Below, in pieces: positions 1 to 64,000 of a DNA stretch of 64,000 nucleotides. The notes under the pieces are model-generated. The model was not told the DNA's origin. It saw only the letters and a program-made list of their open reading frames with translations, and did not search any database. Source of the DNA: Nitrospirae bacterium JdFR-85 (GTDB lineage: Bacteria; Nitrospirota; Thermodesulfovibrionia; Thermodesulfovibrionales; JdFR-85); contig MTOU01000007.1 of assembly GCA_002011745.1 (NCBI GenBank), forward strand, positions 30,036 to 94,035. Reading direction: 5' to 3'. Each line of letters starts with the position of its first letter. Positions within the stretch are counted from its first letter, which is position 1. Position numbers and translations under genes: made by a program.

Positions 1-54
1 TTAAAGGTTTCAGCAGTAAGGATTGAAAAAGTTTAATTTTATGAGGAGGAGAAA

Positions 55-513
55 ATGTTAGAGATTTCAGAACTAAAAAAACAGATCCTTTTAAAGGACC
101 TTAGTAACGAAGAGATCGAGGTTATAAGACAGAGGATGGAAGTGAAAAACTTTCCTAAAGGGCAGATGATATTTAAGGAGGGAGAACCTACAGAGGGTAT
201 CTATCTCGTTAACAAAGGCAAAGTAGAGATATCAAAGAGTACCCCTGATGGCTGGAAACAGACCCTGGCTGTATTGACTGAAGGACATTTCTTTGGAGAG
301 CTCTCGGTAATTGAGGATAAAAAACACCATGGAGCCAATGCCAAGGCTATTGACAACACCGAGGTGTTTCTGATAAAAACAGAGGATTTTAAGGAGATGG
401 AAAACACTCATCCTAAAATGATGTACAAAATAATGAAGACAATTGCAAGAGTCTCAAGTAAAAATGTCCATTCAATGAATGAGAGGCTTATAAGGGTATT
501 GATCAGCTACTAA
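55..513 (+). CDS. stand-alone cyclic-nucleotide-binding (CAP effector-type) domain protein, no DNA-binding domain
   Basis: 152-aa ORF behind a GAGGAGGAG RBS. The FKEGEP..GIYLV.KGKV...G....LA.L..G.FFGELS pattern matches the cNMP-binding beta-roll. It is too short to carry a Crp/Fnr HTH. Confidence 0.75.
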
Positions 514-539
514 AACTAAAAAACAAGGAGGAGGTAATC

Positions 540-2303
540 ATGCCACTGGATCCAAGAAAGCATGCAGACTGGGAAATTGCTGAAGAGGCAGAAAAACATA
601 TGAAGACAGTTTATCAGCTTGCTGAAGAGATGGGACTTGAGAAAGAGGAACTGTTACCTCATGGCCACTATGTAGCAAAGGTTGATTACAAGAGTGTACT
701 TGAGAGACTGAAGGACCGGCCTGACGGAAAGTATATCGATGTCACAGCCATCACTCCTACACCACTTGGAGAGGGTAAATCAACCACCACTATAGGACTT
801 CTTCAGGGCATGGGTAAAAGGGGTAAAAATGTGATGGCTGCAATAAGACAGCCATCAGGTGGACCCACCATGAATATAAAGGGGTCTGCAGCAGGTGGTG
901 GTCTGTCTCAGTGTATCCCTCTCACACCATTCTCACTTGGACTCACCGGTGACATCAATGCAATTATGAATGCCCATAATCTTGCTATGGTTGCCCTCAC
1001 AGCAAGGATGCAGCATGAGTTCAATTACACTGATGAACAGCTCGCAAAGAGAAACCTCAAAAGGCTGAATATTGATCCGAGAAATGTCCAGATGGGCTGG
1101 ATAATCGACTTCTGTGCACAGGCATTGAGAAAGATCATAATAGGTATTGGTGGCAAGATGGATGGATTCATGATGGAGTCTCGGTTTGATATTGCTGTCT
1201 CCTCTGAGGTAATGGCTATACTCTCGGTGGCAAATGACCTGAAGGACTTTCGTGAAAGGATTGGAAAGATCGTTGTTGCCTATGACAAACAGGGAAATCC
1301 TGTCACCACAGAGGACTTGGAAGTGGCAGGCGCAATGACTGCATGGATGGTGGATGCACTGAATCCAAATCTTATGCAGTCAATAGAGGGCCAACCTGTA
1401 CTGGTACATGCAGGACCTTTTGCAAACATTGCAATAGGCCAGTCATCTATAATTGCAGACAGAGTAGGCCTGAAACTGGCAGACTATCATATTACAGAGA
1501 GCGGTTTCGGTGCTGATATAGGATTTGAGAAGTTCTGGAACCTGAAGTGCCGTTTCTCAGGACTGAAACCCCATGCAGCAGTAATCGTTGCTACAATCAG
1601 GGCACTGAAGTGCCATGGAGGAGCACCTGTACCTGTACCAGGAAGACCGATCCCTAAGGAGTACTATGAAGAGAATGTAGAGTGGGTGGAGAAGGGATGT
1701 GCAAATCTGGTACATCATATCAACACTGTAAGGAAGGCAGGGATTAATCCTGTAGTCTGTATAAATGCATTCCATACAGACACCCAAGATGAGATAAACA
1801 CTGTAAAGAGGATCGCGGAAGAAGCAGGTGCCAGAGTTGCAGTAAGCGAACACTGGCTTAAAGGTGGAGAAGGTGCCCTGGAACTGGCAGATGCAGTAAT
1901 TGATGCCTGTGAAGAGGGCAATGACTTTAGATTCTTATATGAGATTGACCTGCCACAGACCCAGAGAATAGAAAGAATAGCAAAAGAGGTCTATGGCGCA
2001 GATGGAGTAGAGTATACACCACAGGCGCTGCAGAAGCTCAAGGCTATAGAAGGCGATCCTGAACTCTCTAAACTGGGCACCTGTATGGTGAAGACACATC
2101 TCAGCCTTAGTGATAATCCAAATCTTAAAGGAGTACCAAAAGGTTGGAAGCTCTTTGTTAGGGATGTGCTCGTATTTAAGGGAGCAGGCTTTGTTGTACC
2201 TGTGGCAGGTGATATAAAACTTATGCCTGGGACATCTTCTGATCCTGCCTACAGAAGAATAGATGTGGATGTGGAAACAGGAAAAGTAAAAGGACTATTC
2301 TAA
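540..2303 (+). CDS. fhs: formate--tetrahydrofolate ligase
   Basis: 587 aa, [30 protein letters not shown]-loop and full-length FTHFS-like sequence. Confidence 0.95.
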
Positions 2304-2307
2304 ATAT

Positions 2308-2328
2308 AAGGGGGCTTTAAGCCCCCTT
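2308..2328 (+). terminator. hairpin just after the fhs stop (weak T-tract)
   Basis: AAGGGGGC-TTTAA-GCCCCCTT stem-loop 5 nt after the stop. The downstream tract is TTCCTC, so it is not a canonical U-run. Confidence 0.4.
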
Positions 2329-2388
2329 CCTCAAACCTTCCCCTAAATTTCTATATAGTTCTTCCTTATCATCCATCCTTTTTTATTG

Positions 2389-2412
2389 TAGCTATGATTT
2401 ACATCATAGCTA
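2389..2412 (+). promoter_or_regulatory. perfect 10-4-10 palindrome upstream of hcp (FNR/CRP-box-like geometry)
   Basis: TAGCTATGAT-TTAC-ATCATAGCTA. The core aTGAT-N4-ATCAt resembles TTGAT-N4-ATCAA. Its centre lies about 92 nt upstream of the hcp ATG. Confidence 0.5.
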
Positions 2413-2492
2413 ACGTACAGGGCTTTATTGCATTATTAATCCATAGATGCATCTGCATCATTTAAAAATTCACCTGATAAGGAGGTAAACTT

Positions 2493-4157
2493 ATGTTTTG
2501 TTATCAATGCGAACAGGCTGCAAAGGGAACAGGATGTACAAGAGTTGGAATTTGTGGAAAGTCCCCTATTGTCTCAGCACTTCAGGACCTTCTTGAGCAT
2601 GCTCTGAGAACCCTGGCGGTTTATGCTGTGGAGGCAAGAAGAAAAGGTATCACAGACAACGAAGTAAATGCCTTTACCACAGACGCTCTTTTTGCTACCT
2701 TAACCAATGTCAACTTTGATGACCAAAGTACTGCAGTACTTATAAAAAAGGCTGTGGAACTGAGAGAACGGTTAAAAGAACGGGCAAAGATCTCTATTAA
2801 TAACAACACAGTAGATTTTATTCCTGCCCCTGATATTGAAGGTATGGTAGCACAGGCACTACTTTATGATATTAACTCCCTTCATGATGACCCCGATATC
2901 CGTTCACTTATGCATACAGTACTCTATGGACTCAAAGGTATAGCTGCCTATGCAGTCCATGCAAGAGAACTTGGAAAAGAAGATGATTCGGTTTATTCGT
3001 TTATCCATGAAGCACTGGCATCTATGTTTAATAGAGACCTTACTTTGAATGATTGGGTGCAGATAGCACTTAAATGTGGTGAGGTAAATCTGAAGGTTAT
3101 GGAACTACTTGATGCTGCAAACACCGGTCGTTATGGAGACCCTGTACCAACCGAGGTCTCCTTAGGCGCTAAAAAAGGTAAAGCTATACTGGTCTCAGGC
3201 CACGACTTAAAAGACCTTGAAGAGATACTTAAACAGACAGAAGGCAAAGGCATTAATGTCTACACTCATGGAGAAATGCTCCCAGCCCATGGTTATCCAG
3301 AACTGAAGAAGTATAAACATCTCGTAGGTCATTATGGTACAGCCTGGCATAATCAACAGAAAGAGTTTGCCAAGTTTCCTGGTGCAATAGTGATGACAAC
3401 TAACTGTTTACAAAAGCCTTTAGATTCTTATAAAGACAACATTTTTACCTCTGGTCCAGTCCAGTGGCCTGGTGTAATCCATATAGAAAATCGTGATTTC
3501 TCCCCTGTTATAAAACGTGCACTTGAATTACCTGGTTTTGAGGAGGATATCCCAGGCAAAACTGTGATGACAGGATTTGCAAGAAATGCTGTTCTTTCAG
3601 TAGCTGACAAGATAGTAGAAGCAGTAAAAGCCGGCAAAATAAAACACTTCTTTCTCGTAGGTGGTTGTGATGGTGCCAAGCCAGAAAGGGATTATTACAG
3701 TAAGTTTGTAGAACTGGTCCCGAAAGACTGTATCATTCTGACTCTTGCCTGTGGAAAGTTCCGTTTCTTTGATAAAAACCTTGGTGACATAGACGGGATT
3801 CCGAGACTACTCGATATAGGTCAGTGTAATGACGCTTATTCAGCAATAAAGATAGCCCTTGCATTAGCAGAGGCATTCAAGGTCAGTGTGAATGAGCTGC
3901 CCCTTTCCTTTGTGCTCTCTTGGTATGAACAAAAGGCCGTCTCAATACTGCTTACACTGCTCTACTTAGGTATAAAGAATATCAGACTTGGACCAACTCT
4001 ACCAGCATTTCTTACTCCAAATGTGGTTAATTTCCTTGTGGAAAACTATAACATTCAGCCTATAAAAACGCCTGAAGAAGACCTGATGAATATGCTTTGT
4101 GGTGAGGATAAAGAAAATAAAGACTGTCTGGAACTTGCGGAAAGACTGACTATTTAA
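2493..4157 (+). CDS. hcp: hybrid-cluster protein / hydroxylamine reductase
   Basis: 554 aa. N-terminal MFCYQCEQ...GC....GICGK (C-x2-C-x8-C-x5-C) and full-length Hcp-like sequence. TAAGGAGG RBS. Confidence 0.95.
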   Translation: MFCYQCEQAAKGTGCTRVGICGKSPIVSALQDLLEHALRTLAVYAVEARRKGITDNEVNAFTTDALFATLTNVNFDDQSTAVLIKKAVELRERLKERAKISINNNTVDFIPAPDIEGMVAQALLYDINSLHDDPDIRSLMHTVLYGLKGIAAYAVHARELGKEDDSVYSFIHEALASMFNRDLTLNDWVQIALKCGEVNLKVMELLDAANTGRYGDPVPTEVSLGAKKGKAILVSGHDLKDLEEILKQTEGKGINVYTHGEMLPAHGYPELKKYKHLVGHYGTAWHNQQKEFAKFPGAIVMTTNCLQKPLDSYKDNIFTSGPVQWPGVIHIENRDFSPVIKRALELPGFEEDIPGKTVMTGFARNAVLSVADKIVEAVKAGKIKHFFLVGGCDGAKPERDYYSKFVELVPKDCIILTLACGKFRFFDKNLGDIDGIPRLLDIGQCNDAYSAIKIALALAEAFKVSVNELPLSFVLSWYEQKAVSILLTLLYLGIKNIRLGPTLPAFLTPNVVNFLVENYNIQPIKTPEEDLMNMLCGEDKENKDCLELAERLTI

Positions 4158-4164
4158 TATAAAT

Positions 4165-4191
4165 TGACCCTGCGGTTTTACCGCAGGGTCA
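4165..4191. terminator. bidirectional hairpin between convergent hcp and the DUF4198-like gene
   Basis: TGACCCTGCGG-TTTTA-CCGCAGGGTCA, a perfect 11-bp stem flanked by A/T-rich sequence on both sides. Confidence 0.7.
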
Positions 4192-4200
4192 GAAAATCTT

Positions 4201-4911
4201 TTATTTTATCTTAAAAGTTAAAGAGGCTGAAAAGTCAATTTTGTGGTTACAAACAACCATCCACAGGCCAGACTTAGTAATTTTAATATATGCATTACCA
4301 TTTTGATCACTTTTAGTAATCACAGGAAATGGCTCACTCTCTGACCAGTATCCTGCATAAGTTGCATACACATATGTGGACAGGGGCTTACCCTCAAAGA
4401 GTATCTTTACTGGAAAATCTTCTCCTGCCCTAACATCACGAGGATTCTTTAAAGGGATAATCTCTATCCTGTGCCCCAAAGGAAAACTCAGATTCTTGGT
4501 GTTTTTATTATTCACCACAACAATGGCCTTACCATACTTTTCTGAAGGAACCTGTGACTTGTTTCCTTTTCTTATTCTTCCTGCAGCAATAACATAGCTT
4601 CCTTCAGAAAGGACTATTTCTGCAACAAGACTCCCCTTTCTCTCCCCTTTTCTATCTTCCCATACATTTGTAATTAATCTCTTTTCTCCATTGGGTGCTA
4701 CATAAGAGAACCCACTTATCTGCTCTTTCGGTATCAGGATATCCTCAAAGGGGAAATTATGACCAAATATAACCTTCACCTGGATTTCCTCTCCTGTCTC
4801 TGGATAATACTCGCTTGCATAAAGCCAGAGATCATGAGCCTTAACCGTTGTAAAGAAAAACACAACACATAAAAGATTTAGAACTGCTGTTATAACATAC
4901 ATTCTCTTCAT
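4201..4911 (-). CDS. DUF4198-like periplasmic protein (NikM-type Ni/Co-uptake-associated family), signal peptide
   Basis: 236 aa. Hydrophobic N-terminus followed by the AHDLWL motif typical of DUF4198. It sits 15 nt downstream of a TonB-dependent receptor gene. Confidence 0.7.
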   Translation of the reverse strand: MKRMYVITAVLNLLCVVFFFTTVKAHDLWLYASEYYPETGEEIQVKVIFGHNFPFEDILIPKEQISGFSYVAPNGEKRLITNVWEDRKGERKGSLVAEIVLSEGSYVIAAGRIRKGNKSQVPSEKYGKAIVVVNNKNTKNLSFPLGHRIEIIPLKNPRDVRAGEDFPVKILFEGKPLSTYVYATYAGYWSESEPFPVITKSDQNGNAYIKITKSGLWMVVCNHKIDFSASLTFKIK

Positions 4912-4926
4912 AAGGTCCTCCTTTCT

Positions 4927-6822
4927 CTAAAAGTCTATTTTAAATTTTGCCAACCATGTGGCACCTCGCCAATCACGATTGGGCTCTCCATAATCAGAAT
5001 TAAAAATATTATCACCCTCTAAGGATACAGAGGCCCTGTCAGTAACTCTTTTGATAAGCTTTACATCAACTAAGGAGTAACTATCTATAGACTTGGTATT
5101 ACTGTTATCTGTATACATCTCACTTACCCACTGGGCTCCTATATCCAAAATGATTCCCGACGGCTGATAATTAAACATTACATGAGTTGTAAAATTGTGG
5201 TGTGGTGAGTATGTAAGCTCTTTGCCCGTATCTCTGTTTTCTGTATCAAGATAGGTATAGCCTATATTTAACAATAAAAGCTCTCTTATTAAAGCAAGCT
5301 TTACCCCCACCTCTACTCCTTGGATATAGGCTCTTTCTACATTTTCATAGGTTTTCACAGGAAGTCCATCTATTGTCTCATCTGGATCAACTCTTATGAT
5401 CTTGTTTTCCACATCACTTCTGAAAAGGGTAATATTACCGAGAAACCTTTCTCCAAAAATATGCTCTAATCCTACTGAATAGCCCCATGCTGTTTCTGCC
5501 TCAAGATCAGGATTAGATTTATACCAATACTCTCCATGTTTATATGGCTCAGCATAGTAGGCCTGGCGGATAGTAGGAGATTTGAATCCTCTACCTACAG
5601 ATGCCCGTATCTTTGTCTGATCTCCTATTTCTAATAACAGACTCACCTTTGGACAGAACTCTGTACCATACTGGGAATGGTGATCCAAACGTGCCCCTAA
5701 AACTATATTCACAGGGATCCCTACAAAAAATTCAGCTTCGTCCTGAATATATCCACTGCTCAGATGGAGTGTTTTATTAGCCATGGTATAATTTAATTCT
5801 TCTTGTAGATACTCAACACCAAAGGTTACTAAATGGTTTGTTCCTAAGGGCTTGGTATAACGGGCTTCTGCATATCTATAGTACATATCTCCCCGGTAAA
5901 GTGTGTATGGATAAGGATCTGAACCATAGGAATCACCATCAAAATCCCAGTTATAATAATAACCCTGAAGTATTAATAGAGAATTATCATCAAAGGTTGC
6001 TCTAATCTGTGGAGCAATACGATATTTATAGTATTTTTTTAAAACCGTAGTGTCTCGATTTAAATATTCACGCGTTCTGTTTTCTTCCTGCACAGAAAGT
6101 TTAAGTCCTAAGGTAAGTCTTCTATTCAATTTATAGGATAGCTTAGTTTCCAAACTCGTTCTTTCATAGGTCTCATTTCTGTTTTTATTTATCCCATATT
6201 CACCCATGTCTGACTCTTCTCTTGCAGTCTGTAGAAGCATCCCTAAGGAATTTATTTTCGTTCCCCAGTACAGATACTCTATATTTGTATCGTAACTTCC
6301 ATAGCCCATCTCAAATCCATAGATGGTTCTCTCTGGAGCAGGTTTTGTAATGATATTCACCACACCACCTAAGGCGTCACTCCCATACAATACTGAACTT
6401 GGACCTTTTACAATCTCTATCTTCTCTATCATCTGTATTGGAACCTGATTAAGACCTATCCCATAATCACCCATCCCACCACCTTTAACCCGTTGCCCAT
6501 CTACTAAAACAAGACCATACCCATCATTAAAGGTTAATCCCCTTATCTTTGCTCTCCAACTGGAGATACCAGCAGTGTCTTCACTCCTTATGAACAGGCC
6601 AGGAGTATATCGCAGGAGGTCACTAACAGTCTGGGCACTGTATTTCTCAATCTCCTTGTTGGTTATAACTACAGTCTCTACAGGCACATCTTCTAACAAA
6701 TGAGGGGTTTTTGTAGCAGTAACAACGATCTCCTTTAGATTCCATGTATCATTCTGTGCATCTGCCCATGCAAACCCATTTAGGAGATACCAAAACAACA
6801 AAAAGATAAATATCTTCCTCAT
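4927..6822 (-). CDS. TonB-dependent outer-membrane receptor
   Basis: 631 aa. Signal peptide, plug-domain motifs (EIVVTAT, DLLRYTPG, RGL....VLVDG, IEIVKGPSSVLYGS..LGGVVNIIT) and a C-terminal terminal-F beta-barrel ending (KFKIDF). AGGAGGAGG RBS. Confidence 0.93.
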   Translation of the reverse strand: MRKIFIFLLFWYLLNGFAWADAQNDTWNLKEIVVTATKTPHLLEDVPVETVVITNKEIEKYSAQTVSDLLRYTPGLFIRSEDTAGISSWRAKIRGLTFNDGYGLVLVDGQRVKGGGMGDYGIGLNQVPIQMIEKIEIVKGPSSVLYGSDALGGVVNIITKPAPERTIYGFEMGYGSYDTNIEYLYWGTKINSLGMLLQTAREESDMGEYGINKNRNETYERTSLETKLSYKLNRRLTLGLKLSVQEENRTREYLNRDTTVLKKYYKYRIAPQIRATFDDNSLLILQGYYYNWDFDGDSYGSDPYPYTLYRGDMYYRYAEARYTKPLGTNHLVTFGVEYLQEELNYTMANKTLHLSSGYIQDEAEFFVGIPVNIVLGARLDHHSQYGTEFCPKVSLLLEIGDQTKIRASVGRGFKSPTIRQAYYAEPYKHGEYWYKSNPDLEAETAWGYSVGLEHIFGERFLGNITLFRSDVENKIIRVDPDETIDGLPVKTYENVERAYIQGVEVGVKLALIRELLLLNIGYTYLDTENRDTGKELTYSPHHNFTTHVMFNYQPSGIILDIGAQWVSEMYTDNSNTKSIDSYSLVDVKLIKRVTDRASVSLEGDNIFNSDYGEPNRDWRGATWLAKFKIDF

Positions 6823-6870
6823 CGTCCTCCTCCTAATATAAAGTTTTTAAAATCTTCGGCATCTTTCGTC

Positions 6871-6929
6871 CAAAAACAAAAAGGCCAGCAAAACTGCCTG
6901 GTTTCATACCAAAAGCAGCCTTCCTGGCC
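6871..6929 (-). promoter_or_regulatory. intrinsic-terminator-like hairpin inside the 5' leader of the TonB-dependent receptor gene (attenuator or riboswitch expression-platform candidate)
   Basis: Minus-sense GGCCAG-GAAGG-CTGC...GCAG-TTTTG-CTGGCC followed by TTTTTGTTTTTGG, about 50 nt before the ATG. An upstream CCTGG (6935-6939) can pair alternatively with the CCAGG in the 5' arm. Confidence 0.5.
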
Positions 6930-7017
6930 TTTTTCCAGGTTAAACTTTGTTAAACTTTAAAAATTATTTTAGATTTTAACTTGGCGACCTTCTTGGTCTG
7001 TTCAACAAAGACAAACA

Positions 7018-7047
7018 ATTTTAAACCTATCTTTTAACAACTGTCAA
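7018..7047 (-). promoter_or_regulatory. sigma70-type promoter for the TonB-dependent receptor leader
   Basis: Minus-sense TTGACA (7047-7042), an 18-nt spacer, then TAAAAT (7023-7018). Confidence 0.5.
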
Positions 7048-7089
7048 CTATTTGGTTCTATCTTTGGAAAAAAATAAATTTATCTTGTA

Positions 7090-8067
7090 TTAAGGCCTTA
7101 TCTTATAAGTAAAATTCAATATAAAATCAGGCGCGCCAGAGGTATTCAGGTCTTCTGTTAGAGAAACCTCAAAACTCCTGTTCCCTGAATAATACCTACT
7201 GCCTATGGACAAAAGAAAAGCAGGTCTGTCAACAGATGAAATGCCTGTCTCTGGATATACTGACGACTGCCCATAGAACTGAAGAATAATACTAAACTCT
7301 TTTCTTATCCATGTTTCCACTGCACCTCCGCCATAGAAGAAACTCCTTAAGTCCACCCGCTTGTATCCTCTAAGGTCTCCTGGAAACACCATCCCAAAAT
7401 TCCAGTATACCATAGTATCCTCAGAAATACTCTTATTAAATAGCATAGATACACCCACATCTATACTACCATTACCAAAACCCTTTTTAACGTCTCCGGT
7501 AGGCAGTTCCAGTTCCCCTTTTATACTCCATCCAAACTCCCCTACTGATATCAGAGATTTCTTGATAGCAAATCTAATATCACCTATGTTTATCTGTTCT
7601 TCGCCCTTTATAACTAATCCACCGTTTTTTCTGACTTCGTAAAGAAAGCTATTTGATGGCCTTTTGCTTCTTCCATAGTCAGGAAAACCAAAGGTATTAT
7701 GATACACTTCAAGGAAATCATCCATAAATCCTTTACTAAAAACAAACAGGGGAATATCAATACCAAGCTCAATACCTCTTTTCAGAGTTCTCTTGTATCT
7801 AAAACTAACTTCTGTAATCTCCATATCAAGGTTAACAGCCCAGTTATCTGAACCCTGCAGTGTATAAGTGCTTGAATGGGAAAGGCTGAAAGATAAGGAA
7901 TCCTCTGTTGACGCCTTCTCTAAGTAAGGCGGGCAAACATGAAGAAATATCGGATATTGATTCTTGATCTGCAATGGTCCATCAAAGGAAAACACCTTGG
8001 AGGTGAAAAAAGATAGAAACAGAAGGATAAACCAAAAAATATTTTGAATGTTATATTTAATACTCAT
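7090..8067 (-). CDS. secreted hypothetical protein, probable outer-membrane beta-barrel (DUF3187-like, tentative)
   Basis: 325 aa. N-terminal signal-like hydrophobic segment and alternating-hydrophobicity strands throughout. The family name is from memory only. Confidence 0.6.
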   Translation of the reverse strand: MSIKYNIQNIFWFILLFLSFFTSKVFSFDGPLQIKNQYPIFLHVCPPYLEKASTEDSLSFSLSHSSTYTLQGSDNWAVNLDMEITEVSFRYKRTLKRGIELGIDIPLFVFSKGFMDDFLEVYHNTFGFPDYGRSKRPSNSFLYEVRKNGGLVIKGEEQINIGDIRFAIKKSLISVGEFGWSIKGELELPTGDVKKGFGNGSIDVGVSMLFNKSISEDTMVYWNFGMVFPGDLRGYKRVDLRSFFYGGGAVETWIRKEFSIILQFYGQSSVYPETGISSVDRPAFLLSIGSRYYSGNRSFEVSLTEDLNTSGAPDFILNFTYKIRP

Positions 8068-8089
8068 TCTTCAGCTTTTCTTAAATCTC

Positions 8090-9132
8090 TTAGGCTGATT
8101 CTAAAGCCGCAAACCGATTGTCAGATAAATATAAACGCCAGTAATCATCAACCGCACTACTCTGAGCCTCTCTGCGGGCATCATCAATATCATCTTTGTA
8201 CCTCGATAATGTTGCAACAATTTCAAGACCAAATGCAGAATTTTCTGCCATTTGTAAATTATACGCAAAGCTTTCTGTGGCTCAAGCCCTTTATGATATG
8301 GCCAATCTTCAGTAAGAGCTGGTATACACATCTGCTACAGCCATTATTCTGGAACCAAGAGATAGTTTGTCCGCTCTATAATGAAAGGAAGCCCACTTGT
8401 TAATGTACTAAAATCTTTGATCCTTTGCAGCAAAGTATATGTAAAGTATGTATGGCTTCTTATAAGTTCATACCCCTTTCTGGTTATCATACTCCTTTCT
8501 GGTTAATTTATCAAGGTTTTTCTAAAATTCAGTAGGAACAGCGAGTTTACCCAAATCATGAAGATAGCCTGCTACTTGTAGCAATATGACATTTTATATC
8601 TGAAAATCCAGCTGTTTTAGCCAGCTTTTTACTCACAGCAGCAACTCCACTGGAATGGATTGCTGTAAATCGACTTCTAAACTCAATTATATAAGAACTA
8701 ACCCTATGTTTGAAGCAAGAATGATCTCAAGTTTCGATGAAACTATATTAAGCCAAAAATATTCTTTCTGAGCAAAATCTAAGAAAATTTTCTACTAACT
8801 CGGGGTAAAGTCTTATCTGTGAGAAGAGTCATATGTCTTAAGCAAGTTATATCTAAGTTCTGCATGTTTATGAGGATTTTTGATGTCGAAATGGAGGGTA
8901 TCCAATCGTTCTTTTAGTGTATAGGATATCGCTCCAATATCATGTAAAGACGCAGCAATAAATATCTCTTGTTGTTCTTTAAGAGAACAACCATACTCTT
9001 TGGCTATATTCAAAGCAATATATGCAATTCTTTGTGATAAGTGGCTATCTTTGGACTAATACAATCTACTGCTTCAGAAAGACTCATTATCAGATCAAAT
9101 AACGAAATTCTTGTTTCTCTGTTATTATCCAT
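8090..9132 (-). pseudogene. decayed tandem-HD-domain (HD-GYP-like) phosphohydrolase gene with at least 5 frame disruptions
   Basis: Minus-strand translation runs MDNNRETRISLFDLIMSLSEAVDCISPKIATYH, then shifts to QRIAYIALNIAKEYG...ASLHDIGAIS...HR*. Further shifts give IEFRSRFTAIHSSGVAAVSKKLAKTAGF, then QVAGYLHDLGKLAVPTEF*, then LDKLTRKEYD. Later pieces read ..ALTEDWPYHKGLEPQKAL and the end is ..NRFAALESA*. The parts lie in different frames separated by stops. Confidence 0.75.
8468..8505. repeat. 19-bp tandem direct duplication inside the HD-GYP-like pseudogene
   Basis: tcatacccctttctggtta (8468-8486) and tcatactcctttctggtta (8487-8505), 18/19 identical. The length is not a multiple of 3, so it shifts the frame. 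Confidence 0.9.
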
Positions 9133-9215
9133 TCCCTCCTCTACACTCTAAATAATTATTTTTTAAAAGCTTTTAAACAGTTTATTCAACCCACTTTAAT
9201 ATTGTAATATATAAA

Positions 9216-9611
9216 ATGAGCAATTTCTGGGATAATTGGGCAACAACCCATAGAAACTGGAAAGTAATAATTAGTGTAATCGGATTGCTGGGAATATTTA
9301 TATGGGCCTTAATCTTGAAGTATGAGTCTTCCTCAAAAAAACTTTTGTCTATTAAACACGAAAAGGCAGTGGTAAAAAAAATAGAAAAACTGGATCTTAG
9401 TAAAGTCCCAAGCAGATTCGGCACAAACGAGGGAGCAATACTTTACAGAGGAATTCTGGAATTACCTGATGGAACCGAAATCAGGGTTGTGCTTGTACCT
9501 CCTATACCTCAAATAGGTGACAGAGTACCTCTTTTGGTTGAAAACTATGATGATGGAACTACTTTTTATGAAATAGATAGAGAGAGGTGGCAGACAGGAG
9601 AACCCTTCTAA
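9216..9611 (+). CDS. hypothetical single-pass membrane protein
   Basis: 131 aa. One N-terminal TM segment (VIISVIGLLGIFIWALIL) followed by a small soluble domain. I recognise no family. Confidence 0.55.
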   Translation: MSNFWDNWATTHRNWKVIISVIGLLGIFIWALILKYESSSKKLLSIKHEKAVVKKIEKLDLSKVPSRFGTNEGAILYRGILELPDGTEIRVVLVPPIPQIGDRVPLLVENYDDGTTFYEIDRERWQTGEPF

Positions 9612-9649
9612 AAGACCTTCTTTCCTGCGAACAAAGAATCATAATGATA

Positions 9650-10018
9650 CTATGCTGACAAAATCACTGCTAAAACAGCTATAAGACCAAGTACAAATGC
9701 AAGAAATCCCAAAACATGTGTTTTGGTTGGGCTACTGTAGACTGTATCAGTTAACTCTTTATTGATATCACCTACATCCTCCAAGGCTTTAGTTAAATTA
9801 GGCAGGCGTCTATGCCAGATCTGCTGACTTTTATGATAACGTCTCATTGCTGATCTCGGCTTGAACATCAACCATATTCCTCCTATAGCAAAAATAACTC
9901 CTGTAACAAGGACAGCAACCTTTTCATTTGTCTCAAACTGCGCTTCTATAATCTGTCTAAGCACTACAACAATAATTATAGCTGTTGCATAAGCAATAAT
10001 CTTCTTAATTAATCTCAT
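9650..10018 (-). CDS. hypothetical 3-TM membrane protein, translationally coupled to the upstream papain-fold protein gene
   Basis: 122 aa with three hydrophobic segments. Its ATG overlaps the stop of 10015-10911 by 4 nt. Confidence 0.6.
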   Translation of the reverse strand: MRLIKKIIAYATAIIIVVVLRQIIEAQFETNEKVAVLVTGVIFAIGGIWLMFKPRSAMRRYHKSQQIWHRRLPNLTKALEDVGDINKELTDTVYSSPTKTHVLGFLAFVLGLIAVLAVILSA

Positions 10019-10911
10019 AATACTGAATCTTTAATCTTGGTCTTGGCTTTAATACCAAATACAGAGCCTTTAGAGGATTCTTCAATTTTTTGAATAATCA
10101 GAGGCAGCATCAAAATCAGAGGAATAATCCATATAGCATAAAAGGAACTCTTCTCTATAATCCATTTTTTTATATTACAGTATTCCTTTACTCCCTTTAG
10201 TATCCTATTTCCTTCCTTTCCATATATCTCAACCAACCTTAAAAGTGGTATGAAGGTTCCTACTTTTATAGCATGATCACTATAATCTAACTTGTCTTTA
10301 TAGTAACTCACAATAAGAGAAGGAGTTTTTTCGATTTGTGCAATATCATATGGAATTATAACTCCATAATCACCATCAAGAATCCACCATTTATCATTCT
10401 TAACTTCAGCCATTGCCACTACATGACCGGATAGGGCCACAATTCTACAGGGGACTTCTTTCTCCTCTAATATTCCGCATATTACAATTGCATGTTGAGA
10501 GCAGAGACCAACTCCACGTTCGAGTGCAAGCCGGTAGTCACAAAACTCGTATTTCTTGAAAACCTTTGGCATAAAATAGCTGGCCATAAAAAGCAGATAG
10601 TTCTTATAAAATGGCACTGTTAAATTATATTTAAATCGTCCATCGTCTCTCCAATAATGAGCCATATTTTTATTTACTGCAATCACTAATTTTCTGAAAA
10701 AATCTTCTCGGTCGGTTATCTCCTCATTCAAAATGTCACTAATAAGATATTCATAGGATCTATCTATATCGTTCTTAAAAAACACATGTTCTTCTTCATA
10801 TATTGCTTCATTTTTAAAAGGCATAAAAAGGCCATAAATATTTATTATCAAGAGTATGAGACCTATACTGAAAGAAATTTTTATTATTGAATAATTAAGC
10901 CCTCTTTGCAT
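10015..10911 (-). CDS. membrane protein with papain-fold (transglutaminase-like / C39-like) Cys-His-Asp peptidase domain
   Basis: 298 aa with N- and C-terminal TM segments. GLCSQHA (10489-10509) is followed by SGHVVAMAEVKNDKWWILDGD (10402-10431 covers SGHVVAMAEV). This gives the ordered Cys..His..Asp of papain-like or transglutaminase-like folds. Confidence 0.6.
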   Translation of the reverse strand: MQRGLNYSIIKISFSIGLILLIINIYGLFMPFKNEAIYEEEHVFFKNDIDRSYEYLISDILNEEITDREDFFRKLVIAVNKNMAHYWRDDGRFKYNLTVPFYKNYLLFMASYFMPKVFKKYEFCDYRLALERGVGLCSQHAIVICGILEEKEVPCRIVALSGHVVAMAEVKNDKWWILDGDYGVIIPYDIAQIEKTPSLIVSYYKDKLDYSDHAIKVGTFIPLLRLVEIYGKEGNRILKGVKEYCNIKKWIIEKSSFYAIWIIPLILMLPLIIQKIEESSKGSVFGIKAKTKIKDSVL

Positions 10912-11037
10912 CTTTTAACAACTCATTTCTGCTCTTCTGAAAATTTACAGACTCGCTATACAAAAACAATAAATGAGAACAGAGGGCTATGTCAAATCTT
11001 TCAATCCATCTTTTCCTCTCCATATTCATTTTAAATA

Positions 11038-11072
11038 GTGAGAAAGGGAAGCAAGGATTGCTTCCCTTTCTC
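11038..11072 (-). terminator. very strong hairpin 2 nt after the stop of the 709-aa C25-like gene
   Basis: TGAGAAAGGGAAGCAA-GGA-TTGCTTCCCTTTCTCA, perfectly self-complementary 16-nt arms. The minus-sense tail is ACTATTTAAAAT, only a partial T-run. Confidence 0.6.
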
Positions 11073-11074
11073 AG

Positions 11075-13204
11075 TTAAACTCTTATCTTTCTTTCAATAA
11101 ATCGATAGCCTGGAGCTGAAAAACACACAGAAACACTGCGAGGTCTTGCCCCCAGCCTTGGATTAAGCAATTTGAGATTCTTTAAGGGTAGCTTTATCTG
11201 TGTAGATGAAGTTTTTATTGTCTTGAGTATCCTATCTCCTTCAATAATGGTGATAACACTATCCTTCGGAACTTCGCTTAACTGAATAAGTAGATATCTA
11301 TTTCTTATTAATTTAACTATAAGACTAATAACTTTCGGAGATGACTTCCACAATTCTAAAGTAGGATCACCTATCACGTGATAAATTTCTAAATGATCCT
11401 TAACACCAGAATTCAGACCGTGTGCTACAAAAAGATACATCTTTGCATAGTTTAAAATATCTCCTAAACGATTATGCTTAATTGCATAACTGGCTGTAGT
11501 GCCGGGATAAGTAGGAATTACTCCAGGAAATAGAGCATCAAATAAGCCTTTTATCAGACTATCATTACGCCATGTCCCTGATACTCTGGTAGCTGCAATA
11601 AGTGAAGGAGCACCACCTTTCAGTTTCAACATAGCTTCTGCAAAGCTATCACTGGCTGCAGAAAGATCAAATCTTCCTGTTAAACAATTAATTGATAGAA
11701 AGATGGACGGATAGGCACTTGTTATAGCATCCAGGTTATCATTTGTAAAAGAAGGATGGGTCCATCCTGTAGAGTCTCCATGATCTCTATGTCCAACCAT
11801 CAGTTGTCCTTCTGCTGTTTCCGAAATAAGCATTTCTGTGGCTGTATCATCATCTACTATCGCATTTTTTACTTCAGGCGGCACATTAGTACCATCTTTG
11901 TATTGCTGAGGATTTGGATTGTTAGACACATATACCCGCTGTACCTCTTTCCCTATTGAAACCAAATGACTTCGTATGGCTTCCATTGTTTTAATATAAG
12001 CTCGATCTGCCTTACCATCTTGAGGATAATCATCCTGAAAGTAGGCTGCAACTGTCATTCTTTCATAATATAATGGATCACAAGGTGGAGTTTTTTCATA
12101 ACCTATGATCTGCTCTACCACATCTTGGGCCTCTTGTATAGTTTGTACAGGAATCCTTCCTATCGCAATCCACGGTGCTACACAGTCAGAACTATTTGAA
12201 GGGTCTTTTGGTGTGGAGTAATAGTAATCAGTAGCATTACCCGATACATTCTCTGTCACTATATGATTTGTATCACCAAACAATAGAACATATCGAAGTC
12301 TTGAAAAACAATGTTTCCTTTTATCTCTGATAAACTTTTTTATCTTATCTACTGTATTGCCAATATTTTTTATATCCACAATCTGCGTAGATATACCTTT
12401 GGTCCTCTTCCACTTGGACAGCTTTTCTGCAGCAGCTTTAAAGTTACTATGATATATAATGATAAATTCTGGTATAAATAGATATGGTGGTATTTCAATT
12501 AATGGTTTAATCACTCTTGCAGCCCCCCAAACTAACTTTCTCCTCGGGTTAAGTAAAAGATTACCAAAGCCTTCTCTTTCAAGTTCTGGATCTATTAAGG
12601 CAAAATCCCCCCTTTCATCTACATCGTCTTTTGATAAAAATTTAATAGTGATTGTTATATTTCCATATCCTCTGATTTTATGTTTAGCTGGATTGAATTG
12701 AAGAGGACATATTTCAACAAGGACAGCATTATATCCATCAACATCTTTTGGATCACTAATCTTTACAATATCCTTTGGATAAAACTCATCCTTTTTATAT
12801 GCTTCTTCATCAAACTCGAACTCGTGTTTTTCTTGACCATCCATGGCCTCTTCTTGAGCAGGAGTCACAAGGATATCATCAAAGATTACCTCACTTCCTT
12901 TCTCTACATTAACCTCGAGATTACAACCTTGAGGTACATTAACAAATCTTCTGAATACTGGCATAAGCGGTTTACCACTTTCTGAAACAAATCCTACACC
13001 ACTAATACCAACCTCCTTAAAGGAATACTTCTTGCCCTTAACATCTCGCTCATCATCTGAAAGATCAAACCCTGGAAAGATACAGGATATAGTAATATAG
13101 GTCTCTTCTTCTTTTACATCAATAATAGGTTCTGATCCATCAATTTCGATATCAAAATCATCTGAAAGTCCTGATGCATCAAGTGATTTAAATTCTTTTG
13201 CCAT
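11075..13204 (-). CDS. peptidase C25 (gingipain)-like clan-CD cysteine peptidase homologue, no signal peptide
   Basis: 709 aa, AAGGAGG RBS. The N-terminal region resembles a C25 propeptide (..LVEICPLQFNPAKHKIRGYGNITITIKF). The catalytic region has RYVLLFGD, IGRIPV, GHRDHGD (11774-11794) and SINCLTG (11675-11695). The N-terminus MAKEFKSLDASGLSDD is acidic and non-hydrophobic. Confidence 0.75.
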   Translation of the reverse strand: MAKEFKSLDASGLSDDFDIEIDGSEPIIDVKEEETYITISCIFPGFDLSDDERDVKGKKYSFKEVGISGVGFVSESGKPLMPVFRRFVNVPQGCNLEVNVEKGSEVIFDDILVTPAQEEAMDGQEKHEFEFDEEAYKKDEFYPKDIVKISDPKDVDGYNAVLVEICPLQFNPAKHKIRGYGNITITIKFLSKDDVDERGDFALIDPELEREGFGNLLLNPRRKLVWGAARVIKPLIEIPPYLFIPEFIIIYHSNFKAAAEKLSKWKRTKGISTQIVDIKNIGNTVDKIKKFIRDKRKHCFSRLRYVLLFGDTNHIVTENVSGNATDYYYSTPKDPSNSSDCVAPWIAIGRIPVQTIQEAQDVVEQIIGYEKTPPCDPLYYERMTVAAYFQDDYPQDGKADRAYIKTMEAIRSHLVSIGKEVQRVYVSNNPNPQQYKDGTNVPPEVKNAIVDDDTATEMLISETAEGQLMVGHRDHGDSTGWTHPSFTNDNLDAITSAYPSIFLSINCLTGRFDLSAASDSFAEAMLKLKGGAPSLIAATRVSGTWRNDSLIKGLFDALFPGVIPTYPGTTASYAIKHNRLGDILNYAKMYLFVAHGLNSGVKDHLEIYHVIGDPTLELWKSSPKVISLIVKLIRNRYLLIQLSEVPKDSVITIIEGDRILKTIKTSSTQIKLPLKNLKLLNPRLGARPRSVSVCFSAPGYRFIERKIRV

Positions 13205-13476
13205 GGTTTTACCTCCTTTCCCTTTTTCTTAGGATTAGGCAATTCTAAAGAAGTTTTTTCAGTAATTTTTCAAATACACAAACATCACCTCCCTTCTCAC
13301 CTTCGGATTTATCAATTGATATGTACCCGTAAAGAAAAAACTATCCGGAATCCTACAATAGACGGAAATCCTTGTGTGTTGAAGTGGTTTTTATTTCAGT
13401 TATTTTGCTATGATAGATTTTTTATACTTTACTCCTCTTTAATCCTTATATTCCCTCCACTAAGTATTGTTTAATT

Positions 13477-15141
13477 CTAAATCGTAAATCTAAAATACGA
13501 CCATGGTGACCAAGAACACATCTGTCCATCAACTTTTGCCCGAACTCGCCATCTCCCACGCTGTGCCCCAACAAAAGTAATATCAAGTGTATTGGTTGTA
13601 ATATTGTGATAGTTAAAACACCACCTACCTGTTTCTTCAGCCCATGTACCTGTAAAATAATCAACTTGAACATGATATTTTACCTTAGGTAGATTTACAG
13701 GGTCCCATCTGAGCTGTATTTTCCTAGGCCAGTGATCAAATACATCTTCTTTCTGCGGCTGCTTTAATTGTGGTACAACACCTTTCCACCACGTTAAAGT
13801 AGGGTCACCAAGTAGAACAAGTCCATAAAACCATTGACGTTCCCAGAGTTCATGATTAGGTCCCCGAGCTTTCCACCAGTCTACAAATGCATCTCCGATA
13901 CATTTACCCTGTCCTAATGGACGATAAAAATCTTCAAAGAAAAGCATCGATCCTGACTTAGCACTTGCAATTGCAACCAAACCAAGATTTTTACCACCAC
14001 CAACTTTATCGAAGATATACCAACCAGCTAAATAGTCAGGCGTTGTAAACTTGCCTGGTCCACAGCAAAATAAGTTAAAGAAATGAGAATTAGGTGGATT
14101 AGTATCTCTGAAATAAGTCGTTTGGACGTATTCGTTCTTACTCCCCACTCTTAAAGCATGTCCATGTGTCCAGGAATGTGCACATAGCTGAACCCAAGAA
14201 CGTAAGGAATTAACCTCTGCTTTGTAAAGATCAGCATCAGTAGTAGTAGGATCCGTGTACTTTGTAATTACCGATGCAGGGAACATCATATCAAAGGCAC
14301 AATCATCAAAACTTTGCCAATCATCATCCACAAAGGCAAGTGCTGAACGTGCATGACCTAACATTCCAAGACGGAATTTATGATTACGAGCAAAGTAATC
14401 ATTAATAAGAGATGCATCATTACCACCTGCAGTTGGAGTCCAAATGCGTCCTACCCAGATTTCTGGACTTAAGTTACCACTGTGATCATTAAATTTACCA
14501 TTACCATCAGGGTCACTCCACGTACCATTGGTATCCATATAATATAGATCACAAGGGAATTCAGAGTGCACACCGTGGAAATCATTAGCAAGCTCAAACC
14601 AGGGCACAGGAATTGCGCCAACTAACAGTACTCCTACGGGTCTGTATCGTTTAATATATGAACGAATATCATGTGGCGTTCCACCGCTAACCACATGAAT
14701 TGTTGCCCAGTAACCATCTCGTCCTACGTCAAGTACATATTGATCAATACTATTAGAAACTGCATTGTAGACAGCTCTATCAACCAATATAAGTAGATCT
14801 CCATTGGGATAATGACGTCTTGTCTTTCTGTTTAAGTAGGCTTCATCGCGAGGAAATCTTGGACGCCGTTTCCGATCAACTCTAAATTTTGCTTTAATCA
14901 ATTTTTTGTATTGTTTAAAATAATCAGCAAACATTTGATGTTTAATTGGTTTTTCAGAACGGAACTCAAGATTTTTAATATTAGCATAAGCTGAGGCAAG
15001 CTTGTATTCTTTAGAGAATGCTTTAAGATTAATAATCGTTCGGTCTTTCACCACTTCTCCTCGCAGAACTTCACCTTCTATTAATTTTTGACCCTTCTCA
15101 CAAATCAGCCTATGCTTCCAACTATTTTCTTTTCTTATCAT
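13477..15141 (-). CDS. C25-like / clan-CD cysteine peptidase homologue with basic N-terminal region and Fn3-like C-terminal domain, no signal peptide
   Basis: 554 aa, TAGGAGGTG RBS. Motifs: GVLLVGAIPVPW, VGRIW, CAHSWTHGH (14158-14178 covers HSWTHGH), FNLFCCGPG (14053-14070 covers FCCGPG) and LLGDPTL. The last ~90 aa are W-rich and beta-sandwich-like. Confidence 0.65.
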   Translation of the reverse strand: MIRKENSWKHRLICEKGQKLIEGEVLRGEVVKDRTIINLKAFSKEYKLASAYANIKNLEFRSEKPIKHQMFADYFKQYKKLIKAKFRVDRKRRPRFPRDEAYLNRKTRRHYPNGDLLILVDRAVYNAVSNSIDQYVLDVGRDGYWATIHVVSGGTPHDIRSYIKRYRPVGVLLVGAIPVPWFELANDFHGVHSEFPCDLYYMDTNGTWSDPDGNGKFNDHSGNLSPEIWVGRIWTPTAGGNDASLINDYFARNHKFRLGMLGHARSALAFVDDDWQSFDDCAFDMMFPASVITKYTDPTTTDADLYKAEVNSLRSWVQLCAHSWTHGHALRVGSKNEYVQTTYFRDTNPPNSHFFNLFCCGPGKFTTPDYLAGWYIFDKVGGGKNLGLVAIASAKSGSMLFFEDFYRPLGQGKCIGDAFVDWWKARGPNHELWERQWFYGLVLLGDPTLTWWKGVVPQLKQPQKEDVFDHWPRKIQLRWDPVNLPKVKYHVQVDYFTGTWAEETGRWCFNYHNITTNTLDITFVGAQRGRWRVRAKVDGQMCSWSPWSYFRFTI

Positions 15142-15442
15142 TTTTCACCTCCTATATAATTGCTCCCCTCTTGTGAAAAGATTATTAACCTGACCAGACA
15201 TTATAAAAACACTTTTTTATCAATATCAGTCCTCTCAATCAATGGAAATTTACTCCCTCCTTCAACCTCTTCTTTTCCTCGCTTTTATATCCTGTTATTG
15301 GTAGGATTTACTACCCATTTTTAACTTGCTATGATATCTGACAAACTTCCCCCTTTATCTTTCTGTACATAAAATTACTCCTTTACAAAGAAACTACAAA
15401 ACTTTTACTCTTCCCTCCCTTTAATTGATCAAAATTGATTAA

Positions 15443-15471
15443 ATTATATCATGAGAAATGAGGGTTGTCAA
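15443..15471 (-). promoter_or_regulatory. consensus sigma70 promoter driving a leader of roughly 295 nt for the 554-aa C25-like gene
   Basis: Minus-sense TTGACA (15471-15466), a 17-nt spacer, then TATAAT (15448-15443). Both hexamers match consensus perfectly. Confidence 0.65.
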
Positions 15472-15667
15472 GATAAAGTTTTTTATTCTTGTTTGTCCTC
15501 AGATAAAGACTCAATATCTCCAAAATTGCTACAATGGTTGCAGTTGACATTTTTATGCCTTTTTCTATCTTTTAACAGAAAAGTTAGTTTTTCAGCAAGC
15601 TTGAAATTACAAAGTCTCTAAAGATGATTTCATTATTTGCCGATATGATTAACCAGAGGCACAAGAA

Positions 15668-16717
15668 ATGATATTCAGAGTATTTGAGAAAGAGGAACTA
15701 AAGAAACTCGTAGAGTTGCTCATTGCACACAACAGGGTTGTTGGGCCTGTGGAGGCAGGAAAGGACAGCAGTGGCATACCCATTTATGCATTTGGTGAGA
15801 TCTTTGAGTTCAAGGACCTCAGGCTGAATTATACTACCACAAAACTATCAGCAAAAAAGTACTTCCTGCCATTTAAGGAAGAATTGGCAACCTTCAGGAT
15901 GGATACCATGAACTGGCAGAAGGAGATCAATTACAATGTGAAAAGCCCCCTGATACTGTTTGGTCTCCATCCCTGTGATATAAATGCATTGAATAAACTC
16001 GACAAGGTCCTTATTCACAGTGATTATCCCATGCCCTATTATCTTGCAAAGAGGAAGAACACATTCATAGTAGGTGTCAATTGTGAACCACAGCCATCAT
16101 GTTTCTGCCGCTCTATGGGTACTGATACTGCCATGCATGGATTTGACCTATTTATTACTGACCTGGGGAATAGGTATTTTGCAGAGATCCATACTGACAC
16201 AGCATATAATTTCTTAAAACACATTAAAACTACTGAACCATGCGAGGATGATCACGTCAGGTACATGAAGATCGTGAGTGAGAGGAATAAAAAATTCGTC
16301 ACCTATGTGGACACCACGGATCTCATGAAGATACTCGATATGGAATTCCAGTCAGAGGTGTGGAAGCACTGGGGTGACAGGTGTCTTGCCTGCGGGACAT
16401 GCTCAAGTGTATGTCCGACCTGTTACTGTTATGGGGTTGAAGAGAGTGTGGATATTGATCTTAAAAGAGCAAGGAAGCTCAAGATGCTCTATTCCTGTAA
16501 TCTCATAGACTTTGCTGAGGTAGCAGGGGGACATAATTTTCGTCCTGAGAGATCCACACGGCTTAAATACAGGTATTATCACAAACACAGGGGGTTTGTA
16601 GAGGCCTTTGAGGAGTCCCTATGTGTTGGTTGTGGCAGATGTGGTGAGGCATGTCTTGCAGAGATAAGAGTCCCTGATGTGATAAACAGTGTACGGTCCA
16701 ATGGGGTGAGGGTATGA
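15668..16717 (+). CDS. sulfhydrogenase-type [NiFe] hydrogenase beta subunit (AsrA-like 4Fe-4S protein)
   Basis: 349 aa with CLACGTCSSVCPTCYC and CVGCGRCGEAC ferredoxin-type motifs. It is the first gene of a 4-gene overlapping operon. Confidence 0.8.
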   Translation: MIFRVFEKEELKKLVELLIAHNRVVGPVEAGKDSSGIPIYAFGEIFEFKDLRLNYTTTKLSAKKYFLPFKEELATFRMDTMNWQKEINYNVKSPLILFGLHPCDINALNKLDKVLIHSDYPMPYYLAKRKNTFIVGVNCEPQPSCFCRSMGTDTAMHGFDLFITDLGNRYFAEIHTDTAYNFLKHIKTTEPCEDDHVRYMKIVSERNKKFVTYVDTTDLMKILDMEFQSEVWKHWGDRCLACGTCSSVCPTCYCYGVEESVDIDLKRARKLKMLYSCNLIDFAEVAGGHNFRPERSTRLKYRYYHKHRGFVEAFEESLCVGCGRCGEACLAEIRVPDVINSVRSNGVRV

Positions 16718-17619
16718 TATCTCAATTGAAACTGATTGACATAACCAAATCATCAATGGCTGAAAAGAGGGTGGGAGACCTCTCACGCTTTGAATACTCA
16801 TATAAGGCAGAAATCATGAGTGTATACCGCCTCACAGAAAAGGAGACACTTTACAGGATCCAGATAATCGACCCTGAAGAGCGGAGGCGGTTCAGTTTTA
16901 CACCGGGTCAGTTTGTAATGCTTGAATTACCAGGGATTGATGAGGCACCATTTTCTATCTCCTCATCTCCAAGTATCAGGGGAGAGATAGAGTTGTGCAT
17001 AAGGCGGGTCGGAAATCTCACGAATTTCCTTGCAAGGGTAAAACGGGGCACAATTGTTGGCATTCGTGGTCCCTTTGGCAAAGGTTTCCCAATGGAGGAG
17101 ATGCACGGGCAGAATATACTACTGGTAGCAGGTGGACTCGGACTTGCTCCTCTACGGTCTCCCATATTCTATGTGATTGAGAATCGGAGCCGTTTTGAAG
17201 AAGTAAATATAGTCTATGGTACAAAGTCACCTGATCAACTGCTCTTTACCTATCAATATGAGATGTGGCAGAAGGATGATATCAATCTCAATATCATTGT
17301 GGAAAAACCAGACAAGAAATGGAAAGGGCCTGTAGGTCTCATAACTGATTCACTCAGGGAGATACTTTCAGGAAGGGATAAGGAGTTTTATCAGAATACA
17401 TATGCGATTGTCTGTGGGCCTCCAGTGATGTTCAAGTTTGTCTGCAACATGTTAAATGAATTTCATATTCCCATGCAGAAGATGTTTGTCTCTCTGGAAA
17501 GACGCATGCACTGCGGTATGGGAAAGTGCTGCCGCTGTAATGTGGGCTCAACATACACCTGTCTTAAAGGCCCTGTCTTTGATTATTGGACTGTTATGAA
17601 CCTCAAGGAGGCAATCTGA
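16714..17619 (+). CDS. sulfhydrogenase-type hydrogenase gamma subunit (FAD/NAD(P)-binding, C-terminal 2Fe-2S)
   Basis: 301 aa. FTPGQFVML and LLVAGGLGLAP oxidoreductase motifs, with C-terminal CGMGKCCRCNVG...C. It overlaps the upstream gene by 4 nt. Confidence 0.8.
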   Translation: MISQLKLIDITKSSMAEKRVGDLSRFEYSYKAEIMSVYRLTEKETLYRIQIIDPEERRRFSFTPGQFVMLELPGIDEAPFSISSSPSIRGEIELCIRRVGNLTNFLARVKRGTIVGIRGPFGKGFPMEEMHGQNILLVAGGLGLAPLRSPIFYVIENRSRFEEVNIVYGTKSPDQLLFTYQYEMWQKDDINLNIIVEKPDKKWKGPVGLITDSLREILSGRDKEFYQNTYAIVCGPPVMFKFVCNMLNEFHIPMQKMFVSLERRMHCGMGKCCRCNVGSTYTCLKGPVFDYWTVMNLKEAI

Positions 17620-17621
17620 TT

Positions 17622-18413
17622 GTGGATGGTGAGGTAAGGACATACCTTGGTGTTCCCCTTTATCGGCCAAAGGTGGCATTCTTTGAATTCACATCCTGTG
17701 AGGGGTGCCAGCTCCAGATCCTGAACAATGAGGTCAATCTACTGGACTTTTTCTCTCTCATAGAGGTGGTGAACTTCCGTGAGGTAATGACCGAACGATC
17801 TGATGATTATGAGATTGCCTTTGTAGAGGGAAGCATTACCACAGATAATGAGATAAAGAGACTCAAGAGAATTCGCAGACAGGCAAAGATGCTCATTGCC
17901 TTTGGATCATGTGCATGTTTTGGAGGTGTTAATCAGTTAAAGAACAGATTCAGAGACCTGGATTATGTAAAGAGAGAGGTGTATGGAGAGCATCCTGTGG
18001 AGAGTAAAAAGGTGAGAGCGATTGATGAGATTGTGGATGTGGATCTGAGGATATATGGCTGTCCTGTGAGGAAAGAAGAGGTTGAGAAGATCGTGCTCCA
18101 CATAGCCCTTGGTAAGTCACTCACTGTACCAAAGTATCCTGTTTGTGTGGAATGCAAGGCAAATGAAAATATCTGCCTATTTGATCTGGGAGAGCCATGC
18201 CTTGGCCCTATCACCAGGGCAGGGTGTAATGCATGGTGTCCTACTAACAGGGCTGGATGCTGGGGTTGTAGGGGACCTGCTGAGGATGTAAACATGGAGG
18301 AGATGCTCAGGATCATGAAGGGGCATGGTTTTTCAGAGGAGACAATAATGGACAGGCTTGAGTGTTTTGGAGGATTCTCACCAGTGAAGATACCTGAGGA
18401 GAGCATAAGATGA
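17622..18413 (+). CDS. [NiFe] hydrogenase small (delta) subunit
   Basis: FEFTSCEGCQ and GSCACFGG Fe-S ligand motifs. I prefer the in-frame GTG at 17622, 10 nt after AAGGAGG and just after the upstream stop, over the track's TTG at 17586. Confidence 0.8.
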   Translation: MDGEVRTYLGVPLYRPKVAFFEFTSCEGCQLQILNNEVNLLDFFSLIEVVNFREVMTERSDDYEIAFVEGSITTDNEIKRLKRIRRQAKMLIAFGSCACFGGVNQLKNRFRDLDYVKREVYGEHPVESKKVRAIDEIVDVDLRIYGCPVRKEEVEKIVLHIALGKSLTVPKYPVCVECKANENICLFDLGEPCLGPITRAGCNAWCPTNRAGCWGCRGPAEDVNMEEMLRIMKGHGFSEETIMDRLECFGGFSPVKIPEESIR

Positions 18414-19684
18414 GGAAGACACTGAATGTAAATGTCAAACATCTCACAAGAGTTGAGGGTCACGGTAATATCCGCATAAAGATAAGGAATGGCAGGCTCA
18501 TTGAGGCAAGGTGGGAGGTTGTTGAGACACCCAGATTCTTTGAGGTCATACTCAAGGGAAAGAAATGGGACAATGCCCCATGGATAACAGGGAGGATATG
18601 TGGCATATGTTCAACAGGCCACACACTTGCGAGTATCCGCGCAGTAGAGAATGCCTTTGGGATTGTCCCTGATGAAAATACAAAGAGATTCCGACTCCTG
18701 CTGAAGCACATGGAGACACTTCAGAGCCATACTCTACACCTGTGTTTTCTTGTACTGCCTGATTTTATGAATGCAGGCAGTGTATTTCCGCTCATTAATT
18801 CTCACAGGGATGTGGTCATCCGTGCTGCAAGGATAAAAAAACTTGCCAATGATCTGTGTGATTTGATCGGTGGAAGGAGCATCCATCCACCAAGGCTCGT
18901 AGTGGGTGGTTTTACAAAATTGCCAGACAGAAGAGAACTCCAGCCCTTCCTCCAGCAACTTGAGCAGATAGAGGAAGATCTCATGGTGTTTGTTGAACTC
19001 TTCAGGGGCTTTGAGATACCTGACTTTGTAAGGGAGACAGAGTTTGTGTCTTTAAAGGGTGAGGGAGAGTATCCATTTATTGGTGGTGACCTGATCTCAA
19101 GTGATGGTGTGCACATGAAGGAACAGGATTATAAAAAGATGACAAATGAATATGTGGTGGAGCATTCAACATCAAAATGGTGCCGTCTCTCAAGGGAGTC
19201 CTTTGCAGTGGGTGCACTTGCAAGGCTGAATAATAATTTTGAATTCCTCCACCCAGTGGCAAAGGACATAGCAAGGAGTTTTGGCCTCATCCCTGTTACC
19301 CATAATCCATTTATGAACAATATTGCACAATTAGTGGAATGTGTTCATGTGGTGAGGGACTCAATCAGGCTCCTCAATGAGATATTAGATTCAGAGTGGA
19401 AAGAACAGAGGCAGAAGGTGGAGCCAAGGAGTGGAGTGGGTGTTGGTGCAGTGGAGGTACCACGGGGTATTCTGTATCACTGCTATGAGTTCGATGACAA
19501 AGGCAGGATTGTAATGGCAGACTGTGTAATACCCACTGGTCAGAACCATGCCAATATACAACATGACCTTGAGGCACTTGCAGAAGAGTATGCTACACGT
19601 GGCAAGTGTGACAGTGAGATAGAGGTACTCGCATCAATGCTCGTAAGAGCATATGATCCCTGCATCTCTTGTTCAGTACATTAA
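18410..19684 (+). CDS. [NiFe] hydrogenase large (alpha) subunit, group-3b-like
   Basis: 424 aa with N-terminal RICGICSTGH and C-terminal DPCISCSVH Ni-Fe ligand motifs. The four-gene beta-gamma-delta-alpha order matches the sulfhydrogenase architecture. Confidence 0.9.
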   Translation: MRKTLNVNVKHLTRVEGHGNIRIKIRNGRLIEARWEVVETPRFFEVILKGKKWDNAPWITGRICGICSTGHTLASIRAVENAFGIVPDENTKRFRLLLKHMETLQSHTLHLCFLVLPDFMNAGSVFPLINSHRDVVIRAARIKKLANDLCDLIGGRSIHPPRLVVGGFTKLPDRRELQPFLQQLEQIEEDLMVFVELFRGFEIPDFVRETEFVSLKGEGEYPFIGGDLISSDGVHMKEQDYKKMTNEYVVEHSTSKWCRLSRESFAVGALARLNNNFEFLHPVAKDIARSFGLIPVTHNPFMNNIAQLVECVHVVRDSIRLLNEILDSEWKEQRQKVEPRSGVGVGAVEVPRGILYHCYEFDDKGRIVMADCVIPTGQNHANIQHDLEALAEEYATRGKCDSEIEVLASMLVRAYDPCISCSVH

Positions 19685-19702
19685 AGAGTAATTCGGTGGT
19701 TT

Positions 19703-19729
19703 TGGTGGAGAATAACATCCACCTCTTTT
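19703..19729 (+). terminator. rho-independent terminator after the hydrogenase operon
   Basis: GGTGGA-GAATAACA-TCCACC followed by TCTTTTT, about 20 nt after the stop. Confidence 0.7.
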
Positions 19730-19805
19730 TGAGACCAATAATTCTTAAGTGATTTAAGCTAAAAGAAGGAAACTCCCTATAATAGCCAATTCTCTGGTAT
19801 AATAA

Positions 19806-20942
<1,137 letters not shown>

Positions 20943-20959
20943 AAAAGAAGGAGGTATTC

Positions 20960-21988
20960 GTGAATATCAAAAGACTGATCAGAAAAAGTGTGAGGACACT
21001 GGAGCCTTACAAGGCAAAAGAGATAGTCTGTAAGGTAAAACTCGATGCTAATGAATCACCCTATGGCTATCCGTCCCTTCTCAAAGAAGCGATGAAAGTC
21101 AAGACAAACAGGTATCCTGACCCAGAGGGAAAGGCATTAAAGAGGGAGGCATCAAAGAGGTGGAAAGTGCCTGCAAGGAACATACTCCTCAGCAATGGTT
21201 CTGATGAGCTGATATACTATCTTGTAACAGCCTTCGGAGGCCCGGTGCTTTATCCAACCCCTACATTCTCAATGTATGGCATCATCTCCAATGCTCTTGG
21301 TGAGAAGACCATACCAGTGCCTCTTACAGATGACTTTGATATTGACATAAAAAAGACAGAGGCAAAGATAAAACGATACAGGCCTCATCTTATTTTTCTC
21401 AGCAGTCCCAACAATCCAACGGGCAACTGCTTCTCTGAAGATAAACTCCTAAAGATACTGGAGATAAGCCCTGCAGTAGTGGTGATTGACGAGGCTTATC
21501 AGCCCTTCTCAGAAAAGAACCATCTCCCGCTACTTAAAAAATACAGAAATCTCGCTATTATGAGAACACTCAGCAAAATAGGCTTTGCATCTTTGAGGGT
21601 CGGGTTTCTCATATCCAATCCTGAAATTACAGAGGTGGTAAACAGGGTAAGGCTCCCGTTCAATGTGAACAGTCTCTCTCAGACAGTGGCTACAGAAGTA
21701 TTCAGAAATTATGATAATATAGAGAAGGACATTGAAAGGCTGAAGAGGGAAAGGGACAGACTTTACCAGAGGCTCAGACACCTGAAGGGTATTGAGGTCT
21801 TCCCGTCAGAGGCGAATTTTATTCTGTTCAGAACGAAGGGGGCCAGAACCCTTCACAGGAGGCTTTTGAAGGAGGGTGTACTCATCAGGGACATAACATC
21901 CCAGATAAAAGACTGTCTCCGCGTTACCGTGGGCACAGAGGAAGAGAATGAGATATTTATAGCAACTCTTGCAAAACTTCTGAAATGA
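20960..21988 (+). CDS. hisC: histidinol-phosphate aminotransferase
   Basis: 342 aa, GTG start after GAAGGAGG. NPNNPTG-like SPNNPTG and the PLP-lysine context LSKIGFASLRVGF. Confidence 0.88.
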   Translation: MNIKRLIRKSVRTLEPYKAKEIVCKVKLDANESPYGYPSLLKEAMKVKTNRYPDPEGKALKREASKRWKVPARNILLSNGSDELIYYLVTAFGGPVLYPTPTFSMYGIISNALGEKTIPVPLTDDFDIDIKKTEAKIKRYRPHLIFLSSPNNPTGNCFSEDKLLKILEISPAVVVIDEAYQPFSEKNHLPLLKKYRNLAIMRTLSKIGFASLRVGFLISNPEITEVVNRVRLPFNVNSLSQTVATEVFRNYDNIEKDIERLKRERDRLYQRLRHLKGIEVFPSEANFILFRTKGARTLHRRLLKEGVLIRDITSQIKDCLRVTVGTEEENEIFIATLAKLLK

Positions 21989-22887
21989 AGAAAAAGGCAG
22001 CCCTTCTGTCTGTATTCTCAAATACCACCCTTGTGGTCATAAAACTATTAACAGGTCTTGTGACAGGCAGTATGGCCGTAATCTCAGAGGCACTCCACAG
22101 TGGTACAGACCTTGTGGCATCACTGATGGCATTCCTTAGTGTAAGGGAGGCTGAAAAACCTGCTGATACAAAACACCCTTACGGGCATGGAAAGTTTGAA
22201 AACCTGAGTGGACTCTTTGAGGCACTGCTCATAGTGGCTGCTGCTGTGTTTATATTCTATGAATCTATCGCAAGGATTCTCAGAGGTGCCGAGATAAAGA
22301 TGCCCCTTCTGGCAATCATTGTGATGGGAGTGTCAGCCATAACAAACTTCTTCGTCTCCAGATACCTCTTCAGAGTGGCAAAAAAGACAGATTCCATCGC
22401 CCTTGAAGCTGATGCAAAACACCTCAGTGCAGATTTTTACAGTTCCATGGGGGTGATCGGGGGACTGCTGCTCGTTTCTGTTTCAGGCCTTCATCTATTT
22501 GACTCTCTAACAGCAATCCTGGTGGCAGGTATAATCCTCTATGAAGGCATCCTTCTTACAAAGACCTCAACCGAAGGACTCCTTGACAAGTCCCTACCAG
22601 AGGAGGAGCTTACAGAGATTAAAGAAATCCTTGACTCATACAAGGATGTAATAAAGGACTATCATGAACTGAGAACACGAAAGGCAGGCAGTGAAAGGCA
22701 TATAGACCTTCATATCTCTGTATGCAGAGACGAAAGCATACTTCAGACCCATAAGACCATGGACCGTATAGAAGAAGCTTTAAAAGAGAGGTTTCCTGGC
22801 TGCAAGATCGTTATTCATCCTGAACCTTGCACCCACCATTCAGACTCCTGTCCTTCAGACTGCTATTGGTTGAGACTCAAAAAATGA
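21985..22887 (+). CDS. cation diffusion facilitator (CDF) family metal transporter
   Basis: 300 aa, six TM segments, HSGTDL / DAKHLSAD motifs and a C-terminal cytoplasmic domain. ATGA overlap with hisC. Confidence 0.85.
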   Translation: MKKKAALLSVFSNTTLVVIKLLTGLVTGSMAVISEALHSGTDLVASLMAFLSVREAEKPADTKHPYGHGKFENLSGLFEALLIVAAAVFIFYESIARILRGAEIKMPLLAIIVMGVSAITNFFVSRYLFRVAKKTDSIALEADAKHLSADFYSSMGVIGGLLLVSVSGLHLFDSLTAILVAGIILYEGILLTKTSTEGLLDKSLPEEELTEIKEILDSYKDVIKDYHELRTRKAGSERHIDLHISVCRDESILQTHKTMDRIEEALKERFPGCKIVIHPEPCTHHSDSCPSDCYWLRLKK

Positions 22888-22910
22888 ACTTCAAATATAT
22901 AAAGATTTGA

Positions 22911-23798
22911 TCAGCTCTCTTCTGAAGAGACCTTCCTGAAGAGCTCGTTCTTCCTGAACTCAGAGATCTTGTATACATGGTCTTTATAAAAGATAAAATA
23001 CTCCTCTTTAGCCTTAAAGAGCTTGAGTAGATACTCCCTGTCGGCTGTTATCTGGAGTGCGCCCTCTTCAGTGGCACCCTCAGGGAGTTCATCCTTCTCA
23101 GGAAAACCAGATGCAGTAATGATGCTCAGACCATTCAGATAGGCTGAAACCCTCTCCTCTGGTAGTTTCTTCTCTTCTGAATACCATCCATCCTTTTCCC
23201 TTCTCATTGAGAAGGATTCCTTCTGAAGTGTCCACCTAACTGCCTTGATATCCTCTTTCTTAAGGCTTAGGATGGTCCTGTCACGAAACTCATCCTTTGA
23301 ATCAGGAAGGGCATCCACAAAGGAGGCATCCACGAGGTAGACACCCCTGTCGCCCTTTCTTCTCACATAAACAAGGGAATACTTGGGACCCCTCTTGCCT
23401 ACCACAATCGTCTCTGAAGACCGTGGGGTCTTGAGGGTGATATAATCGTCAGAGTCTGTAACCTTGTAATCTCTGTACTTGTCCTTATCGCGAGTTATGG
23501 GATTCTCAAGGCGTGTCTTCAGTACCTTCTCTATTAGACTTTTTATCTTACCTTCATCTGCCTTCCACCTGATGGGTTCAACCATCTGCCAGCCCTTTTC
23601 ATTGTTTTGGAAGCGGTAAAGAGTGTCACCCCTTTTTACTTCAATCTCCTTTATTCCTTTTTTATTGAGGTTGACCAGATAAGAGGGACCCTTGCTGGAG
23701 AGCATGGGAATAAAGTAGAGCACCACAAGTACAACTGCTACGGCAGGCAGTATATAGTATCTCATAATGCTATCCTCCTCTTCTTTCTTACTGTCCAC
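22911..23798 (-). CDS. DUF4340-like protein (accessory to the GldG/ABC-2 system)
   Basis: 295 aa with an N-terminal TM segment. It is the last gene of the ATPase-permease-GldG string. The family call comes from context and memory. Confidence 0.6.
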   Translation of the reverse strand: MDSKKEEEDSIMRYYILPAVAVVLVVLYFIPMLSSKGPSYLVNLNKKGIKEIEVKRGDTLYRFQNNEKGWQMVEPIRWKADEGKIKSLIEKVLKTRLENPITRDKDKYRDYKVTDSDDYITLKTPRSSETIVVGKRGPKYSLVYVRRKGDRGVYLVDASFVDALPDSKDEFRDRTILSLKKEDIKAVRWTLQKESFSMRREKDGWYSEEKKLPEERVSAYLNGLSIITASGFPEKDELPEGATEEGALQITADREYLLKLFKAKEEYFIFYKDHVYKISEFRKNELFRKVSSEES

Positions 23799-25264
23799 AG
23801 AATCAGTCCCCCAATTACTGTCAACACTGAGGGTGTGAGCACAGTAGCATATTTTACAGCCTTCTGCAGAGAAGGGGTAAGCTGCCTTATGGGTCTGCTT
23901 TCCACCCTCTTGGAACGGATTGAGATAAGGGAGTCATCCTCAACCAGCCAGTCAATACAGTTAAGGAGAAACTGGGCATTTCCTGGAGCTTCTATAAACT
24001 CGTCTGTTGCAAACTCGCTGTCTGCCACAACGAGGATTCTACTGTTACCCTCTTTGACGATCTCCTTCTCCTTTTTGTCTCCAAATTTTGTTGTAAACTT
24101 TCCAGCCACAATAAGTGCCACTGGTGAGGGAGGACCTGAGAAGTCCTCTGGCCTGAACTTTCTATTAACCGCTACATAAAAGGGTTGCTTCAGAACACCT
24201 GAATGGTCTGATGTCTTTGCGAGAACTATAAACCTGAGGCCCTCGATCTCCTTATACTCAATAGGTGAGGTATACCCCAGTGTAATGGTTTCTATGTCCC
24301 TCGTTATTATCTCCTCCCTGTTAAGGTTCACAATCTTGGGGAAGAAGGGATACCTCGTCAAGGTAGTGAATATAAAACCACCCTTTCTCTCACTTATATT
24401 CACTACTCCTGAAGAAAGGTCATAGACAAGGGCAGGCTCAATCTCTACTCCGTAGTGCTTTAACAGGTTCTCAATGCCTGTCTCTACAGTCCTTCCAAAT
24501 CCGTACTGAAGATCTGCCTGGACCCTGTCAACCAGAAACAGCACCTTCCCACCCTTCATAATAAACTGATCAATCCTAAAGAGTTCGTTGTCCTCAAAAT
24601 TATTAGTAGGACCAGCAATAATCAAAAGGTCTATACCCTCTGGCTCTTCATCTTTCAGGTTTATAGACTTTACATTGTACTGTCTCTTGAGAAACTCCTT
24701 CACCCTGAACAGTGGCTTTTCACCGTGGCCGGCAGAGAATCCCACTGTCTTCTTCTCTTCTGAAAGAAGCGTCTTAATCGTAGAAGAAACCTCATACTCC
24801 AGCGTGGATGTATCGGTTACTACGGGTATAGACTCTATCTTCTCGCCGTGCACGAAGGCCAGTCCCATATAGACCCTCTTAATCTGGATCTGATCATTCT
24901 CAATCGCATTGACCTGCACAGGAGGTATCCCGTATCTGGAGGCGTCTCTCTCAAAGCTGGTATCATCAGGGTCCACTCTGTCAATCAACACCTTACCACC
25001 AGAGAACCTTTTGTAATCCCTTAAGATATCCATCACATAACGAGCCGTGGTATTGTAAGGATAGGGAATATCCTTGGAGAAGAAGACCTTCACAGTAATG
25101 CTGTCCTTTAAGTTCCTAAGCATCTTTTTTGTGGCATCACTGAGGGTGTATATCTTCGTCTCAGTAAGGTCAATATTCAGATAGTGTCTTTCAGCAAGAA
25201 GAATCCCAAATATTAGAATTATTATCAAAGAGACGAGGTTCACGATCCAGAGTCTTCTGCTCAT
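23762..25264 (-). CDS. GldG-family ABC-type transport auxiliary protein
   Basis: N- and C-terminal TM anchors and the ...IYTLSDATKKML..L...V.VKVFFS pattern. I chose the start at MSRRLW: its ATG forms an ATGA overlap with the permease stop and follows GAGGAGGAAGG. Confidence 0.75.
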   Translation of the reverse strand: MSRRLWIVNLVSLIIILIFGILLAERHYLNIDLTETKIYTLSDATKKMLRNLKDSITVKVFFSKDIPYPYNTTARYVMDILRDYKRFSGGKVLIDRVDPDDTSFERDASRYGIPPVQVNAIENDQIQIKRVYMGLAFVHGEKIESIPVVTDTSTLEYEVSSTIKTLLSEEKKTVGFSAGHGEKPLFRVKEFLKRQYNVKSINLKDEEPEGIDLLIIAGPTNNFEDNELFRIDQFIMKGGKVLFLVDRVQADLQYGFGRTVETGIENLLKHYGVEIEPALVYDLSSGVVNISERKGGFIFTTLTRYPFFPKIVNLNREEIITRDIETITLGYTSPIEYKEIEGLRFIVLAKTSDHSGVLKQPFYVAVNRKFRPEDFSGPPSPVALIVAGKFTTKFGDKKEKEIVKEGNSRILVVADSEFATDEFIEAPGNAQFLLNCIDWLVEDDSLISIRSKRVESRPIRQLTPSLQKAVKYATVLTPSVLTVIGGLILWTVRKKRRIAL

Positions 25265-25974
25265 CCCTTCCTCCTCACGAGCATGTAGGTAGAAAGCATC
25301 AGAAAAAAGAGGTTCAGGCATATAAAGTAGAACACATCAGCAAGGCTTACCACACCTCGCAACATACTGTCAAAGTGGCTTAACATAGAGAATCTCTCAA
25401 CAACAGACTGTACTCTTACGGGAAGAATCATCTGTAGCCTGCTCAGCACAAAGAAGACGAAGATTATACTGAATCCTGTTATAAATGCAATCACCTGACT
25501 GGATGTGATGGTGGAGGCAAAAAGTGCTATGGAGATATAGGTACATCCTAAGAGAAACAGAGCAAGATAATTCCCAAAGAGCATACCACCATCAGGACTG
25601 CCAAGCAGATAGAGTAAAAACACATAAAAGAGTGTAAACCCCAAAGTAACAACAAATAAGGACACCACAGCTATATACTTGCTCAGAATAACTTCCCATT
25701 CCTTTACTGGCAGGGTCATCAGAATCTGCAGTGTATCCACCTTCTTTTCTTCTGCAAGTGACCTCATTGTGATTGCGGGCATGAAGAACATCAGAAGAAG
25801 GGGCATAACATCCATCATACCCCTTAGTTCTGCCTCTCCCACAAAGAAGAGTGCATTGGTAAAGAACCATCCTGTTATAAGAAGGAATATACCACTCACC
25901 ACATAAGCCATGGGTGAGTAAAAGAGATGCTTAAGCTCCTTTCTCAGAAGTGAACCAATCTTCATATAAACCAC
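25261..25974 (-). CDS. ABC-2 type transporter permease
   Basis: 237 aa, six TM segments, immediately downstream of the ATPase gene. Confidence 0.8.
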   Translation of the reverse strand: MVYMKIGSLLRKELKHLFYSPMAYVVSGIFLLITGWFFTNALFFVGEAELRGMMDVMPLLLMFFMPAITMRSLAEEKKVDTLQILMTLPVKEWEVILSKYIAVVSLFVVTLGFTLFYVFLLYLLGSPDGGMLFGNYLALFLLGCTYISIALFASTITSSQVIAFITGFSIIFVFFVLSRLQMILPVRVQSVVERFSMLSHFDSMLRGVVSLADVFYFICLNLFFLMLSTYMLVRRKG

Positions 25975-25978
25975 CTTT

Positions 25979-26884
25979 CTACTGCTCTGTTAACTGTCGG
26001 AATATATCCTCAAGGCTCTTCCTCTCCCTGTAAAGCTCCAGTAAAACAGCATCTTTTTCTTTGAAGAATCTGAATACATCCTCCCTTATATCCCTGCTTT
26101 CATGAGGTGTGATCCTGATGCTATAAAGCCCATCCTCGGTCTTGAGTGTCTGTACTGAGCCGAATACACTCAGTGACTCTGGAGGCAATTCTCCTCGGTA
26201 CTCAACAACCACAGAGGTACCTGAGAGTTCTCCTTTCAGGGTTTCAATAGCACTGTCTGCCACTATCTTCCCGTTGTTTATAACAATCACTCTGCTACAT
26301 GTCTGCTCCACCTCAGGCAGTATATGCGTGGAAAGAAGTACCGTCTTCTCCTTACCCAACTCCTTTATCAACTGACGTATCTCTTCTATCTGAAGAGGAT
26401 CAAGCCCTGTTGTGGGCTCATCCAGTATCAGTATTTTGGGATTATGTAGTATCGCTTGAGCAATTCCCACCCTCTGACGATAACCCTTTGAAAGGGTGCC
26501 TATGCTCCTGTAGAGCACATCCATTATCCCACAAAGTTCTGCCGTTTCTTTAATAGCCTTTCTGCCATTTCCAATACCCCTTACAGAGGCAACAAACTCC
26601 AGAAAGTCATAAGGAGTGAGGTCTTCATAAAGAGGAGTATTCTCTGGAAGGTAACCTATCCTCTCCTTCACCTTTACAGGCTCCTCCACCACATCAATTC
26701 CATCAATCAGCACCCTGCCTGAGGTTGGATTCAGATATCCTGTAAGTATCTGCATTGTGGTGGTCTTTCCAGCACCATTAGGACCAAGAAACCCCACCAC
26801 TTCCCCTTTTTTCACCTCAAAGGAGACCCCGTCAACAGCCCTTATGTCTCCATAATACTTAACCAGTGAGGATACTTCAATCAT
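25979..26884 (-). CDS. ABC transporter ATP-binding protein
   Basis: 301 aa with Walker A GPNGAGKTT, signature LSKGYRQRV and Walker B ILILDEP. Confidence 0.92.
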   Translation of the reverse strand: MIEVSSLVKYYGDIRAVDGVSFEVKKGEVVGFLGPNGAGKTTTMQILTGYLNPTSGRVLIDGIDVVEEPVKVKERIGYLPENTPLYEDLTPYDFLEFVASVRGIGNGRKAIKETAELCGIMDVLYRSIGTLSKGYRQRVGIAQAILHNPKILILDEPTTGLDPLQIEEIRQLIKELGKEKTVLLSTHILPEVEQTCSRVIVINNGKIVADSAIETLKGELSGTSVVVEYRGELPPESLSVFGSVQTLKTEDGLYSIRITPHESRDIREDVFRFFKEKDAVLLELYRERKSLEDIFRQLTEQ

Positions 26885-26987
26885 CTGAGGCCTTTAAGAA
26901 TACTAAAAAGAAGCTTTTCAAGGTATGTTTTTAATATTTATTTAATAATTTATAAAACCCTTTAATCTTAAGTCAAGCACTAAATCC

Positions 26988-28019
26988 TCATGTCTTTGCC
27001 ACAGCTTTACCCTTACGTGAGGCAAGCTTTTCAAGTTTCTTGAGTCTTGCTATCTCACCAATTGCTATAAGAGTGTCTCCAGCCCTGATAACAGTGTTAT
27101 GCATTGGATTGAACTTCATCTCTCCCTCTGCTCTTTTAATTGCTACCACTATAACACCCAGTTCCCTTCCGATCCCGCTTTCATGAATCGTCTTGTCCAC
27201 AATAGGAGAACCCTCTTCAACCCTTACTTCCTCCATCTGTAGTTCCAGATTTCCGGTCCTTGTTGCAAACTCAATAAAATCAACAACCGCAGGTTTCAAC
27301 ACCGAATGGGCAATTCTGAGTCCACCAATATGGTATGGAGAGACAACCCTGTTTGCTCCTGCCCGAATCAGTTTCTGCTCTGAACCCTCCTCCCCTGCTC
27401 TTGCCACTATAAGGAGATCAGGATTCAATCCCCTTGCGCTCAGAACCACATATAGGTTCTGAGCATCTGTGGAGAGTACAGAAATAAGGCCCTTAGCCCT
27501 CTGGATGCCTGCCTTCAGTAAAAGGTCATCCCTTGTGGCATCACCATAAAGAAAGACTATGTCTTCATCAGCATCTGTCTCCTGTGGCTCCTTCTCTATA
27601 ACAACAAAAGGAATTCCTTTCTGTTTAAACTCCTTGCATATTATTCTCCCCATCCTTCCATATCCACAGATGATAAAATGTCCTTTCATGGTCTTAAGTA
27701 ATTTTTCCACTTTTCTCCTCCCCAGAATATCTCTTAACTCACCTTCTATGACTACTTTTATACCATTATTTATAACATAAAAGACCACACTGAGGCCAAA
27801 AAAAACAAGCAGCAAAGTAAAAGCACGACCAGCACCCGAAAGGGGATGTACCTCTTTATAGCCTATTGTGGTAAGGGTAATAACAGTCATGTATAGAGAA
27901 TCAAAGAAACCCCACTTTTCTACCAACATATACCCAATAGTTCCAATAAGAATAACAAGCAGGACAAATAGACACGAAATAAATGCCTTATCTCTAATAG
28001 AGTTTAATCCCCATCTCAT
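26988..28019 (-). CDS. two-TM potassium-channel-like protein with RCK/TrkA-N domain and a non-canonical filter
   Basis: 343 aa. A pore helix plus filter region (YMTVITLTTIGYKEV) is followed by a Rossmann-type RCK domain (FIICGYGRMGR) and a TrkA-C-like end. Confidence 0.8.
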   Translation of the reverse strand: MRWGLNSIRDKAFISCLFVLLVILIGTIGYMLVEKWGFFDSLYMTVITLTTIGYKEVHPLSGAGRAFTLLLVFFGLSVVFYVINNGIKVVIEGELRDILGRRKVEKLLKTMKGHFIICGYGRMGRIICKEFKQKGIPFVVIEKEPQETDADEDIVFLYGDATRDDLLLKAGIQRAKGLISVLSTDAQNLYVVLSARGLNPDLLIVARAGEEGSEQKLIRAGANRVVSPYHIGGLRIAHSVLKPAVVDFIEFATRTGNLELQMEEVRVEEGSPIVDKTIHESGIGRELGVIVVAIKRAEGEMKFNPMHNTVIRAGDTLIAIGEIARLKKLEKLASRKGKAVAKT

Positions 28020-28449
28020 TTAAGCTCTCCATCATATTCTGTGTATGAGTGCCCTCCCAGTATACCTTACTACAACCAGGACAGAGGTAAAATTCATCCC
28101 TATGGATCCTAACAAACTCAGGGACAAGACCATCAACTTCGGTCTTATCCACCTTTTCAAGTAGAGAGTTACACTCCATACACCTTTTTAATATAGATTC
28201 TGCATTTAAGGGAAATTCCTTTAGGATCTGTTGAAGCTGGGTCTGAAGTTCTTCTGATTGGATTAATATGCATTTTATACGGAATCTAAGAGGTATTCCT
28301 CTGTCACGAGTAAGCAGAATCCTTCCCTCACTTCTTGCGATCCTTACAAGCTGGCTGTCCTCTATATCTTTGAAGTAAAGCACATCATATCCGAGAAATC
28401 TCATCCACTTGGCAAGCCTACCCAACATTGCATCAGCTACAAACTTCAT
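27994..28449 (-). CDS. Mut7-C RNase domain protein (PIN-like fold plus zinc ribbon)
   Basis: 151 aa with N-terminal MKFVADAMLGRLAKWMRFLGYDV and C-terminal C..CN....C..C zinc-ribbon cysteines. Confidence 0.75.
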   Translation of the reverse strand: MKFVADAMLGRLAKWMRFLGYDVLYFKDIEDSQLVRIARSEGRILLTRDRGIPLRFRIKCILIQSEELQTQLQQILKEFPLNAESILKRCMECNSLLEKVDKTEVDGLVPEFVRIHRDEFYLCPGCSKVYWEGTHTQNMMESLNEMGIKLY

Positions 28450-28805
28450 AATCCCCTCGACTCTTTAAATCCCTCCTTAAGGATAATCAAAAACACTACT
28501 GTAAGACCCACCAGAACAGCAACGATATTCACAAGCTTAAGGTATATTAACACAGCAAGTACAGCAAACACAGCAAAAAGCCTTATCAAGCTGAAGAATA
28601 CAAGTTTTCCCTTGGCACCCTCTATACTTTCTGGATTAATAAGACCTGTCACTCCCCAATGGATGCCCTTAAGGTTTGCAAGCGCCAAGGCTCCTCCAAC
28701 AAGAACACTTATAGGAGCCCTCTTCCAATCAAAAAAAGAAGAAAGAACCGCAATGAATATTAGTAGATACAGTGACTGCCTATTGATTCTTTTTATCATC
28801 TCCAT
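28446..28805 (-). CDS. ATP synthase protein I (AtpI)-like small membrane protein
   Basis: Four hydrophobic segments. I chose the start at MEMIKRI (ATG 28805-28803), which is preceded by GAGGAG at an 8-nt spacing. Confidence 0.6.
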   Translation of the reverse strand: MEMIKRINRQSLYLLIFIAVLSSFFDWKRAPISVLVGGALALANLKGIHWGVTGLINPESIEGAKGKLVFFSLIRLFAVFAVLAVLIYLKLVNIVAVLVGLTVVFLIILKEGFKESRGL

Positions 28806-29019
28806 TTGACTGTCTCCTCGCAAATCTGAATAGCTCTCTGAAACCTGCAATAATACCAAATATAAGGAAAATTATCTTCATATAGGGAGATGTTCCCAGC
28901 AGACTGTCAAGACCATAGCCTATGGCAAGTCCGATGAATGTGGCCACCACCATATTAAGCGGTACGGTGCTCGCTTCAAGAATACTTCTCCAAATACCTC
29001 TTCTGTCCTCCTCACCCAT
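28780..29019 (-). CDS. AtpZ/ATPase_gene1-like small membrane protein
   Basis: Two TM segments (VVATFIGLAIGYGLD, IIFLIFGIIAGF). The start at MGEEDRR follows AGGAG at about 7 nt. The track's longer ORF starts at 29034. Confidence 0.6.
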   Translation of the reverse strand: MGEEDRRGIWRSILEASTVPLNMVVATFIGLAIGYGLDSLLGTSPYMKIIFLIFGIIAGFRELFRFARRQSNGDDKKNQ

Positions 29020-29548
29020 AAGACAGCTCCTCATAGTCTGAAAGAACCACCTCTTTTGTTATCCTAGCAATGTCTCTTAAAAATTCTGTCTGTGCCTTCT
29101 GCTCCAGTTTCTCGCAGTACTCGGGTACCCATTTTATGATATGCAGTTCAAAAAACTCTATCAGCTCATCTATCATCTCATTCTCGATAAGATAGCTAAC
29201 AAACAAAAACTCCAGACCTATATGATCATAGGGGAGATTTACACTACTGCCAAGTACAAGTCCACAGGCCTCATAAAAATCAGATACCTCCTGTGTGGTG
29301 GAATTCCACAAGCTCGGACCTTCCTTGAGATTGTAGTTATACAAAGATTCATAGGGTAGAAGAGGGTCCTCTGTATCATAAAAGAGTCTGTGATAATCTT
29401 CAACTATGTCTATAAATCTGTCACTGATCTGAATCTCCAGTTCTTCAGAGACCTGTTGTAATAGTTCTGAATTAGGAGTCTCCATAAATACAGAGGCCAG
29501 CAGTTTATAGGTCTTTGCAAGATCGCTATGGTAACTGTCTATTACCAC
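29012..29548 (-). CDS. TorD/DmsD-family redox-enzyme maturation chaperone-like protein
   Basis: 178 aa, GTG start. YHRLFYD....LPYESLY and DHIGLEFLF are typical of the TorD family. Confidence 0.6.
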   Translation of the reverse strand: MVIDSYHSDLAKTYKLLASVFMETPNSELLQQVSEELEIQISDRFIDIVEDYHRLFYDTEDPLLPYESLYNYNLKEGPSLWNSTTQEVSDFYEACGLVLGSSVNLPYDHIGLEFLFVSYLIENEMIDELIEFFELHIIKWVPEYCEKLEQKAQTEFLRDIARITKEVVLSDYEELSYG

Positions 29549-29662
29549 TGCTTCCCTTTGTCCCCATCAATGGTATCTAATTTTAGTTTAACATAAATAT
29601 TAAACCATCAAAACAGCCCAATGCTATCAAAAATTAACTAAAATGGTTTGGAGGGCCCAGGA

Positions 29663-30583
29663 TTAGATTACCAACATCTCTTCAATAGTAACACATACTG
29701 ACTCGGCAAGAGCTTCCAGATTATATCCTCCCTCAAGGGTAAAGACCACAGGAACCCCTTCCTTAGCTGTGAGTATTCCTCTCACAATCCTCCTTATACC
29801 TTCAGAGGTTACAGAGATGTGTGCTAAAGGGTCCTCTGCTCTAAGATCATATCCTGCAGATACAAGAATTATATCTGGTCCAAAATCGGATACAAGCTCA
29901 TGGAGTATTTCATTATAGGCTTTTTCATATTCCTTGTCATCTGCACCTGGTGGCATTGGTATATTATAGGTGTATCCTTCACCCTTTCCACTTCCCCTTG
30001 AATCTCTGCTGCCTGTGCCTGGATAGTGGGGATACTGATGGGTGCTGAAATAGAAGACCTTATCATCTGTATAAAAGATATCCTCTGTGCCATTTCCATG
30101 ATGGACATCAAAATCTATAATAAAGACCTTTCTATACCCAAGCATCTGTGCATACCTTGCACCCACAGCAACATTGTTAAATATACAAAAACCCATAGCC
30201 CTGTTTGATGTAGCATGATGCCCAGGTGGTCGCACAGCAGCAAATACTCTTCTAAGACCCCCTTCTTTGCATCTCTTAATACCTTCTATAACAGCCCCTA
30301 CTGCATAAAGGGCAGCCTCAAGAGAGCCATCTGAAAAATAGGTATCAGGATCAAGATAGCCAACCGTAGCTCCTTTTATCCTTTCAACATAGGCGGGCTC
30401 ATGAGCCATCTGGATGTATTCATAACCTGCCCTGATCGGCTCAATATGGATCACCTTTTCCCATAAAGAAGCATTTTTCATTGCTTGCAGAATCGCCTTT
30501 AGCCTCTCGGGTCTCTCAGGATGCCATCCATCAGGAAGATGCTTTAAGAAGATATCACTATACACAAACCCAACCTTATTCAT
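29663..30583 (-). CDS. histone deacetylase-family (AcuC / acetylpolyamine amidohydrolase-like) protein
   Basis: 306 aa with RPPGHHA, DFDVHHGNGTEDIF and the EGGY motif. Confidence 0.9.
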   Translation of the reverse strand: MNKVGFVYSDIFLKHLPDGWHPERPERLKAILQAMKNASLWEKVIHIEPIRAGYEYIQMAHEPAYVERIKGATVGYLDPDTYFSDGSLEAALYAVGAVIEGIKRCKEGGLRRVFAAVRPPGHHATSNRAMGFCIFNNVAVGARYAQMLGYRKVFIIDFDVHHGNGTEDIFYTDDKVFYFSTHQYPHYPGTGSRDSRGSGKGEGYTYNIPMPPGADDKEYEKAYNEILHELVSDFGPDIILVSAGYDLRAEDPLAHISVTSEGIRRIVRGILTAKEGVPVVFTLEGGYNLEALAESVCVTIEEMLVI

Positions 30584-30984
30584 TCTTTTATCTCCAACTT
30601 TAATTCTCTTATCTTGGACTCCTTTATCTCGAAGGCCCTTATTATAGGTTCCTTATATAACAGACTGATTATTAGATAGGCAACATCATCATAAAAGGCA
30701 AGACTCACATCCCTGCTTGAAGGGTATGCCTCTGCCACAGGATGGGAGTGGTATATTCCCACCATTTTAAGCCCTTTGTTTCTCATCTCCTTCATTACCC
30801 TGAACTGCTCCTTGGGGTCCATAAAATAACTTGTGGGAGAATGCTCTGTATTGGTCATTCTGTATACATGAAGTACCTCATTATCTCTGCCTGCAAGAAT
30901 CCCACAGACCTCCTCAGGATACCCTTCTTTAGCATGGGTAATGATATCATCTATGTCTTTATGACTGATAATGATTGAATCCAT
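30580..30984 (-). CDS. JAMM/MPN+ (Mov34) metalloprotease-family protein
   Basis: 134 aa with an intact E...HSHPVAEAYPSSRD (H-x-H-x7-S-x2-D) motif. 4-nt overlap with the downstream HDAC-family gene. Confidence 0.85.
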   Translation of the reverse strand: MDSIIISHKDIDDIITHAKEGYPEEVCGILAGRDNEVLHVYRMTNTEHSPTSYFMDPKEQFRVMKEMRNKGLKMVGIYHSHPVAEAYPSSRDVSLAFYDDVAYLIISLLYKEPIIRAFEIKESKIRELKLEIKE

Positions 30985-30991
30985 TCCGCCT

Positions 30992-32032
30992 TTAAGGCAG
31001 AGGTGCTACCTGTTTCAGCCCTGCTGTCTCCTCAAAATTCATCATAACATTCATATTCTGTATAGCCTGCCCTGAGGCACCCTTAACAAGGTTGTCTATT
31101 GCGGTGATTATAATAACAGCACCTGTTCTGGTATTAACCTTCAGACCTATATCACAGTAGTTAGTTCCTCTCACATTCTTTATATCTGGCATAATACCCT
31201 CCTCACAGACCCTTACAAAGGGCTCTTCTTTATAAAAATCCCTGTAGAGCGCGAGTAATTCTTCAGTATTTAGAGACTTCTTCATCTTACAATAAATAGT
31301 GGTGAGAATGCCTCTATTTACTGGTAGAAGATGTGGAATAAACTCCACCTTCACCTCTGAGCCTGCAAGCATGGAGAGGACCTCTTCGATCTCAGGAGTA
31401 TGCCTATGGGTAGTGACTGCATAGGCCCTGAAAGCCTCATTCACCTCACAGAAACTCAAGCCTATATCAGCCTTTCTCCCTGCTCCAGAAACACCCGATT
31501 TTGCATCAATCACAATCCCTTCCAAATCAACAATTGATTCCTTGACAGCAGGGTACAGCCCCAGCAAGGCTGCTGTGGGATAACATCCGGGATTCGCCAC
31601 GAGTCTTGTACCCCTGATACTGTCTCTGTAAATCTCTGGGATTCCATAAACAGCATGCTTCAGCAGCTCAGCAGATGTATGCTCAATCTTATACCAGGCT
31701 TTGTAGACATCGGGGTCTTTCAATCTAAAATCAGCAGACAGATCAACCACATATTTACCCTTCTCATAAAAGAAGGCAACCCTCTGCTGTGATGCTCCAT
31801 GAGGAAGGGCAAGAAAAAAAAGTTCTGCCTCTTTAAGGATAGAGGAATCTTCAATTGATCTGAAATCTATTTCCAGTATACCTTTCAGATGTGGAAAATG
31901 CTCTACAAGGGACTTTCCTGCTAAACGTTCAGAGGTTACAACTGTAATTCTTACAAATGGATGAGCACTGAGCAGTCTTAACAGCTCTGCCCCTGTGTAG
32001 CCACTTGCTCCACATATCCCTACTGTGAGCAT
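30992..32032 (-). CDS. argC: N-acetyl-gamma-glutamyl-phosphate reductase
   Basis: 346 aa with GASGYTG, the PGCYPTA active-site cysteine and DNLVKGASGQA. Confidence 0.93.
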   Translation of the reverse strand: MLTVGICGASGYTGAELLRLLSAHPFVRITVVTSERLAGKSLVEHFPHLKGILEIDFRSIEDSSILKEAELFFLALPHGASQQRVAFFYEKGKYVVDLSADFRLKDPDVYKAWYKIEHTSAELLKHAVYGIPEIYRDSIRGTRLVANPGCYPTAALLGLYPAVKESIVDLEGIVIDAKSGVSGAGRKADIGLSFCEVNEAFRAYAVTTHRHTPEIEEVLSMLAGSEVKVEFIPHLLPVNRGILTTIYCKMKKSLNTEELLALYRDFYKEEPFVRVCEEGIMPDIKNVRGTNYCDIGLKVNTRTGAVIIITAIDNLVKGASGQAIQNMNVMMNFEETAGLKQVAPLP

Positions 32033-32424
32033 TAGCGTTTTGAGTACTGGAATCTCTTCCTTGCCCCAGCGAGACCGTATTTCTTTCTTTCCTTCATCCT
32101 GGGGTCTCTGGTGAGCAGACCTTCTTTCCTAAGTTTGGGTTTCAGATCAGAGTCAACAAGCAGCAGTGCCCTTGATATTCCATGTCTTATTGCACCTGCC
32201 TGCCCTGACAGGCCTCCCCCCTTGACATTGACCTGAACATCAAACTTGTTATGCATACCTACAAGCTCTAAAGGCTGCCGTATTATCATTCTAAGGGTCT
32301 CACGAGGGAAGTATTCCTCAACTGGCTTCTTATTCACAATTATATTACCACTGCCAGGCTTTAAAATCACTCTGGCCACTGAGGTTTTTCTCCTGCCAGT
32401 CGCACGATACATTATCTCTCCCAT
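32032..32424 (-). CDS. rpsI: 30S ribosomal protein S9
   Basis: 130 aa with GGG.SGQA.A..HGI.RAL and a C-terminal ...RKRFQYSKR. Confidence 0.95.
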
Positions 32425-32447
32425 GCTCTCACTCCTTTAAAAAGTTT

Positions 32448-32876
32448 TTATAATTCAAGGGGTTCAGGATTCTGGGCTGAATGTGGATGTTCAGGCCCAC
32501 GATAGACCTTCAGTTTCTTCAGCAGTTTCCTGCCAAGCCTGTTCTTGGGAAGCATTCCCCAAACCGCATCCATAATCACCTGCTCAGGCTTTCTCTGAAG
32601 TCTACTACGGGCTGTCTCAGCCTTCAGTCCTCCTGGATAACCTGTGTGATGGTAGTAGATCTTTTTGTCCAGTTTCTTACCTGTCAGTTTAACCTTTTCT
32701 GCATTTATCACCACAATAAAATCACCTGTATCTACATTCGGTGTAAACTGGGGTTTATGTTTACCTCTGAGATATGTGGCTATTCTACTTGCGAGTCTGC
32801 CAAGTATCTTATCGGTTGCATCAACAACATACCATTTCCTTTCCACATCTCCTTTTTTAGCAAACCTTGTCTTCAC
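32448..32876 (-). CDS. rplM: 50S ribosomal protein L13
   Basis: 142 aa with W.V.DA....LGRLAS.IA..LRGKHKP.FTP.VD.GD. Confidence 0.95.
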
Positions 32877-32931
32877 CTTCAGACCTCCTCTCCTTATAAA
32901 GGCTTTAATTCATTATACAACATAGATTTTT

Positions 32932-32961
32932 ACTATAAAAAATCATTCTAAAAATTGTCAA
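32932..32961 (-). promoter_or_regulatory. candidate promoter of the rplM-rpsI-argC string
   Basis: Minus-sense TTGACA (32961-32956), an 18-nt spacer, then TATAGT (32937-32932). Confidence 0.4.
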
Positions 32962-33059
32962 ATTTTCTTCAGACCTAAAAGCCTGAAGACCGGCTTTACT
33001 TTCAATTCTTTTAAGGGAAAACCAAATAAAATCTAATTTAATGTATAATTACAAATACC

Positions 33060-34367
33060 ATGCGAAAGCCTATGGTTGCTATAATAGGAAAACCGAATGT
33101 AGGAAAGTCCACTCTCTTTAACAGGATTCTAAGAACCAGAAAATCCATTGTAGAAGATGTACCTGGGGTTACAAGAGACAGAGTATATGGAGAGGCAAAC
33201 TGGGAAGACAGGAGCTTTGTGGTAATAGACACTGGTGGACTATATCCAGATGCAGAAGAAGAAATCTTCTCACAGATAAAGGAACAGACAATGTTTGCTA
33301 TCCAGGAGGCTGACCTTATCCTGATGATGTTTGATGCAAAGGAAGGATTAACTGAAACAGACAGAGAGATAATGAAACTCTTAAGAGATGTAAAGAAACC
33401 CATTCTATATGTGGTTAACAAGATAGACTCAAAAAAGGCTGAACAGTCACTCTACGATTTTTATGAACTCGGAGTAGATGAATTGATCCCCTTGTCTGCC
33501 ACAACAGGCCGGGGGTTCGGTGAACTGATGGACAGGGTAGTCAATTTACTACCAGATAAGAAAGAGGAAGAGGTCTCTGGAGATATACCAAGGATAGCAA
33601 TAATAGGAAAACCGAATGTGGGAAAGTCCACAATTTTGAATGCCCTTCTTGGAAAGGAAAGAATGATTGTAAGTCCTATACCAGGAACAACAAGAGACGC
33701 TGTGGACAGTGTATGCCGTTATTATGGAAAAGAGTACATATTGATAGATACTGCAGGATTGAGAAAAAAGGCAAAGGTTTCTTATTCCATTGAAAGATAC
33801 ATGGTTCTGAGAGCTATAAGGAGCATTGAACGTTCAGACCTGGTACTACTCATGATAGACGCAATAGAAGGTATTACAGAACAAGACCAGAAGCTCGCCT
33901 CTTTAACCCAAAGGTATGGAAAGGGTCTTATAATACTCTTTAATAAATGGGATCTTGTAGAGGATCCTGAAAAACGGTATAAAGAGCTAATGGCACAATT
34001 TGAGAGGGAGCTCCATTTTGTCAACTATGCACCAGTCCTAACAGTCTCCGGAGTCACAAAGAAGAGACTTACAAAGATATTCCCAATAATTGATGAGGTG
34101 ATAAGAGAAAGGAGGAAAAGAATACCTACGTCTGAACTCAACAGATTCGCTGCAGAGATAACCCCCATGCTTCCCACCCATAAGGGCAAAAAGACCAAAA
34201 TATACTATATTACCCAGCCAGAGATCGAACCACCTGGATTTGTCATCTTTGTAAATTATCCTTCAGCACTAAAGGCCTCTCATATAAGGTTTATCGAGAA
34301 GAGACTAAGAGAAAAATACATCTTTAAAGGCACACCAATAGAAATAAAAGTAAGAAAAAAGTCCTGA
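33060..34367 (+). CDS. der: ribosome-associated GTPase Der/EngA
   Basis: 435 aa with two tandem G domains (GKPNVGKST twice, DTGG/DTAG, NKxD twice) and a KH-like C-terminus. Confidence 0.95.
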
Positions 34368-34421
34368 GAGTTGTTAATATCCCGAAGGTTATAATAAAAT
34401 AAAATATAAATTAAATCTGAA

Positions 34422-34703
34422 ATGGAAGGGGAACCAGTTATGGATGAACTGGAAAGGCTTATAGAGGAAGAAGAAAAAAAGATGAAACATCTTAAGTTTA
34501 TTGTTGACCTTACCCAGGCTATCCTCATGCAGGCCAACCTAAGTATAGAAGAGGCGATTGAGATAGTAAATCAGACAAAAAGGGCGATACTCAATCTTTT
34601 CCCAGACAAGGAAAGCACTTATGAACTTATTTATGCACCAAGATTCAGAAGAATCATTGCCGAAAGATTTACTATCCCTGGAACACTATCAGGAAGAAAT
34701 TAG
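34422..34703 (+). CDS. hypothetical protein
   Basis: 93-aa ORF with a charged helical N-terminus. I recognise no family. It overlaps the annotated birA start by 83 nt. Confidence 0.45.
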   Translation: MEGEPVMDELERLIEEEEKKMKHLKFIVDLTQAILMQANLSIEEAIEIVNQTKRAILNLFPDKESTYELIYAPRFRRIIAERFTIPGTLSGRN

Positions 34704-35433
34704 TAACTTCCATATATATGTCTACAATACTGTCGGCTCTACAAATGAGATAGCTAAAGATCTGGCACTGAAAGGAGTTCCTCAAAACAGTATAGTTATT
34801 GCAGATTCCCAAACCTCTGGTAAAGGTAGATTCAGAAGGATATGGATATCACCTCCAGGAGTAAATATATACATGAGTCTGCTCATAAAAGCATCTTCTG
34901 ATACAAAGGTTTCTCTTGTCCCCCTGGCCACATCTGTTGCAGTTATAGATACAATACTGGAAGTAGCTCCAGAGGTGAAGAAAAAAGCTGGGTTAAAATG
35001 GCCCAATGATATTTATATTAATGGGAAAAAGCTCTCTGGGATACTTGTAGAGACTATCAAGAGAAATATCATAGTAGGGATCGGTATAAATGTAAATACC
35101 ACTGCTCAGCACTTTCCTGAAGACCTTAGAGACAAGGCAACCAGTTTATACATGGAGACAGGCAGAAGTTTCAGCAGGGCAGAAATTATTGCAAAGATTT
35201 TATATAATCTCAAGGAGATATATAAAATCTTGTCTGAGAATCCCTATCATATAATTCAACTATGGTCTGAAAGAAGCAAAACCTTAAACTCCATGATAAA
35301 GGCGTATCTGCCAGACAGAACCTTAGAAGGCAGGGCTATAGGGCTGGATGAGAATGGATTTCTGAAGGTGATTACCAGCGAGGGTAAAATTGTCACCCTA
35401 AGCAGCGCAGACATACTACATCTGAGACAGTAA
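34621..35433 (+). CDS. birA: biotin--[acetyl-CoA-carboxylase] ligase (class I, no HTH)
   Basis: GKGRFRRIW (GRGRxGRxW-type) motif and KWPND. The start is uncertain because no other in-frame ATG lies downstream of 34621. Confidence 0.85.
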   Translation: MNLFMHQDSEESLPKDLLSLEHYQEEISNFHIYVYNTVGSTNEIAKDLALKGVPQNSIVIADSQTSGKGRFRRIWISPPGVNIYMSLLIKASSDTKVSLVPLATSVAVIDTILEVAPEVKKKAGLKWPNDIYINGKKLSGILVETIKRNIIVGIGINVNTTAQHFPEDLRDKATSLYMETGRSFSRAEIIAKILYNLKEIYKILSENPYHIIQLWSERSKTLNSMIKAYLPDRTLEGRAIGLDENGFLKVITSEGKIVTLSSADILHLRQ

Positions 35434-35435
35434 TA

Positions 35436-36182
35436 ATGAATAAAACTCTTCTGGGCATAGACATAGGAAATACCCATATAAAGTTGGGAATATTTTCTGA
35501 GGATTCTCTGCTGGATGTATATACAATCCCCTTAGATGAAGGATATAGTGAAAAAATCAAGGAGTTCTTTGAAGATACAATCTTCTCCAAAGCTGTAATC
35601 GCCTCTGTGGTGCCTTCAGTCACAGAGAAAGTAAGCAAAATGCTCACCTACAAGGGGGTCTCTTCCCCCTTGATTGTAAATCATAGACACACAGCTGGCC
35701 TTAGGCTCTCCATACAGAATCCTAAAACAATTGGTGCAGATCGGATAGCAAATGCAGTAGGAGGATTCAGTATATTCCAGACCAATACAATAGTGGTTGA
35801 TTCTGGAACAGCCTTAACCACAACCATTGTGACAGAAGAAGGAGAAATAATTGGTGGAACAATTATGCCAGGAATAAAGATGATGTTTCATGCACTCCAC
35901 AGCTATACAGCCTCCTTGCCCCTGCTGGAACCTGAGAAGACAGATACCCCTTTTGGTAACGACACTAAAAGTAGTATAATTTCTGGAGTTATTTACGGAA
36001 CTGTAGGTGCTATTGAAAGGATAGTTGAAGACACAGAACAAAGAATTGGTAAAATAAAGGTAATTCTGACAGGAGGGGGGGCCGAGGCTATAAAAGGACT
36101 TTTGAGGATTCCGTTTATACATGAGCCCTATTTAACTCTAAAAGGGCTTAGAATAATATATGAAAGGCACAGAAATGAATGA
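35436..36182 (+). CDS. coaX: type III pantothenate kinase
   Basis: 248 aa with IDIGNT, GADR and VVDSGTA motifs. Confidence 0.9.
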   Translation: MNKTLLGIDIGNTHIKLGIFSEDSLLDVYTIPLDEGYSEKIKEFFEDTIFSKAVIASVVPSVTEKVSKMLTYKGVSSPLIVNHRHTAGLRLSIQNPKTIGADRIANAVGGFSIFQTNTIVVDSGTALTTTIVTEEGEIIGGTIMPGIKMMFHALHSYTASLPLLEPEKTDTPFGNDTKSSIISGVIYGTVGAIERIVEDTEQRIGKIKVILTGGGAEAIKGLLRIPFIHEPYLTLKGLRIIYERHRNE

Positions 36183-37182
36183 ATTAAGAAGAGAGCCACT
36201 TCTTGGAAGATGGGTTGTAGTACTTAAAGAGTCTCTTGCTCCAGACAGCTACATGCCCCTTGTAGAACCCCAACCTCACATAGAAAACTGTATCTTTTGT
36301 AAAGATGACAATAGCATAAAAGAAAAGTATGTGGTGAAGGACGAATCAGGCAGGTGGATGGTGAAGGTAGTTGAGGCTGAAGAGTCTGTTTTCACACTAA
36401 GTGGAGACCTTGGAAGAAGAGGAGTTGGTATGTATGACATGATGAACTCTATCGGTGTTTTAGAAACAGTAATAGAGTCTCCCGAGCATAACATCCCTCC
36501 AGAGGATATTTCAGAAGAGCATATGGCTTCTGTAATAAACACCTTTCATATAAGAACCTTGGAGTTAGAAAAAGACCCCCGAATAAGATATGTAATGATC
36601 CATAAAAACTCTGGTGCACCCTCGGGAGATACCTTTGGTCATCCCCATTCAATGATTACTGCCACTCCAGTAATCCCAAAGAGGATAAAAGAGGAACTCG
36701 ATGGGGCAAAGAACTACTACGATTATAAAGAAAGATGTATCTTCTGCGATATCATACGAGAAGAAGAAAGGACAGCAGAGAGAGTAATTCTAACCACTGA
36801 ACACTTCATCGTTTTCGCCCCCTTTGCAACACGATTTCCCTTTGAGTTCTGGGTAATGCCCAGAAGACACAACTGCTCATTCAAAGATTCTTCAGAGGAA
36901 GAACGCGCTGACCTTGCAAGAGTGATGAAAAGAATGTTGAGAAGTCTCAGGAGACTCCTTAAAGACCCACCTTATAATTATGTATTTCATACTGCACCAA
37001 GCAGAATTCCGAGGATGGCACAGTGGCATACCCTTGGAGAGGACTTCCACTGGCATATAGAGGTAATGCCTCGGATAAGGAGACTCTCTGGATTTGAACT
37101 TGGCTCAGGTATGTATACATTAACAACATCCCCTGAGGATGCTGCAAAATACTTAAAAAAGGAGGTAGAAGATGGAGATTAA
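36160..37182 (+). CDS. galactose-1-phosphate uridylyltransferase-family (HIT branch III) protein
   Basis: 340 aa with a duplicated half-barrel, each half with a C.FC motif, and a GHPHS histidine-triad-like site. An alternative start is the ATG at 36175 (MNELRREPL). Confidence 0.75.
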   Translation: MKGTEMNELRREPLLGRWVVVLKESLAPDSYMPLVEPQPHIENCIFCKDDNSIKEKYVVKDESGRWMVKVVEAEESVFTLSGDLGRRGVGMYDMMNSIGVLETVIESPEHNIPPEDISEEHMASVINTFHIRTLELEKDPRIRYVMIHKNSGAPSGDTFGHPHSMITATPVIPKRIKEELDGAKNYYDYKERCIFCDIIREEERTAERVILTTEHFIVFAPFATRFPFEFWVMPRRHNCSFKDSSEEERADLARVMKRMLRSLRRLLKDPPYNYVFHTAPSRIPRMAQWHTLGEDFHWHIEVMPRIRRLSGFELGSGMYTLTTSPEDAAKYLKKEVEDGD

Positions 37183-37624
37183 AAGGATTCTCTTCCCCAC
37201 GGATTTTATGGAAGGCTCAAAAGAGGCCATCCCTTATGCTGTTGATCTCGCAAAAAAATATGGTGCAAGGCTTTATCTTATCCATGTTATCCATGATGTT
37301 ACACGGGCAACAGGCCTTTATGTGCCCCATGTAGCAGTAGATGAATTATTTAAAGGTATGTATCAAGAGGCAGAAAAACAGATAAGAAAGGAGTATCTTG
37401 AAGAACTGAGGGGTTTTGAAGATATTCAGTACGATATCCTCCGAGGAATCCCCTATGAAGAGATTACAAAATACGCAGAAGAGAATGATATTGATCTGAT
37501 AGTAATAGCCACCCATGGGAGAAAAGGCCTTGATAGACTCTTCTTCGGAAGCACTGCAGAGAAGGTGGTTAAACATGCTAGATGTCCTGTACTTACAGTA
37601 AGGGCCTCTGAAGGGGCATCTTAA
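37172..37624 (+). CDS. universal stress protein (UspA family)
   Basis: 150 aa, with ...DLIVIATHGRKGL.R..FGSTAEKVV..A.CPVLTV. Confidence 0.9.
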   Translation: MEIKRILFPTDFMEGSKEAIPYAVDLAKKYGARLYLIHVIHDVTRATGLYVPHVAVDELFKGMYQEAEKQIRKEYLEELRGFEDIQYDILRGIPYEEITKYAEENDIDLIVIATHGRKGLDRLFFGSTAEKVVKHARCPVLTVRASEGAS

Positions 37625-37700
37625 AATAGAAAACAATTATGATAAAAATAAAAAATATATAAAGGAGGCAAAACCTATAGTAAAGTAGTCCTTAGATACA

Positions 37701-38795
37701 ATGTACTCGACTGTTGTCGTAGTAGGAGGTGGACCAGCAGGAGCCACAGCAGCAAGGATCCTTGCAGACAGGGGTATTGATGTGGTGCTTGTGGAAAAGT
37801 CCCCTTCTTATTTAAAACCCTGCGGTGGAGGAATTCCGTCCACTGCCTTCTCTGAACTGGACATCCCTCTGAGCAGTATCTCTCATAGATATGTACAGAA
37901 ACTTAGAATACTGTCTCCTTCATCAAGGGAGATGTTTATCGAACTTCAAGGTGGAAGTATTGTCATTGTGGACAGGAGAGAATTTGATATGATGTTAAGA
38001 GAACTTGCCAAAAACAGTGGAACAGAAATGATAGAGGGAAGACTCACTGGAGTTAAGCAGGAAAGAAAAAGGATCATTTCAGAGATAGTTGTAAATGGAG
38101 AGATAAAAAGAGTGAGTTCTAAGTATTTAATAGCTGCAGATGGAGTGAATTCTACTGTAAGACGGTTAATGAATCTTCCTCCAGTGGATTATGTCTATAC
38201 CTATTCGGGAAGAGTAGACTCAGTGATCACAGATTCATGTGAATTCTGGTTTGGTTCAGAACATGCACCCTCTTTTTACTCCTGGGTTTTCCCAAAACCC
38301 AATGGCACCTCAGTAGGAACGGGCACTCTCAACCATACAAAGGCAAAGGAACTCTTCAGCAGATTCACCAGAAGGAGAGCGGGTATCCAGAATCCCAAAG
38401 AACTCAAAGGATACAAGATTCCTATATGGAGGGGAGATATATACAACATTGGAAGAGTACTTTTTGTGGGAGATGCTGCAGGCCATGTAATGCCCTTCAC
38501 ATACGAGGGTATCTACTATGCCATGAAATCTGCTACACTGGCAGCAGAGGCGTTGATAAAGGACAAACCCGGACTTTACAGAAAACTCTGGAAAAGAAGG
38601 TTTTATACTAGGTTCAGATTTATGAATACACTAAAGGGCCATTTTTTGGATTCAGATGAGGGGATTGAAAAACTCTTCGATATCTTCAAGAATCCCAAAG
38701 TCCAAGAGGCCTCCATGAGATTATGGCTAAGGAAGGATACCTCAAGGGGAGGCCTCTTGAGTTATATAAGTCTGTTCAGGAAATTCCTAAGTTGA
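37701..38795 (+). CDS. geranylgeranyl reductase-family FAD-dependent oxidoreductase
   Basis: 364 aa with the VVVVGGGPAGATAA dinucleotide fold, ADG.NS and GDAAGHV.P..YEGIYYAM. Confidence 0.85.
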   Translation: MYSTVVVVGGGPAGATAARILADRGIDVVLVEKSPSYLKPCGGGIPSTAFSELDIPLSSISHRYVQKLRILSPSSREMFIELQGGSIVIVDRREFDMMLRELAKNSGTEMIEGRLTGVKQERKRIISEIVVNGEIKRVSSKYLIAADGVNSTVRRLMNLPPVDYVYTYSGRVDSVITDSCEFWFGSEHAPSFYSWVFPKPNGTSVGTGTLNHTKAKELFSRFTRRRAGIQNPKELKGYKIPIWRGDIYNIGRVLFVGDAAGHVMPFTYEGIYYAMKSATLAAEALIKDKPGLYRKLWKRRFYTRFRFMNTLKGHFLDSDEGIEKLFDIFKNPKVQEASMRLWLRKDTSRGGLLSYISLFRKFLS

Positions 38796-39628
38796 GCCTA
38801 AGAACAGCTATACTGTTTTCTGCTATTGTACATCTGTTCTTCTCAGTGGTACTTTTGAGGGGGGAATTTCTATCAAAACCCCGTTATACACCAACACCTC
38901 TTGTGGCAAGGATCATAATACCTGAAGAAAAACCCTACCCCATCAAAAAGACAATGCCCCAAAAAGAAAAAAACAAACAGGTCCATAAAATTCCTTCAGA
39001 AGCCAAGAAAAAAACTATACCTTCAACACCTCCTCTTAAACCCAAAAAAGAAAAACCCGCTTCTGCAAAAGAATCTCCTAAGAAGGCTCCCCCGGAGATG
39101 AGACCCAGAAAGGAACCCTCTGGTGTAAAGACTGAAAAGGAAGAAGGATTAAACAAAACCCCTTCCAGTATAAATAAAACAGATATGCCTGAAACACTTC
39201 CTCTTCCGGCAATGCCTTCAGGCAAACAATTGATAGATGAGAGAATAATAGAGAAGATGGCAAAAAAATCCCTTAAACAGACGCAGAAGCCCTCCACTGG
39301 AATCACATTTGATGCCAGCGAGTTAAAATACAAACCCTATCTACAGAAACTGAAAGAAAGGATAGAGAGCATCTGGATATATCCTCCAGAGGCAGCAGCA
39401 AAGGGTATATATGGAGACCTCTATATAAGATTTACCATCAAAAAGAATGGCCATCTTGGTAGCGTAGAGCTATTGAGAACATCAGGCTACAGAGAACTCG
39501 ATGAGGCTGCACTTCAGGCACTACGAGATGGAGAGCCCTACTGGCCTTTGCCAGACTCATGGGGTATGGATGCAATAACGATAACAGGACATTTCATTTA
39601 TACAATATATGGAGTATACATCAGATAG
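38723..39628 (+). CDS. TonB-family energy transducer
   Basis: TM anchor (AILFSAIVHLFFSVVLL), a Pro/Lys-rich spacer and a C-terminal TonB domain (YPPEAAAKGIYGDLYIRFTIKKNGHLGSVELLRTSG). A TTG at 38792, overlapping the upstream stop, is an alternative start. Confidence 0.85.
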   Translation: MAKEGYLKGRPLELYKSVQEIPKLSLRTAILFSAIVHLFFSVVLLRGEFLSKPRYTPTPLVARIIIPEEKPYPIKKTMPQKEKNKQVHKIPSEAKKKTIPSTPPLKPKKEKPASAKESPKKAPPEMRPRKEPSGVKTEKEEGLNKTPSSINKTDMPETLPLPAMPSGKQLIDERIIEKMAKKSLKQTQKPSTGITFDASELKYKPYLQKLKERIESIWIYPPEAAAKGIYGDLYIRFTIKKNGHLGSVELLRTSGYRELDEAALQALRDGEPYWPLPDSWGMDAITITGHFIYTIYGVYIR

Positions 39629-40847
39629 AGAAAGCAAAAGACCCTTTTCAGCACTTTATATTAAAAGCTTCAGGCTATTCTGGCTTGCGCAGATACTGTC
39701 TCTGTCAGGCACATGGATGCACCATATATCCCAAGGATGGCTTGTATATTCTCTAACACGCTCTCCTTTTTATTTAGGGCTTACAGGAACAGCTCTCACC
39801 CTTCCTATACTACTGTTCAGCCTTCTCGGTGGTATAATTGCTGATAGATACCAGAAGAGAAATGTACTTATAATAACCCAATCTCTGAGTATCCTTCCTC
39901 CCTTAATCCTCGGGGTTCTTACTCAGATGGAGCTTGTAACTGTATGGCATGTTATTACTGTTGCCTTTGTGATTGGTACAATAAATGCGATTGATATGCC
40001 TGTAAGGCAGTCCTTTCTTATAGAGATGGTTGGAAAGGGCAATCTTCTGAATGCTATAGCCCTCAGTTCTGCTGCATTCAATGGAGCAAGGATGATAGGC
40101 CCCATAATTGCTGGGTTCATAATATCAGAAATCAGCATATCAGCATGTTTTTATATAAACAGTCTCAGCTTTATACCTGTGGTGATGGTTCTTCAAAAAA
40201 TGAGACTCAAAGGTGATACAAGGCTGAGCTCACAGAGGAGCATGGTCTCAGAGTTCAGAGAGGGCCTCAGGTTTGTAGTTAAAAGAAGAGATATTTCTAT
40301 GATTCTGTTTACTATTTTTGTATTCAGCCTCCTTGGTCTGCCCTACAGCCACTTCTTACCCGTGTTCGCCGAAGACATACTCAAGGTAGGTCCAGAAGGC
40401 TTAGGAATCTTAATGGGAAGCGCAGGTGCAGGTGCACTCGCTGCAGCCCTTGTCATCTCTCTTCTGGGCGAGATAAGGAATAAGGATAGATATATGACCC
40501 TGTCTGCCCTCTCCTTCCCCTCAGCTCTTCTATTATTCTCTTTTAGCCGTAATTATCACTTCTCAATATTAATGCTCGTGCTTCTGGGTTTCTCAATCGT
40601 CAGTTACCTTGCCAATGCAAACAGTTCAATTCAGTTAAGGGTGGATCATAAAATAAGGGGTAGAGTAATGAGTATTTATTCCCTTGTATTCCTCGGTATG
40701 GTCCCTATAGGGAGTGCTATACTGGGGGTCTTTGCTGAGATGATGGGAACACCTGTAATACTAAGAATATCGGCAATCGTGTGTCTTTTCTCTGGTGTCC
40801 TTTTCGGTGCCCATAGATATTTCTCATCGGGATTGAAAGGCCCTTAA
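39609..40847 (+). CDS. MFS transporter
   Basis: 412 aa with about 12 TM segments and a GG.IADR motif after TM2. Confidence 0.85.
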   Translation: MEYTSDRESKRPFSALYIKSFRLFWLAQILSLSGTWMHHISQGWLVYSLTRSPFYLGLTGTALTLPILLFSLLGGIIADRYQKRNVLIITQSLSILPPLILGVLTQMELVTVWHVITVAFVIGTINAIDMPVRQSFLIEMVGKGNLLNAIALSSAAFNGARMIGPIIAGFIISEISISACFYINSLSFIPVVMVLQKMRLKGDTRLSSQRSMVSEFREGLRFVVKRRDISMILFTIFVFSLLGLPYSHFLPVFAEDILKVGPEGLGILMGSAGAGALAAALVISLLGEIRNKDRYMTLSALSFPSALLLFSFSRNYHFSILMLVLLGFSIVSYLANANSSIQLRVDHKIRGRVMSIYSLVFLGMVPIGSAILGVFAEMMGTPVILRISAIVCLFSGVLFGAHRYFSSGLKGP

Positions 40848-41531
40848 AGCCTCTTCTGCTGCCTTCATCTGGGCCTCTTTTTTGCTTCTTCCACTACCCT
40901 TCCCCATAATCTCGCCATTCACCAACACCTCTACTGTAAACACCTTGCTGTGTTCTTTCCCTTCTTCTTTCACTGTTCGGTACTCAGGAAGGGTACCAAA
41001 ACGGTTCTGTGTAAGTTCCTGTAGGGCTGTTTTATAGTCATAATGAATTCTCTTGCTTATAACCTTGAGGATATCCTTTCCTATCAGACCTGTGATTACG
41101 GCCTTTGCCTCTGAATAGCCTCCATCCAGAAATACTGCACCAAATATAGCCTCTAATGCGTCTGCCAAAATGGTATCCTTATCCCTGCCTCCAGATATCT
41201 CTTCTCCCTTCCCCAGCCTAAGGCCCTTACCAATACTGATCCTTCTGGCAGTCTCAGCAAGAACCGCCTTTGAGACAAGATATGCCTTGTATTTTGCCAT
41301 TTCTGACTCTGTGAGCCTATTGGCTGAATTGTACAGATGTTCTGCAACCACAAGCCCCAGAACCGCATCTCCTAAGAACTCGAGCCTCTCATTATCCTCT
41401 ACCCCCTCCTCAGGATGCTCATTCGAGTAGGAGCTGTGTGTAAGGGCAGTAAGAAGGAATGATCTATCCTTAAACCTGTATTTTATCTTCTCCTCAATTC
41501 TCGTCAAATCTTCTGAAAAGGAGACAGGCAT
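40824..41531 (-). CDS. rnc: ribonuclease III
   Basis: ALTHSSY, the [11 protein letters not shown] signature and a C-terminal dsRBD. I chose the ATG at 41531 (MPVSFSEDL) rather than the track's TTG at 41567. Confidence 0.92.
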
Positions 41532-42741
41532 TTGTTCCGCCAAAACCAAATGAATTAGAAAGGGCAAAATTGACCGTCATCTTTCTCGCCTCATGGGGTA
41601 CATAATCGAGATCACAATCAGGGTCAGGATTGTCAAGATTTATTGTGGGAGGCACTATGCCATGATATATAGCAAGAATACTAATAATAGCCTCCACTCC
41701 ACCTGAAGCCCCAAGTAGATGCCCTGTCATAGACTTAGTTGAACTTACCACAAGCTTGTAGGCATGTTCTCCAAAGACATTTTTTATTGCCATTGTCTCT
41801 AATTCATCATTGTATTTAGTGGAGGTTCCATGGGCATTGATATAATCCACCTCAGAGGGTGATATTCCTGCATCATCAATCGCCATCTTCATACATCTTG
41901 CTGCCCCTTCTCCATCAGGAGAGGGAGAGGTTATATGATAAGCATCCCCTGTCATTCCATATCCCACTATCTCTGCATATATCTTTGCTCCCCTTCTCAA
42001 GGCATGACCAAGTTCCTCTAAGATCAGAATACCCGCACCCTCGGCCATAACAAAACCGTCTCTGTCTTTGTCAAAAGGTCGACTCGCCTTCTGTGGCTCA
42101 TCATTCCTTGTGGACAGAGCCCTCATCACAGCAAAGCCCGATATTCCGAGAGGTGTAATCACTGATTCAGCACCTCCTGCTATCATCACATCAGCATCAC
42201 CCCTCTGAATAATCTTGTAGGCATCGCCAATTGCATGAGATGCGGAGGAACAGGCAGTTACAACGGCCGAGTTTGGTCCTTTTGCACCAAAACGTATAGA
42301 GACCTGCCCTGAGGCAAGATTAATAATACTCATAGGTATAAAGAAGGGTGTAATTCTCCTGTAGCCCCTTTCATAAAGGACCAGTGTATACTGCTCTATC
42401 TTTGGCAATCCCCCAATTCCAGAGCCAATAATTACACCAACCCTGTCTGCATTGTTCGAGTCGATCTTCAGGCCAGAGTCATCCATTGCCATCTGACTAG
42501 CTGCTATAGCAAAATGTATAAAGCGGTCCATCTTCTTGATCTCTTTCTGCTCGATATAATCCGCAGGATCAAACCCCTTCACCTCACCAGCTATCTGTAC
42601 AGGCAGGTTAGACGGATCAAACTGTGTTATCCTGTCTATACCTGATCTACCCTCCACAAGGGCATCCCAGGTACTTTCAACACCAATACCCAAGGGCGTA
42701 ACTGCCCCCAATCCTGTAATTACAACTCTTCTCTTTTGCAT
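41494..42741 (-). CDS. fabF: beta-ketoacyl-ACP synthase II
   Basis: 415 aa with the [10 protein letters not shown] active-site Cys, HGTST and GHLLGASG motifs. Confidence 0.95.
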
Positions 42742-42813
42742 TTTAATTCAATCTCTTATAGATGTGGCTTCCCAAAAAGTGTTTATAGAAGATCACTATA
42801 AGTCCCTAACAGT

Positions 42814-43050
42814 CTATGACTGATTTGTCTTCTGTTTTATATAATCTATTGCATCCTGTACTTTGACTATCTTCTCAGCATCTTCATCAGGAATCTCGAC
42901 CCCAAAGGTCTCTTCAAAGGCCATCACAAGCTCCACAGTATCAAGAGAATCGGCTCCAAGGTCATCAACAAATGTAGCCTCAGGGGTCACCTGATTGATA
43001 TCAACACCAAGCTGTTTTGCAATTAACTCTCTCACCTTTTCTTCCACCAT
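42814..43050 (-). CDS. acpP: acyl carrier protein
   Basis: 78 aa with the [12 protein letters not shown] phosphopantetheine site. Confidence 0.97.
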
Positions 43051-43098
43051 AACCAGTTACCTCCTTAGGTTTTGATTGTTGCTTATATAATAACCTGA

Positions 43099-43839
43099 TT
43101 ACATATACATACCACCATTGACATGTATCACCTGTCCTGTGATATAACCCGCCTCTGTAGAGGCGAGAAACACAACTGCATTTGCCACATCCTCAGGACT
43201 ACCAAATCTACGAAGAGGAATATTCTTCAACATCTCCTCTTTTATATTATCAGGCAAGGCCTCTGTCATTGCAGTGGTAATGAAACCTGGTGCTACTGCA
43301 TTGCAAGTAATGCCTCTACTGGCATACTCCTTTGCTATTGTTTTGGTAAGACCAAGTAAAGCGGCCTTGGATGCGGAATAATTCACCTGACCTGGATTAC
43401 CTGTAAATGCCACTATAGAGGATATATTAATTATCCTGCCAAACCTCTTCTTAGCCATGAGCTTCAGGGCCTCTTTACTGCAGAGAAATGCGCTCTTGAG
43501 GTTCACATCAATTACTGCATCCCATTCCTCTTCTTTCATTCTCAGCACTAAGGTGTCTCTTGTTATCCCTGCATTGTTTACAAGAATATCAACCCCACCC
43601 AGTTTCTCAACAACTGTATTAAACATCTCTTTTACATCTTCTGACTTTGATACATCACACTTTATAGATATTGACTCTACGCCCAGGGCCTTAAGTTCGT
43701 CCGCTGTCTTTACTGCTTCCTCATCCATTAGATCTACTACTGCAATATTAGCCCCCCTCTTCGCAAAGGCCTCACATATAGCCTTTCCTATACCTCTGGC
43801 ACCCCCGGTTACTATGACTACCTGACCTTTAAAATCCAT
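43099..43839 (-). CDS. fabG: 3-oxoacyl-ACP reductase
   Basis: 246 aa SDR with TGGARGIG, NNAG and YSASKAA, located upstream of acpP-fabF. Confidence 0.92.
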   Translation of the reverse strand: MDFKGQVVIVTGGARGIGKAICEAFAKRGANIAVVDLMDEEAVKTADELKALGVESISIKCDVSKSEDVKEMFNTVVEKLGGVDILVNNAGITRDTLVLRMKEEEWDAVIDVNLKSAFLCSKEALKLMAKKRFGRIINISSIVAFTGNPGQVNYSASKAALLGLTKTIAKEYASRGITCNAVAPGFITTAMTEALPDNIKEEMLKNIPLRRFGSPEDVANAVVFLASTEAGYITGQVIHVNGGMYM

Positions 43840-44222
43840 CCTCTCCCCCTTTTAATTATATTATGGAAATTACAGAGATAAATTTTACCAGAGTTGGAAT
43901 AATATTTTCCAATCCTTGAAATCAATGACCATTGGTTTCGTTAATATAATTACAACAATCTTCAAATTTTCAAAGTTACAGAGTATTATTAGGCTTTAAT
44001 TAACATTTTTTAAGAAAATCTATTGATATTTAATATTATTAAATGATATACCTTAAGAATATAAGGAATCTCATCTTTACTAAAGGTACATATCAACAAG
44101 AGGAAGAATAGAATTTACAGTATATAGTTTCAATGTTTAGAAACATATTGACTAATCTCAGGTCCAACTGTTAAAATTAAATAATATCCTGCGGAATAAA
44201 TTTCAGTATTAAGGAGGAAATT

Positions 44223-44624
44223 ATGGCAGAGAAAAAGAAGATGGCGATTGTTGCAAGCAAAGCAACCCTTGATATGGCCTATGCACCCCTGGTGATTGGT
44301 ACCACAGCAGCAACCCTCGATGCAGAAGTAAGAATATTTTTTGCATTTGGCGGATTGAATATACTGCATAAGGAGATGAACAAAAAGCTACCTCCTCCAC
44401 AGGGCATGGAGGAGATGCCCCAGCTGGCAAGTAATGTAGGCTGGGCAGCAATTCCAGAAATGCTCCAGATGTGTAAAGATGCGGGTGTAAAACTCATAGC
44501 CTGTTCTGCAACAATGAAGATGCTTGGTTATAAAGAAGAAGACCTTATCGATGGAGTAGAGATTGCAGATGCAGACAGGTTTGTTGAGTTTGCCCTCGAG
44601 GCAGACTCAACCCTCTTTGTATAG
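44223..44624 (+). CDS. DsrE/DsrF-like family protein
   Basis: 133 aa, AAGGAGG RBS. The MAIVASK.TLD.AY..L....TA...... and ACSATMKM pattern recalls DrsE_2-type proteins. The family call is from memory. Confidence 0.55.
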   Translation: MAEKKKMAIVASKATLDMAYAPLVIGTTAATLDAEVRIFFAFGGLNILHKEMNKKLPPPQGMEEMPQLASNVGWAAIPEMLQMCKDAGVKLIACSATMKMLGYKEEDLIDGVEIADADRFVEFALEADSTLFV

Positions 44625-44787
44625 AGCCTGAGGGGCGTGTCCCATGAGACATGCCCCAAGGAACCTCCTTTCACTCATTGTCATTCTCACCCTTAGTAGA
44701 TGGCTTCACATTATGATGCTCCATTGTGCTCTGACTTTTGTTAAAAGGTAATCTAAATTGTGTTGGCAAAAAAGGATGTGATAAAAT

Positions 44788-46422
44788 GTGAAAATGCAGA
44801 TAAGAAAGGAGCTTGAAGAGATACTGAAAGAGATAGGGGTGAAAGCCCCTTTTATTGAACTGGAGGTGCCACGGGTGAACTCCCATGGTGATATCTCAAC
44901 ACCTGTGGCAATGATGATTGCACGACAGGTCAAAAAGCCCCCCAGGGAGATAGCAGAACAGATCAGTAAGCACCTCTGTTGTCTGAGCGCCTATGAGAGG
45001 GTAGAAGTGGCTGGACCAGGATTTATCAATATATTCTTTAAGCCTGAGTATCTTTATGAACAACTAAAAAAACTCCTTATCTCTCCAGAAGAGACCCTCA
45101 GGATGAATATAGGCAATGGCCAGAGCATACAAATAGAGTTCGTTAGTGCCAATCCTACAGGCCCTCTACACCTCGGCCATGGCAGAGGAGCAGCAGTAGG
45201 TGCTGCACTCAGCAATCTCCTTGAGAAGGCAGGATACTCTGTAGAAAGAGAGTTCTATATAAATGATGCTGGCAGACAGGTATGGCTCCTTGGAGAGAGT
45301 GTTTTCGCCCGATATTGTGAGACCTTTGGGGTTGATTATCCCTTTCCTGAAGAGGGTTACAGGGGAGAATACATAAAAGAGATAGCAAATGAGCTGAAAG
45401 AAGAAGTAGCCGAAGAATATATAAACAGAAGATATGATGAGGTTGCAGAGTTTTTTATAGACTATGGAGTCAATAGAATGCTTCAGTGGATAAGGAGAGA
45501 CCTCGAGGAATTTGGAGTATTCTTTGACAGATGGCAGTCTGAAAAGACTCTGTACAACGAGGGAATTGTCCAGAAGTGTCATGAAGAACTGAGGAAAAAG
45601 GGATATCTCTATGATAAAGATGGTGCAGTATGGTTCAGGGCAACAGAATTTGGTGATGACAAGGACAGGGTAGTTATAAAAAGTGATGGTTCTCCCACAT
45701 ATTTCGCCTCTGATATAGCCTACCACTGGTATAAGCTACAGAGGGGGTTTGACCAGTTAGTGAACATCTGGGGAGCGGATCATCATGGTTACATTCCCAG
45801 GATTAAGGCGGTAATAAAGGCACTGGGGCAGTCTGAGGAGAAACTCCATATCCTGCTTGTACAGATGGTAAATCTCCTACGAGCTGGAAGACCTGTTCAG
45901 ATGTCAAAAAGGGCAGGTGAGTTTATCACTCTCAGAGAGGTTATTGAAGAGGTAGGATCTGATATCACAAAATTTATCTTTCTCACCAGGCGGCCTGACA
46001 GTCACTTGGATTTTGATATTGAAGTGGCCAAAAAAGAATCCTCAGAGAATCCTGTCTACTATGTACAGTACGCCTATGCAAGGATAAACAGTATCTTCAG
46101 AAATGCAGAAGAAGAACTGCTTAAGGACCTTGAAAAATCAGACCTTACACTGTTACGGCAGGATGAGGAATTAACCCTGATAAAAAAGACCCTCTTTTAT
46201 ATGATTATGTTTGAAGGTGCTGTCAGAGAACTGGAGCCCCATAGAGTTACATTCTATCTTCAGGAATTGGCAAAACTATTTCACTCTTTTTATACAAAAC
46301 ACCGTGTGCTTGGCAACAAGACTGAACTGAGCAGAGCGAGACTGGCTCTATGTAAGGCAGTTTTTATGGTTTTACGAGAGGGACTATCAATATTGGGTGT
46401 GACTGCCCCAGAGAAGATGTGA
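44788..46422 (+). CDS. argS: arginine--tRNA ligase
   Basis: 544 aa, GTG start. SANPTGPLHLGHGR (HIGH region), QMSKRAG (KMSK-like) and a DALR anticodon-binding end. Confidence 0.95.
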   Translation: MKMQIRKELEEILKEIGVKAPFIELEVPRVNSHGDISTPVAMMIARQVKKPPREIAEQISKHLCCLSAYERVEVAGPGFINIFFKPEYLYEQLKKLLISPEETLRMNIGNGQSIQIEFVSANPTGPLHLGHGRGAAVGAALSNLLEKAGYSVEREFYINDAGRQVWLLGESVFARYCETFGVDYPFPEEGYRGEYIKEIANELKEEVAEEYINRRYDEVAEFFIDYGVNRMLQWIRRDLEEFGVFFDRWQSEKTLYNEGIVQKCHEELRKKGYLYDKDGAVWFRATEFGDDKDRVVIKSDGSPTYFASDIAYHWYKLQRGFDQLVNIWGADHHGYIPRIKAVIKALGQSEEKLHILLVQMVNLLRAGRPVQMSKRAGEFITLREVIEEVGSDITKFIFLTRRPDSHLDFDIEVAKKESSENPVYYVQYAYARINSIFRNAEEELLKDLEKSDLTLLRQDEELTLIKKTLFYMIMFEGAVRELEPHRVTFYLQELAKLFHSFYTKHRVLGNKTELSRARLALCKAVFMVLREGLSILGVTAPEKM

Positions 46423-46470
46423 AGATTCCCGGCCAGGGTCGGTGTTCGGCACAAGGAGACATTTTAAGGT

Positions 46471-47106
46471 GTGCTTAAAACTTTAGAGGATAAAAAGAGA
46501 GAGATTCTTCAGTATGCTGAAAGGTTTTTATGTAACCTCACAGAAAGGTGTATCCAGGAATGTGGCAAAAACATAAGTGCTATTGAGTTTCCTGTTTTTA
46601 AGAAGTTTATATCTTACCGCACCAGAAGAGAGATTGAGTTTAACAGGATATGTCTTGAACAGGCAGAAATACTCTATCAGACAGAAACGGAACTGACAGA
46701 GGAGGATATAAAGGATATCCTGGAGGAAAGTAAGAGCATTGACAAAAAACTCCTCAGAGATATAAGACTTCTACCACTGAGGCTCTCTTTTAATTATCAG
46801 AAGATCTCACCTTTGAGGAGGGAGAGAATAATAAAACAGGTGATGCTTTTCAAAAGGATGCTCCATATTGAAAACCCTTTAGACTATCCTGACATGGTGA
46901 GAAAGGCCTTCCAGAAAAAGGAATTTATAAGTATAAACAACGATATTGTTGAACTTTATGCAGAGGAGGCATTTATAATAAACTCCTCACTTAAATCCAT
47001 ATTAAAGATAGATACAGAGGCACTTTCTCATAGAATCTACTGCTCCATGATAGACGTGGGGTTTGCTTTAAACAGAGAAGTAGCTGAAGAGATATTCGGA
47101 AAATGA
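46471..47106 (+). CDS. hypothetical protein
   Basis: 211 aa, GTG start, 4-nt overlap with lgt. I recognise no family. Confidence 0.55.
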   Translation: MLKTLEDKKREILQYAERFLCNLTERCIQECGKNISAIEFPVFKKFISYRTRREIEFNRICLEQAEILYQTETELTEEDIKDILEESKSIDKKLLRDIRLLPLRLSFNYQKISPLRRERIIKQVMLFKRMLHIENPLDYPDMVRKAFQKKEFISINNDIVELYAEEAFIINSSLKSILKIDTEALSHRIYCSMIDVGFALNREVAEEIFGK

Positions 47107-47882
47107 TAAGCTATCCCAACATAAAACCCTATATAGTAAAGATAGGCCCCTTTGAGGTGAGATGGTATGGCCTGATGTATCTCTTCGGTTTTATCACATC
47201 TTATATACTTGTGAGATACCAGATAAAAAAGAGGAAACTCCCTCTATCAACTAAGATCATAGATGAGATATATTTTTATCTAATCCTGGGGCTTATCATA
47301 GGTGCAAGGCTGGGGTATGTAATTTTCTATAACCTGGGTGAGTATATTAAAAACCCTCTTGAAATATTTGCAGTATGGCATGGAGGCATGTCCTTTCACG
47401 GAGGACTCATAGGTGCTCTCTTGGCAGGTGTCTATGTTACAAAGAGATATAAACTCGACTTCTGGCTTTATTCTGACCTGATAATTGTCACAGCACCGAT
47501 AGGACTTGGTCTTGGCAGAATCGGAAATTTTATCAATGGAGAACTCTATGGAAGGGTCACAACCCTGCCCTGGGGGATGGTATTCCCAGCAGGAGGTCCT
47601 CTCCCGAGACATCCTTCACAACTGTACGAGGCATTCTTTGAAGGCCTTGTGCTGTTTTTAATCCTTTGGTATATGAAGGACAGAGTCACCAAAAAAGGCA
47701 GACTCACAGCAGCTTTTTTGCTCTTCTATGGTATATTCCGCTTCTTTATAGAATTCTTCAGGGAACCTGACCCACAACTGGGATTCATTATCGGGCCTTT
47801 CACAATGGGTCAGATACTCTGCATTGGTATGATAATCGTAGGGAGCTTTATATGGAGAGTATCGGGCAACTCTAAAATATGA
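47103..47882 (+). CDS. lgt: prolipoprotein diacylglyceryl transferase
   Basis: 259 aa with YGLMY..G, GGMSFHGG, GRIGNFINGEL and HPSQLYE motifs. Confidence 0.95.
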   Translation: MISYPNIKPYIVKIGPFEVRWYGLMYLFGFITSYILVRYQIKKRKLPLSTKIIDEIYFYLILGLIIGARLGYVIFYNLGEYIKNPLEIFAVWHGGMSFHGGLIGALLAGVYVTKRYKLDFWLYSDLIIVTAPIGLGLGRIGNFINGELYGRVTTLPWGMVFPAGGPLPRHPSQLYEAFFEGLVLFLILWYMKDRVTKKGRLTAAFLLFYGIFRFFIEFFREPDPQLGFIIGPFTMGQILCIGMIIVGSFIWRVSGNSKI

Positions 47883-47918
47883 TATAATCAACTTAAATCT
47901 AAATTAAAGGAGGGCAAG

Positions 47919-48206
47919 ATGGGATACTATGTTATTTTAAGTACCCTTACTGACGAAGGCAGAAAAACCCTGAAGGAGAAACCTGAAAGAATTCTTGAAG
48001 TAAATAAGGAACTTGAGGCGATGGGGATAAAGGTAAAGGAGCAGTTTGCTGTCCTAGGGCCTTATGATTTTGTTAATATTGTAGAAGCACCAGACAATGA
48101 GACTGTAACAAAGATGTCTGTGGAGATCGGAGCCAGAGGAACTGTACAATTGATGAGTATGGCTGCCATTCCTGTGGAAGAACTGATAAAGACCCTCAAG
48201 AAATAA
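47919..48206 (+). CDS. GYD domain protein
   Basis: 95 aa, AAGGAGG RBS, LGPYDFV (GxYD) core. Confidence 0.8.
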   Translation: MGYYVILSTLTDEGRKTLKEKPERILEVNKELEAMGIKVKEQFAVLGPYDFVNIVEAPDNETVTKMSVEIGARGTVQLMSMAAIPVEELIKTLKK

Positions 48207-48210
48207 TCCC

Positions 48211-49194
48211 TTAATCTTCTGCCCTGAAAGAGAGCATAACTTCTGATATAACCCTTTCAGGGCAGTCTCTGTATTTTGGAGACAGATGCAGGGGTCTCAC
48301 TTCTTTCACCTTTGCCCGGCGTGCAATATAGCCTGCTATATCAGCCGTGAGATGATTCCGCTGCAAGGCCCTGTCAGCATCCTCCTTTAGAAAATAGGCC
48401 TCGATATAAAGGGTATGAGAACCCTCTACAAGCTCTATTACAGCACTGATATTCTCCTCTGTAGGGGCCATATCTACAACATAGGAGACCTTCTGCCCCT
48501 CTGTTAGTCTCACTATATCCATGAGTTCAGAAAAGGAGTAAGTCCTACCATCCACTTCTATTGACTCATTATCTCTTCCCTCTCTTATCATTGTCTTGAA
48601 ATGAGAAAGCCATGGACCCACTGGAAGCCCTTTTGCTTTGAGTCTTTCCTTGTCAATATTTATATGAAAGGGCTCTTTTATGGCAAAGGCAAGGACCGGA
48701 ATACCATGATTGACCCTGGCAAAGCTCACATTGAACAAGGGTTCTTGAAGTAGTATGTTATTGTCTATCTGCTTCATATCTACAGGCACCTCAGAAAACC
48801 TCTGCTCAGCAGGAAATTTTGTTGTCTTAAGATCTCCTCCCACAAGTTCTTTCACAAAAATAACCAGAGGATACTCCTCTACAAGATTCCATGTATACCC
48901 TGACAGTTTCCCTTTCACTGCCTTAGTAATACCCTCTGGACCATAGATATTAACCGGTTCAGGTCTCCTCAACAGAACTCGGAGAAGTTTATCAAAGCCT
49001 ATAAAATGATCAATATGGGTATGGGTTATGAATACATCGGTTAGTTTATTTATCTGTCTTGGGGTGAGATTGTCAATGTCTCCGGCATCAAACAGGATAG
49101 CCCTTTTCTCGTATAAAAACTGGACATACACTACCGGATCTTCAAAAAGGCCATTTACCGGAGAATGTATAAAAGATGGTCTCATCCAGAACAA
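48211..49194 (-). CDS. MBL-fold metallo-hydrolase (RNase Z-like)
   Basis: 327 aa with the ITHTHIDHFIGFD (HxHxDH) motif. Confidence 0.8.
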   Translation of the reverse strand: MFWMRPSFIHSPVNGLFEDPVVYVQFLYEKRAILFDAGDIDNLTPRQINKLTDVFITHTHIDHFIGFDKLLRVLLRRPEPVNIYGPEGITKAVKGKLSGYTWNLVEEYPLVIFVKELVGGDLKTTKFPAEQRFSEVPVDMKQIDNNILLQEPLFNVSFARVNHGIPVLAFAIKEPFHINIDKERLKAKGLPVGPWLSHFKTMIREGRDNESIEVDGRTYSFSELMDIVRLTEGQKVSYVVDMAPTEENISAVIELVEGSHTLYIEAYFLKEDADRALQRNHLTADIAGYIARRAKVKEVRPLHLSPKYRDCPERVISEVMLSFRAED

Positions 49195-49214
49195 CCAGTT
49201 TAGTCTTTAACTCA

Positions 49215-50171
49215 TCAGGCTGGTTGAAGCCCATATACCCTGATAATCTCGAGATCATCCTCTACTGAGCAACCCTTCTGTGTGAGATAGTTGCCTATGA
49301 GAAGTCCGTCTGCACCTGCAAGAAAGGCCATGGAGTTGAAATGACCGAGGGTCTGAAGCCTGCCTCCACATATCCTAATCTCACGCTCTGGCATCACAAT
49401 CCTAAAAAGGCTTACAATCCTGAGCGCCTCAAAGGGATGCAGTGGCTCCATATCTTCAAGGGGTGTACCCTTTATCGGTATCAGAAAATTCAGAGGTACA
49501 GAATCTACTCCCAGCTGTCGGAGTGTAAAGGCCATCTCAACCCTGTCTGACCAATCTTCTCCAAGGCCAAAAATACCACCAGAGCAGGTTGAAAGCCCTA
49601 CCCTTTTGGCCGCCTTTATTGTCCTAACCTTCTCCTCATAGGTATGAGTGGTACAGATATTACTGAAAAACCTTTTTGAAGTTTCAATATTATGATGATA
49701 TCTGTACAGACCCGCCTCTTTCAGCAGAATAAGTTCCTCTTCATCGAGCAGACCCAGCGTAGCACATGGGAGAAGCCCCATTACCCTTATCTCACTTATA
49801 GCCTCTGCGATCCTCTTTAGTTCTTCTCTGTTCACCTTTTTTCCACTTGTTACAATACAGAACCTCTTGGCTCCACTGTCCAGTGCCTTCTTTGCGTGCT
49901 CCAAGATCTCTTCCTTAGGCAGAAGAGGATACTGTTTAAGCTCAGTCTTATGTCTTGCAGACTGGGCACAATAGGAACAGTCTTCAGGACAGGCACCTGA
50001 CTTGGCGTTTACGATACTACAGAGGTCTACCCTTTTACCCCTGAAGTGCTCTCTGAGAGTTGTGGCTAAGTTGAAGAGCACATGGATAGGAGTAGTGCTG
50101 ATAATCTCTTCAGATTCTTCTGGCGTTATTGACTCACCCTCTATTATCTTTCTCGTGATTTCTTCAAGCAC
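49215..50171 (-). CDS. bioB: biotin synthase
   Basis: 318 aa with the radical-SAM CPEDCSYCAQS motif and the typical BioB length. Confidence 0.9.
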   Translation of the reverse strand: MLEEITRKIIEGESITPEESEEIISTTPIHVLFNLATTLREHFRGKRVDLCSIVNAKSGACPEDCSYCAQSARHKTELKQYPLLPKEEILEHAKKALDSGAKRFCIVTSGKKVNREELKRIAEAISEIRVMGLLPCATLGLLDEEELILLKEAGLYRYHHNIETSKRFFSNICTTHTYEEKVRTIKAAKRVGLSTCSGGIFGLGEDWSDRVEMAFTLRQLGVDSVPLNFLIPIKGTPLEDMEPLHPFEALRIVSLFRIVMPEREIRICGGRLQTLGHFNSMAFLAGADGLLIGNYLTQKGCSVEDDLEIIRVYGLQPA

Positions 50172-50174
50172 CTT

Positions 50175-50456
50175 TCAGTAATATCTGATCTCAAAACCAC
50201 TGAATTCACCAGTGTATTCTTCCCATTTTACATCTATATTTGTAACATGAGCTGCCGGAGGCCCCTTATAACAGGATGCGATAGCCTCCTCTATCACCTT
50301 CTCATCCCCCTCAAATACGGCCTCAACCCTTCCATCAGGTAGATTCCTGACCCATCCTTTAAGCCCCAGTCTCATGGCCAGATCTCTTGTAAAGGCCCTG
50401 TAAAAAACACCCTGAACTATTCCCTCGATTAAAAGATGTGCCCTTTTAAGTGCCAT
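50175..50456 (-). CDS. acyP: acylphosphatase
   Basis: 93 aa with G.VQGV.YR and GWVRN..DG.VE motifs. Confidence 0.9.
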   Translation of the reverse strand: MALKRAHLLIEGIVQGVFYRAFTRDLAMRLGLKGWVRNLPDGRVEAVFEGDEKVIEEAIASCYKGPPAAHVTNIDVKWEEYTGEFSGFEIRYY

Positions 50457-50468
50457 AGTAAATTCTAC

Positions 50469-50918
50469 TCAGAACCACTTCCTCTTTTCAAGTATCTCTG
50501 CAAGTATTTCAGCACCTCTGATGGTTATTTTCATACAACAGTCTTCTGAGGAGTCCTTAAATCTCTCAAGGATCTCCTTACAGACCATTGTCTTTGTCTC
50601 AGCAAATAGTCTACTTGTAAACTCCTCTGTAGTTGCCTTTACCTCTGAGTCATCTTCCTCTGGATTGATCCTCCCTTTAAGCATTCCTATTGCAAGTACT
50701 CCACCAGAGAAGACACCGCAGGGACCTTCACCAGTAGCCATCCCACCACAAAAGCCTGTAGCAAGTCTCTGTATACTCTGTTCTGTTGCAGGGACAAAGA
50801 CATCAACAGTAGCCTTCAGAATAGCCTCTGAACAGCAGTACCCTTTCTGGAAGTATTCTCCTGCAAGCCTCCCCATCTTTTTTATTCTTTCCTTATTAGT
50901 GACTGTGTCTGTGTTCAT
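50469..50918 (-). CDS. C_GCAxxG_C_C family redox-active protein
   Basis: 149 aa with GYCCSEAIL and FCGGMA...GPCG motifs. Confidence 0.8.
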   Translation of the reverse strand: MNTDTVTNKERIKKMGRLAGEYFQKGYCCSEAILKATVDVFVPATEQSIQRLATGFCGGMATGEGPCGVFSGGVLAIGMLKGRINPEEDDSEVKATTEEFTSRLFAETKTMVCKEILERFKDSSEDCCMKITIRGAEILAEILEKRKWF

Positions 50919-51792
50919 CTCTAATCCTCACCTGACAAAACAGTCCATTCTGAGCACACTCAGCACATTCGAGCTGTAGTACTGTATGTACAATCCCATA
51001 CTCTTTCAGAATTTCTTCTATCTTTTTCCTCAAACTGTCCGCTTCAGAAAGTCTCTGGTCATTAATCCATATATGGGCTGAAAAGGCTGGTGTACCATGA
51101 GATATTGCCCAGAGATGTACATCATGGATCCCCTGGACCCCCGGAATCTCTGAAACCCTCTTTGTAATCTCTCTCACATCTATCCCAGAAGGAACAAACT
51201 CAAGAAATACCCACAGGGCATCCCTCACAACCCTTATACCTCCTATTAATATCAATATCCCAACCAAGGCACCTGCAATAGGATCAGCTATTCTGAGTCC
51301 TGTAAAATATATCACCACTGCGGCCACTACTACTCCCACTGAGGCAAGTAGATCCCCTATAATATGAAGCCAGGCACTCTTGATATTGAGATCCTGATGT
51401 CCTTTACCAAGAATCAGTGCCATCACCCCGTTGCCTATGAGACCTAACACAGCCACCGTAATCATCACAGGCGCATCCACCTCAACAGGATTCATAAACC
51501 TCTTAACAGCCTCATAGAATATATAGACTGCAATTATAAGGAGGGTACTCCCATTTATTACCGCAGCAAGCATCCCCAACCTCTGATACCCAAAGGTAGC
51601 CCTGAAATCAGAGGGCCGTTGTGAGATAGTAAGGGCTATAAGACTTAGTCCAAGTGCAAAGGCATCAGTAAGGACATGACCAGCATCACTCAGGAGGGCA
51701 AGACTATGACTGACCAACCCTCCTATAACCTCCATAACAAGGATAAAGAGGGATATACCAAGTGCCAGTTTTAATCTGTTTATATTACTCAA
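50896..51792 (-). CDS. cation diffusion facilitator (CzcD-like) transporter
   Basis: 298 aa, six TM segments, SLALLSDAGHVLTD and HIIGDLLAS motifs, His-rich C-terminus. Confidence 0.88.
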   Translation of the reverse strand: MSNINRLKLALGISLFILVMEVIGGLVSHSLALLSDAGHVLTDAFALGLSLIALTISQRPSDFRATFGYQRLGMLAAVINGSTLLIIAVYIFYEAVKRFMNPVEVDAPVMITVAVLGLIGNGVMALILGKGHQDLNIKSAWLHIIGDLLASVGVVVAAVVIYFTGLRIADPIAGALVGILILIGGIRVVRDALWVFLEFVPSGIDVREITKRVSEIPGVQGIHDVHLWAISHGTPAFSAHIWINDQRLSEADSLRKKIEEILKEYGIVHTVLQLECAECAQNGLFCQVRIRDEHRHSH

Positions 51793-52558
51793 GCCTCTTT
51801 GCCTCCTCCCAGAGACTGTCCATCTGTTGAAGAGTCAAAGAGGAAAGGTCTTTGCCCTTTTCTTTCGCCCTATTCTCTATATACCTGAATCTTCTGATAA
51901 ACTTTGAAACCGTCTTTCGCAGAGCATCCTCTGGATTTACACCGATAAACCTTGAGAGATTAACAAGACTAAAGAGAAGGTCTCCAAACTCTTCTTCAAC
52001 ATCCTCTCTACGGCCTTCTTTTACAGTATTTTTGAGCTCCTCTATCTCCTCTTCCACTTTCTCAAAAACATCCTCTGGCCTCTCCCAATCAAACCCTACT
52101 CTTGAAGCCCTCTCCTGGACTCTCATTGCCTTCAAAAGTGCTGGCAGGGCATCGGGAATACCTTCCATTATGGATTCCTTAAGTTTCCCCTCTCTCTTTT
52201 TATGTTCATCCCAATGCTGAAGCACCTCTTCAGAACTGTTCAGGGCTATCTCTCCAAAGACATGGGGATGTCGAGAGAGCATTTTTCCAGTGATCCTGTC
52301 TATAACATCATATATATTAAACTCCCTCTTCTCATTTGCTATCTGGGCTTGAAAGAGGATCTGGAAGAGGAGGTCTCCCAGCTCCTCTTTAATCTTCTCA
52401 GGATCATTGTTGTCTATAGCCTCAAGGAGTTCATATGCCTCCTCTACTATAAAAGACTTGAGACTCTCCCGTGTCTGCTCTTTATCCCAAGGACATCCTT
52501 TTTCAGATCTAAGGGTCTCCATTATATTCACAAGTTTCTGAAATTTTCCCTCTTTCAT
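51785..52558 (-). CDS. mazG: nucleoside triphosphate pyrophosphohydrolase MazG
   Basis: Two MazG EEx2E/D repeats (EEAYELLEA, EELGDLLFQ; EEIEEL, EEFGDLLFS). I chose the start at MKEGKF: its ATG shares 1 nt with the queE TAA. Confidence 0.88.
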   Translation of the reverse strand: MKEGKFQKLVNIMETLRSEKGCPWDKEQTRESLKSFIVEEAYELLEAIDNNDPEKIKEELGDLLFQILFQAQIANEKREFNIYDVIDRITGKMLSRHPHVFGEIALNSSEEVLQHWDEHKKREGKLKESIMEGIPDALPALLKAMRVQERASRVGFDWERPEDVFEKVEEEIEELKNTVKEGRREDVEEEFGDLLFSLVNLSRFIGVNPEDALRKTVSKFIRRFRYIENRAKEKGKDLSSLTLQQMDSLWEEAKRLE

Positions 52559-53193
52559 TATACTCCTCTTCTGTCTCCAAAAATACACTTGTGTAGTTGA
52601 AGATTTAATCTAACATAGAGGCGATCATCTATGATCCACTCAGCAAGTTCTTCTGGCTTTAGAAAGCCTTGAGCAGGAGAAAACAGAGTCTTCTCCTGCT
52701 CAAGGCTATATTCTAATACCAATTCCTTAGCCCAGAGATAGTCCTCCCGAGAGGTAATCACAAATTTGACCTCATCCTTTTGGTTAAGCCTGCGTAGATT
52801 CCCCATTTCCATCTTCTCTAACATTCCGCTTCCTGGAGTCTTTATATCAACCACTCTTACAGCCCTGCTGTCAATCTGCTCAATATTAAATGAACCATTT
52901 GTCTCAACAAGCACCTTATAGCCTCTGTCACAGAGTTCTTTAACAAGGACAGGTGTCTCCTCCTGCAACAGGGGCTCACCTCCTGTGACTTCCACAAGTT
53001 TCAATCCTGCAGCCTCTACTTCTCTTATTATCTCCTCCTTTGTTCTGAACACCCCCTCTTCATATGCATATGTAGTATCACAGTAAACACACCTCAGATT
53101 ACATCCAGAAAGGCGGATAAAAAAACACGGCAATCCCATATAGGTAGACTCTCCCTGAATACTGACGAAGGTCTCGCAGACCTTCAGACTCAT
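52558..53193 (-). CDS. queE: 7-carboxy-7-deazaguanine synthase (radical SAM)
   Basis: 211 aa with E.F.SIQGE, CNLRCVYCDT and TGGEPL. Confidence 0.88.
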   Translation of the reverse strand: MSLKVCETFVSIQGESTYMGLPCFFIRLSGCNLRCVYCDTTYAYEEGVFRTKEEIIREVEAAGLKLVEVTGGEPLLQEETPVLVKELCDRGYKVLVETNGSFNIEQIDSRAVRVVDIKTPGSGMLEKMEMGNLRRLNQKDEVKFVITSREDYLWAKELVLEYSLEQEKTLFSPAQGFLKPEELAEWIIDDRLYVRLNLQLHKCIFGDRRGV

Positions 53194-53672
53194 CTCCTGA
53201 ATACCTCTCTAAGGGCCTCCTCAACAACCTCAGGAACAAGTCCTTTTACTGAACCTCCGAATGCTACAACCTCCTTTATCATTGTAGAGCTCAAAAAGGA
53301 ATACTCTTCTGAGGGCATCATAAAGACTGTCTCTATCTCTGAATCAAGCCTCCTGTTCATCAGAGCCATCTGCATCTCATACTCAAAGTCAGACACTGCC
53401 CGTAAACCTCTTACAATTGCCACACCTCCAACCTTCTTTGCATACTCCACCAGAAGACCATCAAATGCTTCAACTCTCACCCTCTCAATCCCTTTAAGTG
53501 ATTCCCTTGCAAGATAAAGTCTCTTCTCAATATCAAACAGTGGCCTCTTTTTCGGATTTGTAGCCACTGCAACAATAACCTCATCAAATATCCTGAGGCT
53601 TCTTATCACTATATCTATATGGCCGTTTGTTATTGGATCAAATGTACCAGGACATATTGCTATATTTTTCAT
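53190..53672 (-). CDS. coaD: phosphopantetheine adenylyltransferase
   Basis: 160 aa with the PGTFDPITNGH motif. Confidence 0.95.
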   Translation of the reverse strand: MKNIAICPGTFDPITNGHIDIVIRSLRIFDEVIVAVATNPKKRPLFDIEKRLYLARESLKGIERVRVEAFDGLLVEYAKKVGGVAIVRGLRAVSDFEYEMQMALMNRRLDSEIETVFMMPSEEYSFLSSTMIKEVVAFGGSVKGLVPEVVEEALREVFRR

Positions 53673-54571
53673 CTCTCCTCTACCTCCCCAGTCTTCCTTT
53701 TGCTTAATGGATGACTCCTGTCATAAACTTCTATTAAATGAGTCAGATCAAGATGGGTATAAACCTGCGTGGATGATAGACTACTATGCCCCAACAACTC
53801 CTGTATATCTCTTAGGTCTGCCCCTGATTGGAGTAGATGTGTAGCAAAGGTATGTCTCAGAGTATGGGGACTCACCTTTCCACTAATACCTACCTCTTTA
53901 GCATACTTAACCACAATATTTCTTATCCCTCTGTCAGTCAGAGGTGTACCAAAGCGGTTTAGAAAGAGATAGTCAGTAGATTTTTTCATAAGAGCCCTTT
54001 CGATTATATATGTCTTCAGTGCATCAAGGGCCTTATCCCCTACAGGAACAATCCTCTCTTTTTTTCTCTTTCCTTTCACTTTAACAAGCCCTTCTTTAAG
54101 ATTTATATCCTCGGTCTTCAGTTGTGCCACCTCCCCAACCCTCAATCCACAGCCATAGAGCAACTCCAGTATCGCACGGTCTCTTGCATATCTGAACCCA
54201 AATCCATCTGGTTTCTCTACTAATCCAAACACTTCGTCTATATCCAGAAACCTTGGAAGATTTACACCCTTCTTTGGGCCTGGAATAAGCCTTGCAGGAT
54301 TTCTGACTATTACTCCTTCTCTATGGAGATATCTAAAAAATGTCCTCAATGTAGCAAGTTGTCTGCTTACTGAAGAGGCCTTTCTGCCCTTGTTGAGCCT
54401 ATAAGCAATAAAACCCCTTATATCAGAAAGAGAAACCTCTCTCACATCCTTATCAATGAAGGCAAAAAAATCCTTCAGATCTTTTCTGTAAACCCTCAGT
54501 GTGTGTGCTGATGCAGCCCGTTCAACTTGTAAAAACCTAATGAATCTCTCTATCCATTCCTGATTATTCAT
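53669..54571 (-). CDS. tyrosine recombinase XerC/XerD
   Basis: 300 aa with an N-terminal SAM-like domain. The catalytic region has HTLRHTFATHLL and LGHSSLSSTQVYTH. It is translationally coupled into the housekeeping coaD-queE-mazG string. Confidence 0.88.
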   Translation of the reverse strand: MNNQEWIERFIRFLQVERAASAHTLRVYRKDLKDFFAFIDKDVREVSLSDIRGFIAYRLNKGRKASSVSRQLATLRTFFRYLHREGVIVRNPARLIPGPKKGVNLPRFLDIDEVFGLVEKPDGFGFRYARDRAILELLYGCGLRVGEVAQLKTEDINLKEGLVKVKGKRKKERIVPVGDKALDALKTYIIERALMKKSTDYLFLNRFGTPLTDRGIRNIVVKYAKEVGISGKVSPHTLRHTFATHLLQSGADLRDIQELLGHSSLSSTQVYTHLDLTHLIEVYDRSHPLSKRKTGEVEER

Positions 54572-54763
54572 TATTCTTATAGATTACCAAGGCAATAGAT
54601 ATAATTACAAGAAAACTAAATCCTTCAAGCTTTGATTCTGAAGACCTTGATAATATCCTTTATATAACTGTCTTCAAAGGTAAAATACTCCAGAGTACTG
54701 ATATTGAAGAGTCTCAGAGATTAATGGTATGATAAAAACGAATCTAAACCTTAAAGGAGGTCA

Positions 54764-54982
54764 GTGAGTATGGAGTGTATTAAAGATGACAATCTTGCAA
54801 TATGTAACTGCTCCTATGAACCCTGTGCTAAGAAGGGCAAATGCTGTGAATGTTTACATTATCACAGACGAAACGGGGAACTTCCAGCCTGTTTCTTTCA
54901 TGAATCTTATGAAAAAAGTTATGACAGGTCTGTACATAACTTTATAAAAATGGTTAATACTATGGGTATGAGAACTGTATAG
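54764..54982 (+). CDS. small cysteine-rich protein (DUF6485-like, tentative)
   Basis: 72 aa, GTG start after AAGGAGG. Contains the [21 protein letters not shown]....G.LPAC motif. Confidence 0.6.
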
Positions 54983-54992
54983 ACCTCCTTTT

Positions 54993-55078
54993 GCCGGAGT
55001 GGTGGAACGGCAGACACGGCGGACTCAAAATCCGCTGGGGGTAACCCCGTGGGGGTTCAAATCCCCCCTCCGGCACCA
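54993..55078 (+). tRNA. tRNA-Leu (anticodon CAA), CCA encoded
   Basis: Hand-folded cloverleaf. Acceptor stem GCCGGAG/CTCCGGC and anticodon stem-loop GCGGA-CUCAAAA-UCCGC. The long variable arm is GGGG-UAA-CCCC and the T-arm is GGGGG-UUCAAAU-CCCCC, followed by A-CCA. Confidence 0.93.
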
Positions 55079-55214
55079 GCTTATTAATATATTGAGAGCT
55101 AATTATCCTATCGTCTCTTTTCAAAAACACTTTCTGTTATTTAACTCCTCATATCAAGCAAAACCTCTTGATCTTAAAGGATAAGTCAAGCAGCAGAGAG
55201 GTCTGTTAAAAAAG

Positions 55215-55282
55215 TTGACAAAATTAATATTTCATGATATAATGTTTCATGAAATATTAATTTATAAAAAATATTTCATGAA
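55215..55282 (+). promoter_or_regulatory. consensus sigma70 promoter with embedded palindromic operators upstream of the GntR gene
   Basis: TTGACA (55215-55220), a 17-nt spacer, then TATAAT (55238-55243). A perfect 17-nt inverted repeat AAATTAATATTTCATGA (55221-55237) / TCATGAAATATTAATTT (55247-55263) brackets the -10 box. A third AATATTTCATGAA copy lies at 55270-55282. Confidence 0.75.
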
Positions 55283-55294
55283 TAAGGAGTGGTT

Positions 55295-55960
55295 ATGAAA
55301 AAATTCCAATTAAGAAGGGAAAAATTAAGCAACCAGGTGTATGCAATTCTCAAGGAGATGATAGCAAACTATCGTTTTCAGCCAGGGGCACGGATCAATG
55401 TGGAAGAAATAGCCAAGGAACTGAGTGTAAGTAGAACCCCTGTATGGGAAGCCATTAGCAGGCTTGAACAGGAAGGTCTGGTTGAGCATGTCCCCAATGT
55501 AGGTACCTTCATGAAGGTATTAACGCCAGAGGAGGCACTGAATCTCTATGAAGTTAGAGAGGTCCTTGAGGGAATGGCAGCCCGTCTGGCTGCTACCCGC
55601 ATAAAGGATAGTGCTATTGAGAAGATGGCAAAGTGTCTGGAAAAACAGAAAGAGGTTATAAGGAAGCAGGACCTAATTGGATATTCCCGTTTAGACTTTG
55701 AATTCCATGCAGTCGTGTATGAAGCCTGTGGAAACCCCTATCTACAGGAACTTTTAGAGACACTAAAAAACAAGATGCGGCCTATTACTATGCATATAAA
55801 GCATGTATTGCCCAGACTCTACAAAGACCATAAACAACTCTTAGAAGCAATCCGTGCAAGAGACCCTGAAAGGGCTGAGAAGGCATTCCGTATGCATAAT
55901 CAGCTAATAATGAGACTTCTACAAGAAGAAATACTAAAAAAAGAGGCAAAAGTAGAGTAA
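55295..55960 (+). CDS. GntR-family (FadR/FCD subfamily) transcriptional regulator
   Basis: N-terminal wHTH (I..EL.VSRTPV.EA...L..EGLV) and a C-terminal FCD-like helical domain. The ATG at 55295 follows AAGGAG. The track uses the GTG at 55289. Confidence 0.88.
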   Translation: MKKFQLRREKLSNQVYAILKEMIANYRFQPGARINVEEIAKELSVSRTPVWEAISRLEQEGLVEHVPNVGTFMKVLTPEEALNLYEVREVLEGMAARLAATRIKDSAIEKMAKCLEKQKEVIRKQDLIGYSRLDFEFHAVVYEACGNPYLQELLETLKNKMRPITMHIKHVLPRLYKDHKQLLEAIRARDPERAEKAFRMHNQLIMRLLQEEILKKEAKVE

Positions 55961-55967
55961 GTGACAG

Positions 55968-55990
55968 AGAGACCCTTAGGGTCTTTTCTA
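55968..55990 (+). terminator. weak terminator or attenuating hairpin after the GntR gene
   Basis: AGAGACCC-TTA-GGGTCTTT followed by TCTATT, 8 nt after the stop. Confidence 0.4.
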
Positions 55991-56020
55991 TTAAATCTTT
56001 AATACAAGAGGAGGTAGGCA

Positions 56021-56653
56021 ATGAAATTGCCAAGAGACAAAACAGCAATTGTATTAATTGAACCTCAGAATGACTTTCTAAGTCCTGGTGGGACGATGTA
56101 TAAGTACATTGCGGAGCAGCTAAAGAAGAGGAATGTAATTGCAAACCTTAAGAAACTTCTTGATGGAGCGCGTGGAAAGGTAAAGATATTTTACGTGCCT
56201 TTTCAGGCGTTCAAACCCGGATTTCCAGAACTAAAACCAGGAGGTCCAGGTACAGAAGGGCTCCGTGGAATAGAGATGAAGATGGAGGCTGACTGGGGCA
56301 CAGGTGCCTGGATAGAAGGCACTCCAGGGCCAGAGATTATTGATGAATTAAAACCCCATGATTCTGACATTATAGTCCGTGGAAAGATGACTCTTGATGC
56401 CTTCCATTCTACTGCTCTCAACTATCTGCTCAGGGTAAATGAGATAGAATACGTTGCCTTTACAGGATTTCACACAAATTGGTGTGTGGAGTCATCAGCC
56501 CGTTCTGCCTATGATCTGGGATTCCGTGTAATTGTAATAAAGGACTGTACAGCTACTGATACTGACAGGGAACAGGAGTATGCTGAGGAGGTGATCTTTC
56601 CTCGTATAGGCAGGGTGATGACATCTGATGAGTTTCTGGAAGCAATAAGTTAA
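56021..56653 (+). CDS. isochorismatase-family cysteine hydrolase
   Basis: 210 aa, GAGGAGG RBS. Contains A.VLIEPQNDF, a K in ...GKMTLDAF and the nucleophile context TGFHTNWCVESSARSA. Confidence 0.85.
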   Translation: MKLPRDKTAIVLIEPQNDFLSPGGTMYKYIAEQLKKRNVIANLKKLLDGARGKVKIFYVPFQAFKPGFPELKPGGPGTEGLRGIEMKMEADWGTGAWIEGTPGPEIIDELKPHDSDIIVRGKMTLDAFHSTALNYLLRVNEIEYVAFTGFHTNWCVESSARSAYDLGFRVIVIKDCTATDTDREQEYAEEVIFPRIGRVMTSDEFLEAIS

Positions 56654-56691
56654 CAATTCTAATACCAAAAATTAACAGTAAGGAGGAACTA

Positions 56692-57954
56692 ATGAGAAGT
56701 AAAGGAACTCAAATAAGAGGTCTGTTTTCTCTGATATTAACTCTGCTGATCTGTATCTCCTTACCTGCGGTTGCCCTTTCAGAGGCACCACCCAAGGAGA
56801 TAAAGGTTGGTTTGATTTTTGGATTAACTGGTGCAGCCTCTCCTGTAGGGCCTGTCCAGCTTGATGGTGCAAAACTGGCTATTGATGAGATTAATGCTGC
56901 AGGTGGTCTTGACTGGGGAGGTAAAAAGATACCTGTTACATATGTAGTAAAGGATGACGAAACAAAGCCAGATGTGGCAATTCGCAGATTCAGAGAACTG
57001 ATCAATGAAGAGAAGGTACATGTGATAGTGGGACAAACCTTCGCCTCTATTACAGCCGCACTTAACAAACAGGTTAAAAGATATCCCATTGCCTATTTCC
57101 CTGTTAATGTAGTAGCCCTGAAGATGTTCTCCAAAGAAGAGATGGCTCCAACTACATTTGCGGTTCATGGTTGTGCATACTCTGCTGGATATGCAAGTGC
57201 AGCCTATATCATCAATAAGCTAAAATTAAAAAAGATAGTCTTCTTTGGTCCTGCCTATGCATTTGGACAGGATCAGTGGCGTGGAGCTAAGGATGCATTC
57301 AAAAAGTATGGGATAAAGGCAGAGTATTTAGAATCTCCTGTTGGTACCACTGACTACACCTCATATCTGACAAAGATTATGGCGATGAAACCAGACATTG
57401 TTATGCTTGCCCACTGGGGCACTGACGCAATCAATGTTCTTAAACAGGCATATGAGACAGGACTTAAAAAGAAGACAAAGATCTGGTTCAATTGGATGAC
57501 CAATGTTTTCGGAAGTGGTGTCCCACCTGAAGCACTGGAGAATGTCTACTCCCTCATGAGCTGGTACTACGATCTCAGTGGCTTCCCTGACAAAGAGATA
57601 GTTGAACAAGGTCGTGCATTTGCTGAAAAATTTAGCAGAGTTTATGGATATCCACCTGATCCATATTCTGCCATGGCATATATTGGTACCAAGGAGGCTC
57701 TGAGGGGTATCTCATTAGCCCAAAGCACAGATCCTTTTAAGATAGCCAAGGCCATAATGTCAAACCCAACATTTGATTCCATGAAGGGCAAAGGAGTATG
57801 GCGTAAAGACCACCAGCCCATCTTTAAGTACAACGCCTTCGTGGTGGTGGGGAAGAAGGCCAGCGAACGTAAGGGCAAATGGGACCTTGTAAGGGTTATT
57901 GATGCTTACACAGGAGAAGATTACCTGCCTCCTCTGGAGTCCCTTGGTTACTGA
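56692..57954 (+). CDS. ABC transporter substrate-binding protein (Liv/Peripla_BP_6 type), signal peptide
   Basis: 420 aa, AAGGAGG RBS, with a signal peptide followed by IKVGLIFGLTGAAS. Confidence 0.85.
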   Translation: MRSKGTQIRGLFSLILTLLICISLPAVALSEAPPKEIKVGLIFGLTGAASPVGPVQLDGAKLAIDEINAAGGLDWGGKKIPVTYVVKDDETKPDVAIRRFRELINEEKVHVIVGQTFASITAALNKQVKRYPIAYFPVNVVALKMFSKEEMAPTTFAVHGCAYSAGYASAAYIINKLKLKKIVFFGPAYAFGQDQWRGAKDAFKKYGIKAEYLESPVGTTDYTSYLTKIMAMKPDIVMLAHWGTDAINVLKQAYETGLKKKTKIWFNWMTNVFGSGVPPEALENVYSLMSWYYDLSGFPDKEIVEQGRAFAEKFSRVYGYPPDPYSAMAYIGTKEALRGISLAQSTDPFKIAKAIMSNPTFDSMKGKGVWRKDHQPIFKYNAFVVVGKKASERKGKWDLVRVIDAYTGEDYLPPLESLGY

Positions 57955-57974
57955 TTTCCTTGTCAGAGCCTTTT

Positions 57975-58005
57975 GCCTTAGTAGAGGCCTGGCCTCTACT
58001 AAGGC
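57975..58005 (+). promoter_or_regulatory. perfect intercistronic hairpin between the binding-protein and ATPase genes
   Basis: GCCTTAGTAGAGGCC-T-GGCCTCTACTAAGGC, 15-nt perfect arms, followed by CTTTC. Confidence 0.6.
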
Positions 58006-58037
58006 CTTTCATAAAACAACGAAAGGGTTGTTTCTGG

Positions 58038-58847
58038 ATGCGTGAGAAGGTGATCTTAGAGACCCAGAATCTGAGCAAACAATTTGGTGGCTTTGTAGCT
58101 GTAGAGAAGGTTAACTACAAACTCTTTGAAGGCGAGACCGCAGGAATCATCGGTCCCAATGGTGCAGGCAAGTCAACCTTTTTTAATCTTCTAACAGGTC
58201 TCTTTCCTCCAACTGAAGGGAAAATCCTCTTCTTCAACCAAGATATTACCAGCACACAGGCTGAACATCGGGTTGAACTTGGACTTGTGAGAACCTTTCA
58301 GCTTGTATCAGTCTTTGATTCTCTGTCTGTTATAGATAATCTGATCTTAGCTGTTACACGTTTTAGTCCCATTTTCACCAATAAGTTCCGATTCTTCTTT
58401 CGTGATGCCCATATTAAGAACATTACCGAAAGGGCAAAAGAAGCATTAAACAGGGTTGGTTTAGCAGACAAGAGTCATATCCTCACATCTGAACTCTCTT
58501 ATGGAGACAAACGAAAATTAGAGATTGCAATGGCACTTGCACTTAATCCCAAGGTTCTCTTGCTTGATGAGCCCTTTGCAGGACTCAGTGATGTAGAGAT
58601 TAAGGAACTCTTGAATCTTTTACATAAAGTAAAAAAAAGTCTTACACTGATAATCATTGAACATAAAATATCCCGTATTGTTGATCTTGTTACACGTCTT
58701 AGTGTAATGCATGAAGGCCGTATAATTGCTGAAGGAAACCCCAAAGATGTGTTATGCAATGAAACTGTCCGCAGGGTTTATTGGGGTGGTGAGTCTTGCT
58801 CTGTAGATGGAATAACAGACTCTTCAGATAGGAGAAGAAGACCATAA
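58038..58847 (+). CDS. ABC transporter ATP-binding protein (LivG-like)
   Basis: Walker A GPNGAGKST, signature LSYGDKRKL and Walker B LLLDEP. I chose the ATG at 58038 (MREKVILETQNLSK), downstream of the hairpin, rather than 57960. Confidence 0.88.
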   Translation: MREKVILETQNLSKQFGGFVAVEKVNYKLFEGETAGIIGPNGAGKSTFFNLLTGLFPPTEGKILFFNQDITSTQAEHRVELGLVRTFQLVSVFDSLSVIDNLILAVTRFSPIFTNKFRFFFRDAHIKNITERAKEALNRVGLADKSHILTSELSYGDKRKLEIAMALALNPKVLLLDEPFAGLSDVEIKELLNLLHKVKKSLTLIIIEHKISRIVDLVTRLSVMHEGRIIAEGNPKDVLCNETVRRVYWGGESCSVDGITDSSDRRRRP

Positions 58848-59539
58848 TGTTGCTTTCTGTTGAAAGAATAAATGTTTCATATGGCAGGGCCAGGGTACTT
58901 TCAGATGTCTCCATTCATGTAAATGAAGGTGAGATGGTCTTTATTGTAGGACGAAATGGAGCTGGTAAAACCACTCTTCTGAAAACAATAGCAGGATTTC
59001 TTTCACCCGAAGAAGGCACCATTAGATTCGGTAGTGATAAAGTTAATGCTCTCGGGCCTGAAGAGATGGCACTTAAAGGAGTAAGATATGTGTTTCAAGA
59101 TAAAAGGGTTTTCACAAAACTCACTGTTAGAGAAAATATTCAGCTTGCAGCCTATGCTGCAGGTGTAAGTCTAAGCGAAGCAGTGGATAAGATCGTTCAA
59201 CTCTACCCTCCAATTACAAGATTTTTAGAAAGCAAGGCAGGCACCCTTTCTGGAGGACAGCGCCAGATTTTGCTGCTTGGACGTGCATTAATCGGCGATC
59301 CCTGTTTGCTCCTTATAGATGAACCTACAGAGGGACTGGCTGCAGGGATAATTGAGGAGGTCTTTAAGGTTCTGGAGATGACAAGAAGAAAGGTCTCTAT
59401 GCTTATTGTAGAACAGAATCTGGCAGTAGTTCGGAGGCTGGCTGACAGAGTCTATGCAATGAAAGAAGGACACATTGTTGCAGAGGTGAACACTCCAGAG
59501 GATATCCAGAATCAGACCTTGCTTGAAGAGTTCTTATAG
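58847..59539 (+). CDS. ABC transporter ATP-binding protein (LivF-like)
   Basis: 230 aa with GRNGAGKTT, LSGGQRQ and LLLIDEP. Its ATG shares 1 nt with the upstream TAA. Confidence 0.9.
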   Translation: MLLSVERINVSYGRARVLSDVSIHVNEGEMVFIVGRNGAGKTTLLKTIAGFLSPEEGTIRFGSDKVNALGPEEMALKGVRYVFQDKRVFTKLTVRENIQLAAYAAGVSLSEAVDKIVQLYPPITRFLESKAGTLSGGQRQILLLGRALIGDPCLLLIDEPTEGLAAGIIEEVFKVLEMTRRKVSMLIVEQNLAVVRRLADRVYAMKEGHIVAEVNTPEDIQNQTLLEEFL

Positions 59540-59555
59540 TGTTAGGAGAGTGTTA

Positions 59556-60512
59556 ATGAGAAATAACTTTTTAGAGATTGTCAGAAAAGTGGACATCCTT
59601 TTCATAGGATGTGCTTTTCTGCTACTGGCTCCTGTGCTTACTGTGCAAAGAACCAATGATTTTATTATCTTCTGTATATTTGTCTTAGCATATAACCTCC
59701 TTTATGGCTTTATGGGACGGCTCTCTTTTGGCCATATGTTGTACTTTGGTGTAGGCGCTTATGCCTCAGCTCTTACAGCAGAACACCTCTCTGCCAACCC
59801 CTTTGCAGCAATTGCTGTAGCCTTGGTAGCTGGTGCAGGCACGGGTATTTTACTTGGTCCTATTACAGTCAGAACCACAGGGGCATGTTTTGCCCTTATC
59901 AATCTTGCCTTTAATCAAGTGGGTTACTTCCTGGCACTTATAGCACTGGCAAAATGGACAGGTGGAGAGGATGGAATGGCAGCCTTCTTTGATAATATAT
60001 GGATTTTTGATTTAGGGAATCGTTATGTAGTTTTTGGATTTTCTCTTTTATGTCTGCTTCTGGTCGTATATATAATGAAACGTCTTACAAGTTCATCCTT
60101 TGGTATTCTGCTCAGAACTATAAAAGAAAACGAGACAAGGGCCAAATTCCTTGGATACAACACTTTCCGTTATAAACTGGCTGCATTTGTGATTTCTACA
60201 ACACTCTCGGCCTTTGCCGGAGCACTATCAATAATAAATTATACATATGTTACACCCAGCTTTATTGATACCACAAGAAATGTAGAGGTGATATTTGCAA
60301 GTCTCATAGGAGGCTCTGCAAGTATTTATGGATCACTTGTTGGGGGTATAAGCTATATGATCATCAGTAACTACCTACCTAAGTATATCCAGAGATGGGA
60401 GATGTTTCTTGGAGTGGCTCTTCTTCTGCTTGTATTTCGTTTCCGTTCTGGTCTGTGGGGATATATATCTGAAACTGTAGAAAAATATGCCTTAAAAGGA
60501 GCAAGAGAATGA
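59556..60512 (+). CDS. branched-chain-amino-acid-type ABC permease (LivM-like)
   Basis: Multi-TM protein with the G..SFGH..YFGVGAY motif. The ATG at 59556 follows TAGGAGAG. Confidence 0.85.
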   Translation: MRNNFLEIVRKVDILFIGCAFLLLAPVLTVQRTNDFIIFCIFVLAYNLLYGFMGRLSFGHMLYFGVGAYASALTAEHLSANPFAAIAVALVAGAGTGILLGPITVRTTGACFALINLAFNQVGYFLALIALAKWTGGEDGMAAFFDNIWIFDLGNRYVVFGFSLLCLLLVVYIMKRLTSSSFGILLRTIKENETRAKFLGYNTFRYKLAAFVISTTLSAFAGALSIINYTYVTPSFIDTTRNVEVIFASLIGGSASIYGSLVGGISYMIISNYLPKYIQRWEMFLGVALLLLVFRFRSGLWGYISETVEKYALKGARE

Positions 60513-61342
60513 TTGATACAATCGCCTATGGGCTGACCATTGGTGGTATTCTGTACATAATCTCAATAGGACTCTCCCTAACCTTCGGAACAATGCGAAT
60601 AGTGAACTTTGCCCATGCTCTTGTTTATACAGTAGGTGCCTATGTGCTGGTTGCTTCTCTTTCTCTGTTTAATGGCCATTTCATTGCTGCCAGTGTGGTT
60701 GCTGTATTAGCCGTTATTCCATTGGCATACCTGATTGAACGCTATGTTATACGCCGTCTTTATGGTGAGTCAATTGATTATGCCATAATAGCAACCTATG
60801 CTGTTTTGTTGATTGGAGTGGATGCAATAAAGTGGATCTGGGGAGCCATTCCAATTCCTCTTTCCGACCCTGTGGGCAAAGCATGGAACATTCTGGGTGT
60901 GGAGTTGCCTCTGTATCGTATTATTATAATAGCTCTTTCTATATGTGTCTTTTTTATCTTGGAACTCTTTTTTAAATATACAATTGTGGGTAAAATAGTG
61001 GTTGCTGGTTTGGAAGACAAAGAAGCGGTTAGGAGTCTTGGAATTAAGGTAGACAGATATTTCTCATTGGTCTTTGTAATCGGCAGTTGCTTAGCTGCGC
61101 TCGGAGGAGTCCTTTATGCACCTATAACCACTGTGCATCCCTATATGGGATTTCAAGTCCTGCTTTTATGTTTTGCCGTGGTGCTTGTGGGTGGACTCGG
61201 CAGCATGAGAGGTACATTTCTGTCTGCATTTGCACTCGGTATGGTAATGGCTGTCACAGGCAGATTCTGGGGACCAGCTGCTGAGACCATGGTTTTTGTA
61301 GTTATGGCAATTGTCTTAATCTTTAAACCAATTGAGGTTTAG
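60509..61342 (+). CDS. branched-chain-amino-acid-type ABC permease (LivH-like)
   Basis: 277 aa with the LSLTFGTMRIVNFAH motif, 4-nt overlap with the upstream gene. Confidence 0.85.
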   Translation: MIDTIAYGLTIGGILYIISIGLSLTFGTMRIVNFAHALVYTVGAYVLVASLSLFNGHFIAASVVAVLAVIPLAYLIERYVIRRLYGESIDYAIIATYAVLLIGVDAIKWIWGAIPIPLSDPVGKAWNILGVELPLYRIIIIALSICVFFILELFFKYTIVGKIVVAGLEDKEAVRSLGIKVDRYFSLVFVIGSCLAALGGVLYAPITTVHPYMGFQVLLLCFAVVLVGGLGSMRGTFLSAFALGMVMAVTGRFWGPAAETMVFVVMAIVLIFKPIEV

Positions 61343-61797
61343 CCTTTTAACTCAAAAATAAAATCTATCTCCAGAGGTGAATTAAGTGGAAGCACCTGTA
61401 CCCCAACAGCAACCCTTGTGTGCCTGCCTGCTTCACCAAAAATATCGATTAACAACTCCGAGGCCCCATTCAGTACTTTTGGTTGCTCATAAAAAGATCT
61501 GTCTGAAGCAACATAACCATTAACTCTGACACAACCTTTTACACCATCAAGACCAACCTCACTGTCTAAGATAGAGAGTGTATTAAGAACCACCTGCCGT
61601 GCACATTCCCTTGCAGTCTCTATATCCACATCCACAGGAACCACACCCTTTGCAATCAACTCACCATCTCTGAAGGGGAGAATACCACTCAGAAACAGAA
61701 GACTACCCACCCTCTTCAGAGGTAGATATACTCCTTGAGGCACAGGAAATCTTGGAAGGACAATATTAAGTTCTTTCAACCTCTCATAAATTGACAT
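61339..61797 (-). CDS. RidA/YjgF-family protein
   Basis: 152 aa with ...R.AVGV..LP....VEI..I.E at the C-terminus. It converges on the permease gene and overlaps it by 4 nt. Confidence 0.8.
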   Translation of the reverse strand: MSIYERLKELNIVLPRFPVPQGVYLPLKRVGSLLFLSGILPFRDGELIAKGVVPVDVDIETARECARQVVLNTLSILDSEVGLDGVKGCVRVNGYVASDRSFYEQPKVLNGASELLIDIFGEAGRHTRVAVGVQVLPLNSPLEIDFIFELKG

Positions 61798-61828
61798 GGT
61801 TAACTATTATACATGAGATAATTTATAG

Positions 61829-61857
61829 TTGCCAACATAGGTATTTTATAGTATAAT
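61829..61857 (+). promoter_or_regulatory. near-consensus sigma70 promoter of the micro-gene
   Basis: TTGCCA (61829-61834), a 17-nt spacer, then TATAAT (61852-61857). Confidence 0.6.
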
Positions 61858-61914
61858 AACCCTAAACAATGCTTGCATGAAGCAGGCTGAATCCCTATGA
61901 AGGGGAGGACTTCA

Positions 61915-61977
61915 ATGAAAATAAGAAAAGTAAGAAGACTCGCCTCAACTATTTGTAAATGTAAGTCTTCCTGCTAA
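61915..61977 (+). CDS. candidate 20-aa basic, cysteine-rich micro-protein (MKIRKVRRLASTICKCKSSC)
   Basis: GGAGG (61904-61908) lies 6 nt before the ATG. The TAA stop is followed 2 nt later by a 9-bp-stem hairpin, and the unit has its own promoter. It is below the ORF-track length cutoff. The same unit could instead be a structured RNA. Confidence 0.35.
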   Translation: MKIRKVRRLASTICKCKSSC

Positions 61978-61979
61978 AA

Positions 61980-62006
61980 AGAGGGCAGAGTACTGCCCTC
62001 TTTCTC
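61980..62006. terminator. hairpin terminator, usable in both orientations
   Basis: AGAGGGCAG-AGTA-CTGCCCTCT, preceded by AAAAA and followed by TTCTC. On the minus sense the stem is followed by a clean TTTTT. Confidence 0.65.
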
Positions 62007-62025
62007 AACAAAAGCTTCATTTGTC

Positions 62026-62055
62026 TTGACAAAATATAGAACAAAAACCTATTAT
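62026..62055 (+). promoter_or_regulatory. candidate promoter for the 62133-63422 gene string
   Basis: TTGACA (62026-62031), an 18-nt spacer, then TATTAT (62050-62055). Confidence 0.5.
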
Positions 62056-62132
62056 TTTTTACATATCCTTGCCAAAGGACCGACTTTTAGTAGAAAGAAA
62101 GGCAAGAATAATAAGCTTAAGGTTGTTTTTTA

Positions 62133-62702
62133 ATGGAGAGGAAAGTTTTATATTTTGAAAAACCAGGGCCAGAGAATACCAAGGCCTGTTTAGAAGTAGC
62201 AAAGGAAGTCCTGCAAGAGGGGAAAATAAGGGATGTGGTTGTTGCCTCTACAAAAGGAGATACTGGTTTAGTCTTTGCCGAAGGACTGAGGGATTTTGAT
62301 CTCAACCTTATAGTAGTCACCCATTCATATGGTTTTAGAGAGCCAAACACCTTGGAGATCTCTGATGAGACAAAAGAGAAGCTCCTTAAGCTGGGTGCCA
62401 GGGTATATACAGGCACAATGATCACTCATACCCTTGAAACCGCCTTGGCACAGAAATTTGGAGGTCTCTATCCCACTCTTCTAGTTGCCCAGACCCTGAG
62501 GAGATTTGGGGAGGGATCAAAGGTCTGTTGTGAGATAGTTATGATGGCTGCTGATGCCGGACTAATACCTGAAGGTGTAGAAGTTCTGGCTGTGGCAGGT
62601 ACAGCCAGGGGGGCAGATACAGTTATGATTCTCAGGTCTTCTACCTCTAAGAGGTTTTTGGACCTTAAAGTACTTGAGATCTTAGCAAAGCCAAGGAGTT
62701 AA
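62133..62702 (+). CDS. pyruvate kinase alpha/beta (C-terminal)-domain-like protein
   Basis: 189 aa. Resembles stand-alone PK_C-like proteins (..VVVASTKGDTG...A, VLAVAGT..GADT). The family call is from memory. Confidence 0.5.
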   Translation: MERKVLYFEKPGPENTKACLEVAKEVLQEGKIRDVVVASTKGDTGLVFAEGLRDFDLNLIVVTHSYGFREPNTLEISDETKEKLLKLGARVYTGTMITHTLETALAQKFGGLYPTLLVAQTLRRFGEGSKVCCEIVMMAADAGLIPEGVEVLAVAGTARGADTVMILRSSTSKRFLDLKVLEILAKPRS

Positions 62703-62704
62703 GG

Positions 62705-63079
62705 ATGAGAGTGAAAGACTGGTTAGAGCAGGCAAAAAGAACGATCTCTTCTGCAGAACACTCATTAAAAGGCGGTTTTTATGAGGATGCATCATATCTC
62801 TCTCATCAGGCTGCAGTGCTTGCAGTGGTTGGTCTTCTAATCAGGCTCGGAGAGGTCGAAACAGGCTCCTCTGTATATTACATGCTTAAAAAGGTAAAAG
62901 GCTCCACTCAGGAGGTACTTCATAATGCAAGAGTACTTGATACATACTATCTTCCTTCCCGTTATCCCTATTGTTTTGAGAAAGGAACCCCTAAGGACTA
63001 CTTTGATGAAGAAACTGCCAAGGAGGCGATAGAGAGTGCAAAGAGCATCCTGGAATTTGTTGAGAAACAACTGGGCTGA
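62705..63079 (+). CDS. HEPN domain protein
   Basis: 124 aa with W..QAK......E..LK.G.YED.......QAA ... LD..Y...RYP. This is the helical-bundle pattern of PF05168-type HEPN. Confidence 0.75.
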   Translation: MRVKDWLEQAKRTISSAEHSLKGGFYEDASYLSHQAAVLAVVGLLIRLGEVETGSSVYYMLKKVKGSTQEVLHNARVLDTYYLPSRYPYCFEKGTPKDYFDEETAKEAIESAKSILEFVEKQLG

Positions 63080-63422
63080 CAAGTACTTTTTTGAACCTTT
63101 AAGCGAATTTTTAAGCCGTCTTCATGAAGACAGAGGTGGTATTGTAGATGGAGTGGTAATATTCTCTCCAGAGGGAGAAGATGTACCACCACCCAAACCA
63201 CCTGTCTTTTTACTTGTGCTTTATAAAGAGCCCGTTGATTTTCTCTTTGAAAATCTATTCTTAAGAGAAAGAGACCCCTCTGGAATATTTAATTTTTTCT
63301 GTTATCAGAGCAAGGGGTTCAGAGAGATGTTAAACAACAATAATCCCCTTGCCAGACAGGCGTTATCCACAGGAATAATAGTTCATGAGACTGAGAGCAC
63401 CCTTGAAGAATTCATATGCTGA
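63036..63422 (+). CDS. HEPN-partner protein, degenerate minimal-nucleotidyltransferase (MNT)-like
   Basis: 128 aa. The GTG start lies 9 nt after AAGGAGG and overlaps the HEPN gene by 44 nt. VVIFSPEGEDVPPPKPPVFLLVLY occupies the position of the hhhFGSxARGexxxxSDhDLLVV motif but lacks GS and DxD. Confidence 0.45.
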   Translation: MQRASWNLLRNNWADKYFFEPLSEFLSRLHEDRGGIVDGVVIFSPEGEDVPPPKPPVFLLVLYKEPVDFLFENLFLRERDPSGIFNFFCYQSKGFREMLNNNNPLARQALSTGIIVHETESTLEEFIC

Positions 63423-64000
63423 AATATCTCCTGAAACGTACATCTGAATTTCTGATCACCCTATTCGGAATAACCACCATATCCTTTTTTATCATCCATC
63501 TTGCACCAGGTAAACCCACAGATATACTCAGTGAGTTGAACCCAAAAATCACACCTGAGGCGAGAGAGAAACTGGAAAAGTACTACGGCCTTGACAAACC
63601 TATACCAGTACAGTATTTAATGTGGCTCAAGAGGGTAATAAAACTCGACTTTGGTGAGTCATTCTCCACAGACCGGAGGCCTGTCTGGGATAAGATAAAA
63701 GAGAGACTCCCAATAACAATTGGGATCAATCTACTCAGTATGCTTCTCATATTCGCAATAGGCATTCCTATTGGTATAAGTTCTGCCACAAGACAGTACT
63801 CCACCTATGATAAGGTAACCACGGTCATTGTATTTATAGGCTATGCCATGCCAGGATTCTGGCTTGCCCTGCTTCTGATGCTACTGTTTGGAGTACAGCT
63901 CCAATGGCTACCCATATCGGGGATAAAATCCATGAACTACGAAACGCTTAGCTTTTTCGGAAAAGTAGTTGACATAGGCAAGCATCTTATACTGCCGGTG
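63416..64000 (+). CDS. ABC transporter permease (Opp/Dpp B-type), 3'-truncated by the window edge
   Basis: The open frame runs to the window end and so is absent from the ORF track. Translation is MLKYLLKRTSEFLITLFGITTISFFIIHLAPG...YYGLDKP..VQY..W......DFG.S, a typical OppB/DppB N-terminus. The ATG overlaps the upstream stop. Confidence 0.85.
   Translation, partial: MLKYLLKRTSEFLITLFGITTISFFIIHLAPGKPTDILSELNPKITPEAREKLEKYYGLDKPIPVQYLMWLKRVIKLDFGESFSTDRRPVWDKIKERLPITIGINLLSMLLIFAIGIPIGISSATRQYSTYDKVTTVIVFIGYAMPGFWLALLLMLLFGVQLQWLPISGIKSMNYETLSFFGKVVDIGKHLILPV

Follow-up and report, generated by a model that had tools for sequence, protein, structure and literature searches.

The family C25 peptidases (MEROPS, clan CD) include the gingipains RgpB and Kgp of Porphyromonas gingivalis, which consist of a prodomain, a two-subdomain catalytic region and an Ig-like domain, and which carry a signal peptide, a type IX secretion (T9SS) C-terminal domain and haemagglutinin/adhesin domains. 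They also include PorU, the sortase of type IX secretion, and secreted multi-domain C25-like proteins of environmental bacteria, mostly of 400-2100 aa with an N-terminal signal. C25 genes in anoxic sediments are usually interpreted as coding for exported nutritional enzymes (PMC6752024). Clan CD further contains the caspase-like death and defence proteases of prokaryotes (C14 orthocaspases, CHAT-EAD and standalone forms). These carry no signals, are found patchily and seem to have spread by horizontal transfer. Effector-associated domains (EADs) are covered in PMC7159879, and PMC12642450 describes a caspase-like defence protease of the standalone kind; neither mentions C25.

We analysed a window of 64,000 nucleotides from Nitrospirae bacterium JdFR-85 (contig MTOU01000007.1), which encodes two C25 homologues of 709 and 554 aa. 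Like the caspase-like proteases, they belong to clan CD, lack signals and have a patchy distribution with apparent horizontal transfer. They differ in family (C25), and no EAD, STAND NTPase, sensor or effector partner is encoded in the window. We give about even chances to a joint reading in which the block around these genes is composite, the C25 pair is dispensable and its products are latent intracellular clan-CD proteases.

A dispensable C25 pair beside resident genes

The earlier note described the block as a single AT-rich island of three peptidase folds. Its five open reading frames were verified, with the same coordinates and strands (table 1), and the AT-richness has a counterpart in GC3: the 709-aa (0.239), 554-aa (0.268) and 298-aa (0.288) genes have the three lowest values among the 53 genes of the window (mean 0.397, s.d. 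0.059). The unity of the island did not survive the analysis of co-conservation. In a sister genome (L065), 88-92% identical to the window in nucleotides, the order of the 298-aa, 122-aa and 131-aa genes and of the hydrogenase operon is conserved, and 66 bp take the place of the segment with both C25 genes and the consensus promoter. The hairpin is still present there, as is a relic of the 709-aa gene, its last ~9 codons. Because this relic persists, the absence of the pair from L065 is a deletion. Hence, the block is composite, with resident membrane-protein genes (9216-10911) next to a dispensable two-gene C25 cassette (11108-15563). The adjoining HD-GYP gene, previously called dead, is indeed a pseudogene: it is split across frames and misses residues 101-172 relative to the intact 433-aa copy of L065.

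Table 1. Features of the C25-bearing block (positions in the window).
Feature	Position	Strand	Basis or remark
131-aa single-TM protein	9216..9611	+	hydropathy; conserved in sister genome
122-aa three-TM protein	9650..10018	-	hydropathy; resident neighbour
298-aa two-TM transglutaminase-like protein	10015..10911	-	hydropathy, family alignment; resident, outside the C25 cassette
Perfect 16-bp hairpin, 3-nt loop	11039..11073	-	directly after the stop codon of the 709-aa gene; kept in L065
709-aa signal-less pro-gingipain-like protein	11075..13204	-	ORF, Pfam, AF2/Foldseek, alignment
Segment replaced in L065	11108..15563		both C25 genes and promoter; 4456 bp
Spacer between the two C25 genes, 272 nt	13205..13476	-	ends in strong SD GGAAAGGAGG for the 709-aa gene
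554-aa signal-less divergent C25-like protein	13477..15141	-	ORF, Pfam, alignment, AF2/Foldseek
Promoter, sigma-70-type TTGACA-17-TATAAT, 12/12, extended TG	15443..15471	-	~300 nt before the start of the 554-aa gene

The resident genes largely fit their first description. Hydropathy recovered the proposed numbers of transmembrane (TM) segments in the 131-aa and 122-aa proteins, and the 298-aa and 122-aa genes, which overlap by ATGA, are translationally coupled as suggested. These two genes were found together only in close relatives (L065, L066 and L067). The 298-aa protein had been proposed to be a membrane protein with an ordered Cys-His-Asp domain, and its family has the residues of transglutaminase-like/DUF553 membrane proteins: C137 and H163 are invariant and D179 nearly so. 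Transglut_core (PF01841) is matched by 11 of 24 relatives and DUF553 (PF04473) by 9, whereas the window protein itself falls below the Pfam cut-off for Transglut_core (0.014, 16 bits versus 23). A sequence search for a solved relative of this protein found none. The 131-aa protein had no match in a family-profile search, and its gene, which is divergent, belongs to the local backbone like the other two.

The earlier note also considered a surface-processing or cross-linking module with the papain-fold protein as partner. In such a five-gene system, the C25 proteins would work together with the transglutaminase-like membrane protein and the small protein coupled to it. The genes do adjoin physically, four of them lie on one strand and low GC3 is common to them. 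Yet homologues of the 298-aa, 122-aa and 131-aa genes occur near C25 genes in none (0) of the other loci fetched, a hairpin separates the 709-aa and 298-aa genes, a promoter-like site (10995 to 10966) precedes the latter, and a Winogradskyella member of the 298-aa family adjoins AsnB, GT2 and Wzy genes, a polysaccharide-synthesis context. Since the sister genome has the three resident genes without the C25 pair, these genes stay away from C25 loci elsewhere and the C25 genes are themselves seldom adjacent, neither the single island nor the surface-processing module finds support, and we grant the five-gene system next to no probability. The 298-aa protein is unrelated to the C25 genes, and the latter, two genes inherited separately, do not form one system with the membrane-protein genes.

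A pro-gingipain-like protein and a divergent C25 protein

The 709-aa protein has the modules of a gingipain: a C25 prodomain (residues ~30-195), a linker (194-241), a two-subdomain catalytic region (247-618) and an Ig-like domain (~625-709). Its proposed assignment to C25, with a propeptide region, is borne out by Pfam, alignment and structure. It matches Propeptide_C25 (4.4e-18) and, over the full length of the model, Peptidase_C25 (1.6e-53). Residues H475, C507 and D548 align with Kgp His444, Cys477 and Asp516, the last being the S1 aspartate of Kgp. The AF2 model (pLDDT 86) matches RgpB in Foldseek (E = 5.5e-26, TM 0.81 over 482 columns), and the prodomain matches that of Kgp (5mun_A, TM 0.80). 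However, identity to gingipains is only 15-18%; a signal peptide and a T9SS tail were looked for in the 709-aa protein and neither was found, haemagglutinin/adhesin domains are lacking, and the gene stands alone in anaerobic bacteria and archaea without T9SS. PorU is its sole NCBIfam match (1e-26) and also a Foldseek match, but the score (93 bits against a family cut-off of 420) concerns the catalytic region only and T9SS context is absent. The motifs previously singled out, GHRDHGD and SINCLTG, correspond by back-calculation from the ORF coordinates to residues 471-477 (11774-11794) and 504-510 (11675-11695). H472, H475 and C507 are invariant in the family, as is a GNxxxNPxR motif (basic NPRR) within the linker, which is predicted to be disordered. 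The N-terminus is acidic, as noticed before (net -9 in the first 40 aa), and hydropathy gave 0 TM segments. We propose that the 709-aa protein would be a latent zymogen with an inhibitory-type prodomain and a flexible linker. The prodomain would be removed at the linker with its conserved basic motif, and the freed enzyme may cleave after Arg or Lys.

The 554-aa protein is more divergent. It matches Peptidase_C25 at 9.5e-8 (32 bits, cut-off 23) and 37 of 50 relatives match PF01364, in agreement with its proposed membership in clan CD. An N-terminal extension of ~110 aa precedes the catalytic domain (~155-449) and a C-terminal Fn3 domain (~455-554). The latter, anticipated from the sequence, was found by Foldseek and is strongly conserved in the family. 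HSWTHGH and FCCGPG also lie where reported (residues 322-328, 14158-14178; residues 358-363, 14053-14070). H322, H328 and C360 are invariant and placed after consecutive strands in the AF2 model, where pLDDT near the dyad is 53-75 and all 50 Foldseek matches listed concern the Fn3 domain. The first 110 residues are as basic as described (net +19), although the family is not in general so strongly basic (median +6, range -10 to +19), and the protein has 0 TM segments by hydropathy.

With a profile of the catalytic domain (positions ~110-450), 951 cluster representatives were recovered at E ≤ 1e-30. An N-terminal hydrophobic signal is present in 105 of the 149 new representatives listed, one representative has a dockerin, and eight of nine scanned match PF01364 (E = 1e-10 to 3e-4), several almost over its full length. 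The catalytic domain is thus common to the secreted multi-domain C25-like proteins, whereas the 554-aa family has a conserved ~110-aa extension in place of the signal, a fixed length and an Fn3 end. It is a branch, without signal, of a superfamily whose members are mostly secreted, and has lost the signal.

Distribution and predicted location

More than 120 matches were listed for each C25 gene, with family identities of 52-82%. Among the matches listed, members of the 709-aa family have ~705-715 aa and at least 52% identity, those of the 554-aa family ~551-559 aa and at least 61%. Both families are patchy in Desulfobacterota, Chlorobi, Cyanobacteria, Planctomycetota and Acidobacteriota, and occur in archaea (Methanosarcina, ANME-2, Theionarchaea, Thor- and Promethearchaeota), mostly in sediment metagenomes. 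No homologues were found in viral contigs or plasmids.

The lack of signals is as well established from sequence as the families, architecture and catalytic residues of both proteins. Searches for Sec, Tat and lipoprotein signals, TM segments, T9SS tails and sorting motifs found none in either, and an N-terminal hydrophobic signal is present in none of 240 members of the two families, bacterial and archaeal. The absence of signal peptides reported for the window is therefore real and family-wide. The starts are not mis-called, since N-termini are conserved across the family, with no hydrophobic stretch. Since Sec, Tat and lipoprotein signals, TM segments and T9SS tails are missing from every family member, we infer that the two C25 proteins work intracellularly as regulated proteases of the caspase-like kind, with stress, death or conflict responses as their probable setting.

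An alternative is that both serve the nutrition of sediment anaerobes as extracellular proteases that degrade detrital protein. Their release would then be signal-independent, for example through vesicles, through lysis or by way of an export signal that goes unrecognised in the conserved N-terminus. The sediment origin of the families and the signals and dockerin of the superfamily fit this alternative, as do secreted hydrolases encoded near C25 homologues: EEP with signal (L047, L061), a GDSL lipoprotein (L025), trypsin with signal (L071) and an S8 peptidase (L076). So does the Fn3 or Ig-like domain of each protein; such domains are more usual in extracellular proteins, which counts against an intracellular location. 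In addition, C25 peptidases dominate the predicted exported peptidases of anoxic sediments (PMC6752024). Yet the signal-less and conserved N-termini of all 240 members, the lack of T9SS tail, TM segment and sorting motif, and closest clan-CD neighbours that are likewise signal-less make this alternative rather unlikely.

Gene neighbours

Flanking genes vary by genome and nucleotide similarity ends at the ORF ends. Both C25 genes are accessory, and neither has a conserved partner. Relatives of the 554-aa gene repeatedly adjoin other caspase-like peptidase genes without signals (C11, C14, CHAT-EAD7) in same-strand arrays. For example, one locus has a C11-C14-554 array, none with signals (L071), and others a signal-less C11-u394-CHAT/TPR-CHAT/EAD7-554-serpin array (L032-34/L046; partial in L056 and L060). 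A C14-PEGA gene adjoins a 709-aa homologue (L075). Counting against a role in defence or death, such a context is absent altogether from many loci (L003, L004, L072 and L074), PADLOC gave no match, and viral contigs and plasmids yielded no homologues. The idea of intracellular caspase-like effectors, raised in the earlier note, survives, and the C11, C14, CHAT-EAD7 and serpin genes beside 554-family genes lend it some support.

Other neighbours evoke peptide maturation. If the C25 folds had transpeptidase or ligase activity, as PorU and legumain-type cyclases do, they would mature a peptide product instead of degrading proteins. PorU, a C25 sortase, is a structural match. In L071, a radical-SAM/SPASM-PqqD gene is located 1 kb downstream from a 554-aa homologue, and in L072 genes for PqqD and a nucleotidyltransferase are found near another. 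But the RiPP-like genes of L072 are on the opposite strand, no precursor-peptide or maturase gene is conserved beside either family, and both C25 genes are mostly standalone, all of which makes this role very improbable.

Expression and linkage of the two C25 genes

Strong Shine-Dalgarno sites precede both C25 genes, and no intrinsic terminator was predicted in the spacer between them. The hairpin at the end of the 709-aa gene, a perfect one as first reported, is likely a terminator. The two genes are likely co-transcribed from the consensus promoter, in a unit that would end at this hairpin.

Such a unit could encode a cascade, a special case of the regulated intracellular proteases that we favour, in which the 554-aa protein, as initiator, would remove the prodomain of the 709-aa executioner zymogen. 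We consider this improbable. Informative loci have the two genes side by side in only 1 of 32 and 1 of 11 cases, a 554-aa homologue 82% identical to that of the window has no 709-aa gene downstream (L013), and the 709-aa family is standalone in complete genomes. Gingipain zymogens (RgpB, Kgp) are, moreover, capable of self-processing. The prodomain and basic linker motif of the 709-aa protein, the probable co-transcription and the frequent adjacency of 554-family genes to other clan-CD peptidase genes are nevertheless in line with a cascade. So is an unrelated contig (L025) where homologues of the 554-aa and 709-aa genes (71% and 49% identical) have the same order and strand as in the window.

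Layout and composition of the locus

The five open reading frames that the earlier note had described were recovered with matching coordinates, and translation reproduces the His and Cys motifs quoted from the two C25 (gingipain-like) proteins, called 709 and 554 after their lengths. Hydropathy gives one transmembrane segment for the 131-aa protein, three for the 122-aa protein and two for the 298-aa protein, but none for 709 and 554. The 298-aa and 122-aa genes overlap by ATGA, in agreement with their supposed translational coupling, and a 16-bp perfect hairpin does lie 3' of the 709 stop codon. The block had also seemed AT-rich: the third-position GC content (GC3) of the 709, 554 and 298-aa genes (0.239, 0.268 and 0.288) is indeed the lowest among the 53 genes of the window (mean 0.397, s.d. 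0.059). However, the 298-aa gene is a resident that is conserved in the sister genome. Hence, low GC3 alone is here no evidence for recent acquisition.

Strong Shine-Dalgarno sites precede both C25 genes. A promoter with 12/12 consensus and an extended TG was found ca 300 nt 5' of the 554 start, and no intrinsic terminator was predicted between 554 and 709. The ca 300-nt leader of 554 contains a 13-codon open reading frame (MYRKIKGEVCQIS) with its own SD-like AAGGAG, which may be there by chance since the leader is not conserved among homologues. Six 554 homologues resemble one another upstream only in the Shine-Dalgarno site, and Rfam gave no credible match to a leader RNA or riboswitch in positions 8500-16000 of the window. 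The nearby HD-GYP gene is a pseudogene: relative to the intact protein of the sister genome it is split over two frames, has lost residues 101-172 (ca 190 bp deleted) and is only 51% identical in its C-terminal part.

Features of the window and of loci fetched from other genomes.
Feature	Sequence	Positions	Strand	Description
HD-GYP pseudogene	window	8093-9132	-	
131-aa gene	window	9216-9611	+	resident, membrane protein
122-aa gene	window	9650-10018	-	resident, membrane protein
298-aa gene	window	10015-10911	-	resident, membrane protein
Hairpin	window	11039-11073		
709 gene	window	11075-13204	-	C25
709 linker	window	12482-12625		residues 194-241
554 gene	window	13477-15141	-	C25
Leader ORF	window	15328-15369	-	13 codons
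Segment absent from sister genome	window	11108-15563		both C25 genes and promoter
709 homologue with transposases	L001	4804-14627		Desulfothermus naphthae
554-709 pair	L025			also in window
C11-554 pair	L060			
C14-PEGA	L075			beside 709 homologue
Clan-CD array	L071	5041-13403	one strand	C11 (P-domain), C14 caspase, 554, unknown 262-aa, radical-SAM/SPASM-PqqD, XendoU-LTD
Protease array	L034	3426-13116	same strand	C11, unknown 394-aa, CHAT-TPR, CHAT-EAD7, 554, serpin; also L032, L033, L046, partly L056
NPCTTxPCLPG protein	L027	12138-12473		directly 3' of 554 gene
NPCTTxPCLPG protein	L030	2281-2637		directly 3' of 554 gene
NPCTTxPCLPG protein	L047	11728-12003		directly 3' of 554 gene
NPCTTxPCLPG protein	L048, L049, L050, L051, L061, L064			directly 3' of 554 gene
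NPCTTxPCLPG protein	L021		opposite	upstream of 554 gene
Antisense ORF	L037	445-2364		opposite 554 gene
Antisense ORF	L042	1445-3289		opposite 554 gene
Antisense ORF	L044	5940-7466		opposite 554 gene
Antisense ORF	L040	10043-11497		opposite 554 gene

A dispensable C25 pair beside resident genes

The idea that these genes form one co-conserved island with three cysteine-peptidase folds did not survive comparison with other genomes. A contig of the sister genome GCA_054045905.1 (L065) aligns collinearly with the window (88-92% nucleotide identity). It presents the same hydrogenase operon, followed by the 298-122-131 genes (with a 298-aa homologue 94% identical), the HD-GYP gene in intact form (433 aa), DUF3187 and a TonB receptor. 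The 4456 bp with both C25 genes and their promoter correspond there to 66 bp. In L065 the hairpin is still present, and so are, in diverged form, about the last nine codons of 709 (FIKMKIRI versus FIERKIRV, each followed by a stop). The pair was therefore lost by deletion in the L065 lineage, not gained by insertion in that of the window. Whichever direction the indel took, the C25 pair is dispensable and the 298-aa, 122-aa and 131-aa genes persist without it. None of the three has a homologue in any fetched locus with a C25 homologue. Apart from the window, a single unrelated contig (L025) has the two C25 genes side by side in the same order. Among informative loci this amounts to 1 of 32 for 554 and 1 of 11 for 709, and a 709 gene is missing downstream even of the 82%-identical 554 homologue in L013. 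These patterns led us to reject a five-gene system. The annotation of the window should be corrected to a dispensable two-gene cassette adjoining unrelated resident genes.

The borders of the cassette carry no mark of a mobile element: we found no meaningful direct or inverted repeats flanking it and no nearby tRNA.

The 298-aa protein had been described as having an ordered Cys-His-Asp, papain or transglutaminase-like domain. Among 24 relatives C137 and H163 are invariant and D179 is nearly invariant, but the protein's own score against Transglut_core (PF01841), 16.1 bits, is below the cut-off of 23. Eleven of the 24 relatives match PF01841 (best 3.5e-5) and nine match PF04473/DUF553 (best 4.5e-6). 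This is a separate and widespread family of membrane proteins of ca 270-300 aa, whose member in Winogradskyella adjoins AsnB, GT2 and Wzy genes. Sequence and profile searches of the PDB gave nothing usable for it.

Two C25 proteins of unequal resemblance to gingipains

The assignment of 709 to the C25 family was fully borne out. It matches Peptidase_C25 (PF01364) at 1.6e-53 (182.8 bits for a cut-off of 23) over model positions 1-374 of 374, and Propeptide_C25 (PF08126) at 4.4e-18. In the phmmer alignment to Kgp (residue numbers were converted from the printed alignment), the catalytic dyad is retrieved, with H475 on His444 and C507 on Cys477, and D548 aligns with the S1 aspartate Asp516. All 56 relatives aligned share H472, H475 and C507. 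The AF2 model (pLDDT 86, pTM 0.89) has the caspase-haemoglobinase fold of clan CD according to Foldseek, with RgpB (1cvr) matched at E 5.5e-26 and TM 0.81 over 482 columns that comprise the catalytic and Ig-like domains. The prodomain matches 5mun_A and 4ief_A (E ca 1e-12; TM 0.80 with the Kgp prodomain and 0.69 with that of RgpB), and further matches include Kgp, PorU, separase and caspases. The linker between the prodomain and the catalytic domain is disordered in the model and carries a motif, GNxxxNPxR, of which G214, N215, N219, P220 and R222 are invariant in the 56 relatives. The motif is a candidate site of docking or of activation cleavage, which would plausibly occur after the Arg. 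Such a site would suit a cascade in which 554 activates 709, a minor alternative given that it concerns two genes so rarely found together.

The C25 assignment also stands for 554, at a lower score: it matches PF01364 at 9.5e-8 (32.1 bits, cut-off 23), with residues 155-449 on model positions 45-372. Among 50 relatives, 37 match this family at E ≤ 1e-3, and no other family was matched. H322, H328 and C360 are invariant. In the AF2 model (pLDDT 79, pTM 0.86, but only pLDDT 53-75 for residues 260-400), H322 and C360 each come after one of two consecutive strands (E316-321 and E354-359), as expected in clan CD, and by interpolation their positions in PF01364 are about those of H475 and C507 in 709. 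The C-terminal ca 100 residues form an Fn3 domain. The 50 listed Foldseek matches are all to Fn3 and do not confirm the catalytic domain. PDB sequence searches with 554 gave no match, and sequence and profile searches of the PDB with one distant relative gave nothing usable. Direct profile-profile alignment (hhalign) of the 554 and 709 families was also tried as evidence of homology and discarded: it covers only the N-terminal subdomain, with a probability of 4-10%, and remained weak when 50 distant relatives were added to the 554 profile. Because of this weak match and of the lack of a PDB sequence match, the putative clan-CD fold and dyad of 554 are rated only as likely.

A profile search with 554 among 1.84 billion representatives retrieved 3669 clusters, 951 of them at E ≤ 1e-30. 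These proteins of 400-2100 aa have only the catalytic domain in common with 554. An N-terminal hydrophobic signal is present in 105 of the 149 new representatives listed for this superfamily, and eight of nine scanned distant representatives match PF01364, several over nearly the full model. Taken together, these predictions make the 554 family an offshoot without signals of a C25 branch whose members are mostly secreted. The very basic N-terminus of 554, in turn, was rejected as a family-wide feature.

Distribution and loss of export signals

The 709 and 554 families are separate, strongly conserved and scattered. More than 120 relatives were listed for each: those of 709 (700-730 aa, 52-81% identity) come from Desulfothermus naphthae, Prosthecochloris, Methanosarcina, ANME-2, Theionarchaea, Thorarchaeota, Cyanobacteriota, Planctomycetota and others, and those of 554 (545-572 aa, 61-82% identity) from Desulfobacterales, Cyanobacteria, Acidobacteriota, Promethearchaeota and others. 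Gene neighbourhoods differ completely between genomes, and nucleotide similarity among C25 loci ends at the boundaries of the open reading frames. Neither family was encountered on viruses or plasmids: viral contigs yielded one distant partial match and none for 554, and on plasmids there were only distant relatives, PorU and a hypothetical protein. In D. naphthae, an 80%-identical 709 homologue has transposase genes (IS110 and IS91) and an integrase gene on its flanks, and a PIN/Phd toxin-antitoxin pair lies nearby. This context looks like a mobile island and is unrelated to that of the window.

The earlier note was right that signal peptides are missing. No N-terminal hydrophobic stretch was found in the C25 proteins of the window, nor in any of 240 relatives (maximal 12-residue Kyte-Doolittle mean 1.56), and N-termini are conserved across relatives, which shows that start codons were not mis-called. 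No Por_Secre_tail, T9SS tail, other sorting domain or transmembrane segment was detected in 709 or 554. The absence of predicted signals is thus a trait of both families. This differs from the characterised gingipains and PorU, which have an N-terminal signal peptide and a T9SS C-terminal sorting domain. The gingipain family is known for secreted virulence and nutritional proteases and for a secretion sortase. The latter activity, and the match of 709 to PorU, bring to mind a transpeptidase role for the C25 proteins, which we regard as a minor alternative. The folds and families are known; what seems new is that export signals are consistently lost in two families of bacteria and archaea that keep the catalytic machinery, one of them with its full zymogen architecture. 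The literature search retrieved no paper on signal-less C25 proteins.

Possible functions and gene neighbours

The most likely reading of these features is that the window carries a dispensable, bicistronic cassette encoding two latent intracellular gingipain-type proteases, beside unrelated resident membrane genes. Its main rival is that the proteins are released without a signal and act as nutritional proteases in sediment (PMC6752024); the secreted relatives of 554 are compatible with it, and the uniform loss of signals in both families fits better with proteases that stay inside. If the C25 proteins do act inside cells, regulated proteolysis by prokaryotic clan-CD enzymes would extend past the C14 and CHAT families, and counts of C25 genes as extracellular peptidases in sediment metagenomics would change. 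Whether they do is directly testable, as the families have cultured carriers (Desulfothermus naphthae, Prosthecochloris vibrioformis and Methanosarcina sp.).

Genes of the 554 family repeatedly share a strand with genes of other signal-less clan-CD peptidases. The array found in L034 and similar loci, whose products all lack signals, has the appearance of a conflict or death module made up of several proteases and an inhibitor of its own. The L071 array also lacks signal peptides. Other loci contain EEP nucleases (some with signals), patatin, TPR, amidohydrolase or S8 genes, or nothing suggestive. As a pointer to C25 function, the clan-CD neighbourhood is therefore suggestive and not decisive. 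EAD7 is an adaptor domain in NTPase-based conflict systems (PMC7159879), and we found it only on the CHAT protease beside 554 homologues in L034 and L056. Membership of the EAD/NTPase systems (Kaur et al. 2020, PMC7159879) would call for an EAD on the protease and a cognate NTPase or core component close by, whereas the proteins of the window and their neighbours have neither domain. Two papers, on conflict-system EADs and on a standalone caspase-like defence protease (PMC7159879, PMC12642450), do not mention C25. The anti-phage defence profiles of PADLOC-DB v2 returned no match for the 131-, 298-, 709- and 554-aa proteins, and only weak matches to transmembrane segments for the 122-aa protein (E 0.016 and 0.018). 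It is a rather unlikely possibility that signal-less C25 zymogens belong to the prokaryotic caspase-like death or defence proteases, as a branch so far overlooked. They would be single-gene or loosely clustered intracellular executioners, spread horizontally among bacteria and archaea (including Asgard) and sometimes arrayed with C11, C14, CHAT-EAD7 and serpin, and in the window one of the pair might activate the other.

All-against-all clustering of open reading frames in 64 loci gave mostly shadow ORFs within the anchor genes as conserved neighbours. Very long antisense ORFs (484-639 aa) opposite 554 genes in some contigs were classed with these and are probably not genes. The one real recurrent neighbour is a small conserved protein (ca 80-137 aa) with the motif NPCTTxPCLPG, encoded downstream of a 554 subclade in about 9 of 52 554 loci and absent from the window. 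Two copies (L047 and L027) had no match in Pfam. Some copies have a lipoprotein signal, and that of L064 has a signal-like N-terminus and, by eye, an apparent T9SS-type C-terminal tail. Its role could be that of inhibitor, substrate or partner.
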